Source: Planctomycetota bacterium (GTDB taxonomy: Bacteria; Planctomycetota; UBA1135; UBA2386). Taken from it: 64,000 nt of DNA. This document shows, piece by piece, positions 1-64,000 of the stretch. The notes below the pieces were generated by a model. The model was not told where the DNA came from, ran no database searches, and saw only the letters and a program-made list of their open reading frames with translations. Position 1 is the first letter of the stretch, and each line of letters opens with the position of its first letter. Both the position numbers and the translations under genes were made by a program. The stretch is taken from assembly GCA_019636245.1 (NCBI GenBank), contig JAHBXX010000006.1, positions 8,496 through 72,495 of the forward strand. Reading direction: 5' to 3'.

Positions 1-1522
1 AGTCGACCTGGCCGAACGCCAGCGTGCCATCGGGCAGGTAGTAGGCGCCGACTCCGAACCCGCTGGCGAGGTGCAGCCAGGACGCGGCGAAGTCGGGGCC
101 TTGCACCGGCGGCGTGAGGTGCAGGTCGGGCGGCAGCGTGCCGAGCACGAGGCCGGTGGCGCCGCGCAGCAGCGTCGCGCCCGAGGTCGCGGGAACGACG
201 ACATCGGCCGCGCCCTGCAGCGCGACGCCCGCACGCGGCGCCGCGGCCACGCCCTGCCGCACGACGGTCTGGGCCCCCGAGGCGGGGTCGATGCGGCGCA
301 ATGCCAGCGAGGTCCCCTGCAGTTCGCTGACCAGCAGGAAGCCGCCGCCGTCGAGCGCCTGCACCGGATCGATCGTGCCGGACGGGAACGGCGCCGTGAC
401 GGCGCCGGTGCCGGTGAGGTTCGTCACCGTGCCGCCGGTGGGGGCGAGCCGGGCCTGGAACCAGTCCATCTGCCCGGGGTCGCCGATCGCGACCAGCAGC
501 CGGTCGCCCGCGAACCGGGGCAGGATGTGCGAGCCGATGTAGGGCTCGAACACCGCGTCCTCGGTCATCGCCAGCGGCGGCAGCAGGCCGCTCGTGTCGA
601 GCAGGTACAGCTCGTCGCGCACGCCGGACTCGATCAGGAACAGCCGCGAGCCGTCGTCGGCGAGCAGCATGGCCGGCTCGCCGGGGTCCTCCGGCAGGTA
701 GCCGGCCTCTTCGTACTTGCCCGGCGGCGGCGGCAGCAGGCTCGGGCCGCCGGTCGTGCGCAGAAGCCAGAGCCGCTGCTGCTGCTGCGGTCCGTGCAGG
801 AACACCAGCGTGGTGCCGTCGCGGGACAGCGCCATCTGGTCCTTCAGGATCGCGTTCGGCGCCGGCGGCGGCGACACGTCGACCGGCGCGCCGCCGTCGG
901 CGACCGCGCAGCGCCACACCCGCGCCGGCGGCGAGGTCTGGAAGAACACGAACGCGGCCCCGACGAGCACCGAGGTGGCGACCACGCGCTCGGTCGTGGG
1001 CAGGGCGAGGCGGTCGGCGCGGCCGGTGCTGGCGAACACGCCGCCGTCGAGCCGCACCACGTGCAGGCCGCCGGCGGCAGGTGCGATCGCCGCATGGCCG
1101 CCGTCGGCGGCCACGCCGATGCGATCGAGGAACGGATCGCCGACGGATCCGGGGCCGGCGCCGGCCGCCTCGAGCACCACACGCGGCGTGCCGTCGGCGG
1201 CGACGTGCAGGAAGCCCCAGAACGCGCCGCCTCCGCGGCGGTAGCGGAACAATCGGGCGCCGCCGGGCAGCTCGGCGCGGGCGATGCCCTGCAGCACGAG
1301 CCGTCGGGTCCGGCCGGGATCGTGCTCCTGCGCCAGCGTGCGTCCGGTCAGCTCGAGGTCGAGCAGTTCGACGTCCTGCAGCAGCACGGTGTCGCCGGCG
1401 TTCGGCGCGTTCTCGGCCACCGCGACGATGGTCAGCGCCGTCGGCGCGCCCTCGGCGAACGCCAGCGTCTGCGCGGCGAGCGGCGCGGCCAGGGTCGCGG
1501 CCAACAGCAGGCGGTGCGGCAT
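1..1522 (-). CDS. secreted hypothetical protein (N-terminal part; ORF runs off the left edge)
   Basis: Absent from the ORF track because it has no stop inside the window. Manual minus-strand translation from ATG at 1522 gives MPHRLLLAATLAAPLAAQTLAFAEGAPT..., a signal-peptide-like N-terminus. The frame stays open with G/C-rich third positions to the window edge. The + ORF 71..1696 is its Arg-rich antisense shadow. Confidence 0.6.
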   Translation of the reverse strand, partial: MPHRLLLAATLAAPLAAQTLAFAEGAPTALTIVAVAENAPNAGDTVLLQDVELLDLELTGRTLAQEHDPGRTRRLVLQGIARAELPGGARLFRYRRGGGAFWGFLHVAADGTPRVVLEAAGAGPGSVGDPFLDRIGVAADGGHAAIAPAAGGLHVVRLDGGVFASTGRADRLALPTTERVVATSVLVGAAFVFFQTSPPARVWRCAVADGGAPVDVSPPPAPNAILKDQMALSRDGTTLVFLHGPQQQQRLWLLRTTGGPSLLPPPPGKYEEAGYLPEDPGEPAMLLADDGSRLFLIESGVRDELYLLDTSGLLPPLAMTEDAVFEPYIGSHILPRFAGDRLLVAIGDPGQMDWFQARLAPTGGTVTNLTGTGAVTAPFPSGTIDPVQALDGGGFLLVSELQGTSLALRRIDPASGAQTVVRQGVAAAPRAGVALQGAADVVVPATSGATLLRGATGLVLGTLPPDLHLTPPVQGPDFAASWLHLASGFGVGAYYLPDGTLAFGQVD

Positions 1523-1593
1523 GTTCGCCAGCAGGGTAGGGCAGGGGAGGCGCCGCGCACAGGCCCCGGCCGGGGGGCGGTCGGCGCCACCGC

Positions 1594-2181
1594 TCACGGC
1601 TGCACGACCTTGTGGTCGGGGTCGCTGAAGTACCAGCTGCCGGCCGGGTTGCCGACGATCGCCTGGCTCGTCACGGCGGCGTCCAGCAGGGTCTGATCGG
1701 GCGGCACGGTGACGGCGACGCGGAACCGGTCGGGCGCGTTGGTGAACCCCGACGCCAGCAGGTACGGGTTCGGGCCGAGCAGGTAGGTGCCGAACGGATC
1801 CAGCGGCAGGAAGCCGGTGTTGGCGGTGAAGTCGATCGCGATCAGGACGAACGAGCCGTTCGGCGCCGTCACCTCCCAGGTGCTGGTGTTGCCGAGCCGC
1901 AGGTTGCCCATGTCCATCAGCGCCGTGGTCGGTGCAGCCGCGTCGACGCGCAGCACCGGCGCCGCGGCGGTGCCGACGTTGACGACCTGCAGCACGGCCG
2001 GCTGGCCGCGCCAGGCGTTCAGGTTCAGCGCCGTGCTGACCAGCGGCAGCACGGTGCCGTCGAGCACGAACTGGTTGGTGGTGCCGGACACGTCCTCCAC
2101 CTTGCCGCGTACGGTGGCGGTCTGCGTGGCGGCGAAGGACGTGGTCAGGAGGCAGAGGATCGGGACGAGGGTCGTGTGCAT
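1594..2181 (-). CDS. small secreted hypothetical protein (195 aa) carrying the C-terminal module shared with three other secreted proteins in this window
   Basis: ATG at 2181 is preceded by GGAGA 7 nt upstream. The N-terminus MHTTLVPILCLLTTSFAATQTA looks like a signal peptide. The sequence is protein-like and non-repetitive. A sigma-54 promoter lies directly upstream. Confidence 0.75.
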   Translation of the reverse strand: MHTTLVPILCLLTTSFAATQTATVRGKVEDVSGTTNQFVLDGTVLPLVSTALNLNAWRGQPAVLQVVNVGTAAAPVLRVDAAAPTTALMDMGNLRLGNTSTWEVTAPNGSFVLIAIDFTANTGFLPLDPFGTYLLGPNPYLLASGFTNAPDRFRVAVTVPPDQTLLDAAVTSQAIVGNPAGSWYFSDPDHKVVQP

Positions 2182-2223
2182 CGGTGGTCTCCGTCGGAGC
2201 GGGGCTCGGGGAATGCGTGCCCG

Positions 2224-2240
2224 ATGCGAGGGTCGTGCCA
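2224..2240 (-). promoter_or_regulatory. sigma-54 (RpoN) -24/-12 promoter candidate
   Basis: Minus strand reads TGGCACG-ACCC-TCGCAT. Against the consensus TGGCACG-N4-TTGCW it has exact GG-N10-GC spacing and one mismatch in the -12 box. It sits in the 142-nt intergenic gap about 43 nt upstream of the ATG at 2181 and directly downstream of a sigma-54 activator gene. Confidence 0.6.
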
Positions 2241-2323
2241 GGCCGCCATCGGCCGCGAAACGTGCTGGGAGTGGACGCCGGGTGTGCGGAAGGCGCGCAC
2301 GCCGCCGGGCTTCGCCGCGACCG

Positions 2324-4825
<2,502 letters not shown>

Positions 4826-6076
4826 GTCGGCCGGCGATTGGCGCGCCGGCCGACGGCGCGTGGGGGAGGCGTGTGCGGCCGAGGCGTCCGCTGCGGGCCG
4901 CCGGCCAGGTCCAGCGGCTGCCGGATGTCAGTTCGCCCTGCTCGACCAGGGGCGAGCAGCTGGCGTGCGACGCCGGCGGTTGTGGCCCGCGCGGTCCGCC
5001 AGCCGCTGTGGCCCGGTCGGCGCTGGCGCCGTCGAGGCCCAGCGCCCCTTCGACGTGCGCCCGCAGCCGGGCGGGGTCGAGTGGTGGCAGGGCCACCGGC
5101 GTCGCGGCCTCGGTGCCGCGCCGCACCCGCACCGCGGCGGCGCGTTCGTCGATCGCCCGTACCCCCGGCAGCGTCGCCGCGAGGTGCAGCGCCACGGCGC
5201 GGCGATCGCCCGCCTCGGCGCCGGTGATCTCGACGTCGCCAGGGGCCGCCGCGGCGGCCGCCACCTCCGGGGCGTAGAGTTGCACGGGGTCGGGCGCCAG
5301 CGCCGCCGCCGACGGCCGGCCGCTGCCGCCGCCGAGGAACTCGAGCGCCGCCTGCGCGTCGGGGAAGCGGCGCTGCGGTCGCCGCGCCACGCAGCGGGCG
5401 ACGAAGCGATCGAACGGCGCCGGCAGGTCGTCGGGCGCGAGTTCGCCCGCGGCGAAGAAGTCCACGCCCGGGAACCGCGCCACGAACTGCGCCAGCGGCG
5501 GGCCGGCGCCCGGCCACAGCGCCTGCGCGGCCATCGCCCCGACCGCGAACAGGTCGGCGCGCGCATCGGGCACGCTGCCGAGCAGCAGCTCCGGCGCGGC
5601 GAAGAACGGCGTGCCGCCGCGACCGGCGGCGCCGCGCCGCGCGCCCAGGCCGAAGTCGAGCAGGTGCAGGCGGCCGTCCTGGCCGCGCAGCAGGTTCGCG
5701 GGCTTCAGGTCGAGGTGCAGCACCGACCGGAGGTGCACGAAGGCCAGCACCTCGAGCAGCTCCTGCAGCGTGCGGGTCAGCGCCGCCGGCTCGCCCGGCA
5801 GGCGGCGCAGCGGTTCGCCGGCGACGTGGTCGCGCAGCACGTAGGCGCGGCCGTCGGGCAGCCGGCCGACCGCGCGCACGGCGGGGATCGCCGGGTGCCG
5901 CACGGCCAGCAGCAGGGCGGCCTCGACCGGCTCGACGCCGGGCGGCAGCAGCTTCAGCACCAGGTTGCCGCGCGTGCGGCAGCGCACGTGCAGCGTCCGC
6001 CCCTCCCCGCCGCCGAGTTCGGCCAGGACCTCGAGCGGAGGACCGGGCAGCGGCGGCAGGTCCCCGGGCGCGTCGT

Positions 6077-7444
6077 TCAATCCTCGCGCACGCGCACCCA
6101 GGTGGCGTCGATCGTGTCGGGGCCGGTGACCGTGCCGCGCCACCAGATGCGGTCGGAGTCGGGCACGATGTCGCCGAGGGGGATCGTCGTCACGCCATTG
6201 CCCTGCCGGGCCCGGCGCTCGATGCGGGTGTCGTCGTCGACCGACAGCACCACCGACGGCACCGACACGCCGTCGATCACGATCGGGTCGTCGTTGCGCG
6301 GCACGACGGTGATCGTGCGGGCCACGGTGTCGACGGCGTCGACGCGGCCTTGCCACTCCGGCTGCATCGGCACGGCGCTGCCGGTCACCTCGACCTCGGT
6401 GGCGACGAACAGCGGCAGTTCGCCGGCCGGCGCGCTGCGCGAGGACCACTTCACCTTGACGAGGTGGCCGACCTGCAGGTCGGCGAAGGCGATCGGCGCC
6501 TGGTTGGGGCGCCGCAGGCGGGCGCCGTCGACGTCGACGCGGATCTGCGCCGGCAGCGGGTTCAGGCGCGGCCCGCCGCGCGGGTTCTGCGCCTGCACGT
6601 CCATCACGAACGTCAGCGTCGTGGGCTCCAGCGCGGCGATGCGGCCGATCAGGCGCGGGTTGTCGTTGCGGCCGCGGCGGTGGGCCTCGCGGGCGACGCA
6701 ACGGCCGTCGCGGCGCAGTTCGCCGCGCACGCGCACGCGGTCGTCGCCGATCTGGTCGAGGAAGCGGTTCGCATCGGTGACGAGGTTGTCGTCGCGGTCG
6801 CGGTAGGCGCAGTCGCCGGCGAACGACACGCGCAGCGGGGCGCGGTCGAGTTCGGCGGCGAGGCCGGTGAAGCCGGGGCGCTCGACGAACGCCACCTGCA
6901 GGTCGTCGAACGCGACCTCGGCGCCGTCGCCGCGCGCGCTCAGCTGCGGTCGCCAGGCCGCGGTCGAGCCGGCGGTCGGGGCCTGGCCGTTGTGGCCGAT
7001 CACGAGCCAGCTGGTGGCGAGTGAACTGTGCAGCAGGCGGTCGGGGATCGGCACGCGTACGTCGACGGTGCCGGTCGCGGGCAGCACGCTGCCATCGGCC
7101 AGCAGGGCGCTGCCGCTGCCGGGCACCAGCAGCAGGCGGATGGCGGCGTATTCACCGGACGGCGCCGAGCGCAGCACCAGGCCGTCGACCGCGCCGGCCG
7201 GGTCGGCCAGCGTGACCAGGTGCGGGTTGGCCAGCAGGTTGCCGGTGGTCGAGCCGTCCGGGTACTCGAGCGCGGCGGCTTCGACCTGGAACTGGATGGT
7301 GACGTCGCTGCCGGTCGCGGTGTCGACGACGACCAGCACGGCGCCGGTGGTGCCGGCCGCGGGGTCGGCGGAGCCGCCGGAACCGCCGCAGGCGGGGAAG
7401 GCGAGGATCGGCAGCAGGGGGAGCAGTCGCAGCAGGTGTCGCAT
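6077..7444 (-). CDS. lipoprotein, hypothetical (possibly DUF4382-like N-terminal half, repeated beta-rich C-terminal half)
   Basis: An internal ATG at 7444 gives MRHLLRLLPLLPILAFPACGGSGG, a signal peptide with a lipobox-like PAC|G. GGAGG lies upstream. The stop overlaps the kinase TTG start. The 72 residues upstream in the track ORF look non-coding. Confidence 0.7.
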   Translation of the reverse strand: MRHLLRLLPLLPILAFPACGGSGGSADPAAGTTGAVLVVVDTATGSDVTIQFQVEAAALEYPDGSTTGNLLANPHLVTLADPAGAVDGLVLRSAPSGEYAAIRLLLVPGSGSALLADGSVLPATGTVDVRVPIPDRLLHSSLATSWLVIGHNGQAPTAGSTAAWRPQLSARGDGAEVAFDDLQVAFVERPGFTGLAAELDRAPLRVSFAGDCAYRDRDDNLVTDANRFLDQIGDDRVRVRGELRRDGRCVAREAHRRGRNDNPRLIGRIAALEPTTLTFVMDVQAQNPRGGPRLNPLPAQIRVDVDGARLRRPNQAPIAFADLQVGHLVKVKWSSRSAPAGELPLFVATEVEVTGSAVPMQPEWQGRVDAVDTVARTITVVPRNDDPIVIDGVSVPSVVLSVDDDTRIERRARQGNGVTTIPLGDIVPDSDRIWWRGTVTGPDTIDATWVRVRED

Positions 7445-7650
7445 CGGGGGGGGCCTCCAGCATGGATTCGGGATGGTCGGGCGGACCAAACCGCGTGCCG
7501 GGGGGAATTGTAGGGGGGCGGTGTGCGGACGGCGTACGCAGCTGTGCGAAAGGTGGTCGGGTGCCGGGCCCGGGACGGGGCTGGGCCCAGGCTTGACCGG
7601 GGGGTGGTAGCCGCCGACGCTGCGCGCCCGTGCCGTCGGCGGTTCGGCCC

Positions 7651-7749
7651 GGGAGTGCATTAGAGCTGGTGTTCTACCTGGTCTTCAAAACCTGTGGGGG
7701 GTCGCCTCGCGCGGCTCCCGGTGGGTTCGATTCCCATGCACTCCCGCCA
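7651..7749 (+). tRNA. selC: tRNA-Sec (selenocysteine tRNA, anticodon UCA)
   Basis: 99 nt. The acceptor stem is 8 bp (GGGAGTGC / GCACTCCC). The D stem is 6 bp (TAGAGC / GTTCTA) with 4-nt loop TGGT. The anticodon loop CTTCAAA carries TCA at 7685-7687. The variable arm is a long ~9-bp stem. The T arm has loop TTCGATT, followed by discriminator G and an encoded CCA. The 8/5 acceptor/T geometry is the bacterial tRNA-Sec signature. Confidence 0.9.
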
Positions 7750-10700
7750 CCTTCCGCCGCAGCAGGAAGTACACCACCGGCACCAGCACCAGCGTGAACG
7801 CGCTCGACACCACGAGCCCGAAGATCAGCGCCCAGGCCAGTCCGCTGAAGATCGGGTCCAGCGTGATCGGGATCGAGGCCAGGACCGCCGAGCCGGCGGT
7901 CAGCACGATCGGCCGCAGCCGCACCGCGCCGCTGTCGAGGATCGCGTCGACCAGCGGCCGGCCGGCGCGTTCGGCGCCCTGCACGAACTCGACCAGGATG
8001 ATCGAGTTGCGCACCGCGATGCCGGCGAGCGCGATCATGCCGATCATCCCGGTGGCGGTGAAGAACACGGGGTCGGCGGTGCCGGCGACCGGCCGGTCGA
8101 GCAGCAGGTTCAGCAGCCAGAAGCCGGGCAGGATGCCGAGGATCGTGAACGGGATCGACAGCATCAGCACCAGCGGCAGCGCATAGCTCTTCGTCTCGTG
8201 CACCAGCAGCACGTAGATGCCCAGGCACGCGGCGAGGAAGGCGAGGCCGAGGTCGCGGAACGCGTCGAGCGTGATCTTCCACTCGCCCTCGCCGCGCCAA
8301 TCGACCGCGAACCCGGCCGGCAGCGCCCACGGATCGCCGCCGCCGTTCGCCAGCAGGCTGCGTGACCCGAGCGGCCGCGGCGCCGGCGCCGCCACGGTGC
8401 CCGGCGCCTGCCGGTCGGCGTCGACGTCGAGCACGATCTCGGCCGGCGGCCGCCCGGCGGCCTCGGCGAGCACGTAGGCCGTGCGCTCCAGGTCCTTGCG
8501 GTGGATCGTGCCCTGGCGCGGCACGACCTCGAACCGCCCCAGCTCGGCCAGGGCCACCAGCGCGCCGTCGGCCCCGGGCACGCGCAGCTCGCCGAGCGCC
8601 GACGCGTCGGCGCGCTGCCAGGGCGGCAGCCGGACCTCGACCGGCGGCGCCCGCAGTTCGCGCGGTTCGCGCAGGAATCCCGCCGCCGTGCCGCCGACCG
8701 CCGTCTGCAGCGTGCGCGCCGTCAGCGCCGCGTCGATGCCGTGCAGGGCCGCCTTCTCATGGTCGAGCTGGAAGCGCAGCTCGGGCGGGGCGGCCTCGGC
8801 GCTGGTGTCGACGTCGACCACGCCGGGCTCGCGCGCGAGCCGCGCCGCCAACGTGCGCGCGGCGGCGTCGAGCTCGGCCGGCGCGGCGTCGATCGGGCCG
8901 CGCAGCTCGGCGACCAGCGTCGCCAGCACCGGCGGGCCCGGCGGCAGTTCGACGACCTTCAGCGTCGCGCCGGCGGCGGCTGCGACCGGCAGCAGCAGTT
9001 CGCGCACCCGCAGCGCGATCGCGTGGCTCTGGTGCCGGCGGTCGTGCTTGGGCAGCAGCGACAGACGCAGCTCGCCGAGTTCCGGCGCCCGCCGCAGGTA
9101 GTACTTGCGCACCATGCCGTTGAAGTCGATCGGCGAACTGGCGCCGGCGTACGACGTGACGGAGGTGATCTCGGGCAGGCCACGCACGCGTTCGGCGAGG
9201 TCGAGCACCAGCGCCGCGGTGCGTTCGACGGTCGCGCCCTCGTCGAGGTCGACCAGCACCTGCAGTTCGGTCTTGTTGTCGAACGGCAGCATCTTCAGCG
9301 GCACCGCGCGCGAGGCGCCGAGCCAGAGTGCGCCGGCGAACAGCAGCCCGGTGGCGGCGAAGGCGCCGAGCCGCGCCGCTCGCGACTGCAGCAGCGGCCG
9401 CACCACGGCGCCGTAGGCGCGGCGCACCAGCGGGTGGGCCTCGGCGGCGTGCGGTTCGGCGGCCCCGCCGACCGTCGCGCCGCGCAGGAACAGGTGCGAC
9501 AGCCAAGGCGTCAGCGTGAACGCCACCACCATGCTCATCAGCATCGCCACGGGCACGTTCAGCGCCATCGGCCGCATGTACGGGCCCATCATGCCGGTGA
9601 TGAAGAACAACGGCAGGAAGCTGAGGATCACCGCCAGCGTCGCCGTGATCACCGGCGGGCGGACCTCGTCGACGGCGTCGAGCACGGCCTGCAGCGGCGG
9701 GCGGTCCCGGCGCTGGAGGTGGCGGTGGATGTTCTCGACGTCGACGATCGGGTCGTCGACGACGAGCCCCAGCGACAGGATCAGCGCGAACAGCGTGACG
9801 CGGTTGATGCTGTAGCCGAACAGGTGGTTGAGCAGCAGCGTCAGGCCGAACGTGATCGGCACCGCGAGCGCGACGACGACCGCCTCGCGCCAGCCGAGCA
9901 TCAGCGTGATCAGCACGACGACGATCGCGATCGCCACCCACAGGCCCTCGAGCAGCTCGTCGACCTTGCCGTCGGCGGTGGCGCCGGAATCGCGGGTGAT
10001 CGTCACCGCGACGTCGGCGGGCAGCACCTCGCGGCGCAGTTCGTCGAGTCGTTCGCGCAGGCGTTCGGCGACCGTGACCGCGTTGCTGCCCCGGCGCTTG
10101 GCGACCGCGATCGTCACCGCCGGCTCGGGCGGCGAGGCGAGCCCATGCTGCGCCGCGCCGTGGTGCAGGTGCACGTAGGCATGCGGCTCCTCGGGACCGT
10201 CGCGCACGGTCGCGACCTCCGCCAGCCGCACCGGCTGCCCCGCGAACGTGCCGACCACGAGGTCGCCGAGCGCGCGCGCGTCGGGGGCGATCGCCGCCGC
10301 CTCGACGGTGATCGTGCGGTCGTCGCGCACGCCGCTCCCCGCGGTCGCCGCCGTGGTCGCCGCCGCCAGCGTCTGCTCGATCGCCGCGAACGGCAGGCTG
10401 CGCCCCGCCAGGGCGGCGACGTCGACGTGCACCGACAGTTGCCGCGAACGGCCGCCGTGGATCGTCGCCGGTCCGGCGTCCTCGACCTGCTGCAGGCGTG
10501 CCAGCAGCTCCTCGCCGAGGCGCCGCAGCGCGAAGTCGTCGAGCGTGCGGCTGTGCAGCGTCGCGGTGAGGATCGGCACGTCGTCGATCGACACCTCGTC
10601 GACGCGCCAGGCTCGCACCTGCGGCGGCAGCTGGCCGGCGTGCTGCTGCAGGGTGCTGTGCAGCTTCACCAGGCTGTCCTCGCGGTCCTCGCCGACGAAG

Positions 10701-11005
10701 AAGCGCGCCGTCACCACCGCCTGGCCGCGGCGGCTGGCCGAGTAGACGTGCTCGACGCCGCTGATGCCGCGCACGATGCGCTCGATCGGGATCGTGACCT
10801 GCCGCTCGACCTCGAGCGCCGAGGCGCCGGGCGCGTCGACCACGACCTCGGCGACCGGCACGACGATCTGCGGATCCTCCTCGCGCGGCGTCGCCCACAG
10901 CGCCACGGCGCCGGCCGCCAGCGACAGCAGCAGCAGCAGCGGCGCGAGGTTGCCGGTGAGGAAGACCTCGACGATGCGGTAGATGGCGCCGTGGGGCTTG
11001 TGCAT
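7685..11005 (-). CDS. RND family efflux transporter permease (AcrB/CzcA-like, 12-TM, 1106 aa)
   Basis: Length, two large periplasmic loops and the typical N-terminus (IYRIVEVFLTGNLAPLLLLLSLAAG...PREEDPQIVVP) fit the family. It is 4 nt downstream of the adaptor gene. The last ~21 codons are antisense to selC. Confidence 0.9.
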   Translation of the reverse strand: MHKPHGAIYRIVEVFLTGNLAPLLLLLSLAAGAVALWATPREEDPQIVVPVAEVVVDAPGASALEVERQVTIPIERIVRGISGVEHVYSASRRGQAVVTARFFVGEDREDSLVKLHSTLQQHAGQLPPQVRAWRVDEVSIDDVPILTATLHSRTLDDFALRRLGEELLARLQQVEDAGPATIHGGRSRQLSVHVDVAALAGRSLPFAAIEQTLAAATTAATAGSGVRDDRTITVEAAAIAPDARALGDLVVGTFAGQPVRLAEVATVRDGPEEPHAYVHLHHGAAQHGLASPPEPAVTIAVAKRRGSNAVTVAERLRERLDELRREVLPADVAVTITRDSGATADGKVDELLEGLWVAIAIVVVLITLMLGWREAVVVALAVPITFGLTLLLNHLFGYSINRVTLFALILSLGLVVDDPIVDVENIHRHLQRRDRPPLQAVLDAVDEVRPPVITATLAVILSFLPLFFITGMMGPYMRPMALNVPVAMLMSMVVAFTLTPWLSHLFLRGATVGGAAEPHAAEAHPLVRRAYGAVVRPLLQSRAARLGAFAATGLLFAGALWLGASRAVPLKMLPFDNKTELQVLVDLDEGATVERTAALVLDLAERVRGLPEITSVTSYAGASSPIDFNGMVRKYYLRRAPELGELRLSLLPKHDRRHQSHAIALRVRELLLPVAAAAGATLKVVELPPGPPVLATLVAELRGPIDAAPAELDAAARTLAARLAREPGVVDVDTSAEAAPPELRFQLDHEKAALHGIDAALTARTLQTAVGGTAAGFLREPRELRAPPVEVRLPPWQRADASALGELRVPGADGALVALAELGRFEVVPRQGTIHRKDLERTAYVLAEAAGRPPAEIVLDVDADRQAPGTVAAPAPRPLGSRSLLANGGGDPWALPAGFAVDWRGEGEWKITLDAFRDLGLAFLAACLGIYVLLVHETKSYALPLVLMLSIPFTILGILPGFWLLNLLLDRPVAGTADPVFFTATGMIGMIALAGIAVRNSIILVEFVQGAERAGRPLVDAILDSGAVRLRPIVLTAGSAVLASIPITLDPIFSGLAWALIFGLVVSSAFTLVLVPVVYFLLRRKVAGVHGNRTHREPREATPHRF

Positions 11006-11009
11006 CGGC

Positions 11010-12092
11010 TCACCGAGGCATGGCCGGCACCAGCACGACCTCGCCCGCGGCGAGACCGCTCAGCACTTCGAACTCGTCGCCGCGCTGCTGGCCGAGCCGC
11101 ACATAGCGCCGCGCCGCGCGGTCGCCGGCCAGCACCTGCACGAAGTCGAGCTGGCCGATGGCCTGCACGGCGCGGGCCGGCACGCGCAGTTCGTCGACGG
11201 CGTCGAGCGGCACGTGCAGCCGGCCGAACATGCCGGTGACGACGCCCGGATGGCAGGGGCCCGTGACCTTGACCTCGAAGGCGCGGCTCTGCGCCGCGGC
11301 GGCCGGCACGACCTCGCTCACGGTGCCGGCGCAGCGTTCGCCGAGCGCGTCCAGCGTCACGTCGACGGCCTGACCGACCTGCAGCCGGCCGGCGAGTTCC
11401 TCGCGCACGACGGCGACCAACTGCAGCCGCGTCGGGTCGTAGAGGGATGCGATCGGCTGGCCGGGCTGCACGACATCGCCCTCCTGCACCAGCTTGTCGA
11501 CGACGATGCCGGGGATCGGCGCCCGCAGGGTGGCGAACCCGAGCGCGGTCTCGGCCCCGGCGACGGCCTGCCGCGCGCGTTCGACCTCGGCCTCGGCGGC
11601 CGCCAGCGCGGCGCGGTCGGTGTCCAGGCGGTCCGGCGGCGCGATGCCCTGCTGCACCAGCTGTTCGCTGCGGGCGAAGTCGATGTGCGCCTTGTCGCGG
11701 CGCGTCGCCGCGGCGCGCAGAACGGCGCGGGCCTGCTCGGCCGCGGCCTGCAGGTCGTCGGCGTCGAGTTCGACCAGCACTTCGCCCTGCTGCACCGGCT
11801 GGCCGGCGCGCGTGATCCCCAGCCGGCGCACGCGGCCGAGGATGCGGGACGCGACGATCGTCTCGGCGATCGCCCGCACGGTGCCGACCGCGGTCTCGGT
11901 GCGCGGCGTGCGCACCGCGGTGACGACGTGGCGTTCGCCATGGGCGGCAGCGCCGGGCGGGGCGGCCGGCGGCCCCGGCGGCACGCGGCGGTGGAAGGCG
12001 CCCAGCAGCCAGGCCAGCAGCAGGCCCATGGCCAGGAGGCCGGTGGCGACGGCGAGCGGGCGGCGCAGGCGCGCCAGGGGGATGCGCGGCAT
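11010..12092 (-). CDS. RND efflux periplasmic adaptor (membrane fusion protein, HlyD-like)
   Basis: In-frame ATG at 12092 gives MPRIPLARLRRPLAVATGLLAMGLLLAW (TM anchor). It continues with a coiled-coil hairpin (DLQAAAEQARAVL...AEAEVERARQAV), a lipoyl-like motif (LRAPIPGIVV) and a beta-barrel. The rest of track ORF 11010..13505 is a shadow. Confidence 0.85.
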   Translation of the reverse strand: MPRIPLARLRRPLAVATGLLAMGLLLAWLLGAFHRRVPPGPPAAPPGAAAHGERHVVTAVRTPRTETAVGTVRAIAETIVASRILGRVRRLGITRAGQPVQQGEVLVELDADDLQAAAEQARAVLRAAATRRDKAHIDFARSEQLVQQGIAPPDRLDTDRAALAAAEAEVERARQAVAGAETALGFATLRAPIPGIVVDKLVQEGDVVQPGQPIASLYDPTRLQLVAVVREELAGRLQVGQAVDVTLDALGERCAGTVSEVVPAAAAQSRAFEVKVTGPCHPGVVTGMFGRLHVPLDAVDELRVPARAVQAIGQLDFVQVLAGDRAARRYVRLGQQRGDEFEVLSGLAAGEVVLVPAMPR

Positions 12093-12140
12093 GGCCCCAG
12101 CATCGCCAGGATCCTGGGCCCCGGCACTACGCCCAAGTCC

Positions 12141-12150
12141 GGGGGGGGGG
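12141..12150. repeat. G10 homopolymer in a divergent intergenic region
   Basis: tcc-GGGGGGGGGG-tagc lies between the MFP start (12092, minus) and the secreted-protein start (12195, plus). Confidence 0.9.
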
Positions 12151-12194
12151 TAGCATGCGCGTGGCGGTGCACACCACCACCGCCCAAGGAAGTC

Positions 12195-13535
12195 ATGCCC
12201 AACCCGATCCTCTCGTGCTCTTCCTGGGCCCTCGCCGGGCTCGCCTTCGGTTCCGTGGTGCCCGCGCAGTGGACGTCGCGTGGACCTTCGCCGGCCAGCG
12301 ACTGTGTAGCGGCTGCCTACGACGAGGCGCGCGCGGTCACGGTCGCCGTCTTCCGCACCGGGCCGCTCGACGTCCAGACGTGGGAGTGGAATGGCACGGC
12401 CTGGACGCACAACGCCGCGGCGGGCAGCCCCGGCATCGTGCAGGACGATGGCATCGCCCTGATGTACGACCCGGTGGGCCATCGCGTGCTCGCGGTGGTG
12501 GCGGAAGGACCGGGCAGCAACGGCGGCTGGCTCTTCGCCTACGGCGGTCAGGCCTGGGTCGGTATGGCGCCCGCCCAGCCGCGCCCGCCGGGATCCAACG
12601 CGATCGCCGCCGCGTTCGACACGCAGCGCGGGGTCGTGGTCGCCTATGTGAACGGCCAGACCTGGGAGTGGAACGGAGTCGGCTGGACGCTCGCGGTCGC
12701 CAGTTCGTTGCCGGGCGACCTCCGTCGGGCGCGCATGGTCTACGATCCGCTGCAGCAGCACTGCCTGCTGATCGGCGGGCGCCCGGGCAGCGAGCCGTGG
12801 CTGAATGCGATCACCTGGCAATGGAACGGCGCCGCCTGGACCGCGGGGCCAGCATCCTCCCTCACCCAGCGCGTGCAGCACGGTGCCACGTTCGACGGCG
12901 TCGGCGGCCGGCCGATGCGCTACGGCGGCTCCACCGAAGGCATGCCGCTCTACCAGTGGTTCGCGGACAGCGCCGTGCTCGACGCGGGCGTCTGGGGCGA
13001 TCAGGTCGGCGTGCCGACCGGCGCTCCGATGGCGATGCTCGGTTCGCACCTCGCCGCCGACCTCGCGCGCGGCCGGGTCGTGCTGGTCGGGGCCGAAACC
13101 TGGGAACTCGTGCGCCCCACGCCGGCGTCGTTCGCGCGCTTCGGCGCCGGCTGCGCCGGGCTGGGCGGCGTGCCGCAGCTCGATCTGGCCGCGGGCCGCA
13201 TGGCCTGGCTCGGCCACGATCTGGGCCTGCGGGTGTCGACGTTGGGAGCGGCCGGCTTTGCCGCGGTGGCGTTCGGCCTGTCGAACACCACCTACGGCGG
13301 TGCGGCACTCCCCGCGCCGCTGCCCGGCACCGTCGGGTGCGACCTCCTGGTCGGGCTCGACGTGATGCAGGTGGCGCTGACCAGCGGCGGCACCGCGGAG
13401 TTCACGCTGCCGGTGCCGGTGGGGACGTTCGCCGCCGGGTTCGAGTTCTTCGCCCAGGCGGCCGTGCCCGACCCCGGCAACCCCCTGGGCCTGGTGGTCA
13501 GCCACGGCGTGCGCATCGTCGTGGGCACCCGGTAG
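12195..13535 (+). CDS. secreted repeat protein (Kelch/beta-propeller-like TWEWNGxxW repeats) with the shared C-terminal module
   Basis: ATG at 12195 gives MPNPILSCSSWALAGLAFGSVVPAQW, a signal peptide. Repeats seen: QTWEWNGTAWTH, QTWEWNGVGWTL, ITWQWNGAAWTA. The C-terminal ~130 aa begins FGAGCAGLGGVPQLD. It is in the frame of track ORF 10983..13535. Confidence 0.75.
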   Translation: MPNPILSCSSWALAGLAFGSVVPAQWTSRGPSPASDCVAAAYDEARAVTVAVFRTGPLDVQTWEWNGTAWTHNAAAGSPGIVQDDGIALMYDPVGHRVLAVVAEGPGSNGGWLFAYGGQAWVGMAPAQPRPPGSNAIAAAFDTQRGVVVAYVNGQTWEWNGVGWTLAVASSLPGDLRRARMVYDPLQQHCLLIGGRPGSEPWLNAITWQWNGAAWTAGPASSLTQRVQHGATFDGVGGRPMRYGGSTEGMPLYQWFADSAVLDAGVWGDQVGVPTGAPMAMLGSHLAADLARGRVVLVGAETWELVRPTPASFARFGAGCAGLGGVPQLDLAAGRMAWLGHDLGLRVSTLGAAGFAAVAFGLSNTTYGGAALPAPLPGTVGCDLLVGLDVMQVALTSGGTAEFTLPVPVGTFAAGFEFFAQAAVPDPGNPLGLVVSHGVRIVVGTR

Positions 13536-13544
13536 CGGCCCCGG

Positions 13545-14489
13545 TCAGCGCCGCACCAGCCGCACCGTGGCCGAGAGCGGCAGGTGGTCGCTGCCGAACG
13601 GCTTGCCCACCTCGGCGGCAGCGAGTTCCAGCGCGCCGCCGAGCAGCACGTGGTCGATCGGCACGCGCAACGGCCAGGGCAGCGCCGATGGCCAGGTGGG
13701 ACGGAAGGCGCGCGCGCTGCCCGGGTCGAGGCCGGCCTCGGCCACCAGCCGGCGGAAGGCGGCGTTCCACGGCGTGGCGTTGAAGTCGCCGAGCAGCAGC
13801 CGCCGCGGCGGCAGCGCGGCGATCGCCGGCTGGATCGCCGCCAGCGCCGCGTCCCGCTGCCGGCAGCGCTCGCCGATGCCGGGGCGCGGCACGTGCACGC
13901 CGAGGATGCCGAGGTCGCCGTGCGGCGTGCGCGCGATCGCGCGCAGCGCCGGCGCCCAGTCGACCCCGAGCGGGATCGTCTCGGCGCGGCGCAGCGGCCA
14001 GCGCACGAACAGTCCGGTGCCGAAGTAGCCGGGGTCGGGGGCGAGGTGGTGGTGCGGGTAGCGCGCCAGCAGCGGCGCCAGGGCCGCAAGCCAGGCGGGG
14101 GTCAGTTCGCTGCAGAACACCACGTCGGCGTCGCTGCCGGCGACCGCCGCCAGCGCCTCGGCGGCGTGCGCCTCGGCGCCGCGCAGCAGGTTGAGGCTCA
14201 GCACGCGCACCACCGGGTCGCTGCCGGTGCCGTGGCCGCCGAGGTGGATCCAGCCGGGCACCACGCCGGCGGCCGCGAGCAGACTGCCGAACAGGCACAG
14301 CAGGGCAGGTCGCCAGCGGCGCAGGACGGCGAGCGCGCCGGCCAGCAGGCCCAGCCAGGCCATCGCCTGGACCGGGAAGCAGGCCAGCAGGTCGATGCTC
14401 CAGTGCCAGGCCGGCAGGTGGGGGGCGAGGGTGGCCGGCAGGGCGGGCAGGGCCAGCAGCGCCAGCAGGTTGCTCGGTCGCACGCGCAC
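13545..14489 (-). CDS. endonuclease/exonuclease/phosphatase (EEP) family membrane-anchored protein
   Basis: N-terminal TM helices are followed by VLSLNLL...DADVVFCSELT...LGDFNATPW...GSDHLPL, the catalytic motifs of the EEP fold. GTG start at 14489. Confidence 0.75.
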   Translation of the reverse strand: MRVRPSNLLALLALPALPATLAPHLPAWHWSIDLLACFPVQAMAWLGLLAGALAVLRRWRPALLCLFGSLLAAAGVVPGWIHLGGHGTGSDPVVRVLSLNLLRGAEAHAAEALAAVAGSDADVVFCSELTPAWLAALAPLLARYPHHHLAPDPGYFGTGLFVRWPLRRAETIPLGVDWAPALRAIARTPHGDLGILGVHVPRPGIGERCRQRDAALAAIQPAIAALPPRRLLLGDFNATPWNAAFRRLVAEAGLDPGSARAFRPTWPSALPWPLRVPIDHVLLGGALELAAAEVGKPFGSDHLPLSATVRLVRR

Positions 14490-14588
14490 AGTCCGCGAAC
14501 GATGCCGCCTCCGCGGCCGGGTTGCGAGCGAAGGACGCGCGCGCGGTTGTGCGCCGCGCCTGTGCCGGCATGATCCCGCCTGCCCTCG

Positions 14589-14861
14589 ATGTCCGCCGCC
14601 CCGTCCCCGTCGCAGCCGGCGATCCTCGCCGAGATCCGCACCTTCGTCGCCACCTGGTTCCGCGATGGGCGCGAGGACGGGCTCGAGGCGGAGACGCCGT
14701 TGGTGACCTCGGGCATCGTCGATTCGGCCGGCGTGGTCGAGGTGGTCGAGTTCCTGGAGCGCCGCTTCGGCGTGCGCATCGGCGACGCCGACATCTCGCT
14801 GCGAAATTGCAACACGCTGCAGGGATTGAGCCTGCTCGTGGTGTCGCGCCTCGGCGCGTAG
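14589..14861 (+). CDS. stand-alone acyl/peptidyl carrier protein
   Basis: 90 aa with the phosphopantetheine attachment-type motif GIVDSAGVVEVVEFLERRFGV (DS-x-hydrophobic pattern). Confidence 0.6.
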   Translation: MSAAPSPSQPAILAEIRTFVATWFRDGREDGLEAETPLVTSGIVDSAGVVEVVEFLERRFGVRIGDADISLRNCNTLQGLSLLVVSRLGA

Positions 14862-14972
14862 GCGCGGCGCGCCGCGCGCCGCGCGCGACCGGCGGCGCGA
14901 TTCCCCGGCCCGGGTCTCGCATCCGCGGCCCCAGTCGCTAGCTTCTTTCGACCCTCTTTCCGGCCAGTTGCC

Positions 14973-15155
14973 GTGACCGTCCTTCTTCCCCTGATCGTGT
15001 TCTCGGTGCCCGTGCTGGCGATCGTGCTGTTCGCGCTCGCCGGGCGGCGGTTGTCGGGTTCGTGCGGCGGGGTGGGTGCGGACGGTTCGTGCTCGCGCTG
15101 CGGCAAGCCGGCCGGCGAGGCGGGCCCCGACGCCGCCGGGGCCTGCCGCTCCTGA
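14973..15155 (+). CDS. nqrM: small Cys-rich single-TM protein, NqrM-like (Na+-NQR maturation factor) candidate
   Basis: 60 aa with a GTG start. One TM helix (LLPLIVFSVPVLAIVLFALAG) is followed by GSCGG and three more Cys (C-x8-C-x2-C...C). It lies immediately upstream of nqrA. The assignment rests on my recollection of the NqrM pattern (TM helix, then a Cys cluster including GSCGG). Confidence 0.5.
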   Translation: MTVLLPLIVFSVPVLAIVLFALAGRRLSGSCGGVGADGSCSRCGKPAGEAGPDAAGACRS

Positions 15156-15199
15156 GCGGGGGGCGCCGGCGCGGTTCCGTCCGTCAGGACTTCCATCGG

Positions 15200-16552
15200 A
15201 TGACGACCCACACGATCACCAAGGGCTTCGACCTCCGGCTCGCCGGGCGGGCCGAGGCGAAGCTGCAGGCCGCACCCGAACCCCGGTCGGTCGCCGTCGA
15301 GACCGCGGAGTTCCCCGGCATCAAGCCGAAGGCGCTGGTCAAGGAAGGCGACACCGTCGCCACCGGCCAGCCGCTGTTCCTCGACAAGCTCGACCGCGAC
15401 CTGGTCTGGTGCGCCCCGGCCAGCGGCCGGATCGCCAAGGTGGAGTTCGGCGAACGGCGCTTCCTGTTGCGCATCGAGATCGAGAACGCGGTCGCGGCGG
15501 GCGGCAAGGAGACCTTCGCCGACCTGCCGAAGCCGGCCGGCGACCGCGCCGCGCTGGTGCGCGCGATCAAGGGCGCGGGCCTGTGGCCGCTGATCCGCCA
15601 GCGGCCGGTCGGCAAGATCGTGCGCGGCGACCAGGTGCCGACGGCGATCTTCGTCAACGGGATGGACTCGGCGCCGCTGGCCGCCGATCCGGCGTTCGCC
15701 GTGCAGGGCCGCAAGGCCGACCTGCAGGCCGGCATCGGTCTGCTGCGGCAGCTGACCGGCGGCAAGGTCTACCTGGCGCTGCGCGCGGCGGGCGATCACC
15801 AGAGCGAATTGCGCGACCTGCAGGGCGTCGAGGTGCACGACTTCCGCGGTCCGCACCCGTCGGGCCTGGTCGGCACCCACATCAGCCGCATCCAGCCGCT
15901 GAAGGCCGGCGAGGTCGCCTGGGCGTTGCGGCTGCAGGACCTGGCCAGGCTCGGCGAGTGGGCGCGGACCGGCAGGTACCCGGCGCTCACCACGGTGGCG
16001 CTGGCCGGCAGCGCGGCGCCGGTGCGCGGCTACTTCCGCGTGCGCCAGGGGGCGGCGGTGGCGACGCTGACCGCCGGCAAGCCGATCGCCGGCGACGTGC
16101 GGGTGATCGACGGCAACGTGCTGCACGGCCGCGCGATCGCCGCCGACGGCAACCTCGGCTACTACTGCGCCGGCATCACGGTGATCCCCGAGGGCACCGG
16201 CCAGCGGGACCTGTTCGGCTGGGCGCTGCCGCAGTTCGGCAAGCTCAGCTTCTCGCGCAGCGTGATGAGCTGGCTCGCGCCGAAGAGGGAATACGTCGTC
16301 GACACGCGGCTCAACGGCGGCCACCGGCCGATCGTCAACATCGGCGCCTGGGAGAGCGTGCTGCCGCTCGACATCCATCCGAGCTACCTGGTGCGCGCGA
16401 TCCAGGCCAACGACATCGAGGAGGCGGTCAAGCTCGGCCTGCTCGAGGTGACCGAGGAGGACGTCGCGCTGTGCACGTTCGTCGATCCCTGCAAGATCGA
16501 CGTCGGCCGGATCGTGCGGCAGGGCCTCGACCTCTACGAGAAGGAGGGCTGA
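15200..16552 (+). CDS. nqrA: Na+-translocating NADH:quinone oxidoreductase subunit A
   Basis: An internal ATG at 15200 gives MTTHTITKGFDLRLAG..., the typical NqrA N-terminus. About 450 aa, and first gene of nqrABCDEF. Confidence 0.9.
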   Translation: MTTHTITKGFDLRLAGRAEAKLQAAPEPRSVAVETAEFPGIKPKALVKEGDTVATGQPLFLDKLDRDLVWCAPASGRIAKVEFGERRFLLRIEIENAVAAGGKETFADLPKPAGDRAALVRAIKGAGLWPLIRQRPVGKIVRGDQVPTAIFVNGMDSAPLAADPAFAVQGRKADLQAGIGLLRQLTGGKVYLALRAAGDHQSELRDLQGVEVHDFRGPHPSGLVGTHISRIQPLKAGEVAWALRLQDLARLGEWARTGRYPALTTVALAGSAAPVRGYFRVRQGAAVATLTAGKPIAGDVRVIDGNVLHGRAIAADGNLGYYCAGITVIPEGTGQRDLFGWALPQFGKLSFSRSVMSWLAPKREYVVDTRLNGGHRPIVNIGAWESVLPLDIHPSYLVRAIQANDIEEAVKLGLLEVTEEDVALCTFVDPCKIDVGRIVRQGLDLYEKEG

Positions 16553-16555
16553 TCC

Positions 16556-17845
16556 GTGCAGTTCCTACGCAACCTGATCGAGAAGCAGCGCACGCTCTAT
16601 CACGCCAAGGACAGCCGGTTCCACAAGGTGTGGCCGCTGTTCGACGCCTTCGAGACGTTCCTGTTCGCGCCGGAGCAGCGCGCCGAACGCTCCGGCACGC
16701 ACGTGCGCGACTACGTCGACCTGAAGCGCGTGATGAACACGGTCATCGTCGCGATGCTGCCGTGCCTCCTGTGGGCGATCTGGAACACCGGCGCGCAGCA
16801 CTTCGCGGCCTGGGCGAGCCTCGCGGCCAAGGCGGTCGCCGAGGGCAAGCCGAGCCCCGAGTACGTCGCCGGCTGGCTGCAGTCGATCCTGGCGCCGAAC
16901 GTCATGGCGCCGTCCGCGTTCGACACGGTCGTGTTCGGCCTGCAGCGCATGCTGCCGATCCTGATCGTCAGCTACGGCGTCGGCCTCGGCATCGAGATGC
17001 TGTTCTCGGTGCTGCGCAGCGAGGAGGTCAGCGAGGGCTACCTCGTCTCCGGCATGCTGATCGCGCTGATCGTGCCGGCGTCGATCCCCCTCTGGCAGCT
17101 GGCGATCGGCGTCGCGTTCGCCGTCGTGCTCGGCAAGGAGGTGTTCGGCGGCACCGGCATGAACATCTTCAACCCGGCGATGATGGTGCGCGCCTTCCTG
17201 TTCTTCGCCTTCGCGGCGCAGATGTCGGGCGACGCCGTCTGGGTGGCGGGCAACCAGTCGCCGGCCGGCGTGCCCGGCAGCCTGATCGACGGCTACTCGC
17301 AGCCGACGGCGCTGGCGATCGTCAAGGCGGCGGGCACGAACGCCAGCGAGGTGCTGGCCGCGACCTACTCGCACGCCGACCTGTTCTTCGGCAACATCCC
17401 CGGCAGCGCCGGCGAGATGAGCAAGCTGGCCGTGCTGCTCGGCGCGTTCTGGCTGGTGTTCACCGGCGTCGGTTCCTGGCGGGTGATGCTGGCCGGCGTG
17501 CTCGGCGTGCTGGCCACCGCCGTCGTCGTGCCCGTCGCCGCCGCGGCGATGGGGCTGGCGGCGACCGGGCCGATGCACATCGCGCCGTGGGAGCACCTGC
17601 TGTGCGGCGGCTTCCTGTTCGGCATCGTCTTCATGGCCACCGACCCGGTGTCGAGCCCGGAGACCAGCACCGGCAAGTGGGTCTACGGGGCCCTGATCGG
17701 CTTCTTCACGGTGCTGGTGCGCACGATCAACCCGGCCTACCCCGAGGGCACGATGCTGGCCGTGCTGCTGCTCAACGCGTTCGCGCCGACGATCGACCAC
17801 TTCGTCGTCGCCGCGAACATCAAGCGGAGGCTCGCGCGCGCATGA
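16556..17845 (+). CDS. nqrB: Na+-NQR subunit B
   Basis: GTG start after AAGGAGGG. Polytopic protein with the FMN-attachment region FGGTGMNIFNPAMM. Confidence 0.92.
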   Translation: MQFLRNLIEKQRTLYHAKDSRFHKVWPLFDAFETFLFAPEQRAERSGTHVRDYVDLKRVMNTVIVAMLPCLLWAIWNTGAQHFAAWASLAAKAVAEGKPSPEYVAGWLQSILAPNVMAPSAFDTVVFGLQRMLPILIVSYGVGLGIEMLFSVLRSEEVSEGYLVSGMLIALIVPASIPLWQLAIGVAFAVVLGKEVFGGTGMNIFNPAMMVRAFLFFAFAAQMSGDAVWVAGNQSPAGVPGSLIDGYSQPTALAIVKAAGTNASEVLAATYSHADLFFGNIPGSAGEMSKLAVLLGAFWLVFTGVGSWRVMLAGVLGVLATAVVVPVAAAAMGLAATGPMHIAPWEHLLCGGFLFGIVFMATDPVSSPETSTGKWVYGALIGFFTVLVRTINPAYPEGTMLAVLLLNAFAPTIDHFVVAANIKRRLARA

Positions 17846-18591
17846 ACAAGACCTCGAATGCCTACGTGTTGGTCTTCGCCGTCGCGGTGTGCGTCGTGAT
17901 GAGCACGGCGTTGGCGCTGACGGCGAACGCGCTGCGGCCGGCGCAGGAGGCCGCCGCCGAGTTCGACCGGCAGAAGAACGTCATGCTGGCGGCCGGCCTG
18001 ATCCGCGACGGCGACCGCCGTCCGCGGGCCGAACTGGAGCAGCTCTACGCGCAGCGCGTCGCGCCGCGCGTCGTCGACACCAGGACGGGCGAGGTCGTCG
18101 ACGGCAAGGGTCCGAAGGACGTCGAGGGCCTGAACAAGGCGGCGGCGAAGGCCGACAAGGCCGACGCCCACCGCTACCGCACCGTCGAGATCGTCAAGGA
18201 CGAGGCCGGCAAGCTGGCGGTGATCGTGCTGCCGATCTCGGGCCGCGGCCTGTGGAGCACGCTCTACGGCTATCTGGCCCTCGAAGCGGACGGCGACCAC
18301 GTGCGCGGCATCACGTTCTACAAGCACGGCGAGACGCCCGGCCTCGGTGGCGAGGTCGAGAACCCGCAGTGGACGGCGCTGTGGCAGGGCAAGCGCATCC
18401 TCGGCGAGGGCGGCCAGCTCGAGTCGGTGACGGTCAAGAAGGGCAAGGTCGACCCGTCGCGCGCCGAGGAGAAGGCGCACTTCGTCGACGGCCTGTCCGG
18501 CGCGACGATCACCAGCAACGGCGTCACCGAGTTCGTGCGGGCCGACCTGCGCGCGTTCCAACCCTACCTGGCCAGGGTCACCAAGAGCTGA
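17842..18591 (+). CDS. nqrC: Na+-NQR subunit C
   Basis: ATG at 17842 overlaps the nqrB stop (ATGA). It has an N-terminal TM helix and the FMN-attachment motif DGLSGATITS. Confidence 0.9.
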   Translation: MNKTSNAYVLVFAVAVCVVMSTALALTANALRPAQEAAAEFDRQKNVMLAAGLIRDGDRRPRAELEQLYAQRVAPRVVDTRTGEVVDGKGPKDVEGLNKAAAKADKADAHRYRTVEIVKDEAGKLAVIVLPISGRGLWSTLYGYLALEADGDHVRGITFYKHGETPGLGGEVENPQWTALWQGKRILGEGGQLESVTVKKGKVDPSRAEEKAHFVDGLSGATITSNGVTEFVRADLRAFQPYLARVTKS

Positions 18592-18603
18592 GGCGCACCG
18601 ACC

Positions 18604-19260
18604 ATGACCGCAACGGCAACCCCTCCCGCCAAGACGCCGCTGTTCGGCGGCGACGAGAAGAAGGCGATCCTCGATCCGCTGTGGGACAACAACCCGATCG
18701 CGCTGCAGGTGCTCGGCATCTGCTCGGCGCTGGCCGTGACGACGCGACTCGACAAGTCGCTGGTCATGGGCGCCGGCGTCGTGATCGTCTGCGCGCTGGC
18801 CAACGTGATCATCTCCTGCCTGCGCAACCTGATCCCGAACAAGATCCGCATCATCGTCCAGCTCGTCGTCGTGTCGGGCGTGGTGATCGTGTTCGACCAG
18901 GTGCTGAAGGCCTACATGTACGACCTGTCGAAGCAGCTGTCGGTCTTCGTCGGGCTGATCATCACCAACTGCATCGTCATGGGCCGGCTGGAGGCCTACG
19001 CGATGGGCAATCCGCCGTGGCGCAGCCTGCTCGACGGCATCGGCAACGGCCTCGGCTACGCCTGGATCCTGGCGGTCGTCGGCGCCGTGCGCGAGATCTT
19101 CGGCGCCGGCAAGCTGCTCGGCGTGCAGGTGATCCCGCAGGCGCTCTACGACGGCGGCTACGTCAACAACGGCCTGATGGTGCTGGCGCCCGGCGCGTTC
19201 CTGCTGCTCGGCATCATCGTCTGGGTGCAGCGCGCCATCTCCGGCTACGTCGAGAAGTGA
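18604..19260 (+). CDS. nqrD: Na+-NQR subunit D
   Basis: 218 aa polytopic protein with [21 protein letters not shown], typical of NqrD/RnfE. Confidence 0.92.
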
Positions 19261-19267
19261 GGTTCCG

Positions 19268-19963
19268 ATGCTCGCATTCGAAGTGATCCCGGATCTGTTG
19301 ACGTCGGCCGGCGAGGCCGCGGCGGCGGCGGTGGCCGCCGTCGTCGACGAGCCAGGCGCCGCGCAGAAGTACGTCGGCATCCTGCTGCGCTCGATCTTCG
19401 TCGAGAACATCCTGCTGGCGTTCTTCCTCGGCATGTGCAGCTACCTCGCGGTCAGCAAGCGCGTCGACAGCTCGGTGGGCCTCGGCATCGCCGTGATCTT
19501 CGTGCTCGGCCTGACCGTGCCGATCAACTGGGTGGTGCAGGAGTACGTGCTCCGGCCCGGGGCGCTGCACTGGGCCGGCATGCCGGACTCCGACCTCAGC
19601 TACCTGCAGTTCCTGACCTTCATCGCCTCGATCGCGGCCGCCGTGCAGATCGTCGAGATGGCGGTCGACAAGATGAGCCCCAAGCTCTACGCGGCGCTCG
19701 GCATCTTCCTGCCGCTGATCGCGGTCAACTGCGCGATCCTCGGCAGCTCGCTGTTCATGGTCGAGCGCAAGTACTCGTTCGGCGAATCGGTGGTGTTCGG
19801 GCTGGGCTCGGGCATCGGCTGGCTGCTGGCGATCGTGAGCATGGCGGCGATCCGCTGGCGGCTGCGCACGGCGCACGTGCCCGGCCCGCTGAAGGGCCTC
19901 GGCATCACCTTCATCACCACCGGCCTGATCGCGATGGCCTTCATGACCTTCAGCGGGATCTGA
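19268..19963 (+). CDS. nqrE: Na+-NQR subunit E (with ~30-aa N-terminal extension or mis-set start)
   Basis: The core [24 protein letters not shown]...[10 protein letters not shown] is typical of NqrE/RnfA. The region before YVGILLRS is Ala-rich and not conserved-looking. Confidence 0.88.
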
Positions 19964-19966
19964 GCG

Positions 19967-21199
19967 ATGTTCACCGCCATCCTGACCGGCGTCGTCGCCC
20001 TCACCGGAGTCATCGTGCTCCTGGTGCTGGTGCTGATGTTCTGCGAGAAGAAGCTCGTCCAGAAGGGCAAGGTCAAGCTGCTGATCAACGACGACCCGGC
20101 GAAGTCGCCCGAGGTCGACATCGGCAGCAACCTGCTGATGGCGCTCAGCGCGGAGAAGATCTTCCTGCCGTCGGCGTGCGGCGGGAAGGGCTCCTGCGCG
20201 ATGTGCAAGTGCCAGGTGTTCGAGGGCGGCGGCGACATCCTGCCCTCCGAGCTGACGCACATCAGCCGCAGCGAGGCGAAGGACCACTGGCGGCTCTCCT
20301 GCCAGGTCAAGGTGCGCGGACCGATGAAGGTCAAGGTGCCCGACGAGGTGTTCGGCATCCGCAAGTGGGAATGCGCGGTGCGCAGCAACCGCAACGTCGC
20401 GACCTTCATCAAGGAACTGGTCGTCGACCTGCCGCCCGGCGAGATCATCCGCTTCGAGTCGGGCGGCTACATCCAGATCGACGTGCCGGCCTACCAGGGC
20501 CTGAAGTTCAAGGACTTCGACATCGAGGAGCAGTTCCGCGGCGACTGGGACAAGTTCAAGCTCTGGGACCTGGTCGCCAACAACCCGGCGCCGTGCTTCC
20601 GCGCCTACTCGATGGCCAACCACCCGGCCGAGGGCAACATGGTGATGCTGAACATCCGCATCGCCACGCCGCCGCCGCGGCAGATGAACCTGCCGCCGGG
20701 CATCTGCTCGAGCTACGTGTTCTCGCTGAAGAAGGGCGACAAGATCACGATCTCGGGCCCGTACGGCGAGTTCCACATCAAGCAGACCGACCGCGAGATG
20801 ATCTACATCGGCGGCGGCGCGGGCATGGCGCCGCTGCGCAGCCACATCTTCCACCTGTTCCACACCGAGAAGACCAAGCGCAAGGTCAGCTACTGGTATG
20901 GCGCGCGCAGCAAGCGCGAGATGTTCTACACGGAGGAGTTCGAGGCGATCGAGCGCGACTTCCCGAACTTCAAGTACCACGTCGCGCTGTCGGAGCCGCA
21001 GCCGGAGGACAACTGGACCGGCTTCAAGGGCTTCATCCACCAGGTGGTCTTCGACAACTACCTGAAGGACCACCCGAACGTCGACGAGATCGAGTTCTAC
21101 CTCTGCGGACCGCCGATGATGAACAGCGCCGTGCAGAAGATGCTCGGCGACCTCGGCGTCGAGAAGGACATGATCGCGTTCGACGATTTCGGCGGCTAG
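19967..21199 (+). CDS. nqrF: Na+-NQR subunit F (2Fe-2S ferredoxin, FAD, NADH-binding)
   Basis: It has an N-terminal TM helix, the [12 protein letters not shown] 2Fe-2S motif, the RAYSMAN FAD motif and the [12 protein letters not shown] motif. Confidence 0.95.
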
Positions 21200-21240
21200 C
21201 GCCGCGCCGCGGCGCCGCCGCGATCGCCGCTCGCCCTCGT

Positions 21241-21272
21241 CCGCCCGCGCTGCCGAAGCAGGCTGCGGGCGG
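21241..21272. terminator. GC-rich imperfect hairpin between convergent genes (possible bidirectional terminator, no U-tract)
   Basis: CCGCCCGC (21241-48) pairs with GCGGGCGG (21265-72). An inner CTGC-cgaa-GCAG stem lies between them. The hairpin sits between the nqrF stop and the GT87 stop. Confidence 0.3.
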
Positions 21273-21299
21273 GCTGCGGCTCGTGCCGGCGCGGTCGCC

Positions 21300-22568
21300 T
21301 CAGGCGGGACTCGTGGCTTCGGTTGCCGTTGCCGGGCCCTGGCCCTCGCGCACCAGCCAGACCAGCAACGCCACGAGCGCGAAGTGCAGCAGCCCGCCGG
21401 CGTCGAGGCTGCGCCACAGGGTCTCGCCGAGCAGCTTCTTCTGGCGCAGCGTCAGCGCGAACAGCACGCCGCCGGCCGCGAGCCACCACAGGACGTCGCC
21501 GCGCCGGCGCGGGCCGCGGCAGAACAGGGCGAACGGCAGCATGGCGCCGGCCAGGTGGTAGACGCGCACCAGGGGCGCGAAGAACACGGTCGCGAGCAGC
21601 ACCGCAGCGGCCTGGAAGGCGATGCGTGCGGCGTCGGGGTGGCGGCGTGCGCCGAAGTACAGGGCCGCGAGCAGCGCCGCGATCGCCGCCGACCAGACCG
21701 CCTTGGCGACGGCGAGCGCCGTCGGCGAGAGGTCGACGAGGTTCGCCGTGTGGCCGTCGTGGTCGAACGGTCGCGCCTGCAGCAGGTAGTCGAGCGTGCC
21801 GCCGATCGACGGGCCGGCGTGGTGGCGCACGATCGCCGCCTGCCCGGGCTCGACCAGCGACGTCTGGATCGTGCGCACGAAGTCGCCGAGGTGGCGCAGG
21901 TGCTCGGCGGTGCCGCAGAACGGCCACGGCAGCACCAGCACGGCGCCGAGGAACGTGCCGAGCATCGCCAGCGCCGCGCGCGGCCGGCGCATGAGCGGCA
22001 GCGCCGGCAGGAACAGCAGCGGCGTCAGCTTCAGGGCCGCGGCGGCGCCGAGCCAGGCGCCGGCCCGGAGGTCGCGCCCGCGCTGCAGGTGCACGACGCC
22101 GATGGCGAGGCAGGTGCCGACCCAGAGGCTCAGCTGGCCGTGGGTGAGGTTCTGCGCCAGGCAGCGCTGGAACAGCAGGCCGAACGCCAGCCACTGCCAC
22201 GGCCGCAGACCGCCGAGCGGGGCCACCGCGCGCGCCGTGGCGCGCAGCAGCAGGGCGGTGCCGAGGCCCAGCAGGGCGCACCACAGCCAGCGGATCGCCG
22301 GCTCGGACAGCAGCCCCTGCAGGCCGGCGAACGGCAGCACCGCGCAGTGCGGGTAGACCCAGGGACCGGCCGGGGCGCGGTCGCGGTAGAGGTCGAAACC
22401 GCCGGCGCGGAACTCGCGGGCGACGTCGAGGTAGATGCCGAAGTCCGTGTAGGTGCCGATCAGGTTCCTGGCGGCCACCACGACGGCGGCGACGCCGCAG
22501 AGCCACGGCAGCCACGAGGACCAGCGAGCGGCGCCCGGAACGCCTCGGCGGAGCGACGGCATGCGCAT
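21300..22568 (-). CDS. polytopic membrane glycosyltransferase, GT87/DUF2029-like (GT-C fold)
   Basis: 422 aa with many TM helices. The early loop TDFGIYLDVAREFRAGGFDLY and KLTPLLFLP resemble the GT87/PimE-like family. Confidence 0.6.
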   Translation of the reverse strand: MRMPSLRRGVPGAARWSSWLPWLCGVAAVVVAARNLIGTYTDFGIYLDVAREFRAGGFDLYRDRAPAGPWVYPHCAVLPFAGLQGLLSEPAIRWLWCALLGLGTALLLRATARAVAPLGGLRPWQWLAFGLLFQRCLAQNLTHGQLSLWVGTCLAIGVVHLQRGRDLRAGAWLGAAAALKLTPLLFLPALPLMRRPRAALAMLGTFLGAVLVLPWPFCGTAEHLRHLGDFVRTIQTSLVEPGQAAIVRHHAGPSIGGTLDYLLQARPFDHDGHTANLVDLSPTALAVAKAVWSAAIAALLAALYFGARRHPDAARIAFQAAAVLLATVFFAPLVRVYHLAGAMLPFALFCRGPRRRGDVLWWLAAGGVLFALTLRQKKLLGETLWRSLDAGGLLHFALVALLVWLVREGQGPATATEATSPA

Positions 22569-22610
22569 TCTCTACCTCGCCGGTGCGGTGGATACGATGC
22601 CGGCCCGTCG

Positions 22611-23627
22611 ATGCGCCCGTCCTTCCGTCCGCCCCCCGCCGTGGTCGCCGTGTGGCTCGCGGGGCTCGCCGCCTGCGGCGGTCCGCCGCGCGTGCAGCAG
22701 TTCGGCGGTCCGACGATGGGTTCCTCCTACGAGGTCAAGTTCGTCGGCGCCGCGCCGCTGGCCTCGGTGCGCGCCGCGGTCGAGCACGAACTGGCCCGCT
22801 TCGACCTCGCCTTCAGCCAGTGGCGCGAGGACAGCGAGATCGCGCGCTGCAACCTCCACGCCAGCACGGCGCCGTTCCCGGTGTCGCCGCTGTTCGCCGA
22901 GGTGCTCGACCTGTCGCTGCGGCTGGCGGCCGCGACCGGCGGGGCCTTCGACCCGACCGTGAAGCCGCTGTCCGACCGCTACCGGGCGGCGAAGCGCGAA
23001 CCGGGCCGGCCCCTCGATCCCGCGGCGCTGGCGGCGCTGCGCGCGCACGTCGGTCACGGGCTGGTCGAGGTGCGCGACGGCGCCGTGCACAAGCGGCGCG
23101 CCGAGGTGCAGATCGACCTCGACGGCATCGTCGCCGGCGCCTGCGCCGACGCGATCGCCGCGCGCCTGCACGCGCTCGGCGTGCACGACTTCTTCCTGCA
23201 GATCACCGGCGAGGTGCTCGCGCATGGCGAGAAGGCGCCCGGGGTGCCGTGGGTCGCCGGGATCGTCGATCCGGCCGCCGATCTGGCGGGTGGCGAGGCC
23301 GCGATCCGCAGCCTGCCCCTGCGCGACCTGTCGCTGTGCACCAGCGGCGACTACCGCAACGCGGTGCGGGTCGGCGACGAGATCGTGCACCATGTGTTCG
23401 ATCCGCGCACCGGCGCCAATGCGCGCCACCGGGTCGTCAGCGTGTCCGTGCTCGCCCCCAGCGCCGCCGTGGCCGACGCCGTCGGCACGGCGCTCCTGGT
23501 CGCGGGCGACGAAGCGGCGGCGGCCGTGTGGCCGGCGCTGCAGGGGTTCGGCGTCGTCGGCGCCTTGTTCCTGGTCGGCGACGCGGCCGGTGGCCTGCGG
23601 CCGGTGGGGCTCTCGTGGCCGGAATGA
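22611..23627 (+). CDS. apbE: FAD:protein FMN transferase (flavin transferase ApbE), lipoprotein
   Basis: ATG at 22611 gives MRPSFRPPPAVVAVWLAGLAACGG (lipobox LAAC). Other motifs seen: GGPTMGSSYEV, GGAFDPTV, DLDGIVAG, LCTSGDY and VFDPRTG. Confidence 0.88.
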   Translation: MRPSFRPPPAVVAVWLAGLAACGGPPRVQQFGGPTMGSSYEVKFVGAAPLASVRAAVEHELARFDLAFSQWREDSEIARCNLHASTAPFPVSPLFAEVLDLSLRLAAATGGAFDPTVKPLSDRYRAAKREPGRPLDPAALAALRAHVGHGLVEVRDGAVHKRRAEVQIDLDGIVAGACADAIAARLHALGVHDFFLQITGEVLAHGEKAPGVPWVAGIVDPAADLAGGEAAIRSLPLRDLSLCTSGDYRNAVRVGDEIVHHVFDPRTGANARHRVVSVSVLAPSAAVADAVGTALLVAGDEAAAAVWPALQGFGVVGALFLVGDAAGGLRPVGLSWPE

Positions 23628-24520
23628 AGGCGATCGCGCTCGCGGCGGCGCTCGTCGCCGCGGGCTGTGCCGCGCTGCCGCCGGGGGCGCAGTGCCGTTC
23701 GCTGCTCGGTCGGCCGCTCGGCGAACTGCCGCTCGAACGGGCGCGCCGCGAGGCGCTCGAGCAGGACCTCGCCCGCGCCCGGCTCGCCGCCGCGGCCGCC
23801 CCCGACGACCGCGACGCCGCGATCTGGCTGGCGCGGCGGCTCGGCTACCTGGGCCGCTTCCGGGCCGCGGTGGAGGTGCTGTCCGCGGCGCTGGAGGTCC
23901 GGCCCGACGATCCGTTCCTGCTGCGCCACCGCGGCCACCGCTGGCTCACGCTGCGCGAGTTCGCGCGCGCCGTGCAGGACCTCGAACGCGCCGCACACGC
24001 CTGCCGGACCACGCCCGACGAGCTCGAGCCCGATGGGCAGCCGGTGCCCGGCCGGCCGCCGCACAGCACGCTGCACTACAACGTGCGCTACCACCTCGGC
24101 CTCGCGCACTTCCTGCGCGGCGACTTCGCCGGCGCCGAACGGGCCTGGCTCGCCTGCCTCGCGGTGGTCGGCAACGACGAATCGCGGGTGGCCGTAGTGC
24201 ACTGGCTGTGGTGCGCGCGCATGCGGCTCGGCGATCCGGCCGGGGCGGCGGCGGTCGTCGCCTCGATCGACGACACCATGGACGTGGTCGAGAACGTCGC
24301 CTACCTGCAGCTGTGCCTGTGCTACCAGGGCCGACGGCAGGCCGCGGAGCTGGCGCCGCGAACGGGCAGCGCGGGCAGCGCGCTGGCGTTCGGGCTGGCG
24401 CACCTGCAGCTCGTGCGCGGCGACCACCATGGCGCCCGGGTGGCGTTCGCGCGGCTGGCGCAGGAACCCAACTGGGCGGCGTTCGGCGTGATCGCGGCGG
24501 AGGCCGAGCTGACGCGCTGA
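23624..24520 (+). CDS. TPR-like lipoprotein, hypothetical
   Basis: ATG at 23624 overlaps the apbE stop (ATGA). MKAIALAAALVAAGCAAL carries a lipobox. The body is made of helical repeats. Confidence 0.65.
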   Translation: MKAIALAAALVAAGCAALPPGAQCRSLLGRPLGELPLERARREALEQDLARARLAAAAAPDDRDAAIWLARRLGYLGRFRAAVEVLSAALEVRPDDPFLLRHRGHRWLTLREFARAVQDLERAAHACRTTPDELEPDGQPVPGRPPHSTLHYNVRYHLGLAHFLRGDFAGAERAWLACLAVVGNDESRVAVVHWLWCARMRLGDPAGAAAVVASIDDTMDVVENVAYLQLCLCYQGRRQAAELAPRTGSAGSALAFGLAHLQLVRGDHHGARVAFARLAQEPNWAAFGVIAAEAELTR

Positions 24521-24559
24521 CCACTTGGCGCTCGCGAGCACCGCGTCCACCGGCCTAGC

Positions 24560-26122
24560 ATGCCGTCGATGTCTCCGGCTCCGTGGTGGCGGCCTGGCTG
24601 GCCCCTGCTCGTCGCGGTGGCGCTGCAGCTTGGCGTGCAGGCCGGACAGCTGCTGCTGACGCTGCGGGCGACCGGCGGCGAACTGGCCTACCCGCTGGAC
24701 GACGCCTACATCCACCTGGCGATGGCGCGCACGCTGGCGGAACACGGCGTGTTCGGCATCACCCCGCACGCCGTCGCCGCCTCGTCGTCGTCCCCGCTCT
24801 GGCTCGGCCTGCTGGCCGCCGGCGCCTGGGCGCTCGGCAGCGCCGTGTGGCTGCCGCTGGCGCTCGCGACCGCGGCGGCGTTGGCGCTGGTGGTCGCGGT
24901 CGATCGCGGCTGGCGGCGCCACGGGCTGGCCGCCGGGTGGCGCGCCGCCGGGCTCGGGGCGCTCGTCCTGCTCGTGCCGCTGCCGACGCTGGCCAGTACC
25001 GGCATGGAGCATGCGTTGCACGCGCTGCTGGCGCTCGGGTTCGTGGCCGCCCTGACGGCGGCCCTCGACGAGCCGGCGCGCGGCGGCCTGCGCCGTGCCC
25101 TGCTGCTCGCGCCGCTGCTCGCCGCCGCGCGGCTCGAGAGCGCCTTCCTGATCGCGCCCGCGGTGTGGCTGGTGGGGCGCCGGCGCGGCCTGTGGCCGGC
25201 GCTCGCGCTTGGCGCTGCCGCCGCGGCGCCGTGGCTCCTGCTCGGCGGGTGGTCGTGGTCCCAGGGCCAGTTCTTCCTGCCGAACTCGATCGTGCTGAAG
25301 AGCGGCCACGTGGCGATCCCCGGCCTGAGCCCCGCCGACCATGGCTGGAGCACGGGCGTGCGCGCCCTGGCCCGCCATGGCCATGCCGGCGTGCTCTTCG
25401 TGCTGCTGGCGTTCGCCGCCTGGCGGTCGCGCGGGCCGGCCGCGGCGCGGCTGCGCCCGGCGCTGGCGGTCGCCCTCGTCGGTCTGCTGCTGCACGCGCA
25501 GCTGGCGCGTTTCGGCTGGTTCTTCCGCTACGAGGCGTACCTGCTGGTCCTGGGGTTCGCCTCGGCGCTGCCGGCGCTGCACGGCGCGGCCACGGGCCTC
25601 AGGCCACGCGGCCGCCGGGCGCTCGCCCTGTTCGCCGTCGCCGGGCTGGCGGCGTTCGTGCCGCGGGCGTCGCGCGCGCTGCGGGATCCGCCGCGGGCGA
25701 GCCGGCACACGTTCCTGCAGAACGTGCAGGTCGCGCGCGTGCTGGCCGCGCATGGCGGCGGCGCCGCCGTGGCCGTGAACGACATCGGCGCGGTCAGCTA
25801 CCTCGGCCGGGTCCGCACCGTCGACCTGGTCGGGCTCGCCGACGTCGAGGTGGCCAGGGCCCGCCTCGCCGGCGCCTTCGACGCGGCCTTCGTGCGGCGG
25901 CTCACCGCGGCGCGCGGCTGCACGCTGGCGGTGGTCTACGAGGACTGGTTCCCCGGCCAGCTGCCGCCGGAATGGACCCGGCTGGCGCGCTGGACCGTGC
26001 CGCAGCCCTACTGGGGCGCCACGGTCAGCTGGTTCGTGATCGAGCCTTCGGCCGCGGGCTCCTGGCGGGCGGCCCTGGACGCGGCGGGGGAGGCCCTGCC
26101 GGGCGGGGTGCTCCGGGACTGA
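24560..26122 (+). CDS. polytopic membrane protein, putative GT-C-type glycosyltransferase with C-terminal soluble domain
   Basis: 520 aa. TM1 is followed by YPLDDAYIHLAMA, a first-loop DD motif typical of GT-C enzymes. About 9-10 further TM helices follow, then a ~130-aa non-membrane C-terminus. Confidence 0.55.
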   Translation: MPSMSPAPWWRPGWPLLVAVALQLGVQAGQLLLTLRATGGELAYPLDDAYIHLAMARTLAEHGVFGITPHAVAASSSSPLWLGLLAAGAWALGSAVWLPLALATAAALALVVAVDRGWRRHGLAAGWRAAGLGALVLLVPLPTLASTGMEHALHALLALGFVAALTAALDEPARGGLRRALLLAPLLAAARLESAFLIAPAVWLVGRRRGLWPALALGAAAAAPWLLLGGWSWSQGQFFLPNSIVLKSGHVAIPGLSPADHGWSTGVRALARHGHAGVLFVLLAFAAWRSRGPAAARLRPALAVALVGLLLHAQLARFGWFFRYEAYLLVLGFASALPALHGAATGLRPRGRRALALFAVAGLAAFVPRASRALRDPPRASRHTFLQNVQVARVLAAHGGGAAVAVNDIGAVSYLGRVRTVDLVGLADVEVARARLAGAFDAAFVRRLTAARGCTLAVVYEDWFPGQLPPEWTRLARWTVPQPYWGATVSWFVIEPSAAGSWRAALDAAGEALPGGVLRD

Positions 26123-26154
26123 AGCGCGGCGGCGCGAGGCCGGGCTGCCGCCTG

Positions 26155-26198
26155 AAAAAAAGCGGGCCTCGGTGAGGCACCACCCCACACCGAGGCCC
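26155..26198 (-). terminator. canonical rho-independent terminator (minus strand)
   Basis: Minus strand has an 11-bp perfect stem, GGGCCTCGGTG (26198->26188) with CACCGAGGCCC (26174->26164), and a 13-nt loop. GC and T7 (26161->26155) follow. This is the only 7-nt A/T run I noticed in the window. Confidence 0.8.
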
Positions 26199-26241
26199 AT
26201 CCCTGCCACTGGGCCCATGCCCAGGCGTTTCTTTCCACCGG
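26155..26241 (-). ncRNA. candidate sigma-54-dependent small RNA (~85 nt; 5' end estimated)
   Basis: Bracketed by the sigma-54 promoter at 26250..26266 and the terminator at 26155..26198. It contains an A-rich stretch (GGAAAGAAACG) and a hairpin CTGGGC-ATGG-GCCCAG. No ORF with a stop lies before the terminator, local GC drops, and no downstream gene lies on this strand. Confidence 0.5.
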
Positions 26242-26249
26242 CCCCACTC

Positions 26250-26266
26250 AAGCATGCGCCGTGCCA
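26250..26266 (-). promoter_or_regulatory. sigma-54 (RpoN) -24/-12 promoter candidate, orphan
   Basis: Minus strand reads TGGCACG-GCGC-ATGCTT. Against TGGCACG-N4-TTGCW it has exact GG-N10-GC spacing and only the first T of the -12 box mismatched. It lies in the 300-nt gap between convergent genes. Confidence 0.6.
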
Positions 26267-26358
26267 CTGCGGCCAGAATTGCCCGGGTTCTCGCAAGGCG
26301 ATGCCCAGCAAGGGAATGCAGCACGAGCCCGAGTTCGGCGGCTGGCCCGCCGCCCGCC

Positions 26359-26405
26359 GCCGTCGACGGCTCGCCACGGGATGCCGACGCCGCTGACGGC
26401 ATCCC
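26359..26405. promoter_or_regulatory. two palindromes ~95-140 bp upstream of the orphan sigma-54 promoter (possible activator binding sites, or a mazG 3' hairpin)
   Basis: GCCGTCGACGGC (26359-26370) is a perfect 12-nt palindrome. GGGATGCCG-N10-CGGCATCCC (26378-26405) has perfect 9-bp arms. Confidence 0.3.
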
Positions 26406-26423
26406 GACGGGGCGCCGCCGGCG

Positions 26424-27242
26424 TCAGCCCCCCGACCCGCCGGCGCGGCTCGCGGCCTTGGCGCGCTCCCAGGCGGCATCGAGTTCGGCCAGCGAACGGC
26501 CGCCGAGGTCGTAGCCGAACTCGGCCTCGATGGCGGCGAAGCGCTGCTGGAACTTGTCCGTGGTCGCCGCCAGCGCGACCTCCGGATTGACGCCCAGATG
26601 GCGGGCGAGGTTGCACAGGCTGAACAGGGCGTCGCCGAGTTCCTCGGCGATCGCGGCCGCCTCGCCGCCCGCGATCGCGGCGTCGAGTTCGCCCAGTTCC
26701 TCGTCGAGCTTCCCGCGCGGCCCGCGGCGGTCGGGCCAGTCGAAGCCGGCGCGGGCCGCCTTCTCGCCGACGCGGAACGCGCGCAGCAGCGCCGGCAGGG
26801 CGACCGGCACGCCAGCGAGCGCGCCGCGCCGGCCGTCGCCGGCCTCGGCGCGCTTGGTGCGTTCCCAGTTGCGGTAGGCCTGCTCGGCGCCGTCGACCTT
26901 CTGGTCGCCGAACACGTGCGGGTGCCGCCGCACCAGCTTGGTGGCGGCCGCGGCGGCGACCGCGTCGACGGCGAAGGCGCCGCGCTCGCCGGCGATCTGG
27001 CCGATCATGGCGACGTTGACCAGCACGTCGCCGAGTTCCTCGCGCGCGGCGGCGTCGTCGCCGCGCCGCAGCGCGTCGGCGGCCTCGAACGCCTCCTCGA
27101 CCAGGTGCGGTGCCATCGAGGCCGTGGTCTGCTCGCGGTCCCACGGACAGCCGTCGGGGGCACGCAGACGGGCGATCGTCGCCAGCAGGTGGCGGATCCC
27201 GGGCAGGTCCGCGGGCGGTCGGTCGCAGGGGTCGTCGGCCAT
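26424..27242 (-). CDS. mazG: nucleoside triphosphate pyrophosphohydrolase MazG (tandem MazG domains)
   Basis: ATG at 27242 gives MADDPCDR.... Motifs seen: CPWDREQT, EEAFEAADA, ELGDVLVNV, RRHPHVF, and in the second domain EELGDALFSLCNLARHLGVNPE. Confidence 0.9.
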   Translation of the reverse strand: MADDPCDRPPADLPGIRHLLATIARLRAPDGCPWDREQTTASMAPHLVEEAFEAADALRRGDDAAAREELGDVLVNVAMIGQIAGERGAFAVDAVAAAAATKLVRRHPHVFGDQKVDGAEQAYRNWERTKRAEAGDGRRGALAGVPVALPALLRAFRVGEKAARAGFDWPDRRGPRGKLDEELGELDAAIAGGEAAAIAEELGDALFSLCNLARHLGVNPEVALAATTDKFQQRFAAIEAEFGYDLGGRSLAELDAAWERAKAASRAGGSGG

Positions 27243-27380
27243 CGGCGCAGGGTAGCCGGCGGCCCGGCCGGCTGCTGCGGGGGGCCGGGATTCGGCGTGC
27301 GGCGCCGGGCAGGCGGCGTATCGTGGCGCCTCCTTGCGCCGCGCCGCCGCAGCCGCGTGGCACCGACTCCCGAGATTCCC

Positions 27381-27983
27381 ATGGCCATCGAACTTCCTCC
27401 CCTGCCCTACGCGCTCGACGCGCTGGCTCCCCACATCAACGCCCAGACCCTGTCGATCCATCACGGCAAGCACCACCAGGCCTACGTGACGAACGGCAAC
27501 AAGCTGATCGAAGGCACCGAGTTCGCAAGCAAGTCGCTGGTCGACATCGTCAAGGCGACCGCGGGCAAGGCCGACAAGGCGGGCATCTTCAACAATGCCG
27601 CGCAGGTCTGGAACCACACCTTCTACTGGCACTCGATGAAGCCGAAGGGCGGCGGCAAGCCGACCGGCGCGATCGCCGCGAAGATCGACGCCGACCTCGG
27701 CGGCTACGACAAGTTCGTCGAGCAGTTCAGCCAGGCCGGGGCGACGCAGTTCGGCAGCGGCTGGGCCTGGCTGGTGCTCGAGAACGGCAAGCTGGCGGTC
27801 AAGAAGACGCCGAACGCCGAGACGCCGCTGACGCAGGCCGGCTGCACGCCGCTGTTGACGATGGACGTCTGGGAGCACGCCTACTACCTCGACTTCCAGA
27901 ACCGCCGCCCCGACTACATCAAGACGTTCCTCGACCACCTGGTGAACTGGGACTTCGCCAGCCAGAACCTCGCCAAGGCGTGA
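27381..27983 (+). CDS. sodB: Fe/Mn superoxide dismutase (Fe-type by sequence context)
   Basis: MAIELPPLPYALDALAPHI...HHGKHHQAYV...FNNAAQVWNHTFYW...GWAWLV...DVWEHAYYLDFQNRRPDY. Confidence 0.93.
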   Translation: MAIELPPLPYALDALAPHINAQTLSIHHGKHHQAYVTNGNKLIEGTEFASKSLVDIVKATAGKADKAGIFNNAAQVWNHTFYWHSMKPKGGGKPTGAIAAKIDADLGGYDKFVEQFSQAGATQFGSGWAWLVLENGKLAVKKTPNAETPLTQAGCTPLLTMDVWEHAYYLDFQNRRPDYIKTFLDHLVNWDFASQNLAKA

Positions 27984-28017
27984 CGGCGCTGCCGGCCGGC
28001 GCCCAGGCGGTCTCGGC

Positions 28018-28377
28018 GTGACCTCGCATCGCAAGCGCAAGCAGAAGGCCCAGGCGCTGGGCCTCACCGCGGCCGAACTGCAGCTCTGCGAGCTGCTCGG
28101 CCAGGTGCTCGAGCTGCTGCGCTGGAACCAGGTGCTCGGCTACAGCAACCAGTACCTGCTGCACGAGCGGCTCGGCGTGCCGGCCGAGGAACGCCACCGC
28201 GTGATGCGCGCCGCCGCCGGCGCCGTCGAGCAGGATGGCCGCATCCAGGACTGGGGGCGGCGCCTGCTCGAGATCCAGGACGCGCTCGAACGCATCCAGG
28301 CGCGCCTGCAGGGCAACGACGGCGGCAGCGGCCATGGCAGCGGCAACGGGGCGGCGGAGGGCGCGCATGGCGGCTGA
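28018..28377 (+). CDS. hypothetical protein (119 aa)
   Basis: GTG start with strong G/C third-position bias throughout. The N-terminus is basic and the tail is Gly/Ser-rich. Its end overlaps the next gene by 11 nt. Confidence 0.55.
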   Translation: MTSHRKRKQKAQALGLTAAELQLCELLGQVLELLRWNQVLGYSNQYLLHERLGVPAEERHRVMRAAAGAVEQDGRIQDWGRRLLEIQDALERIQARLQGNDGGSGHGSGNGAAEGAHGG

Positions 28378-29149
28378 TCGGCGGCCGACGCCGATCAGCG
28401 GTTGCGTGATCTGCTTCCAGGAGGCCGATCGCATCGCCGACTGCCTGCGCTCGCTCGCATTCTGCGACGAGATCGTCGTCGTCGACAGCGGCAGCACCGA
28501 CGGCACGCGCGAGCTCGCCGCCGGACTCGGCGCGCGGGTGATCGAGAACGCGCCGTTCCCCGGCTTCGCGGCGCAGCGCCAGTTCGCGATCGACCAGGCC
28601 GGGCACGACTGGGTGTTGTGCCTCGACGCCGACGAACGGGTGACGCCCGAGCTCGGCCGCGAGATCGCGGCGCTGGCGGCGGCGGGCGCGCTGCGCGGCG
28701 GCTATCGCCTGCCGCGCCGCAGCCACTACCTCGGCCGGGTGATGCGGCACGGCCTGTTCTGGCCCGATCGCAAGCTGCGGCTGTTCGACCGCCGCTGCGG
28801 CCGCGTGGTCGCCAACCCGCCGCACGACCACGTCGAGCTCGCCGCCGGCACGCCGTGCGCCGACCTCGCCGGCTGCCTCGAGCACCTGAACTACCGGTCC
28901 TTCCGCGACCACCTGCGCACGATCGACCGCTACGCACGGCAGGCGGCCGAGGCGATGCGGGCGAGCGGCCGGCGGGCCTCGCCGTTCGATCTGCTGGTGC
29001 GGCCGCCGAGCGTGTTCGTGAAGAGCCTGCTGCTGAAGCTCGGCGTGCTCGACGGCTGGCGCGGCATCGTCTGCGCCGTGCTGGCGGGATGGCATGACTG
29101 GCTCAAGTACTGGCGGCTGTTCCGGCTGCCGCGGCGGGGCCGCGCATGA
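28367..29149 (+). CDS. family 2 glycosyltransferase (LPS-core type)
   Basis: An internal ATG at 28367 gives MAADRRPTPISGCVICFQEADRIADCL. Motifs seen: VVVDSGSTDGT and the DxD motif CLDADE. Confidence 0.8.
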   Translation: MAADRRPTPISGCVICFQEADRIADCLRSLAFCDEIVVVDSGSTDGTRELAAGLGARVIENAPFPGFAAQRQFAIDQAGHDWVLCLDADERVTPELGREIAALAAAGALRGGYRLPRRSHYLGRVMRHGLFWPDRKLRLFDRRCGRVVANPPHDHVELAAGTPCADLAGCLEHLNYRSFRDHLRTIDRYARQAAEAMRASGRRASPFDLLVRPPSVFVKSLLLKLGVLDGWRGIVCAVLAGWHDWLKYWRLFRLPRRGRA

Positions 29150-30312
29150 GCGAACTGCCGCGCGTGCTGCACCTGTTCGCGAACCACAAGTGGACGGGGC
29201 CCGCGGATCCGGCGATCCGCGCGGCGGCCAGGCTGCGCGCGCTGGGCCTCGACGTGGTGTTCGCCCAGGCTGGTTTCGTGCACCGCGGCGGCGATCACCG
29301 TGTCGCCGAGGAGCTGTGGCGCTGGCGGTTGCCGGTCGTCGCCGGCCTGGAACTGCGCAAGCACTTCCACGTCGCCTCGCTGCAGCGCGACGTGCGGACC
29401 CTGCGCGCGATCGTGCGCCGCGACCGCTTCGGCATCCTGCACTGCCACCAGCCGGCCGACCATCTGCTGGCGGTGCTGGCCTGCCGCCGCCTCGCGCCGC
29501 GGCCGCTGGTCGTGCGGTCGCTCTACGAGCCGGGACCGCCGCCGCGCGGCTGGCGCGAGCGCTACGCGTTCCGGCGCACGGCGGCGGTGCTGGCGCCGAC
29601 CGCGGCGGCGTGCGATGGCGTGGTGCGTGCGTTCGGCCTGCCGGCCGATCGGGTGCTGCGGCAGGAACCGGTGACCGAGCCGCGCGACCGGCACGGCCCC
29701 GACCTGCGCGCGCGCTGGGGGGTGCAGGTTGGCGAACTGCTGGTCGGCATCACCGCGCGCATCCAGCCCCACCGTCGTTTCGACCTCCTGTGGGACGTCG
29801 CGCGCCGGGTCGTCGATGCGGTGCCGGCGGCGCGCTTCGTGCTCCTCGGCCGCGGCAACGAGGCCGACACGCAGGAACTGGTGACCGGGCCGGTGGCCGC
29901 GGCCGGGCTCGGCCGGCACGTGATCCTGCCCGGCTACCAGAAAGGGCCCGACTACGACGCGGCGCTGCGGTCGCTCGACCTGTTCCTGTTCCTGGTGCCC
30001 GGCAGCGACGGCACCTGCCGCGCCGTGTGCGACGCGATGGCCTACGGCCTGCCGGTGGTGGCGACCCGTCGCGGCATCCTGCCCGAACTGCTCGCCGCCC
30101 GCCGGCCCGGCGAGGAACCGGGCGTCGCGTGCGACGAGGATGCCGCCGCGCTGGCGGCGGCGATCGTGCGCTGGCTCGAGGATGCGCCGGCGCGCCGACG
30201 GGCCGGCGAGGCCGCGCGACGTCGCGCCGTGCTCGACATGGATCCGCAGCGGGCCGCCGAGCGCACGCGCGCCCTCTACGCCGAACTGTGGCGCGCCCAG
30301 GTGGGCCCATGA
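29146..30312 (+). CDS. GT-B fold glycosyltransferase (family 4/9-like)
   Basis: The start overlaps the upstream stop (ATGA). The C-terminal half (FLFLVPGSDGTCRAVCDAMAYGLPVVATRRGILPELL) resembles the EX7E-type region of GT4. Confidence 0.7.
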   Translation: MSELPRVLHLFANHKWTGPADPAIRAAARLRALGLDVVFAQAGFVHRGGDHRVAEELWRWRLPVVAGLELRKHFHVASLQRDVRTLRAIVRRDRFGILHCHQPADHLLAVLACRRLAPRPLVVRSLYEPGPPPRGWRERYAFRRTAAVLAPTAAACDGVVRAFGLPADRVLRQEPVTEPRDRHGPDLRARWGVQVGELLVGITARIQPHRRFDLLWDVARRVVDAVPAARFVLLGRGNEADTQELVTGPVAAAGLGRHVILPGYQKGPDYDAALRSLDLFLFLVPGSDGTCRAVCDAMAYGLPVVATRRGILPELLAARRPGEEPGVACDEDAAALAAAIVRWLEDAPARRRAGEAARRRAVLDMDPQRAAERTRALYAELWRAQVGP

Positions 30313-31373
30313 CCGCCGCCGCCCAGGCGGCCGACGCGGCCGATGCGCCGGTGCTCGACCGCTGGTGGCGGGCCTTCGTCGCCACCGGCCGGTTGCCCGA
30401 CGAACTGCCGCTCGTGCAGGGGCGCCTGGTGCGCGCCGTGCACCGCGGCCTGCTGCCGTCGGGGCCGGTGTTCGTCAAGGTGATGGCGTTCCCGCGGGCG
30501 AAGGACCGGCTGCGCTACGCGGCGCGGCCGCTGCCGGCCGCGCACGAGGCGGCGATGCTGGCGGTGGTGGCGGCGGCCGGCATCGCCTGTCCCACCGTCG
30601 TCGCCGTGCGCACCCTGCGGCGGTGGGGCCTGCCGCGCCGGTCGATGCTGGTGTTGCGGGCGCTGCCGGTGGCCGACCAGGCCGAGTCGACCGAGGTCCG
30701 GCTCGGCGACGAGGCGGCGCTGGCCGTGCGCCTGCTCGCCGCGGGCGTCGTGCACCCCGACCTGCACGCGGGCAACTTCGTGCGGCTGCGCGATGGCCGG
30801 CTCGCGGTGCTCGACCTGCAATCGGCCCGCGTCGTCCGCCGCGGCGGCCGCAGCCTGGCCTTCGCCGCCGCGGTGCGCCTGCTGCAGGAACGGCCCGACC
30901 TGCCGCCGCCGCACGCGGCGGCGGCGCTGTTGCCGTCGGGGCTGCTGCCGGATGCCGCCGCGGTCGGCCGCGCGTGCGCGGCGGCGGCGCGGGCCCGGGC
31001 CGGGTTCCTGCGCGGCCGCATCCGGCGCTGTCTGGGCGAGAGCACCGAGTTCACCCGGGTGCTGCGCTGGGCCGGCGTCGAACATCGGCGCCGCGGTGTC
31101 GCGGGCGGGCCCTGGCTGCGTGGCGGGCGGGACCTGCGGCGGGCCTGGCTCGGCCAGCGCGTGGCGGAACTCTGCCAGGCACAGCCGCCGCGGTTCCCCG
31201 CCTTCCTGCAGCGGTGGTGGTGGTTCGGCGGTGCCCTGCAACTGCCCCCGGGTTGCAGCGAGGCCGAGGCGGCGGCCGCCGTGCGCGACGCGGTGGCGGC
31301 CTTCGCCCGCTGGCGCGGCCCGGGGCGTCGCGGTCGGCAGGATGCGCCCTTCCCCGGCGGGGAGGGTGCGTGA
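30309..31373 (+). CDS. lipopolysaccharide kinase (Kdo/WaaP/InaA)-like protein
   Basis: ATG at 30309 overlaps the upstream stop (ATGA). The catalytic-loop-like motif VVHPDLHAGNFV is followed by LAVLDLQSA. The gene sits in an LPS-core glycosyltransferase context. Confidence 0.5.
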   Translation: MTAAAQAADAADAPVLDRWWRAFVATGRLPDELPLVQGRLVRAVHRGLLPSGPVFVKVMAFPRAKDRLRYAARPLPAAHEAAMLAVVAAAGIACPTVVAVRTLRRWGLPRRSMLVLRALPVADQAESTEVRLGDEAALAVRLLAAGVVHPDLHAGNFVRLRDGRLAVLDLQSARVVRRGGRSLAFAAAVRLLQERPDLPPPHAAAALLPSGLLPDAAAVGRACAAAARARAGFLRGRIRRCLGESTEFTRVLRWAGVEHRRRGVAGGPWLRGGRDLRRAWLGQRVAELCQAQPPRFPAFLQRWWWFGGALQLPPGCSEAEAAAAVRDAVAAFARWRGPGRRGRQDAPFPGGEGA

Positions 31374-31407
31374 GGCATGGGCGTGCGGCCGCCACCCGGC
31401 CGCCGGT

Positions 31408-32280
31408 ATGCTGGCGCGGATGTTCTCCGCCACCCGCACCGTCTGCCTGATCTTCGCCTGCCTGGGCGCGCCGCTGTCGGCCCAGGAAGGCAAACCCAAG
31501 CCCGGCGCCGAGGCCGAGAAGGCCGAGAAGGCGAGCAAGCCCGCCAAGCCGGTGCCGCCGAGCGACAAGGACCCGGTGATGGCCAAGGACCCGGCCATCC
31601 TGGCGATCGACAAGTTCCTCGGCCGCAACCGGGTCGACACGTCGAATCCGGCGTGGCGCACCCAGCTGACGGCGCCGCCGCTGCTGCCGTTCGACCAGAA
31701 GAGCGAGTACCTCTGGCACCTCGAGACCTCGCAGGGGCACCTGGTCGTGCGGCTGTTCCCGGACACGGCGCCGATGCACGTCAGCAACGGCATCTACCTG
31801 GCGCGGCTCGGCTTCTACGACGGGTTGAAGTTCCACCGCATCATCAAGGGGTTCATGGCCCAGGGCGGCTGTCCGCTCGGCAACGGCGGCGGCGATCCGG
31901 GCTACAAGATCGAGGGCGAGTTCTTCGGCACGCGGCGGCACGACAAGCCCGGCATCCTCAGCACCGCCAACACCGGCATGCCGAAGAGCGACGGCTCGCA
32001 GTTCTTCCTCACCTTCGTGCCGACGCCGCACCTCGACGGCAAGCACACGATCTGGGGCGAGGTCGCCGAGGGAATGGACACGCTGAAGGCCCTGGAGGCG
32101 GCCGGCGCCAGCGGCGACAAGCCGCTCGCCAGCCCGCCGACGATCGTGCGCAGCTGGATCCAGGTGAAGAAGGTCGAGAAGGCGAAGGGCAAGTCCGACG
32201 CCGCGGCCGGGCCGGCGCCGGCCGAGGGCGGCAAGCCCGATGGCAAGCCCGACGGCAAGCCGGACGGCAAGCCGGACTGA
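31408..32280 (+). CDS. secreted cyclophilin-type peptidyl-prolyl cis-trans isomerase with Lys/Pro-rich linker and GKPD-repeat tail
   Basis: The signal peptide is MLARMFSATRTVCLIFACLGAPLSAQE. The cyclophilin core reads FHRIIKGFMAQGGCP...GPGY...SMANTG-like (LSTANTGMPKSDGSQFFLT)...HTIWGEV. Confidence 0.88.
   Translation: MLARMFSATRTVCLIFACLGAPLSAQEGKPKPGAEAEKAEKASKPAKPVPPSDKDPVMAKDPAILAIDKFLGRNRVDTSNPAWRTQLTAPPLLPFDQKSEYLWHLETSQGHLVVRLFPDTAPMHVSNGIYLARLGFYDGLKFHRIIKGFMAQGGCPLGNGGGDPGYKIEGEFFGTRRHDKPGILSTANTGMPKSDGSQFFLTFVPTPHLDGKHTIWGEVAEGMDTLKALEAAGASGDKPLASPPTIVRSWIQVKKVEKAKGKSDAAAGPAPAEGGKPDGKPDGKPDGKPD
32230..32277 (+). repeat. 4 x 12-nt tandem repeat encoding (GKPD)4 at the cyclophilin C-terminus
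   Basis: ggcaagcccgat ggcaagcccgac ggcaagccggac ggcaagccggac, followed by the stop codon. Confidence 0.9.
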
Positions 32281-32304
32281 GGCGGCGCCTGGGGCCTGGA
32301 GCGA

Positions 32305-32793
32305 TCAGAGATCGGCTTCGAGCGCCAGCACGATCTTGCGGGCCAGGTCCTCGATCAACTCCGCCCGCGCCGAGGTCAGGTCCTCGCCGAGCGGGTCGCG
32401 GAACTCCGTGCGGTCGAACAGCCGCCGCTCGAACAGCAGGCTGCCGTCGCGCCGCAGCACGCGCAGGTGCACCGCGGCTTCGAACGCGCCCTCGCGCACC
32501 GGGTCGGCGCGGCTGCCGGCGACCAGCGTGCGCTCGTTCGCGTCGGTGAGGACGACCTGCAGGATGGCGTCGGCGCGCCGGCGATCGGCCAGCACGAGGT
32601 CGCTCGACACCGGCAGTTCCTGGGCCAGGGCGGCGCTGAGGTCGACCTCGAGGCGCTGGCGGTAGGTCTCGTTGCCGACCACCAGCAGGGCGATCGAGCG
32701 GATGCCCTGCTGCGGCAGGCCCGAGCCGAAGCTGTAGCCGCAGCCACCGGCCACCAGCGCCGCCAACGCCGCCGCCAGGGGGACGAGCCTCAC
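32305..32793 (-). CDS. lptE: LptE-like LPS-assembly lipoprotein
   Basis: The GTG at 32793 overlaps the bamD stop (GTGA). VRLVPLAAALAALVAGGCGYSF carries a lipobox followed by the GCGY start typical of LptE. About 160 aa. Confidence 0.55.
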   Translation of the reverse strand: MRLVPLAAALAALVAGGCGYSFGSGLPQQGIRSIALLVVGNETYRQRLEVDLSAALAQELPVSSDLVLADRRRADAILQVVLTDANERTLVAGSRADPVREGAFEAAVHLRVLRRDGSLLFERRLFDRTEFRDPLGEDLTSARAELIEDLARKIVLALEADL

Positions 32794-33707
32794 GGCCGGG
32801 CTCCGGTCGCGGCGGCGCCCAGCTCCTCGCGGCGCCGCACGGCCTCGGCGTAGGCGGCCGTGCCCTCGAACTCCGCCCGCGTGGCGATGTCGAGGTGGTG
32901 GCGTTCGCCGGTCTCGTTGCCGACGCGGCGGTAGAACGAGGCGATGCCGAAGTGGCGTTCGGCGCGCCATTCGCGCAGCCGCGCCAGGGCCGCGCGGGCC
33001 TGGGCCAGGATCTCCGGGTTCTCCGGCGCCGTGGCGAGGAAGTCGGTCAGCTCGCGCACGGCGTGGTTCATCTTGTCGAGGTCGTAGTCCGGGCCGTGCA
33101 GGCTGTCGACCAGGCTCATGGCGAAGCGGTAGCAGGCGTACTTGACCCACTCGCTCTCCGGGCGCCGCCTGATCAGGTCGCGGAAGCGTTCCTGCGCCAG
33201 TTCGTAGTTGCGGTCTTCGTAGGCCATGTCGCCGAGCAGGCGCAGCGCGTCGGCCAGGCGCTGGGTGTCGGGGTGCCGGGTGATCAGGTGTTCGAGCACG
33301 GTGCGGCCCGAACGCCGGTCGGACCAGAAGATCCAGAAGCCGCGACCGGAGGTCGCCAGCGTGTGGCCGATGGTCCACAGCAGCTCCATCACCACCGGTC
33401 GCAGCTCGCTGTGGGGGTAGCGGTCCGAGAACCGCTCCAGCGCCTCGAAGCCCTGCCAGAGCTCGCCGCGGCCCACGTGGGCGGTGGCGGTGGCGACGTC
33501 GCGGCGGTCGCGCAGCCGCTTCGGACAGGCTTCGTCGGCCAATGGCTCGAGCACGGCGAGCGCCTGCTCGTGGGCCCCCCCGGCGATCAGCGCCTCGGCC
33601 TCGCCGAGCAGCCGGTCGGCGTCCGGCGGCGGTGCGGCCGTCGACGAGCACGCGGCCGCCACCAGCAAGGTCGCGGCGAGTGGCAGCGGAGTTCGGCGGC
33701 GGCGCAT
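32790..33707 (-). CDS. bamD: outer membrane protein assembly factor BamD-like lipoprotein (TPR)
   Basis: ATG at 33707 gives MRRRRTPLPLAATLLVAAACSS (lipobox). A TPR-like body follows, ending in YELAQERFRDLIRRRPESEWVKYACYRFAMS and ERHFGIASFYRRVGN, which are typical of BamD/YfiO. Confidence 0.7.
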   Translation of the reverse strand: MRRRRTPLPLAATLLVAAACSSTAAPPPDADRLLGEAEALIAGGAHEQALAVLEPLADEACPKRLRDRRDVATATAHVGRGELWQGFEALERFSDRYPHSELRPVVMELLWTIGHTLATSGRGFWIFWSDRRSGRTVLEHLITRHPDTQRLADALRLLGDMAYEDRNYELAQERFRDLIRRRPESEWVKYACYRFAMSLVDSLHGPDYDLDKMNHAVRELTDFLATAPENPEILAQARAALARLREWRAERHFGIASFYRRVGNETGERHHLDIATRAEFEGTAAYAEAVRRREELGAAATGARP

Positions 33708-33791
33708 CGGGTCGGGATGTTCGCGGGCGGCGCCCATCGCGGCGAGACATTTTCGCCGCCGGCGCGGCGGCGGGAGAAGGCCCTGCCGCCG

Positions 33792-34564
33792 CTAGCCGCG
33801 CTCGAACAACAGCGCGCGCAGCCGCGACCGCTGCTCGGTCGCGGCGGCCAGCCACAGCGCCGGCAGGGGCGCGGCGACGCGTGCGGCGACCGGCAGCGCG
33901 AGCTGCGGCCATTGGCGGCCGGAGGTCGCCTGCAGCTGCCGTAGCAGGTCGAGCACCTCGACGCCGACGGCGGTGCGGGGCGTGCGCGCATGCCGACGGC
34001 ACAACAGGCCTGGCTCGCCGTCGTGGCGGTAGGCGCCGCCGTCCAGTCGGACGCCGCACGCCGCGCAGTGGTGCAGGTCGGGCAGCGCTCCGAGATGCTC
34101 GAGGTGGCGCAGCTCGAGGCCGAGCACGACCTGGCCGATGGCGGGCTCCGGACAGCGCTCGAGCAGCGCCAGGCCGCCGACCAGCAGGTCGTAGACCAGC
34201 GGCTCGGGGCGGCCGTCGGGCAGCGCGAACTCGCACAGCTGCGCCAGGTGGCTGGCGGCGAGGAAGCGTGCCGGCGCCCGCAGCGCCCGGCGCTCGCGCA
34301 CCAGTTCGGCGCGCACGAACAGGCGCAGGCCGCCGCGATCGGGACCGAACGTGGCCTGCAGTTCGTTGAGGAAGTCGACGCGGCCCAGGAACGGGGAGTC
34401 CGGCCGGTGCGCGCCCTTGGCCAGCGCCGTGACGCGGCCCTGCGTCCTGGTCAGGCAGGTGACGATGCGACTCGATTCCCGGAAGTCGGTGCGCCGCAGC
34501 ACCACGGCGGGTGTCGTCGTGGCGCGCGCCTGGGGGCGCGCAGCGAGGTCCGGAGGGGCAGCCG

Positions 34565-34568
<4 letters not shown>
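33792..34568 (-). CDS. recO: DNA repair protein RecO
   Basis: TTG at 34568 overlaps the upstream TGA (TTGA). The OB-fold N-terminus reads AVVLRRTDFRESSRIVTCLTRTQGRVTALAKGA. The zinc-finger-like motif is HCAACG...LLCRRH. Confidence 0.8.
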
Positions 34569-36034
<1,466 letters not shown>

Positions 36035-36240
36035 ACGGGTTCGAGGCCGGGCTCGGACCCGGGTTTCCCCGGCGGCCCCGCCGCGCGGCGGGGCAGCCGA
36101 TCCAGGTGCCTTGGCGGCAGGGTGTTGCGGGCCGAGCCCGGCAGCCATGGGGGGGGCGGATTGCCGGCTCGCGGCGCACCTCCGGCGGGCCGCGGCGCGG
36201 GGCGCTGCCCGGTGCCGGCCGGCCGCCCTGGGGCGGTCGG

Positions 36241-38106
36241 TCAGCGGCTCGCGACCGGCGCTTCGTCGACGCCGTCGATGTCGACCGAGAAGCGGTTGCG
36301 GCCGTAGTCCTTGCTCGCGTAGAGGGCGTGGTCGGCGCGCTGCAGCATCGACTCGACCGTGTCGCCGGGGCGGTGGTCGGTCAGGCCGATGGAGATGGTC
36401 ACCGGCAGCCCGAGTTCCAGCCCGCGGCTCTGGACCGCGGTGAACAGGCGCGTCGCCAGCACGGTGGCCTCGTCGGGGCTGGTGTCCGGCAGCACGACCA
36501 GGAACTCCTCCCCGCCGTAGCGGCAGATCGTGTCCGACCGGCGCAGGGTCTGCCGCAGGACTTCGGCGGTCGCCCGCAGCGCCAGGTCGCCCTGGAGGTG
36601 CCCGTGCGTGTCGTTCAGCTGCTTGAAGTGGTCGAGGTCGCACATCAGCACGGTCAGCGGGCGGCGCGACCGGGCGGCTCGCGCCACCTCCTGGTCGAGG
36701 CTGGTCAGCCCCATGCGGCGGTTGAACAGCCGCGTCAGCGAGTCCGTCAGCGCGAACTTCTGGGCCCGCTGGCGCCGCCGCCGCAGCAGCAGGTTCTCGA
36801 TCAGCAGCGAACCGGTCATGCCGAGCGTGGTCGCCATCGCCGTGTCGCGGTCGCGCAGGATCGGCTCCTGCGACAGCGACCGGTCGAGCAGCAGGAAGGC
36901 CGGGGTGGCGAAGGCCCTGTTCAGCGGCACTGCCAGCAGTTCGTCGCAGGCCAGGGCGGCCAGGACGCCGCGGCGCTGGCCCAGCTCGGCGCCGATCAGC
37001 ACCGGTCGCTCGCCCTGCAGCGCCTCGCGCAGCGCGCCCATTTCGCTCGCCGTCGGCAGCAGGGTCGTCATCGCCAGTCGCCGCGGGCTCGAGTCCGCCT
37101 TGCACCGCACGAAGATGCGCTGGGTGGAGTGGTCCCAGCGCACATAGAGGGCGCGGTCGTAGTCGCCGTAGCGCAGGCCCGCGGCCGTCAGCGCGGTGAG
37201 GATGCCCCGGTACGACTCCGAGCGGGCGCAACCGAGGATGCGGAGCACGACGTCGTGCAGGTCGCCGCGCCGGCCACCCGGGTCTGGCAGCAGGGGGTGC
37301 TCCTGGTCGCGATCCGGTTCGGGCTGCGTCGGATCGAGGCCGAACGCGCGCAGCGCGCCCTCCACCTGCCGCCGCAGCCGCTGGGCGGCCACCAGGTCCT
37401 TCTTGTCGGCCGCCGCCAGCACGGCGCTCGTGAGTTCGAGCTTGTCGTCTTCCCCCGGATGGCCGAAGTCGGCCAGGTCCGCCAGCAACTCGGCGGCGAA
37501 CACCAGGGCCGTGGCGTCGGTCGGGCGCTCCACCAGCGGGTGCCCGGCCGGCGCGCTGCGGGTGGCGAACAGCGCGGTCAGCTGCGGCGGCAACTGCCAG
37601 TGGTCGATCCAGGCCGCGGCGGGGACTGGGGGTGACGCGGTGCCCGCCGAGGTGTCGACCAGTTCGAGCCAGAGCGGCAGGTCGTGCAGCAACCCGAGCA
37701 GGTAGGCCTCCTCGGGATCGAGGATGCCGGTCTGGGCCGCCAGGTCCTGCGCTGCGAATGCGGTGGCGATGGCGTGCAGCCACAGGCGGCGCAGGGCGAG
37801 GGTGCCGGTGGTCGCTGCCGGCTGCGCCTGCAGCAGGCGGCGCGTGGGCGCGGGGCCGAGCCGCTCGGCGAGGCGGCGCACGCTCCATGCCGGCGGTGGC
37901 GGCCCGAAGGCGGGGGCCGCCGCGGCGCGCAGGCCGCGCACGACCGCGAGCGGGTCGAGCTGGAGGATGCGCACGACCTCCTCCTGCCGCACGTCCCGGC
38001 CATGCAGGGCGTGACCGAGGCGCCGGCGCAGGTCGCGGATCGCCAGCACCGACGGCAGATGGCCGAGCGGGTTGTCGCGGCAGGAGATGGGTGCGGGAGG
38101 GAGCAC
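36241..38106 (-). CDS. HDOD domain plus GAF-like domain plus GGDEF diguanylate cyclase
   Basis: The N-terminal HDOD-like region reads LPSVLAIRDL...ILQLDPLAVVRGLR...GLLHDLPLW. The C-terminal GGDEF region reads FALTDSLTRLFNRR...MCDLDHFKQLNDTHGH..GD...RYGGEEFLVVL...DHALYASKDYGRNR. Confidence 0.88.
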   Translation of the reverse strand: MLPPAPISCRDNPLGHLPSVLAIRDLRRRLGHALHGRDVRQEEVVRILQLDPLAVVRGLRAAAAPAFGPPPPAWSVRRLAERLGPAPTRRLLQAQPAATTGTLALRRLWLHAIATAFAAQDLAAQTGILDPEEAYLLGLLHDLPLWLELVDTSAGTASPPVPAAAWIDHWQLPPQLTALFATRSAPAGHPLVERPTDATALVFAAELLADLADFGHPGEDDKLELTSAVLAAADKKDLVAAQRLRRQVEGALRAFGLDPTQPEPDRDQEHPLLPDPGGRRGDLHDVVLRILGCARSESYRGILTALTAAGLRYGDYDRALYVRWDHSTQRIFVRCKADSSPRRLAMTTLLPTASEMGALREALQGERPVLIGAELGQRRGVLAALACDELLAVPLNRAFATPAFLLLDRSLSQEPILRDRDTAMATTLGMTGSLLIENLLLRRRRQRAQKFALTDSLTRLFNRRMGLTSLDQEVARAARSRRPLTVLMCDLDHFKQLNDTHGHLQGDLALRATAEVLRQTLRRSDTICRYGGEEFLVVLPDTSPDEATVLATRLFTAVQSRGLELGLPVTISIGLTDHRPGDTVESMLQRADHALYASKDYGRNRFSVDIDGVDEAPVASR

Positions 38107-38315
38107 GACCTGGAGATCCTTGTTCGGCTTCGCACGGGCCGGCGCTCAAGGCGACCGGGCACCGCCGGTGGTACGGCCCGGTCGACCGGGGGCCTCTCGG
38201 CCGGGCGGACCTGCAAGTGGTTTCAAAATCGTGACATCTGGCCTTGGGACAACGGCCCGGGCCATCTTGGTGGGGGATTCCGACCGGGTGGCCCGCCCTT
38301 CGCAAAGGCGGCCGC

Positions 38316-39119
38316 ATGCCTGCCTCCGTCGCCCCCCCCGTTCTCGATCCTGCCGATGCGCGCGCTGCCCTGCGGGCTCGAGGGGTCGCGCTGCTGCGTG
38401 CGGCCGGCCGCGGCCTGGAAGCGATCCCCGGTGCGTCCGGCGCCGACGGGCCGGTGCAGGATGCGGCGCTGGCGACGTCGTTGATGGACCTCTACCGCTG
38501 CACCGGCGATGGCGACGTCTTCGAGTGCCTGGTGCAGTGGACCGCACCGGGGCTGGCGCGACGGGTTCGGTCCCGTCTGCGCACGATGGGGCTGGCGAGC
38601 GACGCACAGGAAGTGCTGCAGGACGCCATCGTCAACATCTACCGCTACCCCGACCGCTTCCGCGCCTCCCGGCCCGGCGCGTTCGCCGCCTGGTCGTCGA
38701 CCATCGTCGACAACGCGATCCGCCGGCAGCTGCGCGATCGCCGCCGCGGTCCGGTCCTGGCCCGCGAGGATCCGGACCTGCTGCTGCGCGACTGCGCCGA
38801 CGAGTGGATCCGCGAACCGTCGCGGCTGGTGCAGGATCGCGAGGAGTGCGAAGCCGCGGCCAGCGCCTACGCGCTGCTGCTGCAGATCTACCTGCTCGCG
38901 TTCGGGACCCTGAGCGACCGCGAGCGCTTCGTGCTCGAGATGGTCGAGGTCCGAGGCCGGCGCTACGCCGAACTGGCGAGCGTGCTGGCGATGCGACCGG
39001 AGGCGCTGAAGATGGTCGTGTTCCGGGCCCGCAAGCGCGTGCTCGACCGGCTCGGCACCTGGCTGGCGGGGGCCACGGGGGGCAGCCGCGCGTCGGCGGC
39101 CGTCGCCGGCTTGCATTGA
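38316..39119 (+). CDS. ECF-type sigma-70 family RNA polymerase sigma factor with N-terminal extension
   Basis: ATG at 38316. The region 2-like part reads AQEVLQDAIVNIYRYPDRF...FAAWSSTIVDNAIRRQLRDRRR. The region 4 part reads LSDRERFVLEMVEVRGRRYAELASVLAMRPEALKMVVFRARKRV. No anti-sigma gene lies downstream. Confidence 0.8.
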   Translation: MPASVAPPVLDPADARAALRARGVALLRAAGRGLEAIPGASGADGPVQDAALATSLMDLYRCTGDGDVFECLVQWTAPGLARRVRSRLRTMGLASDAQEVLQDAIVNIYRYPDRFRASRPGAFAAWSSTIVDNAIRRQLRDRRRGPVLAREDPDLLLRDCADEWIREPSRLVQDREECEAAASAYALLLQIYLLAFGTLSDRERFVLEMVEVRGRRYAELASVLAMRPEALKMVVFRARKRVLDRLGTWLAGATGGSRASAAVAGLH

Positions 39120-39144
39120 CGGCGCCGGCGCCGATCCTGGCGGC

Positions 39145-40449
39145 ATGGCCGCCAGGGTCGATCGCCTGTTCGTACACTGCCGGGAACTCGTCACCCTGAC
39201 CGATGGCCCGGCCACCGGCCCGCGCCGCGGCGCGGCGATGCGGCGGCTGGGCGTGCTCGAGGACGGCGCCGTCGCGGTGCGCGACGGCCGCATCGTCGCC
39301 ACCGGCACGACCCACGCGCTCCGGCGCGACTACCGCGCCGAGGCCGAACTCGACCTGTCCGGCTACGTCGTGCTGCCCGGCTTCGTCGACTGCCACACGC
39401 ACCCGGCGTTCGTGAAGACCCGCGAGCACGAGTTCCACCAGCGCTGCGCGGGCGCCGACTACATGGCCATCGCCGCCGCCGGGGGCGGCATCCTCAGCTC
39501 GATGCGGGCCGTGCGCGAGGCGACAGCCGAGGAACTGACCGACGCCGTCGAACGGCACCTGTGGGGCTTCGCCGCCCACGGCACCACGACCGTCGAATGC
39601 AAGAGCGGCTACGGCCTGTCGCTGGCCGACGAGGCGAAGAGCCTGCGTGCGCTGCAGGAAGCCGCGGCGCGCACGCCGCTGTCGACGCGACGCACGTTCC
39701 TCGGCGCGCACGAGTTCCCGCCCGAGTACCGCGACGACCGCGAGGCCTACGTGCGGCTCTTGTGCGAGCAGATGCTGCCGCAGCTGGCGCCGCTGGCCGA
39801 CTACTGCGACGTGTTCGCCGAGCCCGGCGTGTTCGACGCGGCGCAGTCCGAACGGGTGCTGGCTGCGGCCCGGGCGCACGGCCTCCGGCTGCGCGTGCAT
39901 GCCGACGAGATCCGGCCGATGGGCGGCGCCGAACTCGCGGTCGCGCTCGGGGCCGCCTCCGCCGACCACCTGGGCCGCATCTCCGACCAGGGCATCGAGC
40001 GGCTGGCCGCCAGCGACACCGTCGGCGTGCTGCTGCCCGGCACGATCTTCTTCCTCGGCAAGGCACACTACGCGCCGGCGAGGCGCATGATCGAAGCCGG
40101 CTGCGCGGTGGCGCTGGCGACCGACTTCAATCCCGGTTCGTGCTACACGCAGTCGATGACGCTGATCCAGACCCTGGCCTGCGTGCAGATGAAGATGAGC
40201 GCCGAGGAGGTCGTCACCGCGACGACGATCAACCCGGCGTTCTCGCTGCAGCTCGATGGCGAGGTCGGCACGCTGCATCCGGGCAAGCGCGCCGACCTGT
40301 GCGTGCTCGATCTGCCGAGCTGGCGGGCGATCGGCTACGCGTTCGGCGGCAACCCGGTGGTGATGACCGTCAAGGACGGCGAGCCGATCGTCGCCAACGT
40401 CCACGAGCGGGATCCGGACTGGTTCGGCGGCGGACCCGAACCGGTCTGA
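39145..40449 (+). CDS. hutI: imidazolonepropionase
   Basis: Motifs seen: LPGFVDCHTHP, ECKSGYGL, FLGAHEFP, VHADE, ADHL and ATDFNPGSC, which together define the amidohydrolase HutI pattern. Confidence 0.92.
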   Translation: MAARVDRLFVHCRELVTLTDGPATGPRRGAAMRRLGVLEDGAVAVRDGRIVATGTTHALRRDYRAEAELDLSGYVVLPGFVDCHTHPAFVKTREHEFHQRCAGADYMAIAAAGGGILSSMRAVREATAEELTDAVERHLWGFAAHGTTTVECKSGYGLSLADEAKSLRALQEAAARTPLSTRRTFLGAHEFPPEYRDDREAYVRLLCEQMLPQLAPLADYCDVFAEPGVFDAAQSERVLAAARAHGLRLRVHADEIRPMGGAELAVALGAASADHLGRISDQGIERLAASDTVGVLLPGTIFFLGKAHYAPARRMIEAGCAVALATDFNPGSCYTQSMTLIQTLACVQMKMSAEEVVTATTINPAFSLQLDGEVGTLHPGKRADLCVLDLPSWRAIGYAFGGNPVVMTVKDGEPIVANVHERDPDWFGGGPEPV

Positions 40450-40533
40450 CGCCGCGTGGGCGGCGGCGCCGGCGGCGCGCCGCGCTGGACAGCGCCCGCG
40501 GCGGCGGATACGCCACCGCCCCGAGATCCCGCC

Positions 40534-41445
40534 GTGCAACCCCTGCTCGAATTCGTTCCCAACTTCTCCGAAGGCAAGGACCGCGCCACGGTCGACGCGC
40601 TGGTGGCGGCGATGACGTCGGTCGCGGGCGTGAAGTGCCTCGGCGCCGAACTGGACGCGAGCCACCATCGCTCGGTGGTGACCCTGGCCGGGCCGGCGGC
40701 GGCGGTCGCCGAGGCGGCCGTGCGCGGCGCCCGCGAAGCCCTGCGGCGCATCGACCTGCGCCGCCACAAGGGCGAGCACAAGCGCATGGGCGCGATGGAC
40801 GTGTGCCCGTTCGTGCCGCTTGCCGGCGCGACCATGCGCGACGCGGTGGCGACCGCGCGGGCCGTCGGCGAACGCATCGGCCGCGAACTCGAGCTGCCGG
40901 TGTTCCTCTACGCCGAAGCCTGCCAGCGCGAGTCGCGGCGCAAGCTCGGCGACTTCCGCAACAAGGAGTTCGAGGGGTTGTCCCAGCTGGTCGGCACCGA
41001 CCCCGAGTTCGCGCCGGACTTCGGCCCCGCGCGCCTGCATCCGACCGGCGGTGCGGTCGCCGTCGGCGCGCGCCGCTTCCTGATCGCCTACAACGTCAAC
41101 CTGCGCACGACCGAGGTGCAGGTGGCGAAGGACATCGCCAAGGCCGTGCGCGAGAAGGACGGCGGCTTCAAGGCCGTGCAGGCGATGGGCTTCTTCCTCG
41201 ACGACAAGGGGCAGAGCCAGGTGTCGATGAACCTGCTCGACTTCGAGACCACGTCGATCCGCACCGTGTTCGACAAGGTCGCCGCGCTGGCGCGGGCGCG
41301 GGGCGTGGAGGTCGCCGAGAGCGAACTGGTCGGGCTGGCGCCGGCGGCGGCGCTCGACGCCGCGACCGCCAGCCACGTTCGGCTGCCGCGGTTCGTGCCG
41401 GCGGAGCAGATCGTCGAGGCGCGGCTGGCGGCGCTCGGCGGCTGA
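40534..41445 (+). CDS. glutamate formimidoyltransferase
   Basis: GTG at 40534 gives VQPLLEFVPNFSEGKD.... Other motifs seen: HHRSVVTL, GEHKRMGAMDVCPFVP, PDFGP and IAYNVNL. The start is uncertain, since the track ORF begins at 40456. Confidence 0.85.
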   Translation: MQPLLEFVPNFSEGKDRATVDALVAAMTSVAGVKCLGAELDASHHRSVVTLAGPAAAVAEAAVRGAREALRRIDLRRHKGEHKRMGAMDVCPFVPLAGATMRDAVATARAVGERIGRELELPVFLYAEACQRESRRKLGDFRNKEFEGLSQLVGTDPEFAPDFGPARLHPTGGAVAVGARRFLIAYNVNLRTTEVQVAKDIAKAVREKDGGFKAVQAMGFFLDDKGQSQVSMNLLDFETTSIRTVFDKVAALARARGVEVAESELVGLAPAAALDAATASHVRLPRFVPAEQIVEARLAALGG

Positions 41446-41455
41446 GAGCCGGCCG

Positions 41456-42625
41456 TCACATGCCGGCGGCCATCGACTCGCCCTCGGCGGCGAGCGCGAT
41501 GCCGAGTTCGACCTGCTGCGGCGTCTCGGGCAGGCCGCGGATCACCGTCACCTTGACGACCTCGCCGGGCCGGCGGCCGCGCAACACGCGCGGCAGTTCG
41601 CTGAACGAGCGCACCGGCTTGCCGTCGATGGCGACGAGGACGTCGCCGTACTGCTGGATGACCTCGCCGCGCGGCGTCTCCTGGATGCGGAACGGGCGCA
41701 GGCCGGCGTTCGCTGCGCCATAGCCCTCGAGCACCGCCGTGCAGATCGCGCCGCTGACGTAGCCGAGCTCGGGATCGAGCCGGTAGCTGTCGTAGTCGCT
41801 GCGCACGCCGAGCACGACCTGCGTCGAACGGCCGCCCAGCAGGCGCGGCACGATGGCGTTGACCGTGTCGACCGGGACGGCGAAGCCGATGCCGGCGCTG
41901 GCGCCGCTCGGCGAGTAGATCGCGGTGGTGACGCCGACGAGGCGGCCCGCCGAATCGAGCAACGGCCCGCCCGAGTTGCCGGGATTGACCGCGGCGTCGA
42001 CCTGGATCAGGCCGTGCATCAGGTTGCCGTCCTTCGACTCCAGGGTGCGGTTCAACGCGCTGACGATGCCGGTCGTCATCGTCTGGTCGAAGCCGAACGG
42101 ATTGCCGATCACGATCGCCGTCTGGCCGACGCGCAGGTCGCTCGAGCTGCCGAGCGGCAGCGGCACGAGGCCCTGCACGTCGCCCTGCAGCCGGAGCACG
42201 GCGAGGTCGTGGTTCGGCGAGGCGTTGACCACGGTCGCCCGGTAGTTGCGGCCGCCGACCGTCACCTGCACCTGGGTGGCGCCCGCCACCACGTGGTGGT
42301 TGGTGACCACCGTGCCGGCGTCGTCCCAGACGAAGCCGCTGCCGCTGCCCGTCTGCTGCACGCGGCCGTAGCGCGTGCGCACGACGGCGGCGACGTTGAT
42401 GTGCGCCACCGACCGCGAACAGCGCTCGAACACCTCGACCAGCGACTGTTCCAAGGGCGCGAGCTCGCCGCGCGGCGCGATCGGCCGCGGTTCGCCGCTC
42501 GGCGGCGGCCGGAACCAGCCGGCGCGATCGAGCAGCAGGAACGTCGCCAGCACGAACGCCGCTCCCGCCACCAGGGCCGGCACCATGCTCGGCTGGCGCA
42601 CCCGGAACGGAGGGTAGGCCGTCAT
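41456..42625 (-). CDS. HtrA/DegP-family serine protease (trypsin-like domain plus one PDZ)
   Basis: ATG at 42625 precedes a TM anchor. The catalytic triad context reads TNHHVV / DLAVLRL / GNSGGPLLD. The C-terminal PDZ region reads GDVLVAIDGKPV. Confidence 0.9.
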   Translation of the reverse strand: MTAYPPFRVRQPSMVPALVAGAAFVLATFLLLDRAGWFRPPPSGEPRPIAPRGELAPLEQSLVEVFERCSRSVAHINVAAVVRTRYGRVQQTGSGSGFVWDDAGTVVTNHHVVAGATQVQVTVGGRNYRATVVNASPNHDLAVLRLQGDVQGLVPLPLGSSSDLRVGQTAIVIGNPFGFDQTMTTGIVSALNRTLESKDGNLMHGLIQVDAAVNPGNSGGPLLDSAGRLVGVTTAIYSPSGASAGIGFAVPVDTVNAIVPRLLGGRSTQVVLGVRSDYDSYRLDPELGYVSGAICTAVLEGYGAANAGLRPFRIQETPRGEVIQQYGDVLVAIDGKPVRSFSELPRVLRGRRPGEVVKVTVIRGLPETPQQVELGIALAAEGESMAAGM

Positions 42626-42629
42626 CTCC

Positions 42630-45446
42630 TCACACCGGGTGCGGCCACAGTTCGCGCCAGTCGGCGGGCGCCGCCGCCGGCTGGCCGCGCAGGCGCTCGG
42701 CCGCCGCCGGGTGCAGCTGCACGCGCTCGAGCGCCGTCTGCGCCAGGGCCTGACCGCAGGCATCGACCAGGCCCTCGGCGTGCAGGCCGTGGTAGCGGTA
42801 GACGTGCGCGGGCGTGCCCGACTTGCTGAACTTGACGATCGCCTTCGCGACCTGCGGTACGCCGAGCACCGAGCCGAGGTTGTCGAGCAGGCCGATCTCG
42901 CCGTCGTGCACCGACACGATCGGCACCCGCCGGCCGGCGAGGTCGATGGCGTCGGCGGTGCCGAGCGGGGCCCCGGCGCCCGCGCCCGCCGGGCGCAGGT
43001 GCAGGCGTCCATCGACGCCCAGCGTCTCGACCAGGTGCCGGTAGCCGGTCGGCCGCGCCAGTTCGCCGCACAAGAGGTCCGGCGAGGTGACCACCGTGAC
43101 GTTGGCGTAGACGCCGCGATCGAGCAGCAGCTCGGCCGCCTGCACGGCCTCGGGCACCAGCGCGCCCATGACGAACAGCTCGACGACGTTCTCGCCGGGC
43201 TGGTAGCCGCGGTAGCCGCGCCAGTCGATCAGCCGGTAGCCGCCGGCGAGCACGTGCTCGCGCAGCACGGCCAGGATCTCGGCGTCGGGGGCGTGCGGCA
43301 CCTCCTGCTCGTGCAGACCGCCGTCCTGGGCGGTGAGACCGAGCGCGGCGCCGGCCGGCAGGTCGCGCTTCCACCGCGCCTGCCGCCGCTGCCACTCGAG
43401 CAGCAGGTTCTGGTGCAGCGCGCGGGTCACCGCGCGCACCAGCACGCCGCTGCGGCCCTTGTTGTCGCGCGCGAAGTGGCGGCCGATCGCGTCGCACAGG
43501 ATCCACTCGAGCTCGATCGCGAACGCCGGCTCCCAGGTGATCAGGTTCGGGATCTGGATGTCGCTCTTCCAGCTGTGCTGCGCGCCCTCCGGCGCCAGCG
43601 TCACGCCGCTCGGCGTGCCGACCAGCACGAACGAACTGCCCCAGTAGAGGTTGTAGTAGAGCTGGTCGAGCGCCCGCTTGATGAAGAAGTCGTAGACCGT
43701 CATCAGCGGCAGGAACGGGATGCCGGCCGCGTGGTCCATCTTGCCGAAGCTGCCGACGGCCGACATGCAGTTGGCCTCGGCGATCTCGAAACGGATGTGC
43801 CGCGTCCAGGCCTCGTCGGTCGGCGCCAGCTCCGGGCGCAGCCGCTCGTGCAGGTCGAGCTTCGACTCCCAGTTCTCGTCGTGCTTGGGGCCGAAGATCT
43901 TCTCGTCCATCGCCGGGTTGATGTTCGTCGACGTGCCGACGTCCGGCGCCATCGTCATCATCAGGTCGGCGAGCGGGTTCCAGCGCGCTTCCTCGGCGGT
44001 CGGGGCCTTGCCGGCCTTGCCCTGCTTGCCGGCCCGCGCCAGCTCGTCGTAGACGCCGATGCGCACCAGCTTGGCGGCGAGCTGGCCCCACATCCACTGG
44101 GTGTGCGTCACGGGCGCGAGCTTCAGGTTGATGTCGAGGCTCTCCGGCATGCCGCCGTGGGCCTCGACCTGCGCCGCGACGCGCTGTCGGTTCGCTGCCC
44201 GCTGCGCCTCGAGCGCCTCGATGCCGAGCCGCATCGCCTGGCCGCGCTCGGCGAGGAAGCGCCCCTCGGCGCTCGTGGCCGGGAAGCGCACGAACGGCCG
44301 TTCGAGGCTCAGGCCCTGGGCGGCGAGGATGCGCTCCACCTCCTCGGCTTCGGGCATCGCCGAGTGGTTGCCGTTGGCGGCCACGCACTCGAGGCCGCGG
44401 CCCTTGACCGTGTGGGCGATCACCAGCGTCGGTCGGCTGCGGTCCCGCTTGCACTGCTCGAACGTGCGCACGATCGCGGCCAGGTCGTGGCCGCCGGTGT
44501 CGAAGAACAGGCGCACGACGTCGTCGTCGCCCAGCTTGCCGAGCAGCGCCTCGCAGCCCGCGTCCTCGGCCAGGATGGCGGCGCGCATCTGCGCCGGCTC
44601 GCGCTTCCACAGCAGCGCCTGGTAGTGGTAGTCGGTGAAGCCGCGCTCGAACACCGTCCGCAGCGCCTCGCCGCCCGGCCGCGCGAACACCGCCTCGCGG
44701 AAGCTGCCGTGGCGCAGCTGGATGACCTGCCAGCCGTTGGCGATCGCCGTGCCCTCGATGCGGTCGGCGTCGGTGCCCTTGAGGCCGCGGTTGTTCGGGA
44801 TGCGCGTGCCGTCGAGGTTCTGCCGGTTGTAGTCGACGATCCAGGTGACGTTGCCGAGTTCGCGTTCGGCGACCTCGGGCAGCACCTCGAGCAGCGATCC
44901 TTCGCGGAACTCGCTGTCGCCCATCATGCACCAGAAGTGCGGCTCGTCGACGTCCCAGCCGTGCTGGCGCGCGTAGCGGTAGGCGAGCGCGAGATAGACC
45001 GCGGCCACCGGCGGGATGCCGACCGATCCCGACGGCAGGAAGCGCCAGCTGTCGGGGTCGCCTTCGGCGTGGTAGCTCTGGAACACCGGCGCGCCATCGT
45101 GCGAGAAGCTGCGCAGGCGGTGCATCACCGCCTCGGCCTCGGCCTCGTCGAACCAGCGCCCGTCGGGGTGGCGGAACAGCCCGAGCGCGTGGTGCATCGC
45201 GTGGTCGACCGGCGAGGCGTGCGGCTTGCAGCAGACGAAGTCGCCGGGCTCGCGCACGTGCAGGTGCAGGGCGGCCAGGAAGTCGAGGCTGCTGGCGCAG
45301 GCCGCGGGGTGGCCGCCGACCTTGGGGTCGGTCTTGTCGGCGTCCGGACGATGGTTGGCGACGTGGATCATCGCCACCATGTGGGCGAACGCCCGGCGGG
45401 TGATGCGTTCGAGCAGGGGGAAGTCGGGCTTGGGGGCGGCCTTCAT
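42630..45446 (-). CDS. AceE-like thiamine-diphosphate-dependent E1 / transketolase-superfamily enzyme (938 aa)
   Basis: Motifs seen: KVGGHPAACASS, the GDSEFREGS ThDP motif followed by the NLDG-type motif (DYNRQNLDGT), and the length class of homodimeric E1. No E2 or E3 genes are adjacent. Confidence 0.7.
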   Translation of the reverse strand: MKAAPKPDFPLLERITRRAFAHMVAMIHVANHRPDADKTDPKVGGHPAACASSLDFLAALHLHVREPGDFVCCKPHASPVDHAMHHALGLFRHPDGRWFDEAEAEAVMHRLRSFSHDGAPVFQSYHAEGDPDSWRFLPSGSVGIPPVAAVYLALAYRYARQHGWDVDEPHFWCMMGDSEFREGSLLEVLPEVAERELGNVTWIVDYNRQNLDGTRIPNNRGLKGTDADRIEGTAIANGWQVIQLRHGSFREAVFARPGGEALRTVFERGFTDYHYQALLWKREPAQMRAAILAEDAGCEALLGKLGDDDVVRLFFDTGGHDLAAIVRTFEQCKRDRSRPTLVIAHTVKGRGLECVAANGNHSAMPEAEEVERILAAQGLSLERPFVRFPATSAEGRFLAERGQAMRLGIEALEAQRAANRQRVAAQVEAHGGMPESLDINLKLAPVTHTQWMWGQLAAKLVRIGVYDELARAGKQGKAGKAPTAEEARWNPLADLMMTMAPDVGTSTNINPAMDEKIFGPKHDENWESKLDLHERLRPELAPTDEAWTRHIRFEIAEANCMSAVGSFGKMDHAAGIPFLPLMTVYDFFIKRALDQLYYNLYWGSSFVLVGTPSGVTLAPEGAQHSWKSDIQIPNLITWEPAFAIELEWILCDAIGRHFARDNKGRSGVLVRAVTRALHQNLLLEWQRRQARWKRDLPAGAALGLTAQDGGLHEQEVPHAPDAEILAVLREHVLAGGYRLIDWRGYRGYQPGENVVELFVMGALVPEAVQAAELLLDRGVYANVTVVTSPDLLCGELARPTGYRHLVETLGVDGRLHLRPAGAGAGAPLGTADAIDLAGRRVPIVSVHDGEIGLLDNLGSVLGVPQVAKAIVKFSKSGTPAHVYRYHGLHAEGLVDACGQALAQTALERVQLHPAAAERLRGQPAAAPADWRELWPHPV

Positions 45447-45568
45447 GGACGGGCGGGGGCGTGGAGGGGGGAAGTTAGGCCGGCCTGCCCCGGGCCGCTA
45501 CACCCATCGCGCCGCCGCCCGGCGCGGGCGCGCCGCCGGGGCCGAGGCGGCCGCCCCAGGCATGCCGG

Positions 45569-48500
45569 TCAGCGCCACCGCGGCCACGGCCGCGACTGCT
45601 CCGCCGCCAGCCACTGCCGCAGCTCGCGTTCGCGCGCGGGGGGGATCGCGACCTTGCGCCGCTGGCGATCGAACTGGAACTCCAGGTTGCCGGCGACGTG
45701 GCGCTGCCGATAGGCGAGGTCAACCACGAGCGGCCCGTCCGGCGTCTGGCACGCCAGGGTGTTGCCGTCGCGGCTCAGCTGCAGGCGTGTGGCCTGGTCG
45801 CGCACGGCCTGGAAGCAGCACTCGAGCGTGTCGAGGTCCCAGGCGGCGATGCCCTGCGCGCCGCCGGCGGTGAACAGCAGGCCGTCGTCGTCGTCGGCGA
45901 AGCAGAGGCTCCAGATCGTGCCGCCGTGGGCGGCGATCTCGTCGGTGGTGCCATCGGCGCGGCGCAGCAGCACCTGCCCCTGCCAGGTGCCGACCGCGAG
46001 GCGGCTGCCGTCGGCGGACAGCGCCACCGCCGACACCGAGCCGGCCAGCTGGCCGGGGCGCTCGACCACGAACTCGACCTCGGTCTGCTGCCCGGTCGCG
46101 AGGTCGACCCGCAGGACCGTGCTGCTGCGGCGGCGGATCGCCGCCAGCCAGCGTCCGTCGGCCGAGTGGCAGACGCGCAGCCAGCTCGCCCCGGGCCGCT
46201 CGTAGGCGGCGATGAGCGCGCCGGTCGCCGCGTCGCGTCGCTCGATGCGGTCGCTGCCCGTGCGGCCGACGACCTCGCGCCCGTCGGGGCTCCAGTGGCA
46301 CGCTTCGAGGAACGCCTGCTCGGTCGGCCCGTCCATCGCCCACGCCTCGATCCCCGTGGCCATGTCGACGATGCGCAGCCGGGACGGGGCCAGGGTGGCG
46401 ATCGCGAGGCGGTCGCCGGCCGGCGACAGCTGCAGCAGGGCGCCGCGCGCCGCCGGGACGCGGGCGACGACGCGACCCTCGGCTATGTCGTGCACGACCG
46501 CCTGGTCGCCGACCAGCGTCGCGGCGGTGCGGCCGTCGTCGGCGAGCGTGGGCCCGGTGCCTGGCAGCCAGCGACGATGGGGCGCGCCGAGGTCCAGGAG
46601 GCCGAGGCCCGACGTGGCGCCGCTGGTCGCCAGGACGCGGCGCTCGGGGTGCGGCGCCATCCGCATCGCCCCGCGCAGCGCCACCGGCTCCGGCCGGTCG
46701 GCGCCGGCACGCAGCCGGTCGATGCGCCACCAGCCGCTGGCCAGCAGCGAGCCATCGGCGTCGCGGGCGAGTTGCCGGCAGGAGCCGTTGCGCGTCGGCA
46801 CGATCCGGTCGGGTTCGCGGTCGTCGAGCCAGATCCTTCGGATCGTGTGGTCGGTGCTGCCGACCCAGAGTTCGTGCGCCTCGGCGCCGTGCACGAGCGC
46901 CATCACCTGCCGGCCGGCGACGCGACGGCGGAAGGACTCGTCGCCCGCCAAGGTCGCCGCGGCCACCTCGCCCTGTTCGTCGGCGGCGACGAGGCCGAGG
47001 CCGGCCGGCCCCAGCGCCAGCGCCGTGACCGCGGCCGGGAACGCCAGCAGCAACCGGGGTTCGGCCGCCGGGTCGGACCAGAGCAGCACGCGGCCGTCGG
47101 CGCCGCCGGACGCGAAGCTGCTGCCGCCCGTGGCCAGCAGTTGCCGCACGCCGCCGGGATGGGCCGCGCGCCGGGCCGTGCGGCGCCCGGCGGCGAGGTC
47201 GAACCAGTGCAGGTCGCCGTTGCGGTCGCCGGCGACGGCCTGGCCTGCGTCGTCGAGCGCCGCGACCGCGGCGAGCCCCGGTCCGGTCTCGCCGAGTTCA
47301 CGGCGCAGCAGCAGCGTCGTCGCCTCGCGCAGCTGCAGCCGGCCATCCGGCGCGCCGACCAGCAGGGTCTCGCTGCCGGCGAACGCCAGCGGCAGCAGGT
47401 CCTCGTGCAGCGGCAGCGTCACCAGGTAGGGGTCGCGTTCGGCCAGTTCGCGCAGCGCCCAGGCGGTGGCGCGCGGCATGCGGCCCTGGAGGTGGGCGCG
47501 CCACAGCGAGTCGGCGGCGTCGCCGGAGTTGTCGAGCTGCAGCGCCAGCCGGGCGCTGCGGAAGGCGCTGCGATCGAGCTCGGTGAGCAGCTGCGCCGCG
47601 CTGGCGTCCGCTCGCTGCCGGTCGGCCTCGGCCTGCATCCACAGCGCCGTCGCCGTCGCCGCGCCGGCCAGCAGCGCCAGCAGCAGGGCCAGGCAGCTGC
47701 CGGCGAGCGCGCGGTTCCGCGCCAGCCACTTCTGCAGCTCGGCGAAGCGGCCGGTGGCATAGGCGCGCACCGTGCGCAGCTCGAGGAACGAGCGCAGGTC
47801 GTCGCCGAGCGCCGCCATGCCGGGGTAGCGATCGTCGGGCGCGCGCGCCATCGCCCGTTCGCAGATCGCGCGCAGTTCCGGCGGCACGTCGTCCGGCAAC
47901 GGCGCCGGCGGCCCGGCCGCGAGCCGGCGCAGGATCGTGTCGGCGTCGACGGCCCCGCCCTCGGCGTAGGGCATGTGGCCCGCCAGCAGGTGGTAGAGGA
48001 TCGCGCCCAGCGCGTAGACGTCGACGCGGGCGTCGGTGGCGGCGCCGGCGGCCTGCTCGGGCGCCATGTAGGCCGGCGTGCCGACGACGTCGCCGCTGCG
48101 CGTCAGCAGCGGCGAGTCGGCGTCCTCCCCGGCGATCGCGCCGCGCAGCGACGCGACGCCGGCGTCCGTTGCCGCGGCGTCCGGGCCGGCGAGGCCCCGG
48201 TCGGTGCTGTCGCCCGCGCGCGCAAGGCCCCAGTCCATCACGTAGGTCTCGTGGAACCGCCCGACCATGATGTTGGCCGGCTTCAGGTCGCGGTGCACGA
48301 CGCCCTTGCTGTGCGCGAAGGCCACCGCCTCGCCGGCGCGCAGCAGCACGTGCAGCACCCGCGTGCGCGACCACTCGGAGTCGCCTTCGCGCACGCGCTC
48401 GAGCACGCGGCCGAGGTCGAGGCCGCGCACCAGCTGCATGCTGAAGAAGGGCCGGCCGTCGGCGTCGAGGCCGAGTTCGTGGATCGGCACGATGCCCGGG

Positions 48501-48931
48501 TGCTCGAGCTGGGCGGCGATCTGGGCCTCCTCGAGGAAGCGGCGCTGCGCGCGGGCATCGTCCGGTTCGCTGCGCTGCAGCTTCAGCGCCACCTCGCGGC
48601 GCAGCTCCTGGTCCCAGGCCTGCACGATCCGCCCCATGCCGCCGCGGGCGATCTCCGCGCCGAGGGCGTAGCGGTCGCTGCGCGGCGCGCCGGCGCCCAG
48701 GCGCTGCAGCAGCGCCTCGACCGACGGCGACGGCGGCGGGGCGGTCGTCTCGGCGATCTCGCCGAAGGCCCGCGTCATCGCCAGCCAGCGCTGGTGCATG
48801 CGCCGCAGGGCCGCTGCGTGCGCCGGGTGCGCGGCGCAGACGGCCTCGAAGTCGGCGGCTTCGCCGGCCTCGACGCGGTCGAGGAACTCGGCGAACGCCT
48901 CCTCGGCGGGGTCGCGCGGTGGGTCGGCCAA
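45569..48931 (-). CDS. Ser/Thr protein kinase with TM helix and C-terminal WD40/beta-propeller-like repeats (1120 aa)
   Basis: The N-terminal helical region reads FAEFLDRVEAGE. Kinase motifs seen: GRGGMG-like (IARGGMGRIV), VALK, HRDLKPANIMV, DWGLA and YMAPEQ. A TM helix (GSCLALLLALLAGAATATAL) is followed by ~600 aa of repeats. Confidence 0.9.
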   Translation of the reverse strand: MADPPRDPAEEAFAEFLDRVEAGEAADFEAVCAAHPAHAAALRRMHQRWLAMTRAFGEIAETTAPPPSPSVEALLQRLGAGAPRSDRYALGAEIARGGMGRIVQAWDQELRREVALKLQRSEPDDARAQRRFLEEAQIAAQLEHPGIVPIHELGLDADGRPFFSMQLVRGLDLGRVLERVREGDSEWSRTRVLHVLLRAGEAVAFAHSKGVVHRDLKPANIMVGRFHETYVMDWGLARAGDSTDRGLAGPDAAATDAGVASLRGAIAGEDADSPLLTRSGDVVGTPAYMAPEQAAGAATDARVDVYALGAILYHLLAGHMPYAEGGAVDADTILRRLAAGPPAPLPDDVPPELRAICERAMARAPDDRYPGMAALGDDLRSFLELRTVRAYATGRFAELQKWLARNRALAGSCLALLLALLAGAATATALWMQAEADRQRADASAAQLLTELDRSAFRSARLALQLDNSGDAADSLWRAHLQGRMPRATAWALRELAERDPYLVTLPLHEDLLPLAFAGSETLLVGAPDGRLQLREATTLLLRRELGETGPGLAAVAALDDAGQAVAGDRNGDLHWFDLAAGRRTARRAAHPGGVRQLLATGGSSFASGGADGRVLLWSDPAAEPRLLLAFPAAVTALALGPAGLGLVAADEQGEVAAATLAGDESFRRRVAGRQVMALVHGAEAHELWVGSTDHTIRRIWLDDREPDRIVPTRNGSCRQLARDADGSLLASGWWRIDRLRAGADRPEPVALRGAMRMAPHPERRVLATSGATSGLGLLDLGAPHRRWLPGTGPTLADDGRTAATLVGDQAVVHDIAEGRVVARVPAARGALLQLSPAGDRLAIATLAPSRLRIVDMATGIEAWAMDGPTEQAFLEACHWSPDGREVVGRTGSDRIERRDAATGALIAAYERPGASWLRVCHSADGRWLAAIRRRSSTVLRVDLATGQQTEVEFVVERPGQLAGSVSAVALSADGSRLAVGTWQGQVLLRRADGTTDEIAAHGGTIWSLCFADDDDGLLFTAGGAQGIAAWDLDTLECCFQAVRDQATRLQLSRDGNTLACQTPDGPLVVDLAYRQRHVAGNLEFQFDRQRRKVAIPPARERELRQWLAAEQSRPWPRWR

Positions 48932-49007
48932 GGCAGGAAGGTTAGCGGCCGCAGCCGGCCGGAGCCCGGCCCGCGCCGGCCGGTCGCCGGGTTAGAGTGG
49001 GAGCGGC

Positions 49008-49571
49008 ATGACCGCCGAGTCCGAGGACGTGGAAGCGCTGGTCGCCCGCTACCTGCCGGCGCTGCGTTCGTTCGTGCGGCTGCGCATGGGCGGCGAACTG
49101 CGCGCCCGCGAGGAGAGCTGCGACATCGTGCAGTCGGTCGCGCGCGAGGTGCTGCAGCACCGCGACCGGTTCCGCTACGGCGGCGAGCAGGGCTTCCGCG
49201 AGTGGCTGTTCACCACCGCGCACCGCAAGGTGGTCGACCGGCTCGATCACTGGCGGGCCGGCCGGCGCCGCGGGCCCACGGCGCCGCAGCTGCCGGAGGA
49301 ACTCGCCGGCCTCGGCCCTTCGCCGAGCCAGCAGGCCAGCGCCCGCGAGCAGCTCGCGGCGGTCGAACGCGCGTTCGACGGGCTCGCCGCGGAGCAGCGC
49401 GACATCGTCGTCTGGTCGAAGCTGATGGGGTGGTCGCACGCGGACATCGCCGCGCGGCTCGGCAAGAGCGAGGTCGCGGTGCGCAAGAGCCTGTCGCGGG
49501 CGCTGGCGCGGCTCGCGGCGCGGCTCGACGGGGGCGACGAACCGGCGGCGCCGGACCCTCCCGGCGCCTAG
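49008..49571 (+). CDS. ECF sigma factor (divergent from the kinase gene)
   Basis: 187 aa. Region 2 reads DIVQSVAREVLQHRDRF...FREWLFTTAHRKVVDRLDHWRA. Region 4 reads LAAEQRDIVVWSKLMGWSHADIAARLGKSEVAVRKSLSRA. Confidence 0.88.
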   Translation: MTAESEDVEALVARYLPALRSFVRLRMGGELRAREESCDIVQSVAREVLQHRDRFRYGGEQGFREWLFTTAHRKVVDRLDHWRAGRRRGPTAPQLPEELAGLGPSPSQQASAREQLAAVERAFDGLAAEQRDIVVWSKLMGWSHADIAARLGKSEVAVRKSLSRALARLAARLDGGDEPAAPDPPGA

Positions 49572-49669
49572 CCGGCGGCAGGACGGATCGCGCGGAGGAC
49601 AAAGGGGCGAGACCATGGTGGACCTCGACGGATCCGCCGCGCCGGCGCCGTGTGACCGGAAATCCGGTG

Positions 49670-50881
<1,212 letters not shown>

Positions 50882-50906
50882 GGGGGGAGGCAGGATAGCC
50901 GGGCGC

Positions 50907-51200
50907 TCAGGTCGCCGCAGCGGCGAGTTCGGCGATGGTGCGGGCGAGCGCCACGTCGCGGGCGGTGACGCCGCCGGCGTCGTGGGTCGACAGCGTGATG
51001 TCGACGCGCGACCAGCAGTTGCGCCAGTCGGGGTGGTGGTGCTGCCGTTCGGCCGCGGCGGCGACCGCGGTCATGAAGGCGAACGCCTGGGCGAAGTCGC
51101 GGAAGGTGTAGGTGGCGGCGATCGCGTCGCCGCGGCGCGTCCAGCCGGGCAGGTCGCGCAGCGCGAGGTCGATCTCGGCGGGGGAGAGGCAGGGCGGCAT
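50907..51200 (-). CDS. phhB: pterin-4-alpha-carbinolamine dehydratase
   Basis: ATG at 51200, 97 aa. Motifs seen: LPGW, F.DF..AF.FM, and HHPDW followed by V...L.THD. Confidence 0.85.
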
Positions 51201-51451
51201 GAGCCCATTGTGCCCGCCCTGGTGCCGTCGGCACGCCCCGTCGGGCAGGGGCGCGGCGAAGGTGCCTTGCCGTCCCCGTGGCAGGGGCCGACTGCCGCGT
51301 GGCGGGGCGCATTGCCGGCGCCGAGGGAACCGACAAGGGTCGGCGTTCGTCCAGTAGGCTTCGCCGGGTGCGGGCCATCGCCGCCCCGCCCACGCCTCCG
51401 CGCCTGCCGATGGGCGCGGTTCTCTCTCCCTCACCCCAACGAGGTCTCTCG

Positions 51452-53434
51452 ATGCGCCCGTTCTCCGCCCTGGCCGCGGCCATCCTGGCCGGCCCTCTCG
51501 CCGCCCAGACGCTGGTCCTGCCCGACAACCACAACCTGATGGAAGCGACCACCTACGCTTCCAACGCCGGCGACACCAACCAGTGGGTCGCCACCGCCAA
51601 CCGGCGCTTCCAGATCCTGTACGAGGCGAGCCACTTCACCGGCAAGGCGGGCATCCCGCCCGGCGGCGTCCTGATCACCCGGGTGAAGTTCCGCGGCGAG
51701 GACGGCGAGTCGAATCTCGGCGGCCAGGTCTACACCGGCATCACGGTGCAGCTCGGCGCGACGTCGCTGAACGCGACGACGATGGTGACGACGTTCGGCT
51801 CGCCGACCGGCGGCGGGCCCGGCACGCCGGGCAGCAACCGCGATCCGGCGCTGACGACGCTGGGGCCGGCCGGCACGGTGCCGACGCTGGTGGTCGCGCC
51901 GTCGGTGGGCTCGTGCCCCAACAACTACTGCATCGACATCGACCTCCTGGCGATCGGCGCCGCGTTCGTATTCGACCCGCACGGGCCGCAGCCGAACCTG
52001 CTGATCGACATCACCGCGCCGACGCCCGTGCAGGTGGCGCCGCAGGCGATGATTCCGATCCAGGACACGCTGGCGCACGGTGCCGGCATCCGCGGCCGCG
52101 CGATCTGGACGAGCACGATCGCCGCGCTGACCGGCACGTCGGACACGACCCCGGCCGTGGTCGGCATCGAATTCGCCGGCCCCGGGGGCTGGCCGACCGA
52201 GATGCCGGCTCGCGCCGAGTACATCGGCGGCGGCTGCGGTGGCGCCCATTCGACCGTCTACCAGGCGTTCACGCAGGACCAGCCGTTCGACCTCGGCGCC
52301 GGCCTGACCTTCCTCCCCGACACCTACCCGTCGCCGAACTTCTACACCGTGATCGCAGGGGCGCCGCCGGTCGACTTCTCCCAGTTGAACGCGGTGCCGA
52401 ACACCACCACGCTCGACGCGGTCATCACCGTGCCGCTCGGCTTCACCGGCGTCCCGAACGGCGGCCAGTTCCACTACCCCGGCGGCTCGACGCCGACGAT
52501 CAAGCCGTGCGTCGACGGCTACGTCTGGCTCGACACGGCGATGACCCTGGGTCAGTTCGCGTGTTCGCGCGCCAACATGCTCGGCACGGCGGCGAACTAC
52601 ACGGCCCGGTTCATGCCGTTCTGGTCCGACCAGCACCCGGCCCGCAACACCGGCGGCAACCCGCTCGCCGGCCTGCACGCCAAGACCGTGCCCGAGACCT
52701 CGCCCGGTGCGGGTGACGCCGTCTGCTACGTCACCTGGAACGACATGGGCACCTGGCGCACGCCGAGCGGCGCCACGATCTTCGGCCACGCGTCGTGGAC
52801 CTACCAGTGCGTGTTCCACGAGCTGACCGGCATCGTCGAGTTCCGCTACGGCGCGATGATGCCCTACATCTCGACGCTGTGGACGACCACGATGGAGAAC
52901 GCGGCGCTGGTCGGCTTCACGCGCGGTCGCATCGGCGGCACGACGCCTTCGCTCGATCCGCAGTCGCGCGACCTGTCGCACGAACTGCCCTACACGACCG
53001 CGGTCGAGGGCAGCACCAGCCACGTCTCGCTGACCGGCGTGGCCACGCCGATCGCCGGGTCGATCCACCAGACCGGGCGCATGTTCGGCGGCCAGACGCT
53101 GACCTGGAACATCGCCAACATCCCGGCGGGTTCGATCCTCGCCTGGACGATCCTCGACGTGGGCGCCTCGCAGCCGAGCATCCAGTTCCCGTCGTTCCTG
53201 GGCCTCACGGCGCCGGGCTGCGGCATCAGCACGTCGCTGGCGCCGATCCTGCTGCCGCACGAGCAGTTCCTGCTGCCCGGCTCGTCGGTCACGGGCGCCG
53301 TGCCGCTGGTGGTGCCGCACGGCTGGGAAGGCACGGTGATCACCGCGCAGGCGATCGGCATCGACGTGTTCGGCGGGCCCTACCTGATCCCGTGGGCGAG
53401 CAACGCGATCAAGTACACGGTCGGCCTCGACTGA
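51452..53434 (+). CDS. secreted hypothetical protein, paralog A (660 aa), with shared C-terminal module
   Basis: ATG at 51452 gives MRPFSALAAAILAGPLAAQT, a signal peptide. I estimate roughly two thirds amino-acid identity (by eye) to 54870..56831 over the full length. Confidence 0.8.
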   Translation: MRPFSALAAAILAGPLAAQTLVLPDNHNLMEATTYASNAGDTNQWVATANRRFQILYEASHFTGKAGIPPGGVLITRVKFRGEDGESNLGGQVYTGITVQLGATSLNATTMVTTFGSPTGGGPGTPGSNRDPALTTLGPAGTVPTLVVAPSVGSCPNNYCIDIDLLAIGAAFVFDPHGPQPNLLIDITAPTPVQVAPQAMIPIQDTLAHGAGIRGRAIWTSTIAALTGTSDTTPAVVGIEFAGPGGWPTEMPARAEYIGGGCGGAHSTVYQAFTQDQPFDLGAGLTFLPDTYPSPNFYTVIAGAPPVDFSQLNAVPNTTTLDAVITVPLGFTGVPNGGQFHYPGGSTPTIKPCVDGYVWLDTAMTLGQFACSRANMLGTAANYTARFMPFWSDQHPARNTGGNPLAGLHAKTVPETSPGAGDAVCYVTWNDMGTWRTPSGATIFGHASWTYQCVFHELTGIVEFRYGAMMPYISTLWTTTMENAALVGFTRGRIGGTTPSLDPQSRDLSHELPYTTAVEGSTSHVSLTGVATPIAGSIHQTGRMFGGQTLTWNIANIPAGSILAWTILDVGASQPSIQFPSFLGLTAPGCGISTSLAPILLPHEQFLLPGSSVTGAVPLVVPHGWEGTVITAQAIGIDVFGGPYLIPWASNAIKYTVGLD

Positions 53435-53439
53435 TCGCC
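53030..53439 (+). repeat. ~410-nt segment nearly identical to 56427..56836 (3' ends of the paralogs plus 5 nt after the stop)
   Basis: A manual alignment at constant offset 3397 has no indels and only scattered substitutions. The 5' two thirds of the genes are clearly more diverged. Confidence 0.85.
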
Positions 53440-53461
53440 GCGTGACGCGGCGTGCGGGGAC

Positions 53462-54724
53462 GTGCTACCGTCCCCGCCGCCGATGCCCGCGCTGCCGCCG
53501 ACCGACTCCGCGCCCGGTCTGTTCGCCGCCGGGCGCGGCCGCGTGCTGCTGTTCTGCTGGCTCGGTTGGGTCTTCGACTTCTACGACCTGATCCTGTTCA
53601 GCTTCACCAAGCGCGCAGTCGCTCTGGAGCTCGGGCTCGACCTCTACGGCAGCGTCGCCTGGATCGAGGGCTGGTCGCTGCTCGCGACCGCGGTGGGGGG
53701 CTTCCTGTTCGGCCGCATCGCCGACCGCATCGGCCGCCGCCAGGCGATGGTCGCCAGCATCGTCGTGTTCTCGCTGGGCGCGCTGCTGACCGGGCTCGCG
53801 CACGGCTTCTGGTCGCTGCTGCTCGCGCGCCTCGTCGCCGGCCTCGGCGTCGGCGGCGAGTGGGGCATCGGCCACGCGGTCGTCGCCGACTACTGGCACG
53901 GCCGCGACCGCGACCGCGTGCACGGCATCCTGCAGGCCGGCAGTCCGGTGGCGATGGCGCTGGCGGCGGCCGTCGGCTGCTTCCTGGCGCCGCTGCCCGA
54001 GGTCGGCTGGCGGGCGGTGTTCCTCGCCTCGGCGGCCCTTGGCCTCATGGCGCTCGCCGGCCGCTGGGCGATGCCGAGGCCCGACCGCGCGGTGGCCGCC
54101 GGCGAACGGCTGCCGGCGCGCGCGCTGCTCGCGCCCGTCCATCGGCGCGCCACCCTGGTGCTGCTCGCCATCCTGGTGCTGCACATGGCCGGCTTCTGGT
54201 GTGTCTACGCCGAGCTGCCGGCGGCGCTGATGGCGATGCACGGCGTCTCCGCCGCCGAGGTCGGCTGGTTCCAGATCCAGGTCAACGCCGTGCACGTCGT
54301 CGCCGACGTGCTGTTCGGCTACCTCGCGGCGCGCTTCGGCCGGCGGCGCACCTTCGTGGCGTTCTGCCTGCTGTTCGCGCTCGGCCAGGCGCTGGTGCTG
54401 CGCGAACTCGGCGCGCTGCAGCACGACTTCGCGGGCTTCACCCTGGCGGTCGCGGCGATGGGGCTTGGGGCGGGCACCTGGTCGTGCTTCGGCGCGCTGT
54501 TCGGCCAGTACTTCCCGGCGGCGCTGCGCGCGACGGCGGCGGCCACCTGTTACGCCCTGGCGCGGGCGGTGCAGCTGCCGGCGAAGCCGGCGATCGGGGC
54601 GTCGTTCGAGGCGGCCGGGTCGTTCGCCCCGGCGCTGTGGGTGGGCATCGGCTGCGCGGTCGGGTCGGCGCTCGCGGTCGGCTGGCTCCCGACCGGACGG
54701 GCACCAGCGGCCACGGATCCCTGA
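53462..54724 (+). CDS. MFS transporter
   Basis: 12-TM pattern with the MFS loop motif GRIADRIGRR. Start is GTG at 53462, or the ATG 21 nt downstream. Confidence 0.85.
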   Translation: MLPSPPPMPALPPTDSAPGLFAAGRGRVLLFCWLGWVFDFYDLILFSFTKRAVALELGLDLYGSVAWIEGWSLLATAVGGFLFGRIADRIGRRQAMVASIVVFSLGALLTGLAHGFWSLLLARLVAGLGVGGEWGIGHAVVADYWHGRDRDRVHGILQAGSPVAMALAAAVGCFLAPLPEVGWRAVFLASAALGLMALAGRWAMPRPDRAVAAGERLPARALLAPVHRRATLVLLAILVLHMAGFWCVYAELPAALMAMHGVSAAEVGWFQIQVNAVHVVADVLFGYLAARFGRRRTFVAFCLLFALGQALVLRELGALQHDFAGFTLAVAAMGLGAGTWSCFGALFGQYFPAALRATAAATCYALARAVQLPAKPAIGASFEAAGSFAPALWVGIGCAVGSALAVGWLPTGRAPAATDP

Positions 54725-54869
54725 TCGGGGGCGGTCCCAAAACTGTCGCTGGGATCGGAACCCGGGATCGGCGCCGCCACGTCGAATCGGCCGTCGATCG
54801 GGCATCCCGTTCGGCGGCGACTCCTCGCCGGGGTCGCCTTCCCAAAGCCAACTGTTCGCAGCCACTCCT

Positions 54870-56831
54870 ATGCGATTGCTTGCCCCCCTCGCGCTCGCCG
54901 TGCTCGGCAGCGCCGTCACGGCCCAGCGGCTCGTGCTCCCCGACAACCACAACTTCATGGAGGCGTCGACCTACAGCAGCAGCTTGGGCGACACCAACCA
55001 GTGGGCGAATGCCGGCCGCCGGTTCCAGGTGCTGTACGAAGCCAGCCACTTCACCGGCAAGGCGGGTGTCGCCGGTCCGGTCCTGATCACCCACGTTCGC
55101 TTCCGCGGCGAAGACGGCGAGGCCAATCAGGGCGGACAGATCTACTCGAACGTCCAGATCCAGCTCGGCGCGACGTCGCTGAACGCGGCGACGATGGTGA
55201 CCACCTTCGGCTCGCCGGTCGGCCCGACCCCCGGCACCGCCGGCAGCAACCGTGACCCGGCGGTGACGACGCTCGGCACCGACGGCACCGTGCCCAGCCT
55301 CACCGTGGCCGCGTCCGTCGGCAGCTGCCCGAACAACTACTGCATCGACATCGACCTGATGGCGGTCGGTGCCGCGTTCGTGTTCGATCCGACCGGGCCG
55401 CGACCCAACCTGTTGATCGACGTCCTGGTGCCGGCGGCGCCCGTGAACACGATCCCGGGTGGCTTCCTGATCCCGATGCAGGACACGGTCGCCCATGGCG
55501 CCGGCATCCGCGGCCGCGCGATCTGGACGGGCACGATCGCCGCGCTCACCGGATCGTCGGACACCACCCCGCCGATCGTCGGCATCGAGTTCGCCGGCGC
55601 CGGCGGCTGGCCGACCGAACTGCCGGCCCGCGCCGAGTACACCGGCGCCGCCTGCGGCGGTTCGCCGTCGACCTTCTACCAGGCGTTCTCGCAGGACCAG
55701 GCGTTCGATCTCGGCGCCGGCCTGACCCTGGTCCCCGACGTCTACCCCGCGCCGAACTTCTACACCGTCACGAGCGGCGCGGCGCCCTTCGACGTGACCA
55801 GGCTCAACGCGGTGCCGAACAGCACGTTGGACGAGGCGGTGGTCACCTTCCCGCTCGGCTACTCCTTCGATTACCCGGGCGGCTCGACGGCGACGATCAA
55901 GCCGTCGACCAACGGCTTCCTCTGGCTCGATCCGGCGATGACGTCGGCGTCGTTCGCCGTCGGTACCGGCCTGCTGCGCGGTGTGCCTGCGGCCCTGACC
56001 GCGCGCTTCTGCCCGTTCTGGGCCGACCTCGACGCGAGCCGCAACACCGGCATGGGCACCCTCGCCGGCCTGCACATCCAGAACGACACCTCCGGCGGCC
56101 CGGGCAACACCGTGACCTACGTCACCTGGCGCGACACCAGCAGCTTCCGCTACCCGACCGGTTCGCCGAGCGTCTTCGGCCACGGCGTCTGGAACATCCA
56201 GTGCGTGCTCCACGAGGCGACGGGCATCGTCGAGTACCGCTACGGCAGCATGATGCCGTTCGTCTCGACGCACACGGGTACCTGGACGGACGGCAACTGC
56301 GCGGCGATCGTCGGCTTCTCGCGTGGCCGCATCGGGGTGACGCCGTCGGTGGACCCGGGCTCGCGCAACCTCTCGCATGAGGTGCCGTTCTCGACCTCCA
56401 TCGAGGGCGCCAGCGGCAACGCCCTGCTGACCGGCGTGGCGACGCCGATCGCCGGCTCGATCTTCCAGACCGGGCGCATGTTCGGTGGCCAGACGCTGCG
56501 CTACAACATCGCCAACATTCCGGCGGGCTCGATCCTCGCCTGGACGATCCTCGACGTCGGCGTGTCGGAGCCGAGCATCCAGCTGCCGCCATTCCTCGGC
56601 ATCACGGCGCCGGGCTGCGGCATCAGCACGTCGCTGAACCCGATCCTGCTGCCGCACGAGCAGTTCCTGCTGCCCGGTTCGTCGGTCACCGGCGTGGTGC
56701 CGCTGCCGATCCCGCACGGCTGGGAGGGCACGATCATCACCGCGCAGGCGATCGGCATCGACGTGTTCGGCGGTCCCTACCTGATCCCGTGGAGCAGCAA
56801 CGCGATCAAGTACACGGTCGGCCTCGACTGA
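54870..56831 (+). CDS. secreted hypothetical protein, paralog B (653 aa), with shared C-terminal module
   Basis: ATG at 54870 gives MRLLAPLALAVLGSAVTAQ, a signal peptide. It shares LVLPDNHN.MEA.TY...GDTNQW...LYEASHFTGKAG with paralog A, and a near-identical tail. Confidence 0.8.
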   Translation: MRLLAPLALAVLGSAVTAQRLVLPDNHNFMEASTYSSSLGDTNQWANAGRRFQVLYEASHFTGKAGVAGPVLITHVRFRGEDGEANQGGQIYSNVQIQLGATSLNAATMVTTFGSPVGPTPGTAGSNRDPAVTTLGTDGTVPSLTVAASVGSCPNNYCIDIDLMAVGAAFVFDPTGPRPNLLIDVLVPAAPVNTIPGGFLIPMQDTVAHGAGIRGRAIWTGTIAALTGSSDTTPPIVGIEFAGAGGWPTELPARAEYTGAACGGSPSTFYQAFSQDQAFDLGAGLTLVPDVYPAPNFYTVTSGAAPFDVTRLNAVPNSTLDEAVVTFPLGYSFDYPGGSTATIKPSTNGFLWLDPAMTSASFAVGTGLLRGVPAALTARFCPFWADLDASRNTGMGTLAGLHIQNDTSGGPGNTVTYVTWRDTSSFRYPTGSPSVFGHGVWNIQCVLHEATGIVEYRYGSMMPFVSTHTGTWTDGNCAAIVGFSRGRIGVTPSVDPGSRNLSHEVPFSTSIEGASGNALLTGVATPIAGSIFQTGRMFGGQTLRYNIANIPAGSILAWTILDVGVSEPSIQLPPFLGITAPGCGISTSLNPILLPHEQFLLPGSSVTGVVPLPIPHGWEGTIITAQAIGIDVFGGPYLIPWSSNAIKYTVGLD

Positions 56832-56836
56832 TCGCC
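56427..56836 (+). repeat. partner copy of the 53030..53439 near-identical segment
   Basis: See 53030..53439. Confidence 0.85.
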
Positions 56837-56950
56837 CGAGGTCCGCGACGGCGCCATGGCGCCGGCGGGCCGTTCGCTTGGCGGTGCGCTGCGCGCCGGC
56901 GTGGTCCGGACGACCAGCGCCGGTAGCATGCGCCCCGCCGTTCGCTGCGC

Positions 56951-58978
56951 ATGACCGCGTCCACCTCGTTCGCGCCGCCGCCGCCCCTGTCGCCGTCCGG
57001 CCTGCGGGTGGCCGCGCTGGCGGCGCCGCTGCTGGCCGCGCTGCTGGCCTACGGCGGCGCGCTCGGCGGCGAGTTCGTCTACGACGACCACGGCGCGGTC
57101 GCCGGCAACCCGCGGCTCGAGGCTGGGGACTGGTGGGGCATGGCCTTCGGCCCCGACCACACCCCGCTCGCCAACCGCCCTGTCGCCTGCCTGTCGTTCT
57201 GCCTCGACCGCGCGCTGGGCGGCCTCGATCCGGGCTGGCTGCGCACGGGGAACCTGGTCTGGCACCTGCTCTGCACCGGCCTGGTCTTCTTGGTCGTGCG
57301 CGGCGCGCTGCGGGCACCGAACCTGGGCGGCCGGTTCGGCGCCGCGGCGGCCACCGCCGTCGCCACCACGGTCGCGACGCTGTGGGGCAGCCACCCGCTC
57401 GGCGCCGAGGCGGTCGCCTACGTGACCCAGCGCAGCACGCTGCTGATGGCGGCGGGGTTCCTGCTGGCGCTGCTGGCGGCGCTGCGGCACGCGGCGACGG
57501 CCCGGCGCCGCTGGCGGTGGGTCGCCGTGCTGGCGCTCGCCGCCGGCATGGCCAGCAAGGAGGACCTCGTCGCTGGCCCGCTGCTCTACGTGCTGTTCGA
57601 ACGCGCGTTCGTGCACCCGTCGTGGCGGGCGATGCGGCCGCACCTGCCGTTCCTGCTGGCGATCGCCGGCACCTGGACGGTGCTGGCGGCCTGCGTGGGG
57701 CTCGGCCCGGCGAACGTCACGGTCGGCTACGGCGCGGTGGTGCCGGTGACCGCGTTCGAGTGGCTGTACACCCAGGCGGGCGTCGTGCTGCACTACCTGC
57801 GCCTCGCCATCTGGCCGGTGGGCCTGTGCACGGTCTACGACGGGCCGATCGTGCGCGACCCCGGCGCGGCGGTGCTGCCCGGCGTCGCCGTGCTCACGCT
57901 CTTCGCGTTGGCCGTTCGGCAGTGGTTCGTGCGACCGTGGCTCGGCTGGCTCGGCGCGCTGTTCTTCCTGCTGCTCGGGCCGACGTCGAGCGTGCTGCCG
58001 ATCGTCACCGAGGTGGCGGCGGAGCGGCGCATGTACCTGCCGCTGCTGGCCGTGCTGATGGTCGTCGTGCTGGCGGGCCGTGCGGCGATCGGACAACTGG
58101 CGGCGCGGGCGGGTTTCGCGCCGCGCGGCGCCGCGGTCGCCGGCGGCGTCGTCGCCGCCGTGGCGGCGGCGCTGCTGGTGGCGGCGACCCGGGTGCGGGC
58201 CCTCGACTTCACCAGCCTCGAACGCTTCTGGGGCAACGCCTACGCGCACTGCGATCCGGGCCGCGGCAGCCTGCTCACCGCTTCGATCCTCTCCGGCCAG
58301 GCGCGCGTGCTCGACCGCCGCGGGGACGGCGAAGGCGCGTTCGCCCTGCTCGAGCAGGCGATGCGCTGCGAGGCCCGCATGGCGCCGGTCGGCATGAACT
58401 ACGCGGTGGCGCTGCGCGCCCGTGGCCGGCTCGCCGAAGCCGAACGGGCACTGCGCGGCGTGCTGGCCGACTTCCCCGATTTCGCGCCGGCGCTCGGCGG
58501 TCTCGCCGCGGTACTCGTCGATCGATTCGAGCAGGACCTGGCGCGCGGCGCTGCCGCCGCCGGCGACGCGCGCCTCGCCGAGGCGCTCGAACGCACCGAC
58601 CGGGCCTACCGCATCAGCCCCGACCCGCAGTTCCTGAACACCCGCGGCATGGCGCTGTGCCGGCTCGGGCGCTTCGACGAGGCCGAGCGCGTGCTGCGCC
58701 TGGCGATCCTGCAGAGCCCCGGCTACAGCGATCCCTACCAGAGCCTCGGCGCCGCGCTGCTGTTCGCCGGTCGCCCGCGCGAGGCGATCGAGGTGTGGCG
58801 GCGGGCGCTGCCGCTGCGGCCGGACGACGCCGGCCTGCGCATGAACCTCGTCGCCGCCTGCCTGCAACTCGGCGAACGGCGCCTGGCGCGGGAACTGCTC
58901 GCCGAGGTGCGGCGGCTCGATCCGACCCACGCCGAAGCACAGCGGCTGTGGCTCGAACTGGAGGTCGAGGGGCGATGA
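56951..58978 (+). CDS. TMTC/PMT-like GT-C membrane protein fused to C-terminal TPR repeats (675 aa)
   Basis: TM1 is followed by GEFVYDDHGAV, a first-loop DD motif. About 10 TM helices follow (MASKEDLVAGPLL, SSVLPIVTEVAAERRMYLP), then ~250 aa of TPR. Confidence 0.75.
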   Translation: MTASTSFAPPPPLSPSGLRVAALAAPLLAALLAYGGALGGEFVYDDHGAVAGNPRLEAGDWWGMAFGPDHTPLANRPVACLSFCLDRALGGLDPGWLRTGNLVWHLLCTGLVFLVVRGALRAPNLGGRFGAAAATAVATTVATLWGSHPLGAEAVAYVTQRSTLLMAAGFLLALLAALRHAATARRRWRWVAVLALAAGMASKEDLVAGPLLYVLFERAFVHPSWRAMRPHLPFLLAIAGTWTVLAACVGLGPANVTVGYGAVVPVTAFEWLYTQAGVVLHYLRLAIWPVGLCTVYDGPIVRDPGAAVLPGVAVLTLFALAVRQWFVRPWLGWLGALFFLLLGPTSSVLPIVTEVAAERRMYLPLLAVLMVVVLAGRAAIGQLAARAGFAPRGAAVAGGVVAAVAAALLVAATRVRALDFTSLERFWGNAYAHCDPGRGSLLTASILSGQARVLDRRGDGEGAFALLEQAMRCEARMAPVGMNYAVALRARGRLAEAERALRGVLADFPDFAPALGGLAAVLVDRFEQDLARGAAAAGDARLAEALERTDRAYRISPDPQFLNTRGMALCRLGRFDEAERVLRLAILQSPGYSDPYQSLGAALLFAGRPREAIEVWRRALPLRPDDAGLRMNLVAACLQLGERRLARELLAEVRRLDPTHAEAQRLWLELEVEGR

Positions 58979-60981
58979 GGCATGACGACGCCCCCAGGCC
59001 AGCCGTCGCGGCGCCGGCGACCCGCGCGCTCGGGAGTCTGCCCTTCGTGGCCGTCGCCGTCCTGGGCCTCGCCGCCTGGTGGGGTGTCTGGCGCGGGCAG
59101 TTCCTGTTCGACGACCATCCGGCGATCGTCGACAACCTGGCGCTGCAGGCCGGCGACGGCTTCGGAGCCGCGTTTGGTCCGCGCCACCAGCCGCTGGCGA
59201 ACCGGCCACTGACCTGCTGGTCGTTGGTGCTCGACTTCGCCGTGTTCGGACCGGGCCCGCGGGGCCCGCATCTCACCAATCTGCTGCTGCACCTCGCCAA
59301 CGCGCTGCTGCTGCTCGCCACGGCGCGGCGCGCGCTGCGCGGACCGAACCTCGGCGCCGCGTTCCCGCCGGCGCGCGCGACCGCGGTCGCCACGGCGGTC
59401 GCCGGGCTGTGGGGCGTGCACCCGCTCGCGGCCGACGCGGTCGCCTACGCGACCCAGCGGTCGACGTTGCTGTTCTCGGCCTGCCTGCTGCTGGCGTGCC
59501 TCGCGACGGCGCGTGGCACTCCGGCTGCGGCGGCGCCGTCGCGCGCACACCGGGCCTGGCGTGCCGTCGCCGTGGCCGCCGTCGCGCTCGGCATGGCCGG
59601 CAAGGAGGACTTCGTCACGGCGCCGCTGCTCGTCGTGCTGTTCCAGCGGGCGTTCCTGCTGCCGTCGTGGGCGGCGGTGGCGCGGCAGCGCGGCTTCCTG
59701 GCGGCGCTCGCGGCCAGCTGGCTGGTGCTCGCGGTCTGCCTGGGGCTCGGGCCGAGCAATCCGACCGTCGGCTACGCCACGGCGGCGCCCGTCACCGCCT
59801 GGCGGTGGCTGCTGACCCAGGCGCCGGTCGTGGTGCTCTACGCGCGGCTGGCCGTGTGGCCCTGGCCGCTGCGCGGCGCCTACGACGACGGCGTCGTCGC
59901 CTCGCTCGCCGAGGCGGCGTTGCCCGGCCTGCTGGTGCTGGCGGCGCTCGCCGCGACGGTGCTGGCGTGGCGGCGGCGGCCGTGGTGGGGCTTCCTGGGT
60001 GCGCTGTGGTTCCTGCTGCTGGCGCCGACCTCGACGGTGCTGCCGATCGTCACCGAGATCACCGCCGAGCGCCGCGCCTACCTGCCGATGCTCGCCGTGC
60101 TGGTGCCGGTGGTGCTCGGGGTCGAGCGGCTGACCAGCACGCGGCGGTGGCTGCGTGGGCCGCTGTGGCTGGCCGCCGTGGCGGCGCTCGCCGCGGTCGC
60201 CCAGGCCAGGGTGGCGGTCTACGCCGATCCGGCGCGCTTCTGGCAGGACGCCTTCGACCGCCGCGATCCACAGCGGCGCACGTCGCTGGCGGCGCAGATC
60301 CTCGACAACCACGGCTCGCAGCTCTGGCAGCAGGGGCGCTTCGACGAGGCGCACGCCTGCTTCGAGCAGGCGGTGCGATGCGACAACCCGACGGCGATCG
60401 AGCACGTGCACCACGCCGTGTCGCTGCAGCGGCTCGGTCGACACGTCGAGGCGGTGCGCATCCTGCGCGACCTCGCCGTGCTGGCGCCCGAGCACGTCGA
60501 GGTGCTCGGCAACCTCGGCACGGCGCTCCTGACCTGGCACCACGCCGAGGGAGCCGGCCCGGGCGACGCGCGGCTGGTCGAGGCGGAGGCGGCGCTGGCG
60601 CGCAGCGTGGCGCTGCAGCCCAACCGCATCGTGTTCTGGAACAGCCTCGCCTACGTCTGGAAGGTCCTGGGCCGCCTGGTCGAGTCCGAGGCCGCCTACC
60701 GTCGGGTCACCGGCGCCGACACCGACCGCGTCGAACCGTTCCTCTACCACGCCGAGGTGCTCGAACGGCTCGGCCGCAGCGCCGAGATCCCGGCCCTGTT
60801 CGAACGGCTGCTGGCGGGGCGGCCGACCGACGTCGGCCTGCGCCTGCACATCGCCGAGATCGACCTGCGCCGCGGCGACCTGGCGTCGGTGCGGCGGCTC
60901 GCCGGCGAAGCGCTGCAGCTCGAGCCCGGCAACGCGCGCGCGGCGGCACTCCTGCGGCAGGCGGAGTCGCGCGGCCGCTGA
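58975..60981 (+). CDS. TMTC/PMT-like GT-C membrane protein with C-terminal TPR repeats, tandem paralog (668 aa)
   Basis: ATG at 58975 overlaps the upstream stop (ATGA). Motifs seen: GQFLFDDHPAI, MAGKEDFVTAPLL, STVLPIVTEITAERRAYLP and a TPR tail. It is in the frame of track ORF 56878..60981. Confidence 0.75.
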   Translation: MRHDDAPRPAVAAPATRALGSLPFVAVAVLGLAAWWGVWRGQFLFDDHPAIVDNLALQAGDGFGAAFGPRHQPLANRPLTCWSLVLDFAVFGPGPRGPHLTNLLLHLANALLLLATARRALRGPNLGAAFPPARATAVATAVAGLWGVHPLAADAVAYATQRSTLLFSACLLLACLATARGTPAAAAPSRAHRAWRAVAVAAVALGMAGKEDFVTAPLLVVLFQRAFLLPSWAAVARQRGFLAALAASWLVLAVCLGLGPSNPTVGYATAAPVTAWRWLLTQAPVVVLYARLAVWPWPLRGAYDDGVVASLAEAALPGLLVLAALAATVLAWRRRPWWGFLGALWFLLLAPTSTVLPIVTEITAERRAYLPMLAVLVPVVLGVERLTSTRRWLRGPLWLAAVAALAAVAQARVAVYADPARFWQDAFDRRDPQRRTSLAAQILDNHGSQLWQQGRFDEAHACFEQAVRCDNPTAIEHVHHAVSLQRLGRHVEAVRILRDLAVLAPEHVEVLGNLGTALLTWHHAEGAGPGDARLVEAEAALARSVALQPNRIVFWNSLAYVWKVLGRLVESEAAYRRVTGADTDRVEPFLYHAEVLERLGRSAEIPALFERLLAGRPTDVGLRLHIAEIDLRRGDLASVRRLAGEALQLEPGNARAAALLRQAESRGR

Positions 60982-60987
60982 GGCGGC

Positions 60988-61314
60988 TCAGGGCACGCGC
61001 TTCCAGTTCGCGGCGACGAACTGACCGTCCTGCATCGCGCCGCTGGCCTCGATCTTCGCGCCGGCCTTGCCCTGGGCGCAGAACTCCATCTTGCCGAGCG
61101 TCGGGTTGACCAGGGGCACGTACTTGCCGTCGACGAGCACGTAGTTGCCGCACTTGCCGACGCCCTCGATCGCGCAACCGCACTTGGCGTCGAGCGTCTG
61201 CGCGGTCGCGGTCGTGCCGGTCGGCGGCGGCACGTAGGTCGTCGTCTTCTCGCCCGTGCAGGCGGCGAGGAACAGCGAGGCGGTGAGGAGGACGGCGGGC
61301 AGGAGTTGGCGCAT
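60988..61314 (-). CDS. small lipoprotein, hypothetical (Cys-rich: CGC...C...C)
   Basis: MRQLLPAVLLTASLFLAACTGE carries a lipobox. 108 aa with a protein-like composition. Confidence 0.7.
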   Translation of the reverse strand: MRQLLPAVLLTASLFLAACTGEKTTTYVPPPTGTTATAQTLDAKCGCAIEGVGKCGNYVLVDGKYVPLVNPTLGKMEFCAQGKAGAKIEASGAMQDGQFVAANWKRVP

Positions 61315-61383
61315 CGTGGTCCGGGGAGGTCGAAGGGTCTCGGGCAGACTGGACCCGGATCGGGCCAGCCTCCCCCGACAGTG

Positions 61384-62598
61384 CTACGCCGTATGGCCCG
61401 GCGGGTCCAGCCGCGGCGCGCGGAACAGCGCCACGAATCCAACCCCCACGAGGCCGGCGCCGACGCAGGGCAGCAGCCAGACCGCGCTCCAGTCGACCCC
61501 GTCCGGCGTCGCGTGGTGCTTGACCAGCGCCGTCACCACCTGGGCGCCGATCAGCATGCCGAGCCCCTGCGTGACCAGCACCAGCAGGCCCTGTGCCTGG
61601 CCGCGCAGGTCCCGCCGGGCGCAGCGGTCGACGTAGACCTGGCCGGTGACGAAGAAGAAGTCGTAGCAGATGCCGTGCAGCAGGATGCCGCCGAGCACCA
61701 GCGGCGCGGTCGGCGGCGCGGCGGTGGCGGCGGCGCTCCACAGCCCGTAGCGCACCACCCAGGCGGCCATGCCGATGGCCAGCATCCACTTGACGCCGAG
61801 CCGGGCGAAGCAGAGCGGCATCACCAGCATGAACAGCACCTCGGCCCACTGGCCGAAGGTCAGGTAGTAACCGGGGTTCTCCCAGACCGTCGCGGCGAAC
61901 TGGTTGCCGTAGCTGTAGTAGCCGGCGAGTGGGATGCAGATCAGGAACGAGCCGGCCAGGAACACCGGAAAGCCGCGCGTGCGCAGCAGCTCGAGCGCGC
62001 CGAGCCCGAACAGCTCGCCGACCCGCACCGGCTGGCCCTTGGCCGGCGGCGGCGTGTGCGGCAGCAGCCACGCGAAGCCCGCCAGCAGCAGCGAGGCGAT
62101 GCCGGCGACCTGGAACATGACCGGCCTGGTGTCGGCCCCGAGTCCCTTGCTGACCAGCGTGACGGCGGCGATCCAGCCGAGCGTGCCGAACACGCGCACC
62201 AGCGGGAACCGCTTCTCGGCGTCGCCGAGGTGGTGGAAGGCGACCGTGTTCGACAGGCCGAGCGTCGGCATGTAGCAGAGCATGTAGGCGAGCACGCACC
62301 ACTCGAACGCGGCGGCGTCCGCGGCCGCGATCGCCGCCGGCACCGGCAGCAGCATCACCGCGCCGCCGAGCGCGTGCAGCAGCGCCAGCACGCGCTGCGA
62401 GGCGAAGAAACGGTCGGCGACGAGACCGAGGAACAGCGGCGAGATCAGCGCCGCGATCGGGCCGGCGGAGTAGACCCAGCCGGTCGTCGACTGGTCCCAC
62501 TGCATCGCCGGCACGAAGGTGCCCGCGGTCACGAACCAGCTCCCCCAGACGAAGAACTGGAGGAACATCATCACGCACAGCAGCGGGAACTTCGGCAT
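61384..62598 (-). CDS. MFS nucleoside:H+ symporter (NupG/XapB-like)
   Basis: The N-terminus FLQFFVWGSWFVTAGTF resembles NupG (FLQFCLWGSWLTTLG). 12 TM helices. Confidence 0.8.
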   Translation of the reverse strand: MPKFPLLCVMMFLQFFVWGSWFVTAGTFVPAMQWDQSTTGWVYSAGPIAALISPLFLGLVADRFFASQRVLALLHALGGAVMLLPVPAAIAAADAAAFEWCVLAYMLCYMPTLGLSNTVAFHHLGDAEKRFPLVRVFGTLGWIAAVTLVSKGLGADTRPVMFQVAGIASLLLAGFAWLLPHTPPPAKGQPVRVGELFGLGALELLRTRGFPVFLAGSFLICIPLAGYYSYGNQFAATVWENPGYYLTFGQWAEVLFMLVMPLCFARLGVKWMLAIGMAAWVVRYGLWSAAATAAPPTAPLVLGGILLHGICYDFFFVTGQVYVDRCARRDLRGQAQGLLVLVTQGLGMLIGAQVVTALVKHHATPDGVDWSAVWLLPCVGAGLVGVGFVALFRAPRLDPPGHTA

Positions 62599-62659
62599 GG
62601 GCCGGGATTCTGGCCGCGGCGCCGGCCGCCGGCCAGCGAACGCGCCGGCGGCGCCGGCC

Positions 62660-63736
62660 TCAGGCGTAGTGGCGGCCGAAGCGGTTCTGCAGGAAGGCGT
62701 CGTAGTCGACGCTCTCCATCTTCAGCAGGCCCTGACTCGGCAGCTGGCCCTGACGCAGCATGTCGACGATCGCCGCCACGCCGGCCGCGGTGGTGATCTG
62801 GATGCCGCTCCAGTTCTCGCCGTCGATCTGCTGGTGGAAGATCGTCTTGGCGTAGGTGCGCTCGGTCAGGCGGCCGTGCACCTTGCCGGTGGCGCTGACG
62901 AAGATCACGATCTGGTCCTGGAACGTGGTCGGCATGCTGCGCTCGAGGATGTCGCGCAGCAGGGGCTGCTGCTCCTGCATCTGCAGGTCGTGCAGCAGGA
63001 ACTTCATCAGCTCGCAGTGGCCCGGATAGCGGATCGTCTTGTAGTTGACGTTCTTGACCCGGTCCTTCAGCGTGATCGCCAACGTGCCGAGGCCGCCGGA
63101 GGTGTTGAAGGCCTCGTAGTCGACGCCGTCGATCGTCAGCCGTTCGAGCTGCTCGAGCGGCGGCACCGTCGTCAGCTGGCCGTGCTCGACCGCCTCGCAG
63201 GGGTTGCAGTACTCGTTGATCAGCCCCTCGGTGCTCCAGGTCAGGTTGTACTTGAGGCGGTTCGACGGGTAGCGCGGCAGCGCGCCGACGCGCAGCCGCA
63301 GGTCGCTGACCTCGGTCATCGACCGCATCAGGTGGTTGGCGACGATGGTGATGAAGCCGGGCGCCAGCCCGCACTGCGGCGCGAACAGCGTCCTGCTGTC
63401 GGCCGCGAGCTGCACCACCTCGTGCGTCACCTCGACGTCCTCGGTGAGGTCGAAGTAGTGCACGCCGTGCGCCTTGGCCAGCCGCGCGATCGCCGGGTTG
63501 CAGTGGTAGGGGGCGCAGCTGACCACCGCCCAGGCGCCCTGCAGCATCGCCTCGAGGCTCTTCGGATCGGCGAAGTCGACCACCTTGCCGCGCACCTCCG
63601 GGTAGCGACGCGCCAGCGCGTCGACGGCGGCCTGGGAGACGTCGCCGACGTGCACGGCGTAGTCGCCGCACGTCGCGGTCAGATGGCAGACCATGCGCCC
63701 GATCTTGCCGGCGCCGAGGATGACGAGGTTCTTCAT
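62660..63736 (-). CDS. saccharopine dehydrogenase family NAD(P)-binding enzyme
   Basis: ATG at 63736 gives MKNLVILGAGKIGRMV, a Rossmann GxGxxG motif. The central GLAPGF and C-terminal regions are typical of the saccharopine / lysine-6 / carboxynorspermidine dehydrogenase family. Confidence 0.75.
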   Translation of the reverse strand: MKNLVILGAGKIGRMVCHLTATCGDYAVHVGDVSQAAVDALARRYPEVRGKVVDFADPKSLEAMLQGAWAVVSCAPYHCNPAIARLAKAHGVHYFDLTEDVEVTHEVVQLAADSRTLFAPQCGLAPGFITIVANHLMRSMTEVSDLRLRVGALPRYPSNRLKYNLTWSTEGLINEYCNPCEAVEHGQLTTVPPLEQLERLTIDGVDYEAFNTSGGLGTLAITLKDRVKNVNYKTIRYPGHCELMKFLLHDLQMQEQQPLLRDILERSMPTTFQDQIVIFVSATGKVHGRLTERTYAKTIFHQQIDGENWSGIQITTAAGVAAIVDMLRQGQLPSQGLLKMESVDYDAFLQNRFGRHYA

Positions 63737-63814
63737 GGGCGGTGCAGGGGGGCGGGCATTGTTGGGAGCGCCCCCGCCGCGTGCAAGCGCGGTCGGCCGC
63801 ATCGGCCGACGGCC

Positions 63815-64000
63815 CTAGCCGCGCTTCTGGCCGACGACGATGCTGATCCAGGCCTCGTCCATGTCGCCGCGCTCCTTGCGCCGGAACACGCCGTTGCCGG
63901 CGCCGGTCGCCTTGTCGGTGCCCTCCCAGAGCACGTGCACGTCCACGAAGCCGGCCTCGGCGAACAGCTCGCGCAGCTCGGCCAGCGTCCACAGCCGCCA
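63815..64000 (-). CDS. C-terminal fragment of a probable SAM-dependent methyltransferase (gene continues beyond the right edge)
   Basis: Manual translation gives WRLWTLAELRELFAEAGFVDVHVLWEGTD...GVFRRKERGDMDEAWISIVVGQKRG, then a stop (TAG at 63817->63815). Absent from the ORF track because it has no start in the window. Confidence 0.5.
   Translation of the reverse strand, partial: WRLWTLAELRELFAEAGFVDVHVLWEGTDKATGAGNGVFRRKERGDMDEAWISIVVGQKRG

Follow-up and report, generated by a model that had tools for sequence, protein, structure and literature searches.

The 300-base intergenic gap 3′ of mazG contains, on the minus strand, an approximately 86-nt element that we read, with a probability of about 0.8, as a stand-alone small RNA (sRNA) gene, predicted to be transcribed from 26240 to 26155 under a σ54 promoter and an upstream site array and to represent a real and new family of σ54-dependent sRNAs. 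Positions refer throughout to the window, the whole 64,000-nucleotide stretch of Planctomycetota DNA that was analyzed. The first-pass annotation had proposed here an independent σ54-dependent sRNA of ~85 nt ending at an intrinsic terminator, a proposal now supported by both the Rfam comparison and the conservation of the promoter boxes in relatives; inspection of the minus-strand sequence, which reads GGAAAGAAACG at the locus, finds every feature it named in place, and the flanking genes are as it described them (Pfam MazG for mazG and a plus-strand ORF at 24560..26122). The locus and its surroundings comprise the following features:

27242->26424, minus strand: mazG (NTP pyrophosphohydrolase; Pfam MazG, E 1.4e-30), the same-strand upstream neighbor of the RNA
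26360..26411, minus strand: array of CCGWCGG-like sites, a candidate enhancer/UAS, spanning about -120 to -171 relative to the predicted start
26378..26405, minus strand: 9-bp hairpin GGGAUGCCG/CGGCAUCCC immediately 3′ of the mazG stop, lacking a U-tract and overlapping the array
26266->26250, minus strand: σ54 (-24/-12) promoter TGGCACGGCGCATGCTT, with GG at 26265-26264, GC at 26253-26252 and a predicted +1 at ~26240
26155..26241, minus strand: candidate sRNA gene, matched by covariance model R1 (111.9 bits, E 3e-33); predicted transcript ~26240->26155, 86 nt
26225..26239, minus strand: 5′ segment GGUGGAAAGAAACGC, delimited from the alignments and unpaired in the consensus structure
26224->26209, minus strand: hairpin 1, CUGGGC-AUGG-GCCCAG, seen in the sequence
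26199..26208, minus strand: unpaired linker UGGCAGGGAU, delimited from the alignments and the RNA's longest run of invariant sequence
26155..26198, minus strand: intrinsic terminator, an 11 + 3 bp stem interrupted by one bulge, followed by GC and U7
26209..26236, plus strand: terminator-like site for the convergent gene at 24560..26122, the complement of hairpin 1 followed by GCGUUUCUUUCC, terminator-like in the scan
24560..26122, plus strand: convergent 520-aa ORF, without a match in a Pfam search
4825->2324, minus strand: enhancer-binding protein ORF (Sigma54_activat, E 5e-66; HTH_8; intact GAFTGA motif)

A candidate RNA family in uncultured Planctomycetota

No known RNA family matches the locus, Qrr, GlmY/Z, CsrB/Rsm, CrcZ and 6S included where Rfam 15 has them. 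Over the whole window Rfam 15 at its gathering threshold returns only a tRNA-Sec, located elsewhere; at E <=10 the interval 26050-26500 yields only noise (E >=0.78, the best match being mir-1228 at 20 bits vs. a threshold of 88), and seven divergent loci searched at E <=0.1 yield nothing. The hairpin at 26378..26405 appears in the Rfam scan as spurious microRNA noise and nothing more; it may act as a stabilizer of the mazG mRNA or as a weak terminator. A literature search found no report of such an RNA or of a Planctomycetota regulatory RNA, and to our knowledge the regulatory RNAs of this phylum are essentially uncharted, with almost none described.

When the intergenic region is compared by blastn with 80 mazG loci, the match is confined to 26265..26154 and recurs, with 75-93% identity, in each of the 13 planctomycetes most closely related. 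Mean identity to the relatives amounts to 90% for the RNA, as opposed to 75% for mazG DNA, 89% for sodB DNA and 57% for the flanks, the 150-200 nt between the mazG stop and the RNA aligning at this background level. A covariance model, R1, built from 14 relatives retrieves 53 copies from about 50 related sequences of uncultured Planctomycetota (40 in the first 45 sources and a further 13 in 10 loci whose MazG is more distantly related), 45 of which enter the final alignment. The window holds a single copy (26241->26155), all other R1 matches in it scoring <=14 bits, and three genomes (L107, L110 and L111) feature tandem pairs whose second copies each have promoter boxes of their own. Across more than 60 non-planctomycete mazG loci R1 detects nothing beyond two scores below 15 bits, with E >0.1. 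One distant relative, L014, has a weak, 17-bit look-alike directly after mazG, similar in overall layout but with one of the two conserved motifs and no σ54 boxes, which was left out of the family count. The carriers come from lineages widespread in freshwater, soil, wastewater and marine settings, source habitats including Lake Tanganyika/Kivu, wastewater and the rhizosphere; large contigs bearing the RNA include GCA_016716265.1 (4.1 Mb), GCA_046349595.1 (3.4 Mb) and the 8-Mb ERZ25072999 contig. Judging from the sources searched, the family so far appears restricted to a clade of uncultured, high-GC Planctomycetota.

The genomic setting is largely, but not strictly, preserved. In nearly all loci mazG lies upstream of the RNA on the same strand, in most of them ending ~180-340 nt before it, and this includes loci retrieved via the RNA pattern alone. 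Other genes intervene in L012/L097, L087, L093 and L095, and in L113 mazG lies at a distance of 2.3 kb, with a 712-aa gene in between; promoter and array are kept in all of these. On the other side a TPR-lipoprotein gene typically ends 11-180 nt past the RNA 3′ end, and in most relatives the RNA sits between convergent genes. The convergent TPR-lipoprotein/ApbE/NqrF cluster is widely conserved among these relatives; the window instead has the inserted 520-aa membrane protein gene, L003, L087 and L093 have one unrelated gene in common, and L012, L109 and L113 each have another unrelated one.

Such an arrangement brings up regulation in cis upon induction, either by pairing of the sRNA with the overlapping 3′ end of the convergent message or by collision of sRNA transcription with that end, the message being TPR-lipoprotein/apbE/nqr in most relatives and that of the 520-aa membrane protein gene in the window. 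The wide conservation of the convergent cluster would fit, and a plus-strand transcript ending at 26209-26236 would be fully complementary to the sRNA. We nevertheless regard an antisense role as improbable: the convergent partner changes from locus to locus, in the tandem pairs the upstream copy lies out of reach of the convergent 3′ end, and antisense action needs no invariant unpaired motifs, which here form the most conserved part of the molecule.

Fold, terminator and coding potential

Covariation shows the RNA to consist of an unpaired 5′ tail followed by hairpin 1, which is variable, an unpaired linker and the terminator hairpin. Against shuffled sequences the 86-nt RNA alone folds with a z of -3.3 and a 96-nt stretch with a z of -2.6. 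In the 45-copy alignment (A3), which was fitted to the covariance model and hence favors the structure somewhat, 97.5% of cells are paired vs. 36-54% in slid controls, with compensatory changes in 17/22 pairs (84 cells) distributed over both hairpins and none of 500 shuffles reaching any of these measures; an independent MAFFT/RNAalifold analysis agrees. The inner five-pair helix of hairpin 1 shows compensatory changes in four of its five pairs with 98% of cells paired, even as the hairpin varies in both sequence and length among relatives and its loop, which lacks GGA, is not conserved. The terminator covaries in 12/14 pairs. The frequent G.U pairs (33-36 of 45 copies at two positions, for example) would read as A.C on the opposite strand and thus fix the orientation of the RNA, which is that of the promoter and the U-tail. 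A potential processing stalk, formed between the sequence immediately preceding +1 and that immediately following the U-tract, was also considered and dismissed (mean z -0.5, below -1.64 in only 6/34 loci); the pairing is striking in L009, L010 and L011, yet it is not a feature of the family.

By contrast with the drifting stems, family-wide invariant sequence is found in unpaired stretches only: GGUGGA, the core of the 5′ segment, conserved across nearly the whole family, and the linker GUGGCAGGGA. The linker core GGCAGGGA is present in 44 of the 45 aligned copies, the remaining one reading GACAGGGA, and the longer form in most of them.

The terminator pairs an 11-bp perfect stem GGGCCUCGGUG/CACCGAGGCCC at 26198->26164 with GC and then U7 at 26161->26155; its full 14-bp stem amounts to -29 kcal/mol for the 45-nt segment ending at the U-tract. 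It is the sole hairpin followed by a U-rich tail in 64 kb at 73.8% GC and, as the first-pass annotation had remarked, its T7 run is the window's only one (0.04 expected). The U-tract holds at least four residues in all copies but one, that of L113, which ends in GUUU. It is important to note that the search pattern that yielded the metagenome loci left no freedom in the terminator loop, and invariance of that loop within the metagenome subset is therefore by construction.

Might the element then be a pair of back-to-back terminators serving the convergent genes, with no functional RNA product? Its position between convergent genes in most relatives, the plus-strand terminator-like score of the hairpin 1 complement with the tract that follows it and the ability of the A-rich 5′ tract to pair with the U-tail in folding are all compatible with this, and in the close clade the plus-strand site may add to the selection on the A-rich tract. 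However, an identity of 90% is not normal for terminators beside coding DNA at 75%, the invariant positions are the unpaired motifs and not the stems, which drift and covary, and divergent members lose the plus-strand U-richness (GGUGGAGUAGAGAUGC) while keeping GGUGGA. Terminators alone would also leave the -24/-12 boxes and the upstream array unexplained, altogether rendering this reading very improbable.

Nor does the element behave as a coding sequence. Single-nucleotide indels and hairpin-length changes of 1-10 nt break every frame, no start codon is conserved and substitutions track base-pair covariation instead of codon positions. Long minus-strand ORFs do run across the region (26025..26402 and 26008..26247), and in some relatives the Shine-Dalgarno-like GGUGGA precedes an ATG, but such ORFs are to be expected at 74% GC and the frame passes through the terminator without a stop codon; the chance that the element encodes a small protein is, in our view, negligible.

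A predicted σ54 promoter and its periodic upstream array

In the window the promoter cagTGGCACGGCGCATGCTTgag presents the GG-N10-GC spacing with one mismatch to TGGCACG-N4-TTGCW. The first-pass annotation had estimated that well under one such match should occur by chance, a figure that does not hold: a scan with TGGCAC-N5-TTGCW at <=1 mismatch finds three matches in the window where 1.32 are expected, and 16/100 shuffled sequences do as well. The third match (57260-57275) lies inside an ORF and was taken as chance. The promoter is thus not significant from the window alone and becomes so only through its conservation, since GG-N10-GC is retained in all 51 copies with upstream sequence (38/38 in the first set and 13/13 in the distant one), together with the RNA and its terminator. 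The family consensus is YGGCACG-N4-STGCW, where the window reads TGGCACGGCGCATGCT; GGCAC and TGC are nearly invariant, with the 6-nt spacer and the flanks free to vary. In every copy 9-11 nt separate the end of the TGC from the first conserved base of the RNA, matching the distance predicted from the σ54 -12-to-start spacing (~11-12 nt), and the onset of conservation coincides with the predicted +1.

These observations bear directly on whether the element has a promoter of its own or instead belongs to mazG as its structured 3′ UTR and terminator, or as a processed fragment, with GGCAC-N6-TGC conserved for some other reason. Nearly every locus does have mazG upstream in the same orientation, the window has no canonical terminator between it and the element (the sole hairpin there lacks a U-tract), and the L014 look-alike follows mazG directly without σ54 boxes. 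On the other hand, GG and GC keep their exact distance of 10 nt in 51/51 copies as their surroundings drift, conservation sets in at the predicted +1 and not at the mazG stop, with 57% identity in between, promoter and array persist in L012/L097, L087, L093, L095 and L113 despite the intervening genes, and the second copies of the tandem pairs carry boxes of their own. A purely mazG-derived element is consequently improbable, as much so as the antisense role above; given the nearly constant position of the RNA just 3′ of mazG on the same strand, part of it could nonetheless arise by read-through from mazG.

Further upstream, CCGWCGG sites (consensus gCCGACGGc) concentrate between -220 and -110 across loci and form a candidate activator-binding array. 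Successive CGWCG sites lie exactly 11 bp apart in 38 of 131 pairs (29%), vs. 22 of 2519 (0.9%) in the background. The array is present in divergent loci and accompanies the RNA even where mazG is distant or missing (L012, L087 and L113, the last despite its different synteny). In the window the array is more irregular than in most relatives, and elsewhere in the window there is no triple-site CGWCG match.

As to the protein that might bind there, the first-pass annotation had pointed to a σ54 activator encoded 20 kb away at 2324..6080, by implication the regulator of the sRNA. The activator gene does exist, although its ORF runs 4825->2324 on the minus strand; the regulatory link to the sRNA is unsupported, because the second σ54 promoter of the window (2240->2225), located downstream of the activator gene, has no CCGWCGG array, leaving no evidence that this activator controls the sRNA. 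No activator gene is encoded near the RNA in any locus examined, and rpoN was not found in the 64-kb window or in the planctomycete loci examined.

Proposed working and comparison with known systems

In light of these results we propose that RNA polymerase with σ54 would occupy the -24/-12 promoter at 26266->26250. σ54 promoters remain closed until opened by an ATP-driven enhancer-binding protein, and the activator in question would most likely bind the CCGWCGG array, with its sites one helical turn (11 bp) apart at 110-220 bp upstream; kept closed until the array-bound activator opens it, the promoter would yield RNA only in response to a specific signal. Transcription would then end at the strong hairpin and U7 tract, and read-through transcripts from mazG probably end at the same terminator. 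With invariant sequence confined to the unpaired GGUGGA and GUGGCAGGGA, these two should be the working surfaces of the RNA, which most likely regulates in trans via its two purine-rich motifs.

How the motifs would engage their partners is the less certain part of the model. Base-pairing with pyrimidine-rich sites in mRNAs is the mode we lean toward, with somewhat less than even confidence, and the RNA does present features of base-pairing sRNAs in its U7 tail and conserved unpaired motifs. The reverse complements of the 5′ motif, linker and loop find no match in the window besides the gene itself. A RyhB-like link to the neighboring sodB was considered and rejected, as duplex energies with the -100..+30 region are no better than those of shuffles (24 loci, z ~0). 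A search for recurrent 9-mer complementarity returned one recurrent match, in the coding sequence of a small gene downstream of sodB (GLTEAE, GGCCTCACCGAGGCC), judged coincidental because the terminator arm involved is locked in its own stem and the site is interrupted in the window.

Alternatively, and more doubtfully, the motifs could bind and titrate a GGA-recognizing RNA-binding protein such as CsrA. In its specific form, which we consider possible but unlikely, the RNA would act as a sponge: the unpaired GGUGGA and CAGGGAU blocks, kept close by hairpin 1, would clamp one CsrA-type dimer per RNA, such that CsrA-repressed mRNAs are relieved when the σ54 activator fires. This would be compatible with the proposed σ54-dependent production of the RNA. 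The only family-wide invariant sequences are indeed two unpaired GGA-containing blocks; the CsrA SELEX core is CARGGAUG, which GCAGGGAUG resembles, and both motifs are purine-rich and Shine-Dalgarno-like, unusual for seeds meant to block ribosome-binding sites. The tandem gene copies further recall the RsmX/Y/Z families. Conversely, each RNA offers two GGA motifs vs. 5-22 in known sponges, neither is displayed in a hairpin loop (that of hairpin 1 being variable and devoid of GGA), the A usually found two positions 5′ of GGA is missing from the first site, and the Rfam CsrB/Rsm models do not match. Neither csrA nor hfq was found in the window or in the planctomycete loci, hfq appearing beside mazG only in alphaproteobacterial loci. 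In Planctomycetota, CsrA is not known to be controlled by anything other than FliW. CsrA orthologs paired with FliW have been reported in Planctomycetes generally (PMC4682653), a point in favor of the sponge reading. Were that reading to hold, the RNA would become the first sRNA antagonist of a CsrA-type regulator outside Proteobacteria, wired to a σ54 enhancer-binding protein via an unusual array of enhancer sites with one-turn periodicity, a prospect that we rate as a long shot.

Regardless of the mode of action, the locus provides a complete and testable module: a candidate enhancer array, a σ54 promoter, a covariation-backed 86-nt RNA and two invariant motifs that can serve as seeds in searches for targets or protein partners. 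The covariance model can be used to annotate the RNA in metagenome-assembled genomes, and the conserved CCGWCGG array, with its 11-bp periodicity, could help to identify an uncharacterized enhancer-binding protein and its signal. The candidate is a new case of a known type of regulator rather than a new principle, and would bring one more phylum into the short list of those with σ54-controlled sRNAs.

Within that list, the closest parallels are found in Qrr1-5 of Vibrio, controlled by σ54 and LuxO: these too are short (~100 nt), with a -24/-12 promoter and an upstream activator site, both of them predicted for the planctomycete RNA, an intrinsic terminator, an invariant unpaired stretch and one to several copies per genome. 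They differ, however, in having no sequence or structure similarity to the planctomycete RNA (which has no Rfam match), in phylum and in motif type, the motifs here being purine-rich GGA blocks; qrr1 moreover lies beside luxO, whereas the planctomycete RNA has no adjoining activator gene. Pxr of Myxococcus xanthus is a small structured RNA with a σ54-type promoter and an NtrC-like regulator, in a high-GC non-gammaproteobacterium rich in enhancer-binding proteins, and resembles our candidate in this pairing of promoter, RNA and lineage; there is no detectable homology between the two, the fold here has two hairpins and leaves the 5′ end and the linker free, and the synteny differs. GlmY/GlmZ (σ54 and GlrR) and CrcZ/CrcY (σ54 and CbrB) are likewise σ54- and activator-controlled, and some of them titrate a protein (RapZ, or Hfq/Crc) instead of base-pairing, thus setting a precedent for a protein decoy. 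They are nevertheless larger, with other motifs (A-rich CA motifs in CrcZ), and have well-defined inverted-repeat activator sites in place of the one-turn periodic candidate array.

Beyond the σ54-controlled sRNAs, CsrB and RsmX/Y/Z have in common with the planctomycete RNA exposed invariant GGA motifs, CAGGGAUG being near the CsrA consensus, and gene duplication within the family; the planctomycete RNA is set apart by having two GGA motifs only, neither of them in a hairpin loop, by the lack of an Rfam match and by a predicted promoter of the σ54 rather than the GacA/UvrY-σ70 type. Type I 3′-UTR sRNAs such as DapZ and MicL have a promoter of their own within or past the upstream gene and the terminator in common with it; our candidate likewise lies directly 3′ of a same-strand protein gene, has a predicted alternative-σ promoter and probably has its only strong terminator in common with the upstream mRNA. 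Here, in contrast, the promoter is intergenic, past the stop codon, and the module is independent of mazG in several genomes. Finally, PilR-type activators bind multiple direct sites spaced by roughly one helical turn ahead of a σ54 promoter. The planctomycete array is comparable in its four to seven short sites, which lie ~11 bp from one another along the same side of the helix and at enhancer distance from the -24/-12 promoter, but its candidate site sequence, CCGWCGG, is a different one and quasi-palindromic.

Layout of the mazG-downstream locus

The minus strand between mazG and the convergent gene carries, in our estimate with a probability of about 0.8, a stand-alone sRNA gene with its own sigma-54 promoter. 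The promoter, hairpins, terminator stem and U7 run were all read at the coordinates proposed in the first-pass annotation:

26266->26250, minus: sigma-54 (-24/-12) promoter, cagTGGCACGGCGCATGCTTgag
after the promoter and before hairpin 1, minus: GGUGGAAAGAAACGC
26224->26209, minus: hairpin 1, CUGGGC-AUGG-GCCCAG
between the two hairpins, minus: linker, UGGCAGGGAU
after the linker, minus: terminator stem, 11-bp perfect, GGGCCUCGGUG/CACCGAGGCCC, plus three inner pairs
26161->26155, minus: U7, preceded by GC
27242->26424, minus: mazG (Pfam MazG, E 1.4e-30)
24560-26122, plus: convergent ORF of 520 aa, no Pfam match

The T7 run is indeed the sole one in the 64-kb, 73.8%-GC window (0.04 expected), and a window-wide scan for a hairpin followed by a U-tail returned a single instance, the sRNA terminator. 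The 86-nt RNA has a fold energy of -45 kcal/mol (z -3.3). In most relatives 11-180 nt separate the end of a TPR-lipoprotein gene from the sRNA 3' end; in the window the 520-aa gene, encoding a multi-pass membrane protein, is an extra insertion between the two. Many loci would allow cis-antisense action on the convergent mRNA, but the gene in that position varies between them. The only gathering-threshold Rfam match in the window is a tRNA-Sec (7651-7745, plus; 77 bits, E 4e-14), which implies that this planctomycete uses selenoproteins.

Conservation and fold of the RNA

The closest MazG relatives of the window come from uncultured high-GC Planctomycetota (best match 84% identical), and one of their records is labeled Phycisphaerales. 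When the whole intergenic region was compared by blastn with 80 mazG loci, the only stretch matched was 26265..26154, found in 13/13 closest planctomycete relatives at 75-93% identity. Mean identity to the window is 90% for the RNA vs. 75% for mazG DNA, with highly conserved sodB DNA at 89% and the intergenic DNA on both sides of the RNA at 57%, the alignment background. A covariance model built from 14 relatives (R1) scores the single window copy at 111.9 bits, with no further copies in the window, and finds exactly one copy per locus in 40 loci; 26 loci were added by a metagenome scan whose pattern fixed the terminator-loop sequence, making loop invariance there partly a matter of construction. 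R1 gave no convincing match on 60+ non-planctomycete mazG loci, and detected a copy in 10/10 contigs of a more distant sample (MazG homologs 60-73% identical to the protein of locus L014), with scores from 26 to 109 bits. In three genomes the sRNA occurs twice in tandem between mazG and apbE; the two copies have diverged, a GG-N10-GC promoter precedes each of them, and the shared 5' end GGUGGAGUAGAGAUGC sets the second copies apart:

L107: R1 matches at 3568-3659 and 3845-3940
L110: R1 matches at 3822-3912 and 4123-4216
L111: R1 matches at 3482-3572 and 3791-3883

Separately, L014 holds a 17-bit look-alike directly 3' of mazG (4853-4939, plus), laid out as GUGGUGAAGACACGC, hairpin, GCGGAAGGGAAC and terminator (z -5.4), where sigma-54 boxes are absent; this element may belong to the family as a degenerate or an ancestral 3'-UTR variant, or may be nothing more than a terminator.

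The 14-sequence alignment yields a two-hairpin consensus with 99% of cells paired, vs. 32-56% when the partners are slid. In a 45-copy alignment, which is model-fitted and hence somewhat favors structure but agrees with an independent MAFFT/RNAalifold result, 97.5% of cells are paired, compensatory changes affect 17 of 22 pairs (84 cells), and no shuffle attains any of the structure measures. The abundant G.U pairs would become A.C on the plus strand, which places the RNA on the minus strand, and a coding frame, and with it an encoded small protein, is excluded because one-nucleotide indels and hairpin length changes break it. Nearly the whole RNA, terminator loop GGGGUGGUGCCUC included, is conserved in the close clade. 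Among divergent members the two hairpins and the loop vary freely and two unpaired blocks are kept, the 5' GGUGGA and the linker GUGGCAGGGA, whose core GGCAGGGA occurs in 44/45 copies. GGA is present in both blocks, which hairpin 1 draws into proximity and which are likely the functional surfaces of the sRNA. A purely bidirectional terminator, to which a terminator-like site on the plus strand (26209-26236) would lend itself, does not explain these invariant unpaired motifs over drifting stems, nor the retention of GGUGGA in divergent members that have lost the plus-strand U-richness. No flanking processing stalk is general to the family.

The predicted sigma-54 promoter and its upstream array

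The first-pass annotation had put chance promoter matches at well under one; allowing one mismatch, the window contains three, one of them intragenic, against 1.32 expected, and judged from the window alone the match is without significance. Its conservation in relatives, one of two computable tests proposed there, is complete: GG-N10-GC is present in 38/38 copies, as GGCA[CT]-N6-TGC in 36 and GGTAC-N6-TGC in the other 2, and in 13/13 divergent copies. GGCAC and TGC are essentially invariant, and the spacer and both flanks variable (consensus YGGCACG-N4-(G/C)TGCW). The end of TGC lies 9-11 nt from the first conserved RNA base, and setting the C of GC at -12 predicts +1 at ~26240, coinciding with the onset of conservation. 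The second test likewise favors the proposed reading, no Rfam family fitting the sRNA; the element is real.

The stretch from the mazG stop codon to the promoter holds four to seven CCGWCGG-like sites (consensus gCCGACGGc). Their CGWCG cores are concentrated at -220 to -110, and 29% of successive cores, vs. 0.9% in surrounding DNA, are spaced at exactly 11 bp. This array, not found elsewhere in the window, is present in divergent loci as well and stays with the RNA despite a gene between array and mazG (L012/L097, L087, L093) and in L113, an 8-Mb genome in which an unrelated 712-aa gene precedes the RNA. Its position and one-face helix periodicity fit a candidate enhancer for an activator. What contradicts a promoterless mazG 3'-UTR element is that conservation begins at +1 and not at the stop codon, that the module is independent of mazG in several genomes and that every tandem copy has boxes of its own. 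The frame inserted in L012 and L097 (113 residues, ~690-1031 nt upstream of the sRNA, to which array and promoter are still joined) would yield from its Met a ~73-aa AbrB/MazE-like product (MELKLRKIGNSYGVILPAEVLKAL...). In many loci (e.g., L009, L010, L007, L008) an A-tract, CGAAAAATC(C/G), recurs at ~-45 between array and -24 box; the window's version is weak (GAGAACCCGG). Such a tract could aid contact between enhancer and promoter, as an IHF-type site or through intrinsic DNA bending.

The window's minus-strand ORF 4825->2324 encodes an enhancer-binding protein of TPR-GAF-AAA+-HTH_8 architecture whose GAFTGA motif is intact, and sigma-54 thus appears to be in use in this genome. Just upstream, in another frame, lies a Pkinase domain (~5516-5915, minus; Pfam, E 9e-15); the pair are either neighboring genes or a Ser/Thr-kinase/activator fusion with a frameshift. 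Another -24/-12 match, TGGCACGACCCTCGCA (2225-2240, minus), sits ~85 nt past the activator's stop codon and ~45 nt ahead of the ATG (~2180, minus) of a signal-peptide/secreted-protein ORF (MHTTLVPILCLLTTSFAA...). No CCGWCGG array is present there, and the match resembles a normal sigma-54 promoter for a protein-coding gene that the activator itself may target.

Mode of action and known systems

We propose that an enhancer-binding protein on the periodic array would activate sigma-54 RNA polymerase, that transcription would terminate at the hairpin-U7 and that the sRNA would work in trans through its two invariant motifs. Base-pairing with targets, the commonest sRNA mechanism, fits the free 5' end and U7 tail; no targets were found in the window, nor any sodB-sRNA interaction. 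The conserved 110-131-aa ORF downstream of sodB (28018-28377, plus; no Pfam match; VTSHRKRKQKAQALGLT(E/A)AELQLCELLGQVLELLRWNQVLGY...) carries in several loci, ~70 nt into the gene, GGCCTCACCGAGGCC, identical to the sRNA terminator 3' arm and with one mismatch in the window; this recurrent 14-nt match in neighboring coding sequence was set aside as probably coincidence. Titration of a GGA-binding protein also fits, given that the two invariant motifs are short, rich in purines and SD-like and that the gene occurs in tandem copies. CsrA has been reported from Planctomycetes (PMC4682653), but an RNA with two GGA motifs, neither of them in a hairpin loop, falls short of the definition of a CsrB/Rsm sponge. 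Neither csrA, hfq nor rpoN was found in the 64-kb window and the planctomycete loci searched. In many alphaproteobacterial mazG loci (L018, L023, L026, L038, L048, L051, L058, L061, L065, L068, L078) the distance from mazG to an hfq gene is 1.3-3.7 kb, and some of these loci show a pair of neighboring Hfq-like matches; this hfq is unrelated to the planctomycete element.

Literature searches returned no ncRNA described for these planctomycete lineages, and the sRNA represents a new family of a known regulator kind in an under-studied phylum; its set of conserved control elements is unusually complete. In position it is akin to type I 3'-UTR sRNAs, having a predicted promoter of its own and a terminator probably shared with mazG, and by analogy it may work like such sigma-54-controlled sRNAs as Qrr, Pxr, GlmY/Z and CrcZ.
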